Assembly: GCA_964057225.1 (NCBI GenBank)
Contig: OZ059895.1
Span: 21,080,001 to 21,144,000 of the forward strand
DNA length: 64,000 nucleotides
Direction: 5' to 3'
Origin: Auanema rhodensis
Lineage: Eukaryota; Animalia; Nematoda
Positions 1-64,000 of this stretch are shown here, in pieces. Made by a program: the position numbers and the translations under genes. How positions within the stretch are numbered: position 1 is the first letter of the stretch; every line of letters begins with the position of its first letter. Below the pieces are notes generated by a model, which saw only the letters and a list, made by a program, of their open reading frames with translations, was not told where the DNA came from and made no database searches.

Positions 1-704
1 CTAATTAAGTGTACACATGATATGCACTTGGTATGTAACTCGCTTCACGTGAAAGATAAAGAGATGCGGTTTTCAAAATTAGATTCCCCATGTCCATATT
101 AGTCTAAAAACAAATTTTTATTAATATTGGTGCATGGTAACCATGACTTTGAAATTTACGTGAACTTTAATTTATGCTAATTAAGTGTACACATGATGTG
201 CCTTTGGTATGTAACTCGCTTCACGTCGAAGATAAAGAGATGCGGTTTTCAAAATTAGATTCCCCATGTCCATATTAGTCTAAAAACAAATTTTAATTAA
301 TATTGGTGCATGGTAACCATGACTTTGAAATTTACGTGAACTTTAATTTATGCTTATTAAGTGTACACGTGATGTGCACTTGGTATGTAACTCGCTTCAC
401 GTGAAAGATAAAGAGATGCGGTTTTCAAAATTAGATTCCCCATGTCCATATTAGTCTAAAAACAAATTTTTATTAATATTGGTGCATGGTAACCATGACT
501 TTGAAATTTACGTGAACTTCAATTTATGCTAATTAAGTGTACACGTGATGTGCACTTGGTATGTAACTCGCTTCACGTGAAAGATGAAGAGATGCGGTTT
601 TCAAAATTAGATTCCCCATGTCCATATTAGTCTAAAAACAAATTTTTATTAATATTGGTGCATGGTAACCATGACTTTGAAATTTACGTGAACTTTAATT
701 TATG

Positions 705-2110
705 CTAATTAAGTGTACACCTGATGTGCACTTGGTATGTAACTCGCTTCACGTGAAAGATAAAGAGATGCGGTTTTCAAAATTAGATTCCCCATTTCCA
801 TATTAGTCTAAAAACGAATTTTTATTGATATTGGTGCATGGTAACCATGACTTTGACATTTACGTGAACTTTAATTTATGCTTATTAAGTGTACACGTGA
901 TGTGCACTTGGTATGTAACTCGCTTCACGTGAAAGATAAAGAGATGCGGTTTTCAAAATTAGATTCTCCATGTCCATATTAGTCTAAAAACAAATTTTTA
1001 TTAATATTGGTGCATGGTAACCATGACTTTGAAATTTACGTGAACTTTAATTTATGCTAATTAAGTGTACACATGATGTGCACTTGGTATGTTACTCGCT
1101 TCACGTGAAAGATAAAGAGATGCGGTTTTCAAAATAGATTCCCCATTTCCATATTAGTCTAAAAACAAATTTTTATTGATATTGGTGCATGGCAACCATG
1201 ACTTTAAAATTTACGTGAACTTAAATTTATGCTAATTAAGTGTACACATGATGTGCACTTGGTATGTAACTCGCTTCACGTCAAAGATAAAGAGATGCGG
1301 TTTTCAAAATTAGATTCCCCATGTCCATATTAGTCTAAAAACAAATTTTTATTGATATTGGTGCATGGTAACCATGACTTTGAAATTTACGTGAACTTTA
1401 ATTTATGCTAATTAAGTGTACACCTGATGTGCACTTGGTATGTAACTCGCTTCACGTGAAAGATAAAGAGATGCGGTTTTCAAAATTAGATTCCCCATTT
1501 CCATATTAGTCTAAAAACGAATTTTTATTGATATTGGTGCATGGTAACCATGACTTTGACATTTACGTGAACTTTAATTTATGCTTATTAAGTGTACACG
1601 TGATGTGCACTTGGTATGTAACTCGCTTCACGTGAAAGATAAAGAGATGCGGTTTTCAAAATTAGATTCCCCATGTCCATATTAGTCTAAAAACAAATTT
1701 TTATTAATATTGGTGCATGGTAACCATGACTTTGAAATTTACGTGAACTTTAATTTATGCTAATTAAGTGTACACATGATGTGCACTTGGTATGTTACTC
1801 GCTTCACGTGAAAGATAAAGAGATGCGGTTCTCAAAATAGATTCCCCATTTCCATATTAGTCTAAAAACAAATTTTTATTGATATTGGTGCATGGCAACC
1901 ATGACTTTAAAATTTACGTGAACTTAAATTTATGCTAATTAAGTGTACACATGATGTGCACTTGGTATGTAACTCGCTTCACGTCAAAGATAAAGAGATG
2001 CGGTTTTCAAAATTAGATTCCCCATTTCCATGTTAGTCTAAAAACAAATTTTTATTGATATTGGTGCATGGCAACCATGACTTTAAAATTTACGTGAACT
2101 TAAATTTATG
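705..2110 (+). repeat. Tandem 4-monomer duplication (703-bp unit x2)
   Basis: Private variants CACCTGA (721/1424), TTTGACATT (857/1560) and TGTTACTC (1093/1796) all recur at offset 703 = 4x176-1. Confidence 0.88.
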
Positions 2111-4044
2111 CTAATTAAGTGTACACATGATGTGCACTTGGTATGTAACTCGCTTCACGTGAAAGATAAAGAGATGCGGTTTTCAAAATTAGATTCCCCA
2201 TGTCCATATTAGTCTAAAAACAAATTTTTATTGATATTGGTGCATGGTAACCATGACTTTGAAATTTACGTGAACTTTAATTTATGCTAATTAAATGTAC
2301 ACGTGATGTGCACTTGGTATGTAACTCGCTTCACGTGAAAGATGAAGAGATGCGGTTTTCAAAATTAGATTCCCCATGTCCATATTAGTCTAAAAACAAA
2401 TTTTTATTAATATTGGTGCATGGTAACCATGACTTTGAAATTTACGTGAACTTTAATTTATGCTAATTAAGTGTACACATGATATGCACTTGGTATGTAA
2501 CTCGCTTCACGTGAAAGATAAAGAGATGCGGTTTTCAAAATAGATTCCCCATTTCCATATTAGTCTAAAAACAAATTTTTATTGATCTTGGTGCATGGCA
2601 ACCATGACTTTAAAATTTACGTGAACTTTAATTTATGCTAATTAAGTGTACACATGATGTGCCTTTGGTATGTAACTCGCTTCACGTCAAAGATAAAGAG
2701 ATGCGGTTTTCAAAATTAGATTCCCCATGTCCATATTAGTCTAAAAACAAATTTTTATTAATATTGGTGCATGGTAACCATGACTTTGAAATTTACGTGA
2801 ACTTTAATTTATGCTAATTAAGTGTACACATGATGTGCGCTTGGTATGTAACTCGCTTCACGTGAAAGATAAAGAGATGCGGTTTTCAAAATTAGATTCC
2901 CCATTTCCATGTTAGTCTAAAAACAAATTTTTATTGATATTGGTGCATGGCAACCATGACTTTAAAATTTACGTGAACTTAAATTTATGCTAATTAAGTG
3001 TACACATGATGTGCACTTGGTATGTCACTCGCTTCACGTCAAAGATAAAGAGATGCGGTTTTCAAAATTAGATTCCCCATGTCCATATTAGTCTAAAAAC
3101 AAATTTTTATTAATATTGGTGCATGGTAACCATGACTTTGAAATTTACGTGAACTTCAATTTATGCTAATTAAGTGTACACGTGATGTGCACTTGGTATG
3201 TAACTCGCTTCACGTGAAAGATGAAGAGATGCGGTTTTCAAAATTAGATTCCCCATGTCCATATTAGTCTAAAAACAAATTTTTATTAATATTGGTGCAT
3301 GGTAACCATGACTTTGAAATTTACGTGAACTTCAATTTATGCTAATTAAGTGTACACATGATATGCACTTGGTATGTAACTCGCTTCACGTGAAAGATAA
3401 AGAGATGCGGTTTTCAAAATAGATTCCCCATTTCCATATTAGTCTAAAAACAAATTTTTATTGATATTGGTGCATGGCAACCATGACTTTAAAATTTACG
3501 TGAACTTTAATTTATGCTAATTAAGTGTACACATGATGTGCACTTGGTATGTAACACGCTTTACGTCAAAGATAAAGAGATGCGGTTTTCAAAATTAGAT
3601 TCCCCATGTCCATATTAGTCTAAAAACAAATTTTTATTGATATTGGTGCATGGTAACCATGACTTTGAAATTTACGTGAACTTTAATTTATGCTAATTAA
3701 GTGTACACATGATGTGCGCTTGGTATGTAACTCGCTTCACGTTAAAGATAAAGAGATGCGGTTTTCAAAATTAGATTCCCCATTTCCATATTAGTCTAAA
3801 AACAAATTTTTATTGATATTGGTGCATGGCAACCATGACTTTAAAATTTACGTGAACTTTAATTTATGCTAATTAAGTGTACACATGATGTGCACTTGGT
3901 ATGTAACTCGCTTCACGTCAAAGATAAAGAGATGCGGTTTTCAAAATTAGATTCCCCATGTCCATATTAGTCTAAAAACAAATTTTTATTAATATTGGTG
4001 CATGGTAACCATGACTTTGAAATTTACGTGAACTTTAATTTATG

Positions 4045-5280
4045 CTAATTAAGTGTACACATGATGTGCACTTGGTATGTAACTCGCTTCACGTGAAAGA
4101 TGAAGAGATGCGGTTTTCAAAAAAATTAGATTCCTCATGTCCATATTAGTCTAAAAACGATTTTTTATTGATATTGGTGCATGGTAACCATGACTTTGAA
4201 ATTTACGTGAACTTTAATTTATGCTTATTAAGTGTACACGTGATGTGCACTTGGTATGTAACTCGCTTCACGTGAAAGATAAAGGGATGCGGTTTTCAAA
4301 ATTAGATTCCCCATTTCCATATTAGTCTAAAAACAAATTTTTATTGATATTGGTGCATGGTAACCATGACTTTGAAATTTACGTGAACTTTAATTTATGC
4401 TAATTAAGTGTACACATGATGTGCACTTGGTATGTAACTCGCTTCACGTGAAAGATAAAGGGATGCGGTTTTCAAAATTAGATTCCCCATGTTCATATTA
4501 GTCTAAAAACAAATTTTTATTAATATTGGTGCATGGTAACCATGACTTTGAAATTTACGTGAACTTTAATTTATGCTAATTAAGTGTACACATGATATGC
4601 ACTTGGTATGTAACTCGCTTCACGTGAAAGATAAAGAGATGCGGTTTTCAAAATAGATTCCCCATTTCCATATTAGTCTAAAAACAAATTTTTATTGATA
4701 TTGGTGCATGGCAACCATGACTTTGAAATTTACGTGAACTTTAATTTATGCTAATTAAGTGTACACATGATATGCACTTGGTATGTAACTCGCTTCACGT
4801 CAAAGATAAAGAGATGCGGTTTTCAAAATTAGATTCCCCATGTCCATATTAGTCTAAAAACAAATTTTTATTAATATTGGTGCATGGAAACCATGACTTT
4901 GAAATTTACGTGAACTTTAATTTATGCTAATTAAGTGTACACATGATGTGCACTTGGTATGTAACTCGCTTCACGTGAAAGATGAAGAGATGCGGTTTTC
5001 AAAAAAATTAGATTCCTCATGTCCATATTAGTCTAAAAACGATTTTTTATTGATATTGGTGCATGGTAACCATGACTTTGAAATTTACGTGAACTTTAAT
5101 TTATGCTTATTAAGTGTACACGTGATGTGCACTTGGTATGTAACTCGCTTCACGTGAAAGATAAACGGATGCGGTTTTCAAAATTAGATTCCCCATTTCC
5201 ATATTAGTCTAAAAACAAATTTTTATTGATATTGGTGCATGGTAACCATGACTTTGAAATTTACGTGAACTTCAATTTAT
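4045..5280 (+). repeat. Partial 5-monomer duplication marked by a +3 A-run expansion
   Basis: CAAAAAAATTAGA (A7 instead of A4) with CGATTTTTT at 4119 and 5001; offset 882 = 5x176+3-1. Boundaries approximate. Confidence 0.75.
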
Positions 5281-5985
5281 GCTAATTAAGTGTACACGTG
5301 ATGTGCACTTGGTATGTAACTCGCTTCACGTGAAAGATGAAGAGATGCGGTTTTCAAAATTAGATTCCCCATTTCCATATTAGTCTAAAAACAAATTTTT
5401 ATTGATATTGGTGCATGGTAACCATGACTTTGAAATTTACGTGAACTTTAATTTATGCTAATTAAGTGTACACATGATGTGCACTTGGTATGTAACTCGC
5501 TTCACGTCAAAGATAAAGAGATGCGGTTTTCAAAATTAGATTCCCCATTTCCATATTAGTCTAAAAACAAATTTTTATTGATATTGGTGCATGGTAACCA
5601 TGACTTTGAAATTTACGTGAACTTTAATTTATGCTAATTAAGTGTACACATGATGTGCACTTGGTATGTAACTCGCTTCACGTCAAAGATAAAGAGATGC
5701 GGTTTTCAAAATTAGATTCCCCATGTCCATATTAGTCTAAAAACAAATTTTTATTAATATTGGTGCATGGTAACCATGACTTTGAAATTTACGTGAACTT
5801 TAATTTATGCTAATTAAGTGTACACATGATGTGCACTTGGTATGTAACTCGCTTCACGTGAAAGATGAAGAGATGCGGTTTTCAAAATTAGATTCCTCAT
5901 GTCCATATTAGTCTAAAAACAAATTTTTATTGATATTGGTGCATGGCAACCATGACTTTAAAATTTACGTGAACTTTAATTTATG

Positions 5986-6689
5986 CTAATTAAGTGTACA
6001 CATGATGTGCACTTGGTATGTAATTCGCTTCAAGTCAAAGATAAAGAGATGCGGTTTTCAAAATTAGATTCCCTATGTCCATATTAGTCTAAAAACAAAT
6101 TTTTATTAATATTGGTGAATGGTAACCATGACTTTGAAATTTACGTGAACTTTAATTTATGCTAATTAAGTGTACACATGATGTGCACTTGGTATGTAAC
6201 TCGCTTCACGTGAAAGATGAAGAGATGCGGTTTTCAAAATTAGATTCCTCATGTCCATATTAGTCTAAAAACACATTTTTGTTGATATAGGTGGATGGTA
6301 ACCATGACTTTGAAATTTACGTGAACTTCAATTTATGCTAATTAAGTGTACACATGATGTGCACTTGGTATGTAATTCGCTTCAAGTCAAAGATAAAGAG
6401 ATGCGGTTTTCAAAATTAGATTCCCTATGTCCATATTAGTCTAAAAACAAATTTTTATTAATATTGGTGAATGGTAACCATGACTTTGAAATTTACGTGA
6501 ACTTTAATTTATGCTAATTAAGTGTACACATGATGTGCACTTGGTATGTAACTCGCTTCACGTGAAAGATGAAGAGATGCGGTTTTCAAAATTAGATTCC
6601 TCATGTCCATATTAGTCTAAAAACACATTTTTGTTGATATAGGTGGATGGTAACCATGACTTTGAAATTTACGTGAACTTTAATTTATG
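5986..6689 (+). repeat. Tandem dimer duplication (352 bp x2)
   Basis: TAATTCGCTTCAAGTC monomer alternates with CACATTTTTGTTGATATAGGTGGATGG monomer; markers at 6271 and 6623. Confidence 0.85.
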
Positions 6690-9600
6690 CTAATTAAGTG
6701 TACACATGATGTGCACTTGGTATGTAACTCGCTTCACGTCAAAGATAAAGAGATGCGGTTTTCAAAATTAGATTCCCCATTTCCATATTAGTCTAAAAAC
6801 AAATTTTTATTGATATTGGTGCATGGTAACCATGACTTTGAAATTTACGTGAACTTTAATTTATGCTAATTAAGTGTACACATGATGTGCACTTGGTATG
6901 TAACTCGCTTCACGTCAAAGATAAAGAGATGCGGTTTTCAAAATTAGATTCCCCATGTCCATATTAGTCTAAAAACAAATTTTTATTGATATTGGTGCAT
7001 GGTAACCATGACTTTGAAATTTACGTGAACTTTAATTTATGCTAATTAAGTGTACACATGATGTGCACTTGGTATGTAACTCGCTTCACGTGAAAGATGA
7101 AGAGATGCGGTTTTCAAAATTAGATTCCTCATGTCCATATTAGTCTAAAAACAAATTTTTATTGATATTGGTGCATGGCAACCATGACTTTAAAATTTAC
7201 GTGAACTTTAATTTATGCTAATTAAGTGTACACATGATGTGCACTTGGTATGTAATTCGCTTCAAGTCAAAGATAAAGAGATGCGGTTTTCAAAATTAGA
7301 TTCCCTATGTCCATATTAGTCTAAAAACAAATTTTTATTAATATTGGTGAATGGTAACCATGACTTTGAAATTTACGTGAACTTTAATTTATGCTAATTA
7401 AGTGTACACATGATGTGCACTTGGTATGTAACTCGCTTCACGTGAAAGATGAAGAGATGCGGTTTTCAAAATTAGATTCCTCATGTCCATATTAGTCTAA
7501 ACACACATTTTTGTTGATATAGGTGGATGGTAACCATGACTTTGAAATTTACGTGAACTTCAATTTATGCTAATTAAGTGTACACATGATGTGCACTTGG
7601 TATGTAATTCGCTTCAAGTCAAAGATAAAGAGATGCGGTTTTCAAAATTAGATTCCCTATGTCCATATTAGTCTAAAAACAAATTTTTATTAATATTGGT
7701 GAATGGTAACCATGACTTTGAAATTTACGTGAACTTTAATTTATGCTAATTAAGTGTACACATGATGTGCACTTGGTATGTAACTCGCTTCACGTGAAAG
7801 ATAAAGAGATGCGGTTTTCAAAATAGATTCCCCATTTCCATATTAGTCTAAAAACAAATTTTTATTGATATTGCTGCATGGCAACCATGACTTTAAAATT
7901 TACGTGAACTTTAATTTATGCTAATTAAGTGTACACATGATGTGCACTTGGTATGTAACTCGCTTTACGTCAAAGATAAAGAGATGCGGTTTTCAAAATT
8001 AGATTCCCCATGTCCATATTAGTCTAAAAACAAATTTTTATTAATATTGGTGCATGGTAACCATGACTTTGAAATTTACGTGAACTTAAATTTATGCTAA
8101 TTAAGTGTACACATGATGTGCACTTGGTATGTAACTCGCTTCACGTCAAAGATAAAGAGATGCGGTTTTCAAAATTAGATTCCCCATGTCCATATTAGTC
8201 TAAAAACAAATTTTTATTAATATTGGTGAATGGTAACCATGACTTTGAAATTTACGTGAACTTTAATTTATGCTAATTAAGTGTACACATGATGTGCACT
8301 TGGTATGTAACTCGCTTCACGTGAAAGATGAAGAGATGCGGTTTTCAAAATTAGATTCCTCATGTCCATATTAGTCTAAAAACAAATTTTTATTGATATT
8401 GGTGCATGGCAACCATGACTTTGAAATTTACGTGAACTTTAATTTATGCTAATTAAGTGTACACATGATGTGCACTTGGTATGTAACTCGCTTCACGTGA
8501 AAGATGAAGAGATGCGGTTTTCAAAATTAGATTCCTCATGTCCATATTAGTCTAAAAACAAATTTTTATTGATATTGGTGCATGGCAACCATGACTTTAA
8601 AATTTACGTGAACTTTAATTTATGCTAATTAAGTGTACATATGATGTGCACTTGGTATGTAATTCGCTTCAAGTCAAAGATAAAGAGATGCGGTTTTCAA
8701 AATTAGATTCCCTATGTCCATATTAGTCTAAAAACAAATTTTTATTAATATTGGTGAATGGTAACCATGACTTTGAAATTTACGTGAACTTTAATTTATG
8801 CTAATTAAGTGTACACATGATGTGCACTTGGTATGTAACTCGCTTCACGTGAAAGATGAAGAGATGCGGTTTTCAAAATTAGATTCCTCATGTCCATATT
8901 AGTCTAAAAACACAATTTTGTTGATATAGGTGGATGGTAACCATGACTTTGAAATTTACGTGAACTTCAATTTATGCTAATTAAGTGTACACATGATGTG
9001 CACTTGGTATGTAATTCGCTTCAAGTCAAAGATAAAGAGATGCGGTTTTCAAAATTAGATTCCCTATGTCCATATTAGTCTAAAAACAAATTTTTATTAA
9101 TATTGGTGAATGGTAACCATGACTTTGAAATTTACGTGAACTTTAATTTATGCTAATTAAGTGTACACATGATGTGCACTTGGTATGTAACTCGCTTCAC
9201 GTGAAAGATAAAGAGATGCGGTTTTCAAAATAGATTCCCCATTTCCATATTAGTCTAAAAACAAATTTTTATTGATATTGGTGCATGGTAACCATGACTT
9301 TGAAATTTACGTGAACTTTAATTTATGCTTATTAAGTGTACACGTGATGTGCACTTGGTATGTAACTCGCTTCACGTGAAAGATGAAGAGATGCGGTTTT
9401 CAAAATTAGATTCCTCATGTCCATATTAGTCTAAAAACGAATTTTTATTGATATTGGTGCATGGCAACCATGACTTTAAAATTTACGTGAACTTTAATTT
9501 ATGCTAATTAAGTGTACATATGATGTGCACTTGGTATGTAATTCGCTTCAAGTCAAAGATAAAGAGATGCGGTTTTCAAAATTAGATTCCCTATGTCCAT

Positions 9601-11976
9601 ATTAGTCTAAAAACAAATTTTTATTAATATTGGTGAATGGTAACCATGACTTTGAAATTTACGTGAACTTTAATTTATGCTAATTAAGTGTACACATGAT
9701 GTGCACTTGGTATGTAACTCGCTTCACGTGAAAGATGAAGAGATGCGGTTTTCAAAATTAGATTCCTCATGTCCATATTAGTCTAAAAACACATTTTTGT
9801 TGATATAGGTGGATGGTAACCATGACTTTGAAATTTACGTGAACTTCAATTTATGCTAATTAAGTGTACACATGATGTGCACTTGGTATGTAATTCGCTT
9901 CAAGTCAAAGATAAAGAGATGCGGTTTTCAAAATTAGATTCCCTATGTCCATATTAGTCTAAAAACAAATTTTTATTAATATTGGTGAATGGTAACCATG
10001 ACTTTGAAATTTACGTGAACTTTAATTTATGCTAATTAAGTGTACACATGATGTGCACTTGGTATGTAACTCGCTTCACGTGAAAGATAAAGAGATGCGG
10101 TTTTCAAAATAGATTCCCCATTTCCATATTAGTCTAAAAACAAATTTTTATTGATATTGCTGCATGGCAACCATGACTTTAAAATTTACGTGAACTTTAA
10201 TTTATGCTAATTAAGTGTACACATGATGTGCACTTGGTATGTAACTCGCTTTACGTCAAAGATAAAGAGATGCGGTTTTCAAAATTAGATTCCCCATGTC
10301 CATATTAGTCTAAAAACAAATTTTTATTAATATTGGTGCATGGTAACCATGACTTTGAAATTTACGTGAACTTAAATTTATGCTAATTAAGTGTACACAT
10401 GATGTGCACTTGGTATGTAACTCGCTTCACGTCAAAGATAAAGAGATGCGGTTTTCAAAATTAGATTCCCCATGTCCATATTAGTCTAAAAACAAATTTT
10501 TATTAATATTGGTGCATGGTAACCATGACTTTGAAATTTACGTGAACTTTAATTTATGCTAATTAAGTGTACACATGATGTGCACTTGGTATGTAACTCG
10601 CTTCACGTGAAAGATGAAGAGATGCGGTTTTCAAAATTAGATTCCTCATGTCCATATTAGTCTAAAAACAAATTTTTATTGATATTGGTGCATGGCAACC
10701 ATGACTTTAAAATTTACGTGAACTTTAATTTATGCTAATTAAGTGTACACATGATGTGCACTTGGTATGTAATTCGCTTCAAGTCAAAGATAAAGAGATG
10801 CGGTTTTCAAAATTAGATTCCCTATGTCCATATTAGTCTAAAAACAAATTTTTATTAATATTGGTGAATGGTAACCATGACTTTGAAATTTACGTGAACT
10901 TTAATTTATGCTAATTAAGTGTACACATGATGTGCACTTGGTATGTAACTCGCTTCACGTGAAAGATGAAGAGATGCGGTTTTCAAAATTAGATTCCTCA
11001 TGTCCATATTAGTCTAAAAACACATTTTTGTTGATATAGGTGGATGGTAACCATGACTTTGAAATTTACGTGAACTTCAATTTATGCTAATTAAGTGTAC
11101 ACATGATGTGCACTTGGTATGTAATTCGCTTCAAGTCAAAGATAAAGAGATGCGGTTTTCAAAATTAGATTCCCTATGTCCATATTAGTCTAAAAACAAA
11201 TTTTTATTAATATTGGTGAATGGTAACCATGACTTTGAAATTTACGTGAACTTTAATTCATGCTAATTAAGTGTACACATGATGTGCACTTGGTATGTAA
11301 CTCGCTTCACGTGAAAGATAAAGAGATGCGGTTTTCAAAATAGATTCCCCATTTCCATATTAGTCTAAAAACAAATTTTTATTGATATTGCTGCATGGCA
11401 ACCATGACTTTAAAATTTACGTGAACTTTAATTTATGCTAATTAAGTGTACACATGATGTGCACTTGGTATGTAACTCGCTTTACGTCAAAGATAAAGAG
11501 ATGCGGTTTTCAAAATTAGATTCCCCATGTCCATATTAGTCTAAAAACAAATTTTTATTATTATTGGTGCATGGTAACCATGACTTTGAAATTTACGTGA
11601 TCTTTAATTTATGCTAATTAAGTGTACACATGATGTGCACTTGGTATGTAACTCGCTTTACGTCAAAGATAAAGAGATACGGTTTTTAAAATTAGATTCC
11701 CCATTTCCATGTTAGTCTAAAAACAAATTTTTATTGATATTGGTGCATGGCAACCATGACTTTAAAATTTACGTGAACTTAAATTTATGCTAATTAAGTG
11801 TACACATGTTGTGCACTTGGTATGTAACTCGCTTCACGTCAAAGATAAAGAGATGCGGTTTTCAAAATTAGATTCCCCATGTCCATATTAGTCTAAAAAC
11901 AAATTTTTATTAATATTGGTGCATGGTAACCATGACTTTGAAATTTACGTGAACTTTAATTTATGCTAATTAAGTG
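6690..11976 (+). repeat. ~30-monomer block, paired with the copy at 27273-32559
   Basis: TAAACACAC 7502/28085, GTACATATG 8640/29223, TTATTATTGG 11561/32144 and GATACGGTTTTT 11677/32260 all share offset 20,583. Confidence 0.88.
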
Positions 11977-14900
11977 AACACATGATGTGCACTTGGTATG
12001 TAACTCGCTTCACGTCAAAGATAAAGAGATGCGGTTTTCAAAATTAGATTCCCCATGTCCATATTAGTCTAAAAACAAATTTTTATTAATATTGGTGCAT
12101 GGTAACCATGACTTTGAAATTTACGTGAACTTTAATTTATGCTAATTAAGTGTGCACATGATGTGCACTTGGTATGTAACTCGCTTCACGTGAAAGATGA
12201 AGAGATGCGGTTTTCAAAATTAGATTCCTCATGTCCATATTAGTCTAAAAACGAATTTTTATTGATATTGGTGCATGGTAACCATGACTTTGAAATTTAC
12301 GTGAACTTTAATTTATGCTAATTAAGTGTACACATGATGTGCACTTGGTATGTAACTCGCTTCATGTGAAAGATGAAGAGATGCGGTTTTCAAAATTAGA
12401 TTCCTCATGTCCATATTAGTCTAAAAACGAATTTTTATTAATATTGGTGCATGGTAACCATGACTTTGAAATTTACGTGAACTTTAATTTATGCTAATTA
12501 AGTGTACACATGATGTGCACTTGGTATGCAACTCGCTTCACGTGAAAGATGAAGAGATGCGGTTTTCAAAATTAGATTCCCCATGTCCATATTAGTCTAA
12601 AAACAAATTTTTATTAATATTGGTGCATGGTAACCATGACTTTGAAATTTACGTGTACTTCAATTTATGCTAATTAAGTGTACACGTGATGTGCGCTTGG
12701 TATGTAACTCGCTTCACGTGAAAGATGAAGAGATGCGGTTTTCAAAATTAGATTCCCCATGTCCATATTAGTCTAAAAACAAATTTTTATTAATATTGGT
12801 GCATGGTAACCATGACTTTGAAATTTACGTGAACTTCAATTTATGCTAATTAAGTGTACACGTGATGTGCGCTTGGTATGTAACTCGCTTCACGTGAAAG
12901 ATGAAGAGATGCGGTTTTCAAAATTAGATTTCCCATTTCCATATTAGTCTAAAAACAAATTTTTATTGATATTGGTGCATGGTAACCATGACTTTGAAAT
13001 TTACGTGAACTTCAATTTATGCTAATTAAGTGTACACATGATGTGCACTTGGTATGTAACTCGCTTCAAGTCAAAGATAAAGAGATGCGGTTTTCAAAAT
13101 TAGATTCCCTATGTCCATATTAGTCTAAAAACAAATTTTTATTAATATTGGTGCATGGTAACCATGACTTTGAAATTTACGTGAACTTTAATTTATGCTA
13201 ATTAAGTGTACACGTGATGTGCACTTGGTATGTAACTCGCTTCACGTGAAAGATAAAGAGATGCGGTTTTCAAAATTAGATTCCCCATTTCCAAATTAGT
13301 CTAAAAACAAATTTTTATTGATATTGGTGCATGGTAACCATGACTTTGAAATTTACGTGAACTTTAATTTATGCTAATTAAGTGTACACATGATGTGCAC
13401 TTGGTATGCAACTCGCTTCACGTGAAAGATGAAGAGATGCGGTTTTCAAAATTAGATTCCCCATGTCCATATTAGTCTAAAAACAAATTTTTATTAATAT
13501 TGGTGCATGGTAACCATGACTTTGAAATTTACGTGAACTTTAATTTATGCTAATTAAGTGTACACATGATGTGCACTTGGTATGTAACTCGCTTCACGTC
13601 AAAGATAAAGAGATGCGGTTTTCAAAATTAGATTCCACATGTCCATATTAGTCTAAAAACGAATTTTTATTGATATTGGTGCATGGTAACCATGACTTTG
13701 AAATTTACGTGAACTTTAATTTATGCTAATTAAGTGTACACATGATGTGCACTTGGTATGTAACTCGCTTCACGTGAAAGATAAAGGGATGCGGTTTTCA
13801 AAATTAGATTACCCATGTCCATATTAGTCTAAAAACAAATTTTTATTGATATTGGTGCATGGTAACCATGACTTTGAAATTTACGTGAACTTTAATTTAT
13901 GCTTATTAAGTGTACACGTGATGTGCACTTGGTATGTAACTCGCTTCACGTGAAAGATAAAGGGATGCGGTTTTCAAAATTAGATTCCCCATGTCCATAT
14001 TAGTCTAAAAACAAATTTTTATTGATATTGGTGCATGGTAACCATGACTTTGAAATTTACGTGAACTTCAAATTATGCTAATTAAGTGTACACGTGATGT
14101 GCGCTTGGTATGTAACTCGCTTCACGTGAAAGATGAAGAGATGCGGTTTTCAAAATAGATTCCCCATTTCCATATTAGTCTAAAAACAAATTTTTATTGA
14201 TATTGGTGCATGGTAACCATGACTTTGAAATTTACGTGAACTTCAATTTATGCTAATTAAGTGTACACATGATGTGCACTTGGTATGTAACTCGCTTCAA
14301 GTCAAAGATAAAGAGATGCGGTTTTCAAAATTAGATTCCCTATGTCCATATTAGTCTAAAAACAAATTTTTATTAATATTGGTGCATGGTAACCATGACT
14401 TTGAAATTTACGTGAACTTCAATTTATGCTAATTAAGTGTACACGTGATGTGCGCTTGGTATGTAACTCGCTTCACGTGAAAGATGAAGAGATGCGGTTT
14501 TCAAAATTAGATTCCCCATTTCCATATTAGCCTAAAAACAAATTTTTATTGATATTGGTGCATGGTAACCATGACTTTGAAATTTACGTGAACTTCAATT
14601 TATGCTAATTAAGTGTACACATGATGTGCACTTGGTATGTAACTCGCTTCAAGTCAAAGATAAAGAGATGCGGTTTTCAAAATTAGATTCCCTATGTCCA
14701 TATTAGTCTAAAAACAAATTTTTATTAATATTGGTGCATGGTAACCATGACTTTGAAATTTACGTGAACTTTAATTTATGCTAATTAAGTGTACACGTGA
14801 TGTGCACTTGGTATGTAACTCGCTTCACGTGAAAGATAAAGAGATGCGGTTTTCAAAATTAGATTCCCCATTTCCAAATTAGTCTAAAAACAAATTTTTA

Positions 14901-17900
14901 TTAATATTGGTGCATGGTAACCATGACTTTGAAATTTACGTGAACTTTAATTTATGCTAATTAAGTGTACACATGATGTGCACTTGGTATGTAACTCGCT
15001 TCACGTCAAAGATAAAGAGATGCGGTTTTCAAAATTAGATTCCCCATGTCCATATTAGTCTAAAAACAAATTTTTATTAATATTGGTGCATGGTAACCAT
15101 GACTTTGAAATTTACGTGAACTTTAATTTATGCTAATTAAGTGTACACATGATGTGCACTTGGTATGTAACTCGCTTCACGTGAAAGATGAAGAGATGCG
15201 GTTTTCAAAATTAGATTCCTCATGTCCATATTAGACTAAAAACGAATTTTTATTGATATTGGTGCATGGTAACCATGACTTTGAAATTTACGTGAACTTT
15301 AATTTATGCTAATTAAGTGTACACATGATGTGCACTTGGTATGTAACTCGCTTCATGTGAAAGATGAAGAGATGCGGTTTTCAAAATTAGATTCCCCATG
15401 TCCATATTAGTCTAAAAACAAATTTTTATTGATATTGGTGCATGGTAACCATGACTTTGAAATTTACGTGAACTTTAATTTATGCTAATTAAGTGTACAC
15501 ATGATGTGCACTTGGTATGCAACTCGCTTCACGTGAAAGATGAAGAGATGCGGTTTTCAAAATTAGATTCCCCATGTCCATATTAGTCTAAAAACAAATT
15601 TTTATTAATATTGGTGCATGGTAACCATGACTTTGAAATTTACGTGAACTTCAATTTATGCTAATTAAGTGTACACGTGATGTGCGCTTGGTATGTAACT
15701 CGCTTCACGTGAAAGATGAAGAGATGCGGTTTTCAAAATTAGATTCCCCATTTCAATATTAGTCTAAAAACAAATTTTTATTGATATTGGTGCATGGTAA
15801 CCATGACTTTGAAATTTACGTGAACTTCAATTTATGCTAATTAAGTGTACACATGATGTGCACTTGGTATGTAACTCGCTTCAAGTCAAAGATAAAGAGA
15901 TGCGGTTTTCAAAATTAGATTCCCCATGTCCATATTAGTCTAAAAACAAATTTTTATTGATATTGGTGCATGGTAACCATGACTTTGAAATTTACGTGAA
16001 CTTCAAATTATGCTAATTAAGTGTACACGTGATGTGCGCTTGGTATGTAACTCGCTTCACGTGAAAGATGAAGAGATGCGGTTTTCAAAATTAGATTCCT
16101 CATGTCCATATTAGTCTAAAAACAAATTTTTATTGATATTGGTGCATGGCAACCATGACTTTAAAATTTACGTGAACTTTAATTTATGCTAATTAAGTGT
16201 ACACATGATGTGCACTTGGTATGTAATTCGCTTCAAGTCAAAGATAAAGAGATGCGGTTTTCAAAATTAGATTCCCTATGTCCATATTAGTCTAAAAACA
16301 AATTTTTATTAATATTGGTGAATGGTAACCATGACTTTGAAATTTACGTGAACTTTAATTTATGCTAATTAAGTGTACACATGATGTGCACTTGGTATGT
16401 AACTCGCTTCACGTGAAAGATGAAGAGATGCGGTTTTCAAAATTAGATTCCTCATGTCCATATTAGTCTAAAAACACATTTTTGTTGATATAGGTGGATG
16501 GTAACCATGACTTTGAAATTTACGTGAACTTCAATTTATGCTAATTAAGTGTACACATGATGTGCACTTGGTATGTAATTCGCTTCAAGTCAAAGATAAA
16601 GAGATGCGGTTTTCAAAATTAGATTCCCTATGTCCATATTAGTCTAAAAACAAATTTTTATTAATATTGGTGAATGGTAACCATGACTTTGAAATTTACG
16701 TGAACTTTAATTCATGCTAATTAAGTGTACACATGATGTGCACTTGGTATGTAACTCGCTTCACGTGAAAGATAAAGAGATGCGGTTTTCAAAATAGATT
16801 CCCCATTTCCATATTAGTCTAAAAACAAATTTTTATTGATATTGCTGCATGGCAACCATGACTTTAAAATTTACGTGAACTTTAATTTATGCTAATTAAG
16901 TGTACACATGATGTGCACTTGGTATGTAACTCGCTTTACGTCAAAGATAAAGAGATGCGGTTTTCAAAATTAGATTCCCCATGTCCATATTAGTCTAAAA
17001 ACAAATTTTTATTATTATTGGTGCATGGTAACCATGACTTTGAAATTTACGTGATCTTTAATTTATGCTAATTAAGTGTACACATGATGTGCACTTGGTA
17101 TGTAACTCGCTTTACGTCAAAGATAAAGAGATACGGTTTTTAAAATTAGATTCCCCATTTCCATGTTAGTCTAAAAACAAATTTTTATTGATATTGGTGC
17201 ATGGCAACCATGACTTTAAAATTTACGTGAACTTAAATTTATGCTAATTAAGTGTACACATGTTGTGCACTTGGTATGTAACTCGCTTCACGTCAAAGAT
17301 AAAGAGATGCGGTTTTCAAAATTAGATTCCCCATGTCCATATTAGTCTAAAAACAAATTTTTATTAATATTGGTGCATGGTAACCATGACTTTGAAATTT
17401 ACGTGAACTTTAATTTATGCTAATTAAGTGAACACATGATGTGCACTTGGTATGTAACTCGCTTCACGTCAAAGATAAAGAGATGCGGTTTTCAAAATTA
17501 GATTCCCCATGTCCATATTAGTCTAAAAACAAATTTTTATTAATATTGGTGCATGGTAACCATGACTTTGAAATTTACGTGAACTTTAATTTATGCTAAT
17601 TAAGTGTGCACATGATGTGCACTTGGTATGTAACTCGCTTCACGTGAAAGATGAAGAGATGCGGTTTTCAAAATTAGATTCCTCATGTCCATATTAGTCT
17701 AAAAACGAATTTTTATTGATATTGGTGCATGGTAACCATGACTTTGAAATTTACGTGAACTTTAATTTATGCTAATTAAGTGTACACATGATGTGCACTT
17801 GGTATGTAACTCGCTTCATGTGAAAGATGAAGAGATGCGGTTTTCAAAATTAGATTCCTCATGTCCATATTAGTCTAAAAACGAATTTTTATTAATATTG

Positions 17901-20900
17901 GTGCATGGTAACCATGACTTTGAAATTTACGTGAACTTTAATTTATGCTAATTAAGTGTACACATGATGTGCACTTGGTATGCAACTCGCTTCACGTGAA
18001 AGATGAAGAGATGCGGTTTTCAAAATTAGATTCCCCATGTCCATATTAGTCTAAAAACAAATTTTTATTAATATTGGTGCATGGTAACCATGACTTTGAA
18101 ATTTACGTGTACTTCAATTTATGCTAATTAAGTGTACACGTGATGTGCGCTTGGTATGTAACTCGCTTCACGTGAAAGATGAAGAGATGCGGTTTTCAAA
18201 ATTAGATTCCCCATGTCCATATTAGTCTAAAAACAAATTTTTATTAATATTGGTGCATGGTAACCATGACTTTGAAATTTACGTGAACTTCAATTTATGC
18301 TAATTAAGTGTACACGTGATGTGCGCTTGGTATGTAACTCGCTTCACGTGAAAGATGAAGAGATGCGGTTTTCAAAATTAGATTTCCCATTTCCATATTA
18401 GTCTAAAAACAAATTTTTATTGATATTGGTGCATGGTAACCATGACTTTGAAATTTACGTGAACTTCAATTTATGCTAATTAAGTGTACACATGATGTGC
18501 ACTTGGTATGTAACTCGCTTCAAGTCAAAGATAAAGAGATGCGGTTTTCAAAATTAGATTCCCTATGTCCATATTAGTCTAAAAACAAATTTTTATTAAT
18601 ATTGGTGCATGGTAACCATGACTTTGAAATTTACGTGAACTTTAATTTATGCTAATTAAGTGTACACGTGATGTGCACTTGGTATGTAACTCGCTTCACG
18701 TGAAAGATAAAGAGATGCGGTTTTCAAAATTAGATTCCCCATTTCCAAATTAGTCTAAAAACAAATTTTTATTGATATTGGTGCATGGTAACCATGACTT
18801 TGAAATTTACGTGAACTTTAATTTATGCTAATTAAGTGTACACATGATGTGCACTTGGTATGCAACTCGCTTCACGTGAAAGATGAAGAGATGCGGTTTT
18901 CAAAATTAGATTCCCCATGTCCATATTAGTCTAAAAACAAATTTTTATTAATATTGGTGCATGGTAACCATGACTTTGAAATTTACGTGAACTTTAATTT
19001 ATGCTAATTAAGTGTACACATGATGTGCACTTGGTATGTAACTCGCTTCACGTCAAAGATAAAGAGATGCGGTTTTCAAAATTAGATTCCACATGTCCAT
19101 ATTAGTCTAAAAACGAATTTTTATTGATATTGGTGCATGGTAACCATGACTTTGAAATTTACGTGAACTTTAATTTATGCTAATTAAGTGTACACATGAT
19201 GTGCACTTGGTATGTAACTCGCTTCACGTGAAAGATAAAGGGATGCGGTTTTCAAAATTAGATTACCCATGTCCATATTAGTCTAAAAACAAATTTTTAT
19301 TGATATTGGTGCATGGTAACCATGACTTTGAAATTTACGTGAACTTTAATTTATGCTTATTAAGTGTACACGTGATGTGCACTTGGTATGTAACTCGCTT
19401 CACGTGAAAGATAAAGGGATGCGGTTTTCAAAATTAGATTCCCCATGTCCATATTAGTCTAAAAACAAATTTTTATTGATATTGGTGCATGGTAACCATG
19501 ACTTTGAAATTTACGTGAACTTCAAATTATGCTAATTAAGTGTACACGTGATGTGCGCTTGGTATGTAACTCGCTTCACGTGAAAGATGAAGAGATGCGG
19601 TTTTCAAAATAGATTCCCCATTTCCATATTAGTCTAAAAACAAATTTTTATTGATATTGGTGCATGGTAACCATGACTTTGAAATTTACGTGAACTTCAA
19701 TTTATGCTAATTAAGTGTACACATGATGTGCACTTGGTATGTAACTCGCTTCAAGTCAAAGATAAAGAGATGCGGTTTTCAAAATTAGATTCCCTATGTC
19801 CATATTAGTCTAAAAACAAATTTTTATTAATATTGGTGCATGGTAACCATGACTTTGAAATTTACGTGAACTTCAATTTATGCTAATTAAGTGTACACGT
19901 GATGTGCGCTTGGTATGTAACTCGCTTCACGTGAAAGATGAAGAGATGCGGTTTTCAAAATTAGATTCCCCATTTCCATATTAGCCTAAAAACAAATTTT
20001 TATTGATATTGGTGCATGGTAACCATGACTTTGAAATTTACGTGAACTTCAATTTATGCTAATTAAGTGTACACATGATGTGCACTTGGTATGTAACTCG
20101 CTTCAAGTCAAAGATAAAGAGATGCGGTTTTCAAAATTAGATTCCCTATGTCCATATTAGTCTAAAAACAAATTTTTATTAATATTGGTGCATGGTAACC
20201 ATGACTTTGAAATTTACGTGAACTTTAATTTATGCTAATTAAGTGTACACGTGATGTGCACTTGGTATGTAACTCGCTTCACGTGAAAGATAAAGAGATG
20301 CGGTTTTCAAAATTAGATTCCCCATTTCCAAATTAGTCTAAAAACAAATTTTTATTAATATTGGTGCATGGTAACCATGACTTTGAAATTTACGTGAACT
20401 TTAATTTATGCTAATTAAGTGTACACATGATGTGCACTTGGTATGTAACTCGCTTCACGTCAAAGATAAAGAGATGCGGTTTTCAAAATTAGATTCCCCA
20501 TGTCCATATTAGTCTAAAAACAAATTTTTATTAATATTGGTGCATGGTAACCATGACTTTGAAATTTACGTGAACTTTAATTTATGCTAATTAAGTGTAC
20601 ACATGATGTGCACTTGGTATGTAACTCGCTTCACGTGAAAGATGAAGAGATGCGGTTTTCAAAATTAGATTCCTCATGTCCATATTAGACTAAAAACGAA
20701 TTTTTATTGATATTGGTGCATGGTAACCATGACTTTGAAATTTACGTGAACTTTAATTTATGCTAATTAAGTGTACACATGATGTGCACTTGGTATGTAA
20801 CTCGCTTCATGTGAAAGATGAAGAGATGCGGTTTTCAAAATTAGATTCCCCATGTCCATATTAGTCTAAAAACAAATTTTTATTGATATTGGTGCATGGT

Positions 20901-23900
20901 AACCATGACTTTGAAATTTACGTGAACTTTAATTTATGCTAATTAAGTGTACACATGATGTGCACTTGGTATGCAACTCGCTTCACGTGAAAGATGAAGA
21001 GATGCGGTTTTCAAAATTAGATTCCCCATGTCCATATTAGTCTAAAAACAAATTTTTATTAATATTGGTGCATGGTAACCATGACTTTGAAATTTACGTG
21101 AACTTCAATTTATGCTAATTAAGTGTACACGTGATGTGCGCTTGGTATGTAACTCGCTTCACGTGAAAGATGAAGAGATGCGGTTTTCAAAATTAGATTC
21201 CCCATTTCAATATTAGTCTAAAAACAAATTTTTATTGATATTGGTGCATGGTAACCATGACTTTGAAATTTACGTGAACTTCAATTTATGCTAATTAAGT
21301 GTACACATGATGTGCACTTGGTATGTAACTCGCTTCAAGTCAAAGATAAAGAGATGCGGTTTTCAAAATTAGATTCCCCATGTCCATATTAGTCTAAAAA
21401 CAAATTTTTATTGATATTGGTGCATGGTAACCATGACTTTGAAATTTACGTGAACTTCAAATTATGCTAATTAAGTGTACACGTGATGTGCGCTTGGTAT
21501 GTAACTCGCTTCACGTGAAAGATGAAGAGATGCGGTTTTCAAAATTAGATTCCTCATGTCCATATTAGTCTAAAAACAAATTTTTATTGATATTGGTGCA
21601 TGGCAACCATGACTTTAAAATTTACGTGAACTTTAATTTATGCTAATTAAGTGTACACATGATGTGCACTTGGTATGTAATTCGCTTCAAGTCAAAGATA
21701 AAGAGATGCGGTTTTCAAAATTAGATTCCCTATGTCCATATTAGTCTAAAAACAAATTTTTATTAATATTGGTGAATGGTAACCATGACTTTGAAATTTA
21801 CGTGAACTTTAATTTATGCTAATTAAGTGTACACATGATGTGCACTTGGTATGTAACTCGCTTCACGTGAAAGATGAAGAGATGCGGTTTTCAAAATTAG
21901 ATTCCTCATGTCCATATTAGTCTAAAAACACATTTTTGTTGATATAGGTGGATGGTAACCATGACTTTGAAATTTACGTGAACTTCAATTTATGCTAATT
22001 AAGTGTACACATGATGTGCACTTGGTATGTAATTCGCTTCAAGTCAAAGATAAAGAGATGCGGTTTTCAAAATTAGATTCCCTATGTCCATATTAGTCTA
22101 AAAACAAATTTTTATTAATATTGGTGAATGGTAACCATGACTTTGAAATTTACGTGAACTTTAATTCATGCTAATTAAGTGTACACATGATGTGCACTTG
22201 GTATGTAACTCGCTTCACGTGAAAGATAAAGAGATGCGGTTTTCAAAATAGATTCCCCATTTCCATATTAGTCTAAAAACAAATTTTTATTGATATTGCT
22301 GCATGGCAACCATGACTTTAAAATTTACGTGAACTTTAATTTATGCTAATTAAGTGTACACATGATGTGCACTTGGTATGTAACTCGCTTTACGTCAAAG
22401 ATAAAGAGATGCGGTTTTCAAAATTAGATTCCCCATGTCCATATTAGTCTAAAAACAAATTTTTATTAATATTGGTGCATGGTAACCATGACTTTGAAAT
22501 TTACGTGATCTTTAATTTATGCTAATTAAGTGTACACATGATGTGCACTTGGTATGTAACTCGCTTTACGTCAAAGATAAAGAGATACGGTTTTTAAAAT
22601 TAGATTCCCCATTTCCATGTTAGTCTAAAAACAAATTTTTATTGATATTGGTGCATGGCAACCATGACTTTAAAATTTACGTGAACTTAAATTTATGCTA
22701 ATTAAGTGTACACATGTTGTGCACTTGGTATGTAACTCGCTTCACGTCAAAGATAAAGAGATGCGGTTTTCAAAATTAGATTCCCCATGTCCATATTAGT
22801 CTAAAAACAAAGTTTTATTAATATTGGTGCATGGTAACCATGACTTTGAAATTTACGTGAACTTTAATTTATGCTAATTAAGTGTACACATGATGTGCAC
22901 TTGGTATGTAACTCGCTTCACGTCAAAGATAAAGAGATGCGGTTTTCAAAATTAGATTCCCCATGTCCATATTAGTCTAAAAACAAATTTTTATTAATAT
23001 TGGTGCATGGTAACCATGACTTTGAAATTTACGTGAACTTTAATTTATGCTAATTAAGTGTGCACATGATGTGCACTTGGTATGTAACTCGCTTCACGTG
23101 AAAGATGAAGAGATGCGGTTTTCAAAATTAAATTCCTCATGTCCATATTAGTCTAAAAACGAATTTTTATTGATATTGGTGCATGGTAACCATGACTTTG
23201 AAATTTACGTGAACTTTAATTTATGCTAATTAAGTGTACACATGATGTGCACTTGGTATGTAACTCGCTTCATGTGAAAGATGAAGAGATGCGGTTTTCA
23301 AAATTAGATTCCTCATGTCCATATTAGTCTAAAAACGAATTTTTATTAATATTGGTGCATGGTAACCATGACTTTGAAATTTACGTGAACTTTAATTTAT
23401 GCTAATTAAGTGTACACATGATGTGCACTTGGTATGCAACTCGCTTCACGTGAAAGATGAAGAGATGCGGTTTTCAAAATTAGATTCCCCATGTCCATAT
23501 TAGTCTAAAAACAAATTTTTATTAATATTGGTGCATGGTAACCATGACTTTGAAATTTACGTGTACTTCAATTTATGCTAATTAAGTGTACACGTGATGT
23601 GCGCTTGGTATGTAACTCGCTTCACGTGAAAGATGAAGAGATGCGGTTTTCAAAATTAGATTCCCCATGTCCATATTAGTCTAAAAACAAATTTTTATTA
23701 ATATTGGTGCATGGTAACCATGACTTTGAAATTTACGTGAACTTCAATTTATGCTAATTAAGTGTACACGTGATGTGCGCTTGGTATGTAACTCGCTTCA
23801 CGTGAAAGATGAAGAGATGCGGTTTTCAAAATTAGATTTCCCATTTCCATATTAGTCTAAAAACAAATTTTTATTGATATTGGTGCATGGTAACCATGAC

Positions 23901-25558
23901 TTTGAAATTTACGTGAACTTCAATTTATGCTAATTAAGTGTACACATGATGTGCACTTGGTATGTAACTCGCTTCAAGTCAAAGATAAAGAGATGCGGTT
24001 TTCAAAATTAGATTCCCTATGTCCATATTAGTCTAAAAACAAATTTTTATTAATATTGGTGCATGGTAACCATGACTTTGAAATTTACGTGAACTTTAAT
24101 TTATGCTAATTAAGTGTACACGTGATGTGCACTTGGTATGTAACTCGCTTCACGTGAAAGATAAAGAGATGCGGTTTTCAAAATTAGATTCCCCATTTCC
24201 AAATTAGTCTAAAAACAAATTTTTATTGATATTGGTGCATGGTAACCATGACTTTGAAATTTACGTGAACTTTAATTTATGCTAATTAAGTGTACACATG
24301 ATGTGCATTTGGTATGCAACTCGCTTCACGTGAAAGATGAAGAGATGCGGTTTTCAAAATTAGATTCCCCATGTCCATATTAGTCTAAAAACAAATTTTT
24401 ATTAATATTGGTGCATGGTAACCATGACTTTGAAATTTACGTGAACTTTAATTTATGCTAATTAAGTGTACACATGATGTGCACTTGGTATGTAACTCGC
24501 TTCACGTCAAAGATAAAGAGATGCGGTTTTCAAAATTAGATTCCACATGTCCATATTAGTCTAAAAACGAATTTTTATTGATATTGGTGCATGGTAACCA
24601 TGACTTTGAAATTTACGTGAACTTTAATTTATGCTAATTAAGTGTACACATGATGTGCACTTGGTATGTAACTCGCTTCACGTGAAAGATAAAGGGATGC
24701 GGTTTTCAAAATTAGATTACCCATGTCCATATTAGTCTAAAAACAAATTTTTATTGATATTGGTGCATGGTAACCATGACTTTGAAATTTACGTGAACTT
24801 TAATTTATGCTTATTAAGTGTACACGTGATGTGCACTTGGTATGTAACTCGCTTCACGTGAAAGATAAAGGGATGCGGTTTTCAAAATTAGATTCCCCAT
24901 GTCCATATTAGTCTAAAAACAAATTTTTATTGATATTGGTGCATGGTAACCATGACTTTGAAATTTACGTGAACTTCAAATTATGCTAATTAAGTGTACA
25001 CGTGATGTGCGCTTGGTATGTAACTCGCTTCACGTGAAAGATGAAGAGATGCGGTTTTCAAAATAGATTCCCCATTTCCATATTAGTCTAAAAACAAATT
25101 TTTATTGATATTGGTGCATGGTAACCATGACTTTGAAATTTACGTGAACTTCAATTTATGCTAATTAAGTGTACACATGATGTGCACTTGGTATGTAACT
25201 CGCTTCAAGTCAAAGATAAAGAGATGCGGTTTTCAAAATTAGATTCCCTATGTCCATATTAGTCTAAAAACAAATTTTTATTAATATTGGTGCATGGTAA
25301 CCATGACTTTGAAATTTACGTGAACTTCAATTTATGCTAATTAAGTGTACACGTGATGTGCGCTTGGTATGTAACTCGCTTCACGTGAAAGATGAAAAGA
25401 TGCGGTTTTCAAAATTAGATTCCCCATTTCCATATTAGCCTAAAAACAAATTTTTATTGATATTGGTGCATGGTAACCATGACTTTGAAATTTACGTGAA
25501 CTTCAATTTATGCTAATTAAGTGTACACATGATGTGCACTTGGTATGTAACTCGCTTC
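10585..25558 (+). repeat. 31-monomer higher-order repeat, 5,454-bp unit, ~2.7 tandem copies
   Basis: GATACGGTTTTT at 11677, 17131, 22585; GTGAACAC at 11977, 17431; TTAGACTAAA at 15235, 20689. Period 5454 = 31x176-2 (two 175-bp monomers per unit). Confidence 0.92.
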
Positions 25559-26568
25559 ACGTCAAAGATAAAGAGATGCGGTTTTCAAAATTAGATTCCC
25601 CATTTCCATATTAGTCTAAAAACAAATTTTTATTGATATTGGTGCATGGTAACCATGACTTTGAAATTTACGTGAACTTTAATTTATGCTAATTAAGTGT
25701 ACACATGATGTGCACTTGGTATGTAACTCGCTTCACGTCAAAGATAAAGAGATGCGGTTTTCAAAATTAGATTCCCCATGTCCATATTAGTCTAAAAACA
25801 AATTTTTATTGATATTGGTGCATGGTAACCATGACTTTGAAATTTACGTGAACTTTAATTTATGCTAATTAAGTGTACACATGATGTGCACTTGGTATGT
25901 AACTCGCTTCACGTGAAAGATGAAGAGATGCGGTTTTCAAAATTAGATTCCTCATGTCCATATTAGTCTAAAAACAAATTTTTATTGATATTGGTGCATG
26001 GCAACCATGACTTTAAAATTTACGTGAACTTTAATTTATGCTAATTAAGTGTACACATGATGTGCACTTGGTATGTAATTCGCTTCAAGTCAAAGATAAA
26101 GAGATGCGGTTTTCAAAATTAGATTCCCTATGTCCATATTAGTCTAAAAACAAATTTTTATTAATATTGGTGAATGGTAACCATGACTTTGAAATTTACG
26201 TGAACTTTAATTTATGCTAATTAAGTGTACACATGATGTGCACTTGGTATGTAACTCGCTTCACGTGAAAGATGAAGAGATGCGGTTTTCAAAATTAGAT
26301 TCCTCATGTCCATATTAGTCTAAACACACATTTTTGTTGATATAGGTGGATGGTAACCATGACTTTGAAATTTACGTGAACTTCAATTTATGCTAATTAA
26401 GTGTACACATGATGTGCACTTGGTATGTAATTCGCTTCAAGTCAAAGATAAAGAGATGCGGTTTTCAAAATTAGATTCCCTATGTCCATATTAGTCTAAA
26501 AACAAATTTTTATTAATATTGGTGAATGGTAACCATGACTTTGAAATTTACGTGAACTTTAATTTATG

Positions 26569-27272
26569 CTAATTAAATGTACACGTGATGTGCACTTGGT
26601 ATGTAACTCGCTTCACGTGAAAGATAAAGAGATGCGGTTTTCAAAATTAGATTCCCCATGTCCATATTAGTCTAAAAACAAATTTTTATTGATATTGGTT
26701 CATGGTAACCATGACTTTGAAATTTACGTGAACTTTAATTTATGCTAATTAAATGTACACGTGATGTGCACTTGGTATGTAACTCGCTTCACGTGAAAGA
26801 TAAAGAGATGCGGTTTTCAAAATTAGATTCCCCATGTCCATATTAGTCTAAAAACAAATTTTTATTGATATTGGTTCATGGTAACCATGACTTTGAAATT
26901 TACGTGAACTTTAATTTATGCTAATTAAATGTACACGTGATGTGCACTTGGTATGTAACTCGCTTCACGTGAAAGATAAAGAGATGCGGTTTTCAAAATT
27001 AGATTCCCCATGTCCATATTAGTCTAAAAACAAATTTTTATTGATATTGGTTCATGGTAACCATGACTTTGAAATTTACGTGAACTTTAATTTATGTTAA
27101 TTAAATGTACACGTGATGTGCACTTGGTATGTAACTCGCTTCACGTGAAAGATAAAGAGATGCGGTTTTCAAAATTAGATTCCCCATGTCCATATTAGTC
27201 TAAAAACAAATTTTTATTGATATTGGTGCATGGTAACCATGACTTTGAAATTTACGTGAACTTTAATTTATG
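26569..27272 (+). repeat. Run of 4 near-identical variant monomers (TTAAATGTACACGTG; GGTTCATGG in the first three)
   Basis: Monomers start at 26569, 26745, 26921, 27097. GGTTCATGG was not seen elsewhere in the window. Confidence 0.9.
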
Positions 27273-30200
27273 CTAATTAAGTGTACACATGATGTGCACT
27301 TGGTATGTAACTCGCTTCACGTCAAAGATAAAGAGATGCGGTTTTCAAAATTAGATTCCCCATTTCCATATTAGTCTAAAAACAAATTTTTATTGATATT
27401 GGTGCATGGTAACCATGACTTTGAAATTTACGTGAACTTTAATTTATGCTAATTAAGTGTACACATGATGTGCACTTGGTATGTAACTCGCTTCACGTCA
27501 AAGATAAAGAGATGCGGTTTTCAAAATTAGATTCCCCATGTCCATATTAGTCTAAAAACAAATTTTTATTGATATTGGTGCATGGTAACCATGACTTTGA
27601 AATTTACGTGAACTTTAATTTATGCTAATTAAGTGTACACATGATGTGCACTTGGTATGTAACTCGCTTCACGTGAAAGATGAAGAGATGCGGTTTTCAA
27701 AATTAGATTCCTCATGTCCATATTAGTCTAAAAACAAATTTTTATTGATATTGGTGCATGGCAACCATGACTTTAAAATTTACGTGAACTTTAATTTATG
27801 CTAATTAAGTGTACACATGATGTGCACTTGGTATGTAATTCGCTTCAAGTCAAAGATAAAGAGATGCGGTTTTCAAAATTAGATTCCCTATGTCCATATT
27901 AGTCTAAAAACAAATTTTTATTAATATTGGTGAATGGTAACCATGACTTTGAAATTTACGTGAACTTTAATTTATGCTAATTAAGTGTACACATGATGTG
28001 CACTTGGTATGTAACTCGCTTCACGTGAAAGATGAAGAGATGCGGTTTTCAAAATTAGATTCCTCATGTCCATATTAGTCTAAACACACATTTTTGTTGA
28101 TATAGGTGGATGGTAACCATGACTTTGAAATTTACGTGAACTTCAATTTATGCTAATTAAGTGTACACATGATGTGCACTTGGTATGTAATTCGCTTCAA
28201 GTCAAAGATAAAGAGATGCGGTTTTCAAAATTAGATTCCCTATGTCCATATTAGTCTAAAAACAAATTTTTATTAATATTGGTGAATGGTAACCATGACT
28301 TTGAAATTTACGTGAACTTTAATTTATGCTAATTAAGTGTACACATGATGTGCACTTGGTATGTAACTCGCTTCACGTGAAAGATAAAGAGATGCGGTTT
28401 TCAAAATAGATTCCCCATTTCCATATTAGTCTAAAAACAAATTTTTATTGATATTGCTGCATGGCAACCATGACTTTAAAATTTACGTGAACTTTAATTT
28501 ATGCTAATTAAGTGTACACATGATGTGCACTTGGTATGTAACTCGCTTTACGTCAAAGATAAAGAGATGCGGTTTTCAAAATTAGATTCCCCATGTCCAT
28601 ATTAGTCTAAAAACAAATTTTTATTAATATTGGTGCATGGTAACCATGACTTTGAAATTTACGTGAACTTAAATTTATGCTAATTAAGTGTACACATGAT
28701 GTGCACTTGGTATGTAACTCGCTTCACGTCAAAGATAAAGAGATGCGGTTATCAAAATTAGATTCCCCATGTCCATATTAGTCTAAAAACAAATTTTTAT
28801 TAATATTGGTGCATGGTAACCATGACTTTGAAATTTACGTGAACTTTAATTTATGCTAATTAAGTGTACACATGATGTGCACTTGGTATGTAACTCGCTT
28901 CACGTGAAAGATGAAGAGATGCGGTTTTCAAAATTAGATTCCTCATGTCCATATTAGTCTAAAAACAAATTTTTATTGATATTGGTGCATGGCAACCATG
29001 ACTTTGAAATTTACGTGAACTTTAATTTATGCTAATTAAGTGTACACATGATGTGCACTTGGTATGTAACTCGCTTCACGTGAAAGATGAAGAGATGCGG
29101 TTTTCAAAATTAGATTCCTCATGTCCATATTAGTCTAAAAACAAATTTTTATTGATATTGGTGCATGGCAACCATGACTTTAAAATTTACGTGAACTTTA
29201 ATTTATGCTAATTAAGTGTACATATGATGTGCACTTGGTATGTAATTCGCTTCAAGTCAAAGATAAAGAGATGCGGTTTTCAAAATTAGATTCCCTATGT
29301 CCATATTAGTCTAAAAACAAATTTTTATTAATATTGGTGCATGGTAACCATGACTTTGAAATTTACGTGAACTTTAATTTATGCTAATTAAGTGTACACA
29401 TGATGTGCACTTGGTATGTAACTCGCTTCACGTGAAAGATGAAGAGATGCGGTTTTCAAAATTAGATTCCTCATGTCCATATTAGTCTAAAAACACATTT
29501 TTGTTGATATAGGTGGATGGTAACCATGACTTTGAAATTTACGTGAACTTCAATTTATGCTAATTAAGTGTACACATGATGTGCACTTGGTATGTAATTC
29601 GCTTCAAGTCAAAGATAAAGAGATGCGGTTTTCAAAATTAGATTCCCTATGTCCATATTAGTCTAAAAACAAATTTTTATTAATATTGGTGAATGGTAAC
29701 CATGACTTTGAAATTTACGTGAACTTTAATTTATGCTAATTAAGTGTACACATGATGTGCACTTGGTATGTAACTCGCTTCACGTGAAAGATAAAGAGAT
29801 GCGGTTTTCAAAATAGATTCCCCATTTCCATATTAGTCTAAAAACAAATTTTTATTGATATTGGTGCATGGTAACCATGACTTTGAAATTTACGTGAACT
29901 TTAATTTATGCTTATTAAGTGTACACGTGATGTGCACTTGGTATGTAACTCGCTTCACGTGAAAGATGAAGAGATGCGGTTTTCAAAATTAGATTCCTCA
30001 TGTCCATATTAGTCTAAAAACGAATTTTTATTGATATTGGTGCATGGCAACCATGACTTTAAAATTTACGTGAACTTTAATTTATGCTAATTAAGTGTAC
30101 ATATGATGTGCACTTGGTATGTAATTCGCTTCAAGTCAAAGATAAAGAGATGCGGTTTTCAAAATTAGATTCCCTATGTCCATATTAGTCTAAAAACAAA

Positions 30201-32559
30201 TTTTTATTAATATTGGTGAATGGTAACCATGACTTTGAAATTTACGTGAACTTTAATTTATGCTAATTAAGTGTACACATGATGTGCACTTGGTATGTAA
30301 CTCGCTTCACGTGAAAGATGAAGAGATGCGGTTTTCAAAATTAGATTCCTCATGTCCATATTAGTCTAAAAACACATTTTTGTTGATATAGGTGGATGGT
30401 AACCATGACTTTGAAATTTACGTGAACTTCAATTTATGCTAATTAAGTGTACACATGATGTGCACTTGGTATGTAATTCGCTTCAAGTCAAAGATAAAGA
30501 GATGCGGTTTTCAAAATTAGATTCCCTATGTCCATATTAGTCTAAAAACAAATTTTTATTAATATTGGTGAATGGTAACCATGACTTTGAAATTTACGTG
30601 AACTTTAATTTATGCTAATTAAGTGTACACATGATGTGCACTTGGTATGTAACTCGCTTCACGTGAAAGATAAAGAGATGCGGTTTTCAAAATAGATTCC
30701 CCATTTCCATATTAGTCTAAAAACAAATTTTTATTGATATTGCTGCATGGCAACCATGACTTTAAAATTTACGTGAACTTTAATTTATGCTAATTAAGTG
30801 TACACATGATGTGCACTTGGTATGTAACTCGCTTTACGTCAAAGATAAAGAGATGCGGTTTTCAAAATTAGATTCCCCATGTCCATATTAGTCTAAAAAC
30901 AAATTTTTATTAATATTGGTGCATGGTAACCATGACTTTGAAATTTACGTGAACTTAAATTTATGCTAATTAAGTGTACACATGATGTGCACTTGGTATG
31001 TAACTCGCTTCACGTCAAAGATAAAGAGATGCGGTTTTCAAAATTAGATTCCCCATGTCCATATTAGTCTAAAAACAAATTTTTATTAATATTGGTGCAT
31101 GGTAACCATGACTTTGAAATTTACGTGAACTTTAATTTATGCTAATTAAGTGTACACATGATGTGCACTTGGTATGTAACTCGCTTCACGTGAAAGATGA
31201 AGAGATGCGGTTTTCAAAATTAGATTCCTCATGTCCATATTAGTCTAAAAACAAATTTTTATTGATATTGGTGCATGGCAACCATGACTTTAAAATTTAC
31301 GTGAACTTTAATTTATGCTAATTAAGTGTACACATGATGTGCACTTGGTATGTAATTCGCTTCAAGTCAAAGATAAAGAGATGCGGTTTTCAAAATTAGA
31401 TTCCCTATGTCCATATTAGTCTAAAAACAAATTTTTATTAATATTGGTGAATGGTAACCATGACTTTGAAATTTACGTGAACTTTAATTTATGCTAATTA
31501 AGTGTACACATGATGTGCACTTGGTATGTAACTCGCTTCACGTGAAAGATGAAGAGATGCGGTTTTCAAAATTAGATTCCTCATGTCCATATTAGTCTAA
31601 AAACACATTTTTGTTGATATAGGTGGATGGTAACCATGACTTTGAAATTTACGTGAACTTCAATTTATGCTAATTAAGTGTACACATGATGTGCACTTGG
31701 TATGTAATTCGCTTCAAGTCAAAGATAAAGAGATGCGGTTTTCAAAATTAGATTCCCTATGTCCATATTAGTCTAAAAACAAATTTTTATTAATATTGGT
31801 GAATGGTAACCATGACTTTGAAATTTACGTGAACTTTAATTCATGCTAATTAAGTGTACACATGATGTGCACTTGGTATGTAACTCGCTTCACGTGAAAG
31901 ATAAAGAGATGCGGTTTTCAAAATAGATTCCCCATTTCCATATTAGTCTAAAAACAAATTTTTATTGATATTGCTGCATGGCAACCATGACTTTAAAATT
32001 TACGTGAACTTTAATTTATGCTAATTAAGTGTACACATGATGTGCACTTGGTATGTAACTCGCTTTACGTCAAAGATAAAGAGATGCGGTTTTCAAAATT
32101 AGATTCCCCATGTCCATATTAGTCTAAAAACAAATTTTTATTATTATTGGTGCATGGTAACCATGACTTTGAAATTTACGTGATCTTTAATTTATGCTAA
32201 TTAAGTGTACACATGATGTGCACTTGGTATGTAACTCGCTTTACGTCAAAGATAAAGAGATACGGTTTTTAAAATTAGATTCCCCATTTCCATGTTAGTC
32301 TAAAAACAAATTTTTATTGATATTGGTGCATGGCAACCATGACTTTAAAATTTACGTGAACTTAAATTTATGCTAATTAAGTGTACACATGTTGTGCACT
32401 TGGTATGTAACTCGCTTCACGTCAAAGATAAAGAGATGCGGTTTTCAAAATTAGATTCCCCATGTCCATATTAGTCTAAAAACAAATTTTTATTAATATT
32501 GGTGCATGGTAACCATGACTTTGAAATTTACGTGAACTTTAATTTATGCTAATTAAGTG
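27273..32559 (+). repeat. Long-range copy of 6690-11976 (offset 20,583)
   Basis: Same ordered series of diagnostic monomers, with a few differences (8229/28812, 8915/29498, private GGTTATCA at 28751). Confidence 0.88.
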
Positions 32560-35500
32560 TACACATGATGTGCACTTGGTATGCAACTCGCTTCACGTGA
32601 AAGATGAAGAGATGCGGTTTTCAAAATTAGATTCCCCATGTCCATATTAGTCTAAAAACAAATTTTTATTAATATTGGTGCATGGTAACCATGACTTTGA
32701 AATTTACGTGTACTTCAATTTATGCTAATTAAGTGTACACGTGATGTGCGCTTGGTATGTAACTCGCTTCACGTGAAAGATGAAGAGATGCGGTTTTCAA
32801 AATTAGATTCCCCATGTCCATATTAGTCTAAAAACAAATTTTTATTAATATTGGTGCATGGTAACCATGACTTTGAAATTTACGTGAACTTCAATTTATG
32901 CTAATTAAGTGTACACGTGATGTGCGCTTGGTATGTAACTCGCTTCACGTGAAAGATGAAGAGATGCGGTTTTCAAAATTAGATTTCCCATTTCCATATT
33001 AGTCTAAAAACAAATTTTTATTGATATTGGTGCATGGTAACCATGACTTTGAAATTTACGTGAACTTCAATTTATGCTAATTAAGTGTACACATGATGTG
33101 CACTTGGTATGTAACTCGCTTCAAGTCAAAGATAAAGAGATGCGGTTTTCAAAATTAGATTCCCTATGTCCATATTAGTCTAAAAACAAATTTTTATTAA
33201 TATTGGTGCATGGTAACCATGACTTTGAAATTTACGTGAACTTTAATTTATGCTAATTAAGTGTACACGTGATGTGCACTTGGTATGTAACTCGCTTCAC
33301 GTGAAAGATAAAGAGATGCGGTTTTCAAAATTAGATTCCCCATTTCCAAATTAGTCTAAAAACAAATTTTTATTGATATTGGTGCATGGTAACCATGACT
33401 TTGAAATTTACGTGAACTTTAATTTATGCTAATTAAGTGTACACATGATGTGCACTTGGTATGCAACTCGCTTCACGTGAAAGATGAAGAGATGCGGTTT
33501 TCAAAATTAGATTCCCCATGTCCATATTAGTCTAAAAACAAATTTTTATTAATATTGGTGCATGGTAACCATGACTTTGAAATTTACGTGAACTTTAATT
33601 TATGCTAATTAAGTGTACACATGATGTGCACTTGGTATGTAACTCGCTTCACGTCAAAGATAAAGAGATGCGGTTTTCAAAATTAGATTCCACATGTCCA
33701 TATTAGTCTAAAAACGAATTTTCATTGATATTGGTGCATGGTAACCATGACTTTGAAATTTACGTGAACTTTAATTTATGCTAATTAAGTGTACACATGA
33801 TGTGCACTTGGTATGTAACTCGCTTCACGTGAAAGATAAAGGGATGCGGTTTTCAAAATTAGATTACCCATGTCCATATTAGTCTAAAAACAAATTTTTA
33901 TTGATATTGGTGCATGGTAACCATGACTTTGAAATTTACGTGAACTTTAATTTATGCTAATTAAGTGTACACATGATGTGCACTTGGTATGTAACTCGCT
34001 TCACGTGAAAGATAAAGAGATGCGGTTTTCAAAATAGATTCCCCATTTCCATATTAGTCTAAAAACAAATTTTTATTGATATTGCTGCATGGCAACCATG
34101 ACTTTAAAATTTACGTGAACTTTAATTTATGCTAATTAAGTGTACACATGATGTGCACTTGGTATGTAACTCGCTTTACGTCAAAGATAAAGAGATGCGG
34201 TTTTCAAAATTAGATTCCCCATGTCCATATTAGTCTAAAAACAAATTTTTATTAATATTGGTGCATGGTAACCATGACTTTGAAATTTACGTGAACTTAA
34301 ATTTATGCTAATTAAGTGTACACATGATGTGCACTTGGTATGTAACTCGCTTCACGTCAAAGATAAAGAGATGCGGTTTTCAAAATTAGATTCCCCATGT
34401 CCATATTAGTCTAAAAACAAATTTTTATTAATATTGGTGCATGGTAACCATGACTTTGAAATTTACGTGAACTTTAATTTATGCTAATTAAGTGTACACA
34501 TGATGTGCACTTGGTATGTAACTCGCTTCACGTGAAAGATGAAGAGATGCGGTTTTCAAAATTAGATTCCTCATGTCCATATTAGTCTAAAAACAAATTT
34601 TTATTGATATTGGTGCATGGCAACCATGACTTTAAAATTTACGTGAACTTTAATTTATGCTAATTAAGTGTACACATGATGTGCACTTGGTATGTAATTC
34701 GCTTCAAGTCAAAGATAAAGAGATGCGGTTTTCAAAATTAGATTCCCTATGTCCATATTAGTCTAAAAACAAATTTTTATTAATATTGGTGAATGGTAAC
34801 CATGACTTTGAAATTTACGTGAACTTTAATTTATGCTAATTAAGTGTACACATGATGTGCACTTGGTATGTAACTCGCTTCACGTGAAAGATGAAGAGAT
34901 GCGGTTTTCAAAATTAGATTCCTCATGTCCATATTAGTCTAAAAACACATTTTTGTTGATATAGGTGGATGGTAACCATGACTTTGAAATTTACGTGAAC
35001 TTCAATTTATGCTAATTAAGTGTACACATGATGTGCACTTGGTATGTAACTCGCTTTATGTCAAAGATAAAGAGATGCGGTTTTCAAAATTAGATTCCCC
35101 ATGTCCATATTAGTCTAAAAACAAATTTTTATTATTATTGGTGCATGGTAACCATGACTTTGAAATTTACGTGATCTTTAATTTATGCTAATTAAGTGTA
35201 CACATGATGTGCACTTGGTATGTAACTCGCTTTACGTCAAAGATAAAGAGATACGGTTTTTAAAATTAGATTCCCCATTTCCATGTTAGTCTAAAAACAA
35301 ATTTTTATTGATATTGGTGCATGGCAACCATGACTTTAAAATTTACGTGAACTTAAATTTATGCTAATTAAGTGTACACATGTTGTGCACTTGGTATGTA
35401 ACTCGCTTCACGTCAAAGATAAAGAGATGCGGTTTTCAAAATTAGATTCCCCATGTCCATATTAGTCTAAAAACAAATTTTTATTAATATTGGTGCATGG

Positions 35501-38500
35501 TAACCATGACTTTGAAATTTACGTGAACTTTAATTTATGCTAATTAAGTGTACACATGATGTGCACTTGGTATGCAACTCGCTTCACGTGAAAGATGAAG
35601 AGATGCGGTTTTCAAAATTAGATTCCCCATGTCCATATTAGTCTAAAAACAAATTTTTATTAATATTGGTGCATGGTAACCATGACTTTGAAATTTACGT
35701 GTACTTCAATTTATGCTAATTAAGTGTACACGTGATGTGCGCTTGGTATGTAACTCGCTTCACGTGAAAGATGAAGAGATGCGGTTTTCAAAATTAGATT
35801 CCCCATGTCCATATTAGTCTAAAAACAAATTTTTATTAATATTGGTGCATGGTAACCATGACTTTGAAATTTACGTGAACTTCAATTTATGCTAATTAAG
35901 TGTACACGTGATGTGCGCTTGGTATGTAACTCGCTTCACGTGAAAGATGAAGAGATGCGGTTTTCAAAATTAGATTTCCCATTTCCATATTAGTCTAAAA
36001 ACAAATTTTTATTGATATTGGTGCATGGTAACCATGACTTTGAAATTTACGTGAACTTCAATTTATGCTAATTAAGTGTACACATGATGTGCACTTGGTA
36101 TGTAACTCGCTTCAAGTCAAAGATAAAGAGATGCGGTTTTCAAAATTAGATTCCCTATGTCCATATTAGTCTAAAAACAAATTTTTATTAATATTGGTGC
36201 ATGGTAACCATGACTTTGAAATTTACGTGAACTTTAATTTATGCTAATTAAGTGTACACGTGATGTGCACTTGGTATGTAACTCGCTTCACGTGAAAGAT
36301 AAAGAGATGCGGTTTTCAAAATTAGATTCCCCATTTCCAAATTAGTCTAAAAACAAATTTTTATTGATATTGGTGCATGGTAACCATGACTTTGAAATTT
36401 ACGTGAACTTTAATTTATGCTAATTAAGTGTACACATGATGTGCACTTGGTATGCAACTCGCTTCACGTGAAAGATGAAGAGATGCGGTTTTCAAAATTA
36501 GATTCCCCATGTCCATATTAGTCTAAAAACAAATTTTTATTAATATTGGTGCATGGTAACCATGACTTTGAAATTTACGTGAACTTTAATTTATGCTAAT
36601 TAAGTGTACACATGATGTGCACTTGGTATGTAACTCGCTTCACGTCAAAGATAAAGAGATGCGGTTTTCAAAATTAGATTCCACATGTCCATATTAGTCT
36701 AAAAACGAATTTTCATTGATATTGGTGCATGATAACCATGACTTTGAAATTTACGTGAACTTTAATTTATGCTAATTAAGTGTACACATGATGTGCACTT
36801 GGTATGTAACTCGCTTCACGTGAAAGATAAAGGGATGCGGTTTTCAAAATTAGATTACCCATGTCCATATTAGTCTAAAAACAAATTTTTATTGATATTG
36901 GTGCATGGTAACCATGACTTTGAAATTTACGTGAACTTTAATTTATGCTTATTAAGTGTACACGTGATGTGCACTTGGTATGTAACTCGCTTCACGTGAA
37001 AGATAAAGGGATGCGGTTTTCAAAATTAGATTCCCCATGTCCATATTAGTCTAAAAACAAATTTTTATTGATATTGGTGCATGGTAACCATGACTTTGAA
37101 ATTTACGTGAACTTCAAATTATGCTAATTAAGTGTACACGTGATGTGCGCTTGGTATGTAACTCGCTTCACGTGAAAGATGAAGAGATGCGGTTTTAAAA
37201 ATAGATTCCCCATTTCCATATTAGTCTAAAAACAAATTTTTATTGATATTGGTGCATGGTAACCATGACTTTGAAATTTACGTGAACTTCAATTTATGCT
37301 AATTAAGTGTACACATGATGTGCACTTGGTATGTAACTCGCTTCAAGTCAAAGATAAAGAGATGCGGTTTTCAAAATTAGATTCCCTATGTCCATATTAG
37401 TCTAAAAACAAATTTTTATTAATATTGGTGCATGGTAACCATGACTTTGAAATTTACGTGAACTTCAATTTATGCTAATTAAGTGTACACGTGATGTGCG
37501 CTTGGTATGTAACTCGCTTCACGTGAAAGATGAAGAGATGCGGTTTTCAAAATTAGATTCCCCATTTCCATATTAGCCTAAAAACAAATTTTTATTGATA
37601 TTGGTGCATGGTAACCATGACTTTGAAATTTACGTGAACTTCAATTTATGCTAATTAAGTGTACACATGATGTGCACTTGGTATGTAACTCGCTTCAAGT
37701 CAAAGATAAAGAGATGCGGTTTTCAAAATTAGATTCCCTATGTCCATATTAGTCTAAAAACAAATTTTTATTAATATTGGTGCATGGTAACCATGACTTT
37801 GAAATTTACGTGAACTTTAATTTATGCTAATTAAGTGTACACGTGATGTGCACTTGGTATGTAACTCGCTTCACGTGAAAGATAAAGAGATGCGGTTTTC
37901 AAAATTAGATTCCCCATTTCCAAATTAGTCTAAAAACAAATTTTTATTAATATTGGTGCATGGTAACCATGACTTTGAAATTTACGTGAACTTTAATTTA
38001 TGCTAATTAAGTGTACACATGATGTGCACTTGGTATGTAACTCGCTTCACGTCAAAGATAAAGAGATGCGGTTTTCAAAATTAGATTCCCCATGTCCATA
38101 TTAGTCTAAAAACAAATTTTTATTAATATTGGTGCATGGTAACCATGACTTTGAAATTTACGTGAACTTTAATTTATGCTAATTAAGTGTACACATGATG
38201 TGCACTTGGTATGTAACTCGCTTCACGTGAAAGATGAAGAGATGCGGTTTTCAAAATTAGATTCCTCATGTCCATATTAGACTAAAAACGAATTTTTATT
38301 GATATTGGTGCATGGTAACCATGACTTTAAAATTTACGTGAACTTTAATTTATGCTAATTAAGTGTACACATGATGTGCACTTGGTATGTAACTCGCTTC
38401 ATGTGAAAGATGAAGAGATGCGGTTTTCAAAATTAGATTCCCCATGTCCATATTAGTCTAAAAACAAATTTTTATTAATATTGGTGCATGGTAACCATGA

Positions 38501-39234
38501 CTTTGAAATTTACGTGAACTTTAATTTATGCTAATTAAGTGTACACATGATGTGCACTTGGTATGCAACTCGCTTCACGTGAAAGATGAAGAGATGCGGT
38601 TTTCAAAATTAGATTCCCCATGTCCATATTAGTCTAAAAACAAATTTTTATTAATATTGGTGCATGGTAACCATGACTTTGAAATTTACGTGTACTTCAA
38701 TTTATGCTAATTAAGTGTACACGTGATGTGCGCTTGGTATGTAACTCGCTTCACGTGAAAGATGAAGAGATGCGGTTTTCAAAATTAGATTCCCCATGTC
38801 CATATTAGTCTAAAAACAAATTTTTATTAATATTGGTGCATGGTAACCATGACTTTGAAATTTACGTGAACTTCAATTTATGCTAATTAAGTGTACACGT
38901 GATGTGCGCTTGGTATGTAACTCGCTTCACGTGAAAGATGAAGAGATGCGGTTTTCAAAATTAGATTTCCCATTTCCATATTAGTCTAAAAACAAATTTT
39001 TATTGATATTGGTGCATGGTAACCATGACTTTGAAATTTACGTGAACTTCAATTTATGCTAATTAAGTGTACACATGATGTGCACTTGGTATGTAACTCG
39101 CTTCAAGTCAAAGATAAAGAGATGCGGTTTTCAAAATTAGATTCCCTATGTCCATATTAGTCTAAAAACAAATTTTTATTAATATTGGTGCATGGTAACC
39201 ATGACTTTGAAATTTACGTGAACTTTAATTTATG

Positions 39235-41346
39235 CTAATTAAGTGTACACGTGATGTGCACTTGGTATGTAACTCGCTTCACGTGAAAGATAAAGAGATG
39301 CGGTTTTCAAAATTAGATTCCCCATTTCCAAATTAGTCTAAAAACAAATTTTTATTGATATTGGTGCATGGTAACCATGACTTTGAAATTTACGTGAACT
39401 TTAATTTATGCTAATTAAGTGTACACATGATGTGCACTTGGTATGCAACTCGCTTCACGTGAAAGATAAAGAGATGCGGTTTTCAAAATTAGATTCCCCA
39501 TGTCCATATTAGTCTAAAAACAAATTTTTATTAATATTGGTGCATGGTAACCATGACTTTGAAATTTACGTGAACTTTAATTTATGCTAATTAAGTGTAC
39601 ACATGATGTGCACTTGGTATGTAACTCGCTTCATGTGAAAGATGAAGAGATGCGGTTTTCAAAATTAGATTCCCCATGTCCATATTAGTCTAAAAACAAA
39701 TTTTTATTGATATTGGTGCATGGTAACCATGACTTTGAAATTTACGTGAACTTTAATTTATGCTAATTAAGTGTACACATGATGTGCACTTGGTATGCAA
39801 CTCGCTTCACGTGAAAGATAAAGAGATGCGGTTTTCAAAATTAGATTCCCCATTTCCAAATTAGTCTAAAAACAAATTTTTATTAATATTGGTGCATGGT
39901 AACCATGACTTTGAAATTTACGTGAACTTTAATTTATGCTAATTAAGTGTACACATGATGTGCACTTGGTATGTAACTCGCTTCACGTCAAAGATAAAGA
40001 GATGCGGTTTTCAAAATTAGATTCCCCATGTCCATATTAGTCTAAAAACAAATTTTTATTAATATTGGTGCATGGTAACCATGACTTTGAAATTTACGTG
40101 AACTTTAATTTATGCTAATTAAGTGTACACATGATGTGCACTTGGTATGTAACTCGCTTCATGTGAAAGATAAAGAGATGCGGTTTTCAAAATTAGATTC
40201 CCCATTTCCAAATTAGTCTAAAAACAAATTTTTATTGATATTGGTGCATGGTAACCATGACTTTGAAATTTACGTGAACTTTAATTTATGCTAATTAAGT
40301 GTACACATGATGTGCACTTGGTATGTAACTCGCTTCACGTGAAAGATAAAGAGATGCGGTTTTCAAAATTAGATTCCCCATTTCCAAATTAGTCTAAAAA
40401 CAAATTTTTATTGATATTGGTGCATGGTAACCATGACTTTGAAATTTACGTGAACTTTAATTTATGCTAATTAAGTGTACACATGATGTGCACTTGGTAT
40501 GCAACTCGCTTCACGTGAAAGATAAAGAGATGCGGTTTTCAAAATTAGATTCCCCATGTCCATATTAGTCTAAAAACAAATTTTTATTAATATTGGTGCA
40601 TGGTAACCATGACTTTGAAATTTACGTGAACTTTAATTTATGCTAATTAAGTGTACACATGATGTGCACTTGGTATGTAACTCGCTTCATGTGAAAGATG
40701 AAGAGATGCGGTTTTCAAAATTAGATTCCCCATGTCCATATTAGTCTAAAAACAAATTTTTATTGATATTGGTGCATGGTAACCATGACTTTGAAATTTA
40801 CGTGAACTTTAATTTATGCTAATTAAGTGTACACATGATGTGCACTTGGTATGCAACTCGCTTCACGTGAAAGATAAAGAGATGCGGTTTTCAAAATTAG
40901 ATTCCCCATTTCCAAATTAGTCTAAAAACAAATTTTTATTAATATTGGTGCATGGTAACCATGACTTTGAAATTTACGTGAACTTTAATTTATGCTAATT
41001 AAGTGTACACATGATGTGCACTTGGTATGTAACTCGCTTCACGTCAAAGATAAAGAGATGCGGTTTTCAAAATTAGATTCCCCATGTCCATATTAGTCTA
41101 AAAACAAATTTTTATTAATATTGGTGCATGGTAACCATGACTTTGAAATTTACGTGAACTTTAATTTATGCTAATTAAGTGTACACATGATGTGCACTTG
41201 GTATGTAACTCGCTTCATGTGAAAGATAAAGAGATGCGGTTTTCAAAATTAGATTCCCCATTTCCAAATTAGTCTAAAAACAAATTTTTATTGATATTGG
41301 TGCATGGTAACCATGACTTTGAAATTTACGTGAACTTTAATTTATG
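39235..41346 (+). repeat. Tandem 6-monomer duplication (1,056 bp x2)
   Basis: TATGCAAC+GATAAAG monomers at 39411/40467; TTCATGTGAAAGATAAAG+CCAAATT monomers at 40115/41171. Confidence 0.8.
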
Positions 41347-42050
41347 CTAATTAAGTGTACACATGATGTGCACTTGGTATGCAACTCGCTTCACGTGAAA
41401 GATAAAGAGATGCGGTTTTCAAAATTAGATTCCCCATTTCCAAATTAGTCTAAAAACAAATTTTTATTAATATTGGTGCATGGTAACCATGACTTTGAAA
41501 TTTACGTGAACTTTAATTTATGCTAATTAAGTGTACACATGATGTGCACTTGGTATGTAACTCGCTTCACGTCAAAGATAAAGAGATGCGGTTTTCAAAA
41601 TTAGATTCCCCATGTCCATATTAGTCTAAAAACAAATTTTTATTAATATTGGTGCATGGTAACCATGACTTTGAAATTTACGTGAACTTTAATTTATGCT
41701 AATTAAGTGTACACATGATGTGCACTTGGTATGTAACTCGCTTCACGTGAAAGATGAAGAGATGCGGTTTTCAAAATTAGATTCCTCATGTCCATATTAG
41801 ACTAAAAACGAATTTTTATTGATATTGGTGCATGGTAACCATGACTTTGAAATTTACGTGAACTTTAATTTATGCTAATTAAGTGTACACATGATGTGCA
41901 CTTGGTATGTAACTCGCTTCATGTGAAAGATGAAGAGATGCGGTTTTCAAAATTAGATTCCCCATGTCCATATTAGTCTAAAAACAAATTTTTATTAATA
42001 TTGGTGCATGGTAACCATGACTTTGAAATTTACGTGAACTTTAATTTATG

Positions 42051-45000
42051 CTAATTAAGTGTACACATGATGTGCACTTGGTATGCAACTCGCTTCACGT
42101 GAAAGATGAAGAGATGCGGTTTTCAAAATTAGATTCCCCATGTCCATATTAGTCTAAAAACAAATTTTTATTAATATTGGTGCATGGTAACCATGACTTT
42201 GAAATTTACGTGTACTTCAATTTATGCTAATTAAGTGTACACGTGATGTGCGCTTGGTATGTAACTCGCTTCACGTGAAAGATGAAGAGATGCGGTTTTC
42301 AAAATTAGATTCCCCATGTCCATATTAGTCTAAAAACAAATTTTTATTAATATTGGTGCATGGTAACCATGACTTTGAAATTTACGTGAACTTCAATTTA
42401 TGCTAATTAAGTGTACACGTGATGTGCGCTTGGTATGTAACTCGCTTCACGTGAAAGATGAAGAGATGCGGTTTTCAAAATTAGATTTCCCATTTCCATA
42501 TTAGTCTAAAAACAAATTTTTATTGATATTGGTGCATGGTAACCATGACTTTGAAATTTACGTGAACTTCAATTTATGCTAATTAAGTGTACACATGATG
42601 TGCACTTGGTATGTAACTCGCTTCAAGTCAAAGATAAAGAGATGCGGTTTTCAAAATTAGATTCCCTATGTCCATATTAGTCTAAAAACAAATTTTTATT
42701 AATATTGGTGCATGGTAACCATGACTTTGAAATTTACGTGAACTTTAATTTATGCTAATTAAGTGTACACGTGATGTGCACTTGGTATGTAACTCGCTTC
42801 ACGTGAAAGATAAAGAGATGCGGTTTTCAAAATTAGATTCCCCATTTCCAAATTAGTCTAAAAACAAATTTTTATTGATATTGGTGCATGGTAACCATGA
42901 CTTTGAAATTTACGTGAACTTTAATTTATGCTAATTAAGTGTACACATGATGTGCACTTGGTATGCAACTCGCTTCACGTGAAAGATGAAGAGATGCGGT
43001 TTTCAAAATTAGATTCCCCATGTCCATATTAGTCTAAAAACAAATTTTTATTAATATTGGTGCATGGTAACCATGACTTTGAAATTTACGTGAACTTTAA
43101 TTTATGCTAATTAAGTGTACACATGATGTGCACTTGGTATGTAACTCGCTTCACGTCAAAGATAAAGAGATGCGGTTTTCAAAATTAGATTCCACATGTC
43201 CATATTAGTCTAAAAACGAATTTTCATTGATATTGGTGCATGATAACCATGACTTTGAAATTTACGTGAACTTTAATTTATGCTAATTAAGTGTACACAT
43301 GATGTGCACTTGGTATGTAACTCGCTTCACGTGAAAGATAAAGGGATGCGGTTTTCAAAATTAGATTACCCATGTCCATATTAGTCTAAAAACAAATTTT
43401 TATTGATATTGGTGCATGGTAACCATGACTTTGAAATTTACGTGAACTTTAATTTATGCTTATTAAGTGTACACGTGATGTGCACTTGGTATGTAACTCG
43501 CTTCACGTGAAAGATAAAGGGATGCGGTTTTCAAAATTAGATTCCCCATGTCCATATTAGTCTAAAAACAAATTTTTATTGATATTGGTGCATGGTAACC
43601 ATGACTTTGAAATTTACGTGAACTTCAAATTATGCTAATTAAGTGTACACGTGATGTGCGCTTGGTATGTAACTCGCTTCACGTGAAAGATGAAGAGATG
43701 CGGTTTTCAAAATAGATTCCCCATTTCCATATTAGTCTAAAAACAAATTTTTATTGATATTGGTGCATGGTAACCATGACTTTGAAATTTACGTGAACTT
43801 CAATTTATGCTAATTAAGTGTACACATGATGTGCACTTGGTATGTAACTCGCTTCAAGTCAAAGATAAAGAGATGCGGTTTTCAAAATTAGATTCCCTAT
43901 GTCCATATTAGTCTAAAAACAAATTTTTATTAATATTGGTGCATGGTAACCATGACTTTGAAATTTACGTGAACTTCAATTTATGCTAATTAAGTGTACA
44001 CGTGATGTGCGCTTGGTATGTAACTCGCTTCACGTGAAAGATGAAGAGATGCGGTTTTCAAAATTAGATTCCCCATTTCCATATTAGCCTAAAAACAAAT
44101 TTTTATTGATATTGGTGCATGGTAACCATGACTTTGAAATTTACGTGAACTTCAATTTATGCTAATTAAGTGTACACATGATGTGCACTTGGTATGTAAC
44201 TCGCTTCAAGTCAAAGATAAAGAGATGCGGTTTTCAAAATTAGATTCCCTATGTCCATATTAGTCTAAAAACAAATTTTTATTAATATTGGTGCATGGTA
44301 ACCATGACTTTGAAATTTACGTGAACTTTAATTTATGCTAATTAAGTGTACACGTGATGTGCACTTGGTATGTAACTCGCTTCACGTGAAAGATAAAGAG
44401 ATGCGGTTTTCAAAATTAGATTCCCCATTTCCAAATTAGTCTAAAAACAAATTTTTATTAATATTGGTGCATGGTAACCATGACTTTGAAATTTACGTGA
44501 ACTTTAATTTATGCTAATTAAGTGTACACATGATGTGCACTTGGTATGTAACTCGCTTCACGTCAAAGATAAAGAGATGCGGTTTTCAAAATTAGATTCC
44601 CCATGTCCATATTAGTCTAAAAACAAATTTTTATTAATATTGGTGCATGGTAACCATGACTTTGAAATTTACGTGAACTTTAATTTATGCTAATTAAGTG
44701 TACACATGATGTGCACTTGGTATGTAACTCGCTTCACGTGAAAGATGAAGAGATGCGGTTTTCAAAATTAGATTCCTCATGTCCATATTAGACTAAAAAC
44801 GAATTTTTATTGATATTGGTGCATGGTAACCATGACTTTGAAATTTACGTGAACTTTAATTTATGCTAATTAAGTGTACACATGATGTGCACTTGGTATG
44901 TAACTCGCTTCATGTGAAAGATGAAGAGATGCGGTTTTCAAAATTAGATTCCCCATGTCCATATTAGTCTAAAAACAAATTTTTATTGATATTGGTGCAT

Positions 45001-48000
45001 GGTAACCATGACTTTGAAATTTACGTGAACTTTAATTTATGCTAATTAAGTGTACACATGATGTGCACTTGGTATGCAACTCGCTTCACGTGAAAGATGA
45101 AGAGATGCGGTTTTCAAAATTAGATTCCCCATGTCCATATTAGTCTAAAAACAAATTTTTATTAATATTGGTGCATGGTAACCATGACTTTGAAATTTAC
45201 GTGAACTTCAATTTATGCTAATTAAGTGTACACGTGATGTGCGCTTGGTATGTAACTCGCTTCACGTGAAAGATGAAGAGATGCGGTTTTCAAAATTAGA
45301 TTCCCCATTTCAATATTAGTCTAAAAACAAATTTTTATTGATATTGGTGCATGGTAACCATGACTTTGAAATTTACGTGAACTTCAATTTATGCTAATTA
45401 AGTGTACACATGATGTGCACTTGGTATGTAACTCGCTTCAAGTCAAAGATAAAGAGATGCGGTTTTCAAAATTAGATTCCCCATGTCCATATTAGTCTAA
45501 AAACAAATTTTTATTGATATTGGTGCATGGTAACCATGACTTTGAAATTTACGTGAACTTCAAATTATGCTAATTAAGTGTACACGTGATGTGCGCTTGG
45601 TATGTAACTCGCTTCACGTGAAAGATGAAGAGATGCGGTTTTCAAAATTAGATTCCTCATGTCCATATTAGTCTAAAAACAAATTTTTATTGATATTGGT
45701 GCATGGCAACCATGACTTTAAAATTTACGTGAACTTTAATTTATGCTAATTAAGTGTACACATGATGTGCACTTGGTATGTAATTCGCTTCAAGTCAAAG
45801 ATAAAGAGATGCGGTTTTCAAAATTAGATTCCCTATGTCCATATTAGTCTAAAAACAAATTTTTATTAATATTGGTGAATGGTAACCATGACTTTGAAAT
45901 TTACGTGAACTTTAATTTATGCTAATTAAGTGTACACATGATGTGCACTTGGTATGTAACTCGCTTCACGTGAAAGATGAAGAGATGCGGTTTTCAAAAT
46001 TAGATTCCTCATGTCCATATTAGTCTAAAAACACATTTTTGTTGATATAGGTGGATGGTAACCATGACTTTGAAATTTACGTGAACTTCAATTTATGCTA
46101 ATTAAGTGTACACATGATGTGCACTTGGTATGTAATTCGCTTCAAGTCAAAGATAAAGAGATGCGGTTTTCAAAATTAGATTCCCTATGTCCATATTAGT
46201 CTAAAAACAAATTTTTATTAATATTGGTGAATGGTAACCATGACTTTGAAATTTACGTGAACTTTAATTCATGCTAATTAAGTGTACACATGATGTGCAC
46301 TTGGTATGTAACTCGCTTCACGTGAAAGATAAAGAGATGCGGTTTTCAAAATAGATTCCCCATTTCCATATTAGTCTAAAAACAAATTTTTATTGATATT
46401 GCTGCATGGCAACCATGACTTTAAAATTTACGTGAACTTTAATTTATGCTAATTAAGTGTACACATGATGTGCACTTGGTATGTAACTCGCTTTACGTCA
46501 AAGATAAAGAGATGCGGTTTTCAAAATTAGATTCCCCATGTCCATATTAGTCTAAAAACAAATTTTTATTAATATTGGTGCATGGTAACCATGACTTTGA
46601 AATTTACGTGATCTTTAATTTATGCTAATTAAGTGTACACATGATGTGCACTTGGTATGTAACTCGCTTTACGTCAAAGATAAAGAGATACGGTTTTTAA
46701 AATTAGATTCCCCATTTCCATGTTAGTCTAAAAACAAATTTTTATTGATATTGGTGCATGGCAACCATGACTTTAAAATTTACGTGAACTTAAATTTATG
46801 CTAATTAAGTGTACACATGTTGTGCACTTGGTATGTAACTCGCTTCACGTCAAAGATAAAGAGATGCGGTTTTCAAAATTAGATTCCCCATGTCCATATT
46901 AGTCTAAAAACAAAGTTTTATTAATATTGGTGCATGGTAACCATGACTTTGAAATTTACGTGAACTTTAATTTATGCTAATTAAGTGTACACATGATGTG
47001 CACTTGGTATGTAACTCGCTTCACGTCAAAGATAAAGAGATGCGGTTTTCAAAATTAGATTCCCCATGTCCATATTAGTCTAAAAACAAATTTTTATTAA
47101 TATTGGTGCATGGTAACCATGACTTTGAAATTTACGTGAACTTTAATTTATGCTAATTAAGTGTGCACATGATGTGCACTTGGTATGTAACTCGCTTCAC
47201 GTGAAAGATGAAGAGATGCGGTTTTCAAAATTAAATTCCTCATGTCCATATTAGTCTAAAAACGAATTTTTATTGATATTGGTGCATGGTAACCATGACT
47301 TTGAAATTTACGTGAACTTTAATTTATGCTAATTAAGTGTACACATGATGTGCACTTGGTATGTAACTCGCTTCATGTGAAAGATGAAGAGATGCGGTTT
47401 TCAAAATTAGATTCCTCATGTCCATATTAGTCTAAAAACGAATTTTTATTAATATTGGTGCATGGTAACCATGACTTTGAAATTTACGTGAACTTTAATT
47501 TATGCTAATTAAGTGTACACATGATGTGCACTTGGTATGCAACTCGCTTCACGTGAAAGATGAAGAGATGCGGTTTTCAAAATTAGATTCCCCATGTCCA
47601 TATTAGTCTAAAAACAAATTTTTATTAATATTGGTGCATGGTAACCATGACTTTGAAATTTACGTGTACTTCAATTTATGCTAATTAAGTGTACACGTGA
47701 TGTGCGCTTGGTATGTAACTCGCTTCACGTGAAAGATGAAGAGATGCGGTTTTCAAAATTAGATTCCCCATGTCCATATTAGTCTAAAAACAAATTTTTA
47801 TTAATATTGGTGCATGGTAACCATGACTTTGAAATTTACGTGAACTTCAATTTATGCTAATTAAGTGTACACGTGATGTGCGCTTGGTATGTAACTCGCT
47901 TCACGTGAAAGATGAAGAGATGCGGTTTTCAAAATTAGATTTCCCATTTCCATATTAGTCTAAAAACAAATTTTTATTGATATTGGTGCATGGTAACCAT

Positions 48001-48570
48001 GACTTTGAAATTTACGTGAACTTCAATTTATGCTAATTAAGTGTACACATGATGTGCACTTGGTATGTAACTCGCTTCAAGTCAAAGATAAAGAGATGCG
48101 GTTTTCAAAATTAGATTCCCTATGTCCATATTAGTCTAAAAACAAATTTTTATTAATATTGGTGCATGGTAACCATGACTTTGAAATTTACGTGAACTTT
48201 AATTTATGCTAATTAAGTGTACACGTGATGTGCACTTGGTATGTAACTCGCTTCACGTGAAAGATAAAGAGATGCGGTTTTCAAAATTAGATTCCCCATT
48301 TCCAAATTAGTCTAAAAACAAATTTTTATTGATATTGGTGCATGGTAACCATGACTTTGAAATTTACGTGAACTTTAATTTATGCTAATTAAGTGTACAC
48401 ATGATGTGCATTTGGTATGCAACTCGCTTCACGTGAAAGATGAAGAGATGCGGTTTTCAAAATTAGATTCCCCATGTCCATATTAGTCTAAAAACAAATT
48501 TTTATTAATATTGGTGCATGGTAACCATGACTTTGAAATTTACGTGAACTTTAATTTATGCTAATTAAGT
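42051..48570 (+). repeat. Long-range copy of 17948-24467 of the 31-mer HOR (offset 24,103)
   Basis: TTAGACT 20689/44792, GATACGG 22585/46688, CAAAGTTTT 22812/46915, TTAAATTCCTC 23131/47234 and GTGCATTTGG 24308/48411. Confidence 0.88.
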
Positions 48571-51500
48571 GTACACGTGATGTGCACTTGGTATGTAACT
48601 CGCTTCACGTGAAAGATAAAGAGATGCGGTTTTCAAAATTAGATTCCCCATTTCCAAATTAGTCTAAAAACAAATTTTTATTGATATTGGTGCATGGTAA
48701 CCATGACTTTGAAATTTACGTGAACTTTAATTTATGCTAATTAAGTGTACACGTGATGTGCACTTGGTATGTAACTCGCTTCACGTGAAAGATAAAGAGA
48801 TGCGGTTTTCAAAATTAGATTCCCCATTTCCAAATTAGTCTAAAAACAAATTTTTATTGATATTGGTGCATGGTAACCATGACTTTGAAATTTACGTGAA
48901 CTTTAATTTATGCTAATTAAGTGTACACATGATGTGCATTTGGTATGCAACTCGCTTCACGTGAAAGATGAAGAGATGCGGTTTTCAAAATTAGATTCCC
49001 CATGTCCATATTAGTCTAAAAACAAATTTTTATTAATATTGGTGCATGGTAACCATGACTTTGAAATTTACGTGAACTTTAATTTATGCTAATTAAGTGT
49101 ACACATGATGTGCACTTGGTATGTAACTCGCTTCACGTCAAAGATAAAGAGATGCGGTTTTCAAAATTAGATTCCACATGTCCATATTAGTCTAAAAACG
49201 AATTTTTATTGATATTGGTGCATGGTAACCATGACTTTGAAATTTACGTGAACTTTAATTTATGCTAATTAAGTGTACACATGATGTGCACTTGGTATGT
49301 AACTCGCTTCACGTGAAAGATAAAGGGATGCGGTTTTCAAAATTAGATTACCCATGTCCATATTAGTCTAAAAACAAATTTTTATTGATATTGGTGCATG
49401 GTAACCATGACTTTGAAATTTACGTGAACTTTAATTTATGCTTATTAAGTGTACACGTGATGTGCACTTGGTATGTAACTCGCTTCACGTGAAAGATAAA
49501 GGGATGCGGTTTTCAAAATTAGATTCCCCATGTCCATATTAGTCTAAAAACAAATTTTTATTGATATTGGTGCATGGTAACCATGACTTTGAAATTTACG
49601 TGAACTTCAAATTATGCTAATTAAGTGTACACGTGATGTGCGCTTGGTATGTAACTCGCTTCACGTGAAAGATGAAGAGATGCGGTTTTCAAAATAGATT
49701 CCCCATTTCCATATTAGTCTAAAAACAAATTTTTATTGATATTGGTGCATGGTAACCATGACTTTGAAATTTACGTGAACTTCAATTTATGCTAATTAAG
49801 TGTACACATGATGTGCACTTGGTATGTAACTCGCTTCAAGTCAAAGATAAAGAGATGCGGTTTTCAAAATTAGATTCCCTATGTCCATATTAGTCTAAAA
49901 ACAAATTTTTATTAATATTGGTGCATGGTAACCATGACTTTGAAATTTACGTGAACTTCAATTTATGCTAATTAAGTGTACACGTGATGTGCGCTTGGTA
50001 TGTAACTCGCTTCACGTGAAAGATGAAGAGATGCGGTTTTCAAAATTAGATTCCCCATTTCCATATTAGCCTAAAAACAAATTTTTATTGATATTGGTGC
50101 ATGGTAACCATGACTTTGAAATTTACGTGAACTTCAATTTATGCTAATTAAGTGTACACATGATGTGCACTTGGTATGTAACTCGCTTCAAGTCAAAGAT
50201 AAAGAGATGCGGTTTTCAAAATTAGATTCCCTATGTCCATATTAGTCTAAAAACAAATTTTTATTAATATTGGTGCATGGTAACCATGACTTTGAAATTT
50301 ACGTGAACTTTAATTTATGCTTATTAAGTGTACACGTGATGTGCACTTGGTATGTAACTCGCTTCACGTGAAAGATAAAGAGATGCGGTTTTCAAAATTA
50401 GATTCCCCATTTCCAAATTAGTCTAAAAACAAATTTTTATTAATATTGGTGCATGGTAACCATGACTTTGAAATTTACGTGAACTTTAATTTATGCTAAT
50501 TAAGTGTACACATGATGTGCACTTGGTATGTAACTCGCTTCACGTGAAAGATGAAGAGATGCGGTTTTCAAAATTAGATTCCTCATGTCCATATTAGTCT
50601 AAAAACGAATTTTTATTGATATTGGTGCATGGTAACCATGACTTTGAAATTTACGTGAACTTTAATTTATGCTAATTAAGTGTACACATGATGTGCACTT
50701 GGTATGTAACTCGCTTCATGTGAAAGATGAAGAGATGCGGTTTTCAAAATTAGATTCCCCATGTCCATATTAGTCTAAAAACAAATTTTTATTGATATTG
50801 GTGCATGGTAACCATGACTTTGAAATTTACGTGAACTTTAATTTATGCTAATTAAGTGTACACATGATGTGCACTTGGTATGCAACTCGCTTCACGTGAA
50901 AGATGAAGAGATGCGGTTTTCAAAATTAGATTCCCCATGTCCATATTAGTCTAAAAACAAATTTTTATTAATATTGGTGCATGGTAACCATGACTTTGAA
51001 ATTTACGTGAACTTCAATTTATGCTAATTAAGTGTACACGTGATGTGCGCTTGGTATGTAACTCGCTTCACGTGAAAGATGAAGAGATGCGGTTTTCAAA
51101 ATTAGATTCCCCATTTCAATATTAGTCTAAAAACAAATTTTTATTGATATTGGTGCATGGTAACCATGACTTTGAAATTTACGTGAACTTCAATTTATGC
51201 TAATTAAGTGTACACATGATGTGCACTTGGTATGTAACTCGCTTCAAGTCAAAGATAAAGAGATGCGGTTTTCAAAATTAGATTCCCTATGTCCATATTA
51301 GTCTAAAAACAAATTTTTATTAATATTGGTGCATGGTAACCATGACTTTGAAATTTACGTGAACTTTAATTTATGCTAATTAAGTGTACACGTGATGTGC
51401 ACTTGGTATGTAACTCGCTTCACGTGAAAGATAAAGAGATGCGGTTTTCAAAATTAGATTCCCCATTTCCAAATTAGTCTAAAAACAAATTTTTATTGAT

Positions 51501-54500
51501 ATTGGTGCATGGTAACCATGACTTTGAAATTTACGTGAACTTTAATTTATGCTAATTAAGTGTACACATGATGTGCACTTGGTATGCAACTCGCTTCACG
51601 TGAAAGATGAAGAGATGCGGTTTTCAAAATTAGATTCCCCATGTCCATATTAGTCTAAAAACAAATTTTTATTAATATTGGTGCATGGTAACCATGACTT
51701 TGAAATTTACGTGAACTTTAATTTATGCTAATTAAGTGTACACATGATGTGCACTTGGTATGTAACTCGCTTCAGGTGAAAGATGAAGAGATGCGGTTTT
51801 CAAAATTAGATTCCTCATGTCCATATTAGTCTAAAAACGAATTTTTATTGATATTGGTGCATGGTAACCATGACTTTGAAATTTACGTGAACTTTAATTT
51901 ATGCTAATTATGTGTACACGTGATGTGCACTTGGTATGTAACTCGCTTCATGTGAAAGATGAAGAGATGCGGTTTTCAAAATTAGATTCCTCATGTCCAT
52001 ATTAGTCTAAAAACAAATTTTTATTAATATTGGTGCATGGTAACCATGACTTTGAAATTTACGTGAACTTTAATTTATGCTTATTAAGTGTACACGTGAT
52101 GTGCACTTGGTATGTAACTCGCTTCACGTGAAAGATAAAGGGATGCGGTTTTTAAAATTAGATTCCCCATGTCCATATTAGTCTAAAAACAAATTTTTAT
52201 TGATATTGGTGCATGGTAACCATGACTTTGAAATTTACGTGAACTTTAATTTATGCTAATTAAGTGTACACATGATGTGCACTTGGTGTGCAACTCGCTT
52301 CACGTGAAAGATGAAGAGATGCGGTTTTCAAAATTAGATTCCCCATGTCCATATTAGTCTAAAAACAAATTTTTATTAATATTGGTGCATGGTAACCATG
52401 ACTTTGAAATTTACGTGAACTTCAATTTATGCTAATTAAGTGTACACGTGATGTGCGCTTGGTATGTAACTCGCTTCACGTGAAAGATGAAGAGATGCGG
52501 TTTTCAAAATTAAATTCCCCATTTCCATATTAGTCTAAAAACAAATTTTTATTGATATTGGTGCATGGTAACCATGACTTTGAAATTTAAGTGAACTTCA
52601 ATTTATGCTAATTAAGTGTACACATGATGTGCACTTGGTATGTAACTCGCTTCAAGTCAAAGATAATGAGATGCGGTTTTCAAAATTAGATTCCCTATGT
52701 CCATATTAGTCTAAAAACAAATTTTTATTAATATTGGTGCATGGTAACCATGACTTTGAAATTTACGTGAACTTTAATTTATGCTAATTAAGTGTACACG
52801 TGATGTGCACTTGGTATGTAACTCGCTTCACGTGAAAGATAAAGAGATGCGGTTTTCAAAATTAGATTCCCCATTTCCAAATTAGTCTAAAAACAAATTT
52901 TTATTGATATTGGTGCATGGTAACCATGACTTTGAAATTTACGTGAACTTTAATTTATGCTAATTAAGTGTACACATGATGTGCACTTGGTATGTAACTC
53001 GCTTCATGTGAAAGATGAAGAGATGCGGTTTTCAAAATTAGAGTCCTCATGTCCATATTAGTCTAAAAACAAATTTTTATTAATATTGGTGCATGGTAAC
53101 CATGACTTTGATATTTACGTGAACTTTAATTTATGCTTATTAAGTGTACACGTGATGTGCACTTGGTATGTAACTCGCTTCACGTGAAAGATAAAGGGAT
53201 GCGGTTTTCAAAATTAGATTCCTTATGTCCATATTAGTCTAAAAACGAATTTTTATTGATATTGGTGCATGGTAACCATGACTTTGAAATTTACGTGAAC
53301 TTTAATTTATGCTAATTAAGTGTACACATGATGTGCACTTGGTATGTAACTCGCTTCATGTGAAAGATGAAGAGATGCGGTTTTCAAAATTAGATTCCTC
53401 ATGTCCATATTAGTCTAAAAACAAATTTTTATTAATATTGGTGCATGGTAACCATGACTTTGATATTTACGTGAACTTTAATTTATGCTTATTAAGTGTA
53501 CACGTGATGTGCACTTGGTATGTAACTCGCTTCACGTGAAAGATAAAGGGATGCGGTTTTCAAAATTAGATTCCCCATGTCCATATTAGTCTAAAAACAA
53601 ATTTTTATTGATATTGGTGCATGGTAACCATGACTTTGAAATTTACGTGAACTTTAATTCATGCTAATTAAGTGTACACATGATGTGCACTTGGTATGTA
53701 ACTCGCTTCACGTGAAAGATGAAGAGATGCGGTTTTCAAAATTAGATTCCCCATGTCCATATTAGTCTAAAAACAAATTTTTATTGATATTGGTGCATGG
53801 TAACCATGACTTTGAAATTTACGTGAACTTTAATTTATGCTAATTGAGTGTACACATGATGTGCACTTGGTATGTAACTCGCTTAACGTGAAAGATGAAG
53901 AGATGCGGTTTTCAAAATTAGATTCCTCATGTCCATATTAGTCTAAAAACGAATTTTTATTGATATTGGTGCATGGTAACCATGACTTTGAAATTTACGT
54001 GAACTTTAATTTATGCTTATTAAGTGTACACGTGATGTGCACTTGGTATGTAACTCGCTTCACGTGAAAGATGAAGAGATGCGCTTTTCGAAATTAGATT
54101 CCCCATGTCCATATTAGTCTAAAAACACATTTTTGTTGATATTGGTGGATGGTAACCATGACTTTGAAATTTACGTGAACTTCAATTTATGCTAATTAAG
54201 TGTACACATGATGTGCACTTGGTATGTAACTCGCTTCAAGTCAAAGATAATGAGATGCGGTTTTCAAAATTAGATTCCTCATGTCCATATTAGTCTAAAA
54301 ACAAATTTTTATTAATATTGGTGCATGGTAACCATGACTTTGATATTTACGTGAACTTTAATTTATGCTTATTAAGTGTACACATGTTGTGCACTTGGTA
54401 TGTAACTCGCTTCACGTCAAAGATAAAGAGATGCGGTTTTCAAAATTAGATTCCCCATGTCCATATTAGTCTAAAAACAAATTTTTATTAATATTGGTGC

Positions 54501-57500
54501 ATGGTAACCATGACTTTGAAATTTACGTGAACTTTAATTTATGCTAATTAAGTGTACACATGATGTGCACTTGGTATGTAACTCGCTTCACGTCAAAGAT
54601 AAAGAGATGCGGTTTTCAAAATTAGATTCCCCATGTCCATATTAGTCTAAAAACAAATTTTTATTAATATTGGTGCATGGTAACCATGACTTTGAAATTT
54701 ACGTGAACTTTAATTTATGCTAATTAAGTGTACACATGATGTGCACTTGGTATGTAACTCGCTTAACGTGAAAGATGAAGAGATGCGGTTTTCAAAATTA
54801 GATTCCTCATGTCCATATTAGTCTAAAAACGAATTTTTATTGATATTGGTGCATGGTAACCATGACTTTGAAATTTACGTGAACTTTAATTTATGCTAAT
54901 TAAGTGTACACATGATGTGCACTTGGTATGTAACTCGCTTCATGTGAAAGATGAAGAGATGCGGTTTTCAAAATTAGATTCCTCATGTCCATATTAGTCT
55001 AAAAACAAATTTTTATTAATATTGGTGCATGGTAACCATGACTTTGAAATTTACGTGAACTTTAATTTATGCTTATTAAGTGTACACGTGATGTGCACTT
55101 GGTATGTAACTCGCTTCACGTGAAAGATAAAGGGGTGCGGTTTTCAAAATTAGATTCCCCATGTCCATATTAGTCTAAAAACAAATTTTTATTGATATTG
55201 GTGCATGGTAACCATGACTTTGAAATTTACGTGAACTTTAATTTATGCTAATTAAGTGTACACATGATGTGCACTCGGTATGTAACTCGCTTCACGTCAA
55301 AGATAAAGAGATGCGGTTTTCAAAATTAGATTCCCCATTTCCATGTTAGTCTAAAAACAAATTTTTATTGATATTGGTGCATGGTAACCATGACTTTGAA
55401 ATTTACGTGAACTTCAATTTATGCTAATTAAGTGTACACGTGATGTGCACTTGGTATGTAACTCGCTTCACGTGAAAGATGAAGAGATGCGGTTTTCAAA
55501 ATTAGATTCCCCATGTCCATATTAGTCTAAAAACACATTTTTGTTGATATTGGTGGATGGTAACCATGACTTTGAAATTTACGTGAACTTCAATTTATGC
55601 TAATTAAGTGTACACATGATGTGCACTTGGTATGTAACTCGCTTCAAGTCAAAGATAAAGAGATGCGGTTTTCAAAATTAGATTCCCTATGTCCATATTA
55701 GTCTGAAAACAAATTTTTATTAATATTGGTGCATGGTAACCATGACTTTGAAATTTACGTGAACTTTAATTTATGCTAATTAAGTGTACACATGATGTGC
55801 ACTTGGTATGTAACTCGCTTCACGTGAAAGATAAAGAGATGAGGTTTTCAAAATAGATTCCCCATTTCCATATTAGTCTAAAAACAAATTTTTATTGATC
55901 TTGGTGCATGGCAACCATGACTTTAAAATTTACGTGAACTTTAATTTATGCTAATTAAGTGTACACATGATGTGCACTTGGTATGTAACTCGCTTTACGT
56001 CAAAGATAAAGAGATGCGGTTTTCAAAATTAGATTCCCCATGTCCATATTAGTCTAAAAACAAATTTTTATTAATATTGGTGCATGGTAACCATGACTTT
56101 GAAATTTACGTGAACTTTAATTTATGCTAATTAAGTGTACACATGATGTGCGCTTGGTATGTAACTCGCTTCACGTGAAAGATAAAGAGATGCGGTTTTC
56201 AAAATTAGATTCCCCATTTCCATATTAGTCTAAAAACAAATTTTTATTGATATTGGTGCATGGCAACCATGACTTTAAAATTTACGTGAACTTTAATTTA
56301 TGCTAATTAAGTGTACACATGATGTGCACTTGGTATGTAACTCGCTTCACGTGAAAGATGAAGAGATGCGGTTTTCAAAATTAGATTCCCCATGTCCATA
56401 TTAGTCTAAAAACACATTTTTGTTGATATTGGTGGATGGTAACCATGACTTTGAAATTTACGTGAACTTCAATTTATGCTAATTAAGTGTACACATGATG
56501 TGCACTTGGTATGTAACTCGCTTCAAGTCAAAGATAAAGAGATGCGGTTTTCAAAATTAGATTCCCTATGTCCATATTAGTCTGAAAACAAATTTTTATT
56601 AATATTGGTGCATGGTAACCATGACTTTGAAATTTACGTGAACTTTAATTTATGCTAATTAAGTGTACACATGATGTGCACTTGGTATGTAACTCGCTTC
56701 ACGTGAAAGATAAAGAGATGCGGTTTTCAAAATAGATTCCCCATTTCCATATTAGTCTAAAAACAAATTTTTATTGATCTTGGTGCATGGCAACCATGAC
56801 TTTAAAATTTACGTGAACTTTAATTTATGCTAATTAAGTGTACACATGATGTGCACTTGGTATGTAACTCGCTTTACGTCAAAGATAAAGAGATGCGGTT
56901 TTCAAAATTAGATTCCCCATGTCCATATTAGTCTAAAAACAAATTTTTATTAATATTGGTGCATGGTAACCATGACTTTGAAATTTACGTGAACTTTAAT
57001 TTATGCTAATTAAGTGTACACATGATGTGCGCTTGGTATGTAACTCACTTCACGTGAAAGATAAAGAGATGCGGTTTTCAAAATTAGATTCCCCATTTCC
57101 ATATTAGTCTAAAAACAAATTTTTATTGATATTGGTGCATGGCAACCATGACTTTAAAATTTACGTGAACTTTAATTTATGCTAATTAAGTGTACACATG
57201 ATGTGCACTTGGTATGTAACTCGCTTCACGTCAAAGATAAAGAGATGCGGTTTTCAAAATTAGATTCCCCATGTCCATATTAGTCTAAAAACAAATTTTT
57301 ATTAATATTGGTGCATGGTAACCATGACTTTGAAATTTACGTGAACTTTAATTTATGCTAATTAAGTGTACACATGATGTGCACTTGGTATGTAACTCGC
57401 TTCACGTGAAAGATGAAGAGATGCGGTTTTCAAAATTAGATTCCTCATGTCCATATTAGTCTAAAAACGAATTTTTATTGATATTGATGCATGGTAACCA

Positions 57501-60500
57501 TGACTTTGAAATTTACGTGAACTTTAATTTATGCTTATTAAGTGTACACGTGATGTGCACTTGGTATGTAACTCGCTTCACGTGAAAGATGAAGAGATGC
57601 GGTTTTCAAAATTAGATTCCCCATGTCCATATTAGTCTAAAAACACATTTTTGTTGATATTGGTGGATGGTAACCATGACTTTGAAATTTACGTGAACTT
57701 CAATTTATGCTAATTAAGTGTACACATGATGTGCGCTTGGTATGTAACTCGCTTCAAGTCAAAGATAAAGAGATGCGGTTTTCAAAATTAGATTCCCCAT
57801 TTCCATATTAGTCTAAAAACAAATTTTTATTGATATTGGTGCATGGCAACCATGACTTTAAAATTTACGTGAACTTTAATTTATGCTAATTAAGTGTACA
57901 CATGATGTGCACTTGGTATGTAACTCGCTTCACGTCAAAGATAAAGAGATGCGGTTTTCAAAATTGGATTCCCCATGTCCATATTAGTCTAAAAACAAAT
58001 TTTTATTAATATTGGTGCATGGTAACCATGACTTTGAAATTTACGTGAACTTTAATTTATGCTAATTAAGTGTACACATGATGTGCACTTGGTATGTAAC
58101 TCGCTTCACGTGAAAGATGAAGAGATGCGGTTTTCAAAATTAGATTCCTCATGTCCATATTAGTCTAAAAACGAATTTTTATTGATATTGATGCATGGTA
58201 ACCATGACTTTGAAATTTACGTGAACTTTAATTTATGCTTATTAAGTGTACACGTGATGTGCACTTGGTATGTAACTCGCTTCACGTGAAAGATGAAGAG
58301 ATGCGGTTTTCAAAATTAGATTCCCCATGTCCATATTAGTCTAAAAACACATTTTTGTTGATATTGGTGGATGGTAACCATGACTTTGAAATTTACGTGA
58401 ACTTCAATTTATGCTAATTAAGTGTACACATGATGTGCACTTGGTATGTAACTCGCTTCAAGTCAAAGATAAAGAGATGCGGTTTTCAAAATTAGATTCC
58501 CTATGTCCATATTAGTCTGAAAACAAATTTTTATTAATATTGGTGCATGGTAACCATGACTTTGAAATTTACGTGAACTTTAATTTATGCTAATTAAGTG
58601 TACACATGATGTGCACTTGGTATGTAACTCGCTTCACGTGAAAGATAAAGAGATGCGGTTTTCAAAATAGATTCCCCATTTCCATATTAGTCTAAAAACA
58701 AATTTTTATTGATCTTGGTGCATGGCAACCATGACTTTAAAATTTACGTGAACTTTAATTTATGCTAATTAAGTGTACACATGATGTGCACTTGGTATGT
58801 AACTCGCTTTACGTCAAAGATAAAGAGATGCGGTTTTCAAAATTAGATTCCCCATGTCCATATTAGTCTAAAAACAAATTTTTATTAATATTGGTGCATG
58901 GTAACCATGACTTTGAAATTTACGTGAACTTTAATTTATGCTAATTAAGTGTACACATGATGTGCGCTTGGTATGTAACTCACTTCACGTGAAAGATAAA
59001 GAGATGCGGTTTTCAAAATTAGATTCCCCATTTCCATATTAGTCTAAAAACAAATTTTTATTGATATTGGTGCATGGCAACCATGACTTTAAAATTTACG
59101 TGAACTTTAATTTATGCTAATTAAGTGTACACATGATGTGCACTTGGTATGTAACTCGCTTCACGTGAAAGATGAAGAGATGCGGTTTTCAAAATTAGAT
59201 TCCTCATGTCCATATTAGTCTAAAAACGAATTTTTATTGATATTGATGCATGGTAACCATGACTTTGAAATTTACGTGAACTTTAATTTATGCTAATTAA
59301 GTGTACACATGATGTGCACTTGGTATGTAACTCGCTTCACGTGAAAGATGAAGAGATGCGGTTTTCAAAATTAGATTCCTCATGTCCATATTAGTCTAAA
59401 AACGAATTTTTATTGATATTGATGCATGGTAACCATGACTTTGAAATTTACGTGAACTTTAATTTATGCTTATTAAGTGTACACGTGATGTGCACTTGGT
59501 ATGTAACTCGCTTCACGTGAAAGATAAAGAGATGCGGTTTTCAAAATTAGATTCCCCTTGTCCATATTAGTCTAAAAACAAATTGTTATTGATATTGGTG
59601 CATGGTAACCATGACTTTAAAATTTACGTGAACTTTAATTTATGCTAATTAAGTGTACACATGATGTGCACTTGGTATGTAACTCGCTTCAAGTCAAAGA
59701 TAAAGAGATGCGGTTTCAAAATTAGATTCCTCATGTCCATATTAGTCTAAAAACGAATTTTCATTGATATTGATGCATGGTAACCATGACTTTGAAATTT
59801 ACGTGAACTTTAATTTATGCTAATTAAGTGTACACATGATGTGCACTTGGTATGTAACTCGCTTCACGTGAAAGATAAAGAGATGCGGTTTTCAAAATTA
59901 GATTCCCCATGTCCATATTAGTCTAAAAACAAATTTTTATTAATATTGGTGCATGGTAACCATGACTTTGAAATTTACGTGAACTTTAATTTATGCTATT
60001 TAAGTGTACACATGATGTGCACTTGGTATGTAACTCGCTTCACGTGAAAGATGAAGAGATGCGGTTTTCAAAATTAGATTCCTCATGTCCATATTAGTCT
60101 AAAAACGAATTTTTATTGATATTGATGCATGGTAACCATGACTTTGAAATTTACGTGAACTTTAATTTATGCTAATTAAGTGTACACATGATGTGCACTT
60201 GGTATGTAACTCGCTTCACGTGAAAGATGAAGAGATGCGGTTTTCAAAATTAGATTCCTCATGTCCATATTAGTCTAAAAACGAATTTTTATTGATATTG
60301 ATGCATGGTAACCATGACTTTGAAATTTACGTGAACTTTAATTTATGCTTATTAAGTGTACACGTGATGTGCACTTGGTATGTAACTCGCTTCACGTGAA
60401 AGATAAAGAGATGCGGTTTTCAAAATTAGATTCCCCTTGTCCATATTAGTCTAAAAACAAATTGTTATTGATATTGGTGCATGGTAACCATGACTTTAAA

Positions 60501-63010
60501 ATTTACGTGAACTTTAATTTATGCTAATTAAGTGTACACATGATGTGCACTTGGTATGTAACTCGCTTCAAGTCAAAGATAAAGAGATGCGGTTTCAAAA
60601 TTAGATTCCTCATGTCCATATTAGTCTAAAAACGAATTTTCATTGATATTGATGCATGGTAACCATGACTTTGAAATTTACGTGAACTTTAATTTATGCT
60701 AATTAAGTGTACACATGATGTGCACTTGGTATGTAACTCGCTTCAAGTCAAAGATAAAGAGATGCGGTTTTCAAAATTAGATTCCCTATGTCCATATTAG
60801 TCTAAAAACAAATTTTTATTAATATTGGTGCATGGTAACCATGACTTTGAAATTTACGTGAACTTTAATTTATGCTAATTAAGTGCACACATGATGTGCG
60901 CTTGGTATGTAACTCGCTTCACGTGAAAGATAAAGAGATGCGGTTTTCAAAATTAGATTCCCCATTTCCATATTAGTCTAAAAACAAATTTTTATTGATA
61001 TTGGTGCATGGCAACCATGACTTTAAAATTTACGTGAACTTTAATTTATGCTAATTAAGTGTACACATGATGTGCACTTGGTATGTAACTCGCTTCAAGT
61101 CAAAGATAAAGAGATGCGGTTTTCAAAATTAGATTCCTCATGTCCATATTAGTCTAAAAACGAATTTTCATTGATATTGATGCATGGTAACCATGACTTT
61201 GAAATTTACGTGAACTTTAATTTATGCTAATTAAGTGTACACATGATGTGCACTTGGTATGTAACTCGCTTCAAGTCAAAGATAAAGAGATGCGGTTTTC
61301 AAAATTAGATTCCCTATGTCCATATTAGTCTAAAAACAAATTTTTATTAATATTGGTGCATGGTAACCATGACTTTGAAATTTACGTGAACTTTAATTTA
61401 TGCTAATTAAGTGTACACATGATGTGCGCTTGGTATGTAACTCGCTTCACGTGAAAGATAAAGAGATGCGGTTTTCAAAATTAGATTCCCCATTTCCATA
61501 TTAGTCTAAAAACAAATTTTTATTGATATTGGTGCATGGCAACCATGACTTTAAAATTTACGTGAACTTTAATTTATGCTAATTAAGTGTACACATGATG
61601 TGCACTTGGTATGTAACTCGCTTTACGTCAAAGATAAAGAGATGCGGTTTTCAAAATTAGATTTCCCATGTCCATATTAGTCTAAAAACAAATTTTTATT
61701 AATATTGGTGCATGGTAACCATGACTTTAAAATTTACGTGAACTTTAATTTATGCTAATTAAGTGTACACATGATGTGCACTTGGTATGTAACTCGCTTC
61801 AAGTCAAAGATAAAGAGATGCGGTTTTCAAAATTAGATTCCTCATGTCCATATTAGTCTAAAAACGAATTTTCATTGATATTGATGCATGGTAACCATGA
61901 CTTTGAAATTTACGTGAACTTTAATTTATGCTAATTAAGTGTACACATGATGTGCACTTGGTATGTAACTCGCTTCAAGTCAAAGATAAAGAGATGCGGT
62001 TTTCAAAATTAGATTCCCTATGTCCATATTAGTCTAAAAACAAATTTTTATTAATATTGGTGCATGGTAACCATGACTTTGAAATTTACGTGAACTTTAA
62101 TTTATGCTAATTAAGTGTACACATGATGTGCGCTTGGTATGTAACTCGCTTCACGTGAAAGATAAAGAGATGCGGTTTTCAAAATTAGATTCCCCATTTC
62201 CATATTAGTCTAAAAACAAATTTTTATTGATATTGGTGCATGGCAACCATGACTTTAAAATTTACGTGAACTTTAATTTATGCTAATTAAGTGTACACAT
62301 GATGTGCACTTGGTATGTAACTCGCTTTACGTCAAAGATAAAGAGATGCGGTTTTCAAAATTAGATTTCCCATGTCCATATTAGTCTAAAAACAAATTTT
62401 TATTAATATTGGTGCATGGTAACCATGACTTTAAAATTTACGTGAACTTTAATTTATGCTAATTAAGTGTACACATGATGTGCACTTGGTATGTAACTCG
62501 CTTCACGTCAAAGATAAAGAGATGCGGTTTTCAAAATTAGATTCCCCATGTCCATATTAGTCTAAAAACAAATTTTCATTAATATTGGTGCATGGTAACC
62601 ATGACTTTGAAATTTACGTGAACTTTAATTTATGCTAATTAAGTGTACACATGATGTGCACTTGGTATGTAACTCGCTTCACGTGAAAGATGAAGAGATG
62701 CGGTTTTCAAAATTAGATTCCTCATGTCCATATTAGTCTAAAAACGAATTTTTATTGATATTGATGCATGGTAACCATGACTTTGAAATTTACGTGAACT
62801 TTAATTTATGCTTATTAAGTGTACACGTGATGTGCACTTGGTATGTAACTCGCTTCACGTGAAAGATAAAGAGATGCGGTTTTCAAAATTAGATTCCCAA
62901 TGTCCATATTAGTCTAAAAACAAATTGTTATTGATATTGGTGCATGGTAACCATGACTTTAAAATTTACGTGAACTTTAATTTATGCTAATTAAGTGTAC
63001 ACATGATGTG

Positions 63011-63287
63011 TGTTTTTAGACTAATATGGACATGGGGAATCTAATTTTGAAAACCGCATCTCTTTATCTTTGACGTAAAGCGAGTTACATACCAAGTGCA
63101 CATCATGTGTACACTTAATTAGCATAAATTAAAGTTCACGTAAATTTTAAAGTCATGGTTGCCATGCACCAAGATCAATAAAAATTTGTTTTTAGACTAA
63201 TATGGAAATGGGGAATCTATTTTGAAAACCGCATCTCTTTATCTTTCACGTGAAGCGAGTTACATACCAAGTGCACATCATGTGTAC
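63011..63287 (-). repeat. 277-bp inverted satellite segment (position 11 of a 175-bp monomer through position 112 of the next monomer)
   Basis: TGTTTTTAGACTAATATGGACATGGGGAATC...GTGCACATCATGTGTAC is the reverse complement of the satellite; length 165+112 = 277. Followed by a TG filler (63288-63289); forward satellite resumes at monomer position 100. Confidence 0.96.
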
Positions 63288-63337
63288 TGTAGTCTAAAAA
63301 CAAATTTTTATTAATATTGGTGCATGGTAACCATGAC

Positions 63338-63387
63338 TTTGAAATTTACGTGAACTTTAATTTTTGAAATTTACGTGAACTTTAATT
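63338..63387 (+). repeat. 25-bp sub-monomer tandem duplication (TTTGAAATTTACGTGAACTTTAATT x2)
   Basis: GAAATTTACGTGAAC at 63341 and 63366; the junction lies in a T-run. Confidence 0.93.
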
Positions 63388-64000
63388 TATGCTAATTAAG
63401 TGTACACATGATGTGCACTTGGTATGTAACTCGCTTCACGTGAAAGATGAAGAGATGCGGTTTTCAAAATTAGATTCCCCATGTCCATATTAGTCTAAAA
63501 ACAAATTTTTATTGATATTGATGCATGGTAACCATGACTTTGAAATTTACGTGAACTTTAATTTATGCTAATTAAGTGTACACATGATGTGCACTTGGTA
63601 TGTAACTCGCTTCACGTCAAAGATAAAGAGATGCGGTTTTCAAAAATAGATTCCCCATGTCCATATTAGTCTAAAAACAAATTTTTATTAATATTGGTGC
63701 TTGGTAACCATGACTTTGAAATTTACGTGAACTTTAATTTATGCTAATTAAGTGTACACATGATGTGAACTTGGTATGTAACTCGCTTCACGTCAAAGAT
63801 AAAGAGATGCGGTTTTCAAAATTAGATTCCCCATGTCCATATTAGTCTAAAAACAAATTTTTATTGATATTGGTGCATGGTAACCATGACTTTAAAATTT
63901 ACGTGAACTTTAATTTATGCTAATTAAGTGTACACATGATGTGCACTTGGTATGTAACTCGCTTCACGTGAAAGATGAAGAGATGCGGTTTTTAAAATTA

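What the first reader, a model, noticed from the sequence alone, without database searches (positions are those of the whole stretch)
62987..63302. In-place micro-inversion with inverted duplications at both breakpoints (staggered-break signature)
Seen: monomer A (start 62987) runs forward to position 24. The reverse complement of A11-B112 follows (63011-63287), then a 2-nt filler TG, then forward B resumes at position 100. A11-24 (14 bp, GTACACATGATGTG) and B100-112 (13 bp, TAGTCTAAAAACA) are therefore each present twice in opposite orientation. Flipping the segment back rebuilds the A-B pair seen at 56655 and 58590 (175-bp GATCTTGG/GGCAACC monomer, then CTTTACGTC monomer), and the downstream B tail matches that B type. 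Lengths close exactly: 175+176+14+13+2+25 leads to the next monomer at 63392. Established: inverted duplications at both breakpoints are what the staggered-break inversion model predicts. Inference: two breaks of similar 13-14 nt stagger about 265 bp apart were filled in and end-joined, rather than resolved by homologous exchange. This is the only strand switch in 64 kb.
Basis: partly seen in the sequence, partly recalled or inferred. Interest (0 to 1): 0.8.

Follow-up and report, generated by a model that had tools for sequence, protein, structure and literature searches.

The report
Flipped 277-bp patch in worm satellite
A 277-letter stretch of a repeat array that the nematode Auanema rhodense keeps only in its germline is turned around in place, with 14 and 13 letters copied at its two ends and a 25-letter doubling beside it. 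It is a real, inherited repair scar of a known kind, not a new kind of element.

Summary
Forward monomer A stops at position 24 (63010). Bases 63011-63287 are the exact reverse complement of A11-B112. A 2-nt TG follows, and forward B resumes at position 100 (63290). Undoing the flip and the neighbouring 25-bp tandem duplication rebuilds an A-B pair that matches 56655 and 58590 at 351 of 351 bases.

New points:
- Both inversion junctions and the 25-bp duplication junction each occur exactly twice in the 181-Mb genome. They are always together, here and 1,165,678 bp downstream, in collinear paralogous array segments. The scar is therefore not a chimeric-read artefact, it predates a large array duplication, and it is one three-junction event.
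- All three junctions gain sequence (14, 13 and 25 nt) and join with 0, 0 (+TG) and 1 nt of microhomology, which is chance level.
- The footprint fits the staggered-break model. It equally fits the published template-switch type "3-1-4-2".
- Breakpoints do not recur. Two other micro-inversions in this satellite have different geometries.

I lean to fill-in and homology-independent end joining (0.45) over replicative template switching (0.35). Public reads could not test the junctions. The scan's first readers had also noted the second copy. This is a new member of a known kind, of modest interest.

The parts
62987..63010 (+). Forward head of monomer A (positions 1-24). Its last 14 nt (62997-63010, A11-24) are the left copy of the first inverted duplication.
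63011..63287 (-). Inverted segment: the exact reverse complement of A11-A175 plus B1-B112 (277 bp). 63011-63023 is the inverted copy of B100-112. 63274-63287 is the inverted copy of A11-24.
63288..63289 (.). Filler TG of 2 nt at the right junction. No word of 5 nt or more that contains it occurs in the local ancestral sequence on either strand.
63290..63391 (+). Forward tail of monomer B from position 100. 63290-63302 is the forward copy of B100-112. The tail carries the 123A variant of the B type seen at 56830 and 58765.
63338..63387 (+). Tandem duplication of 25 bp (B148-172, two copies), joined with 1 nt of microhomology. It lies 48 nt right of the point where forward B resumes. Its junction is found in the genome only at the two inversion loci.
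56655..57005 (+). Intact A-B pair (175+176 bp), identical to the restored pair. It stands in for the ancestral state.
58590..58940 (+). Second intact A-B pair, identical to the restored pair.
61979..63617 (+). Tract of 1,639 bp that differs at only 3 positions (62899, 62961, 63110) from the second copy at G000:C3:22308665 onward. It contains all three junctions.

Best explanation
This is one complex break-repair event in the germline-restricted AT-1 satellite of Auanema rhodense. Three nearby break sites each carried a single-stranded overhang: A11-24, B100-112 and B148-172. The overhangs were filled in, so each site was copied onto both of its ends. The ends were then joined without use of homology. 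The roughly 265-bp middle fragment went back in flipped, which gives the 14-nt and 13-nt inverted duplications, and 2 untemplated nt were added at one joint. The third break was resealed in the original orientation, which gives the 25-bp tandem duplication. The scar was then inherited, and later copied when a large part of the array was duplicated.

Shown: the structure, its in-place geometry, its reality, the linkage of the three junctions, and the lack of microhomology.

Inferred: the overhangs, the fill-in and the joining pathway.
For: - Structure and exact restoration to a 351/351 A-B pair.
- All three junctions are of the overlap (gain) type: 14, 13 and 25 nt.
- Microhomology is 0, 0 (+TG, untemplated) and 1 nt. 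Nine junctions of three AT-1 micro-inversions average 0.67 nt, against 0.79-0.80 expected for random joins in this satellite.
- The 25-bp duplication junction and both inversion junctions each occur exactly twice in 181 Mb, always together.
- The two loci sit in collinear but differently expanded array segments, so this is an inherited scar and not a read chimera.
- The model has published precedent. Staggered breaks with fill-in and NHEJ give inversions flanked by inverted duplications (PMC1885836). Filled-in overhangs joined by NHEJ give small tandem duplications (PMC8355091).
Against: - The same sequence is produced by replicative template switching (PMC5453318 type 3-1-4-2) followed by a 25-nt backward slip.
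- No independent trace of nicks or overhangs can exist in a finished sequence.
- Three staggered breaks within 380 bp need a cause that I cannot name.
- From my own knowledge, not tested here: classical NHEJ is thought to contribute little in the C. elegans germline.
- The duplications are shorter than any in the Drosophila set (minimum 46 bp).
- Public reads could not confirm the junctions.
Confidence: 0.45

Rival explanations
1. Replicative template switching. A nascent strand stalled at A24 and switched to the opposite parental strand about 263 nt ahead, at B112. It copied back to A11 and returned to the original template at B100. This is four-point type 3-1-4-2. It then slipped back 25 nt at B172. 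That makes three switches in one replication episode.
For: - The order of switch points 3<1<4<2 and the product, two inverted repeats around an inverted spacer, match the published type exactly.
- A cluster of several junctions within a few hundred bp is typical of multi-switch replication errors. It is also seen at another AT-1 micro-inversion with four junctions in 660 bp.
- No multiple staggered breaks need to be assumed.
Against: - Neither strand switch has a single base of terminal complementarity to prime on the new template, and one has an untemplated TG. Microhomology overall is at chance level.
- The copied fragment (277 nt) is much longer than the tens of bp that the short-range model was built for. 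That model explicitly does not cover successive rounds of switching.
Confidence: 0.35
2. Offset breaks on two sister chromatids, or replication of a resected broken end before fusion. The left and right flanks come from one chromatid and the slightly longer middle fragment from the other. They are joined by NHEJ with no fill-in step.
For: [quoted passage not shown]
- The breakage-replication/fusion model derives adjacent offset breakpoints from one staggered end (PMC12807874).
- The blunt junctions fit.
Against: It needs up to six breaks on two chromatids, all within 13-25 nt of their partners. Nothing in the sequence distinguishes it from the fill-in version.
Confidence: 0.1
3. The inverted piece was copied from another identical A-B pair, for example at 56655 or 58590 or on the sister chromatid. 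It replaced whatever stood at this position instead of being the local piece flipped.
For: The patch is 100% identical to those two pairs. In a tandem array, an in-register non-local template gives the same phase closure.
Against: - The forward B tail outside the patch carries the variant of the same B type. That tail is present in only 16-21% of monomers, which gives about 5-fold support for an in-place origin.
- The missing forward interval A25-B99 is exactly what the patch contains.
- The immediate neighbours differ from the patch by 9-14 edits, so they were not the template.
Confidence: 0.07
4. Assembly or sequencing artefact, such as a chimeric or misjoined long read.
For: The junctions could not be verified in raw reads. 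The only public runs on offer are short-read contigs of about 60 bp that cannot bridge them.
Against: All three junctions occur at two loci 1.17 Mb apart. These differ at 3 positions within 1.6 kb and have differently expanded flanks. One bad read cannot produce that. The assembly is from HiFi reads at about 29x in these blocks.
Confidence: 0.03

Closest known systems
Staggered-break inversions with inverted duplications at both breakpoints (Ranz et al. 2007, Drosophila melanogaster group; PMC1885836)
   Same: An in-place inversion. Sequence that was single-copy at each breakpoint is now present twice in opposite orientation. There are no pre-existing inverted repeats. The junctions are of the non-homologous type.
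   Different: The scale is very different: a 277-bp inversion with 13-14-bp duplications, against megabase inversions with 46 bp to 1.9 kb duplications. It lies inside a satellite. It is accompanied by a third junction, the 25-bp tandem duplication.
Short template-switch mutations, four-point model type 3-1-4-2 (Loytynoja and Goldman 2017; PMC5453318)
   Same: [quoted passage not shown] This was the rarest class in that study, about 1% of human-chimp events.
   Different: The copied fragment is 277 nt, not tens of nt. The event has an extra junction that a single switch-and-return does not cover. No base pairing is available at either switch.
Small tandem duplications from filled-in overhangs joined by NHEJ (Schimmel et al. 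2021; PMC8355091)
   Same: The 25-bp tandem duplication with a near-blunt junction is the expected product of a staggered break resealed after fill-in.
   Different: That work was done at nickase-induced breaks in mammalian cells. Here the break source, the polarity of the overhang and the enzymes are unknown.
Fold-back inverted duplications and strand switches in the same genome's satellites
   Same: A strand switch inside a tandem array, created by break repair.
   Different: The junctions here are not mirror-symmetric, and the patch is not a back-copy of its neighbours (9-14 edits). Orientation also returns to forward after 277 bp.

Membership tests
Staggered-break inversion (Ranz 2007 model) | The segment is inverted in place, and flipping it restores the ancestral order. 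| tested here: met
   The restored A+B matches the intact pairs at 351 of 351 bases, and the length closes at 405.
Staggered-break inversion (Ranz 2007 model) | Inverted duplications of formerly single sequence at both breakpoints. | tested here: met
   A11-24 (14 nt) and B100-112 (13 nt) are each present once forward and once inverted.
Staggered-break inversion (Ranz 2007 model) | Junctions joined without homology (NHEJ type). | tested here: met
   Microhomology is 0 nt and 0 nt plus a TG filler. This is chance level.
Staggered-break inversion (Ranz 2007 model) | Paired single-strand nicks giving overhangs that are filled in. | not testable with these tools
   A finished sequence keeps no trace of these. 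It would need induced nicks or repair mutants.
Four-point template-switch mutation, type 3-1-4-2 | The middle fragment is the reverse complement of local sequence, and the switch points are ordered 3<1<4<2. | tested here: met
   Point 3 = A11, 1 = A24, 4 = B100, 2 = B112.
Four-point template-switch mutation, type 3-1-4-2 | A single short-range switch-and-return explains the whole cluster. | tested here: not met
   A third junction, the 25-bp duplication exclusive to these loci, lies outside the model. The fragment is 277 nt.
MMBIR/FoSTeS (microhomology-mediated replicative rearrangement) | Microhomology at the junctions. | tested here: not met
   0, 0 and 1 nt here. The mean over nine junctions in this satellite is 0.67 nt, against 0.79-0.80 expected by chance.
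Polymerase-theta end joining with templated insertion | The filler is copied from nearby sequence, with at least 1 nt of priming homology. | tested here: not met
   No word of 5 nt or more containing TG occurs within one monomer on either side of the A-B pair, on either strand. J1 and J2 have 0 nt of homology. A 2-nt filler is too short for a strong test.
NAHR inversion between inverted repeats | Inverted repeats existed at the breakpoints before the event. | tested here: not met
   The array is uniformly oriented over 252 kb and 50 kb. The short inverted repeats are products of the event.
Fold-back inverted duplication | The inverted part is a back-copy of the adjoining sequence, around a near-symmetric junction. 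| tested here: not met
   The patch differs by 14 and 9 edits from its left and right neighbours in the same phase. The junction phases are 24|112 and 11|100.
Assembly artefact | The junctions are unique to one place and rest on a single read. | tested here: not met
   Two loci with diverged flanks carry all three junctions. Read-level support was not testable.

The most novel reading that the evidence does not exclude
Clusters of overhang-bearing breaks that are filled in and joined without homology may be a regular way in which the germline-only satellites of this DNA-eliminating nematode change. That would point to a blunt end-joining activity in a rhabditid germline, where homologous repair and polymerase-theta joining are thought to dominate. 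Such scars could also serve as dated markers of how megabase arrays are copied.
Probability: 0.12. Interest if true: 0.55.

Novelty: new member of a known kind. Interest (0 to 1): 0.3.

Why it matters
This is a base-resolved, noise-free example of a rare rearrangement footprint. The ancestral state is known exactly from identical sister units, so every junction can be read without ambiguity.

It shows that the published staggered-break and template-switch models converge on one product. What separates them here is junction detail: no microhomology, an untemplated filler, and a linked tandem duplication.

The scar also marks two array segments 1.17 Mb apart as descendants of one duplicated block. 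That is useful for reconstructing how the multi-megabase eliminated arrays of Auanema rhodense grew. It does not reveal a new element or function.

Tried and rejected
- **Read support.** The only public runs on offer are Logan short-read contigs. Laid on 62850-63480, they gave about 60-bp pieces and no piece bridging a junction. This is uninformative, neither for nor against.
- **Fixed-offset comparison of the two copies.** It suggested only a 1.6-kb shared tract. That was misleading, because monomer-number differences shift the register. Exact-match blocks show wide collinearity.
- **Cataloguing the 1.2 Mb between the copies.** I replaced this with genome-wide gapped pattern searches.
- **Templated origin of the TG filler.** None found.
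- **Fold-back copy of neighbours.** Rejected.
- **Recurrent breakpoints.** Rejected.
- I re-ran it with the consensus computed from the window.

Full report
**What the window is**

The whole 64 kb is one tandem array of a 176-bp, 32% G+C unit. The window is G000:C3:21080001-21144000 in a 180,911,798-base assembly. Earlier notes of this scan named the nematode Auanema rhodense, and I checked that lead in two ways.
- The preprint 10.64898/2026.08.27.747507 reports a 180.9-Mb HiFi plus Hi-C germline assembly of inbred line APS4. Most germline-restricted DNA there is satellite, covered about 29-fold.
- Its FISH probe for the autosomal terminal eliminated repeat AT-1 matches the window 301 times with 2 mismatches or fewer, several times exactly, against 0 expected by chance.

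So this is the AT-1 satellite, which is discarded from somatic cells. One 26-mer of the unit has 124,614 exact copies genome-wide, which corresponds to at least 22 Mb.

**The observation**

A strand-specific k-mer scan finds one reversed run, at about 63009-63287. Unit spacing is 176 or 175 throughout, except for two 179-bp units and one 405-bp interval from 62987 to 63392.

Base by base:
- Forward A1-24 ends at 63010.
- 63011-63287 is the reverse complement of A11-A175 plus B1-B112 (277 bp).
- TG occupies 63288-63289.
- Forward B resumes at position 100, at 63290.

A11-24 (14 nt) and B100-112 (13 nt) are therefore each present twice, in opposite orientation. The restored A is identical to the 175-bp units at 56655 and 58590. 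After the flip and the 25-bp duplication are undone, A+B has 0 differences over 351 bp from both pairs.

**Is it in place?**

- The patch contains exactly the forward interval that is missing (A25-B99), plus the two overlaps.
- It differs by 14 and 9 edits from the same-phase stretches of its left and right neighbours, so it is not a fold-back copy of them.
- The forward B tail outside the patch carries the variant of the same B type. Only 16-21% of units have that tail.

An in-register copy from another identical A-B pair cannot be formally excluded in a tandem array, but it is about five times less likely on this marker.

**Is it real?**

Public reads did not help. All the runs offered are short-read contigs of about 60 bp, and none bridges a junction. 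The genome itself answers the question.
- Each junction word, even with up to 3 mismatches allowed, occurs exactly twice: here and at C3:22308675-22308983, which is 1,165,678 bp downstream, on the same strand and with the same spacing.
- The two loci differ at 3 positions within 1,639 bp around the scar.
- Exact-match blocks of 400 bp or more show that about 80 kb here is collinear with the 50 kb I could read there. The copy numbers of internal higher-order units differ, and one extra block of about 6.5 kb lies right of the scar in the second copy.

A chimeric read cannot create the same three junctions in two diverged contexts. The scar is inherited and older than a large duplication of this array segment. 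If the second locus were an unpurged haplotig, the scar would still be real.

**The 25-bp duplication belongs to the event**

B148-172 is tandemly duplicated at 63338-63387. Its junction, with up to 2 mismatches allowed, occurs only twice in 181 Mb, both times beside the inversion. Neither inversion junction occurs without it. In 302 kb of array, I found only three other length changes of more than 2 bp. Chance proximity within 100 bp therefore has a probability of roughly 0.001. The event thus has three junctions within 380 bp, and all three gain sequence: 14, 13 and 25 nt.

**Junction chemistry**

Measured against the exact ancestral pair:
- Junction 1 has 0 nt of microhomology.
- Junction 2 has 0 nt plus TG. 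No word of 5 nt or more that contains this TG occurs in the local sequence on either strand.
- The duplication junction has 1 nt.

For context I located all strand switches of this satellite that keep a 16-nt probe word on both sides. There are 25 head-to-head and 32 tail-to-tail sites genome-wide, roughly one of each per megabase. Only three events are micro-inversions of 600 bp or less: this one (two copies), one on C4 and one on C81. I dissected both.
- C4 has an 80-bp inverted piece with a 3-nt loss on one side and a 59-nt overlap on the other. This is type 1-3-4-2.
- C81 has four junctions in 660 bp, including a 465-bp inverted piece and two deletions.

The nine junctions show microhomology of 0, 0, 1; 1, 0; and 3, 1, 0, 0 nt. 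The mean is 0.67, equal to the 0.79-0.80 expected for random joins in this sequence. Breakpoints do not recur, and there is no constant stagger.

**Mechanism**

Two published models predict this exact product.
- Ranz et al. (PMC1885836) proposed paired staggered nicks, fill-in of the overhangs and non-homologous joining. This gives inversions flanked by inverted duplications, 46 bp to 1.9 kb in flies. They noted that offset breaks on sister chromatids give the same pattern.
[quoted passage not shown] This was 1% of their events.

Here 3 = A11, 1 = A24, 4 = B100 and 2 = B112.

What tips the balance slightly towards end joining:
- Both strand switches lack even one base of terminal pairing, which a polymerase needs in order to restart on a new template.
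- One junction carries an untemplated dinucleotide.
- Microhomology is at chance level across this satellite's micro-inversions.
- The linked tandem duplication is the documented product of a filled-in staggered break resealed by NHEJ (PMC8355091).

What argues the other way:
- Three staggered breaks within 380 bp need an unexplained cause.
- Multi-junction clusters are typical of repeated template switching.
- From my own knowledge, not tested here: classical end joining is thought to be minor in the C. elegans germline.

The breakage-replication/fusion scheme (PMC12807874) is a further way to obtain offset ends. My odds are 0.45 for fill-in and end joining, 0.35 for template switching, 0.10 for the sister-offset variant, 0.07 for a non-local template, and 0.03 for an artefact.

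**Verdict**

This is a genuine, inherited, three-junction micro-rearrangement of a known kind in a newly described germline-only satellite. It is a clean teaching example and a useful marker of array history, but it is not a new mechanism or element. First readers of this scan had also flagged the second copy and the same stretch in an overlapping window.

**Limits**

No long reads were available. Only 314 kb of the array could be read. The genome-wide count of strand switches misses sites whose probe words are mutated.

Noticed in passing
G000:C3:22308665-22309070 (L002, L004; c2 29987-30391): A second, near-identical copy of the whole scar (inversion, TG filler and 25-bp duplication) lies 1,165,678 bp downstream in a collinear paralogous array segment. 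It has one difference inside the inverted piece, at the position equivalent to window 63110.
   Followed up: yes
window 11500-49000: A higher-order repeat of 5,454 bp (31 units) is present in about seven copies here, but only once or twice in the paralogous segment at C3:22.28 Mb. Array segments expand and contract by whole higher-order units.
   Followed up: partly
L024:9918 to about L025:4700 (G000:C3:21263918-21268700): A non-satellite insertion of about 4.7 kb interrupts one AT-1 unit after position 16. It ends with three tandem copies of a 17-nt G+C-rich word before the satellite resumes. It is probably a mobile element.
   Followed up: no
L031, near position 7815 (G000:C3:~21331815): The AT-1 array ends abruptly inside a unit at about position 85. 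A different repeated sequence, with a unit of roughly 350 bp, begins there.
   Followed up: no
L033:1432-1526 (G000:C4:23249257-23249351): Another AT-1 micro-inversion. An 80-bp inverted piece has a 3-nt loss at the left breakpoint and a 59-nt inverted duplication at the right. This is four-point type 1-3-4-2. It occurs once in the genome.
   Followed up: partly
L034:1512-2174 (G000:C81:370613-371275): A complex AT-1 rearrangement with four junctions in 660 bp: an 80-nt deletion with 3-nt microhomology, a 465-bp inverted piece, a 1-nt filler and a blunt 38-nt deletion.
   Followed up: partly
G000:C1:5187155-5187341: A head-to-head AT-1 strand switch whose junction holds a long A-run filler of more than 40 nt, interrupted by GG. 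This is unlike the blunt junctions studied here.
   Followed up: no
window 4045-4223 and 4927-5105: Two 179-bp units (a 3-bp insertion) are the only other units in the window that are not 175 or 176 bp long.
   Followed up: no
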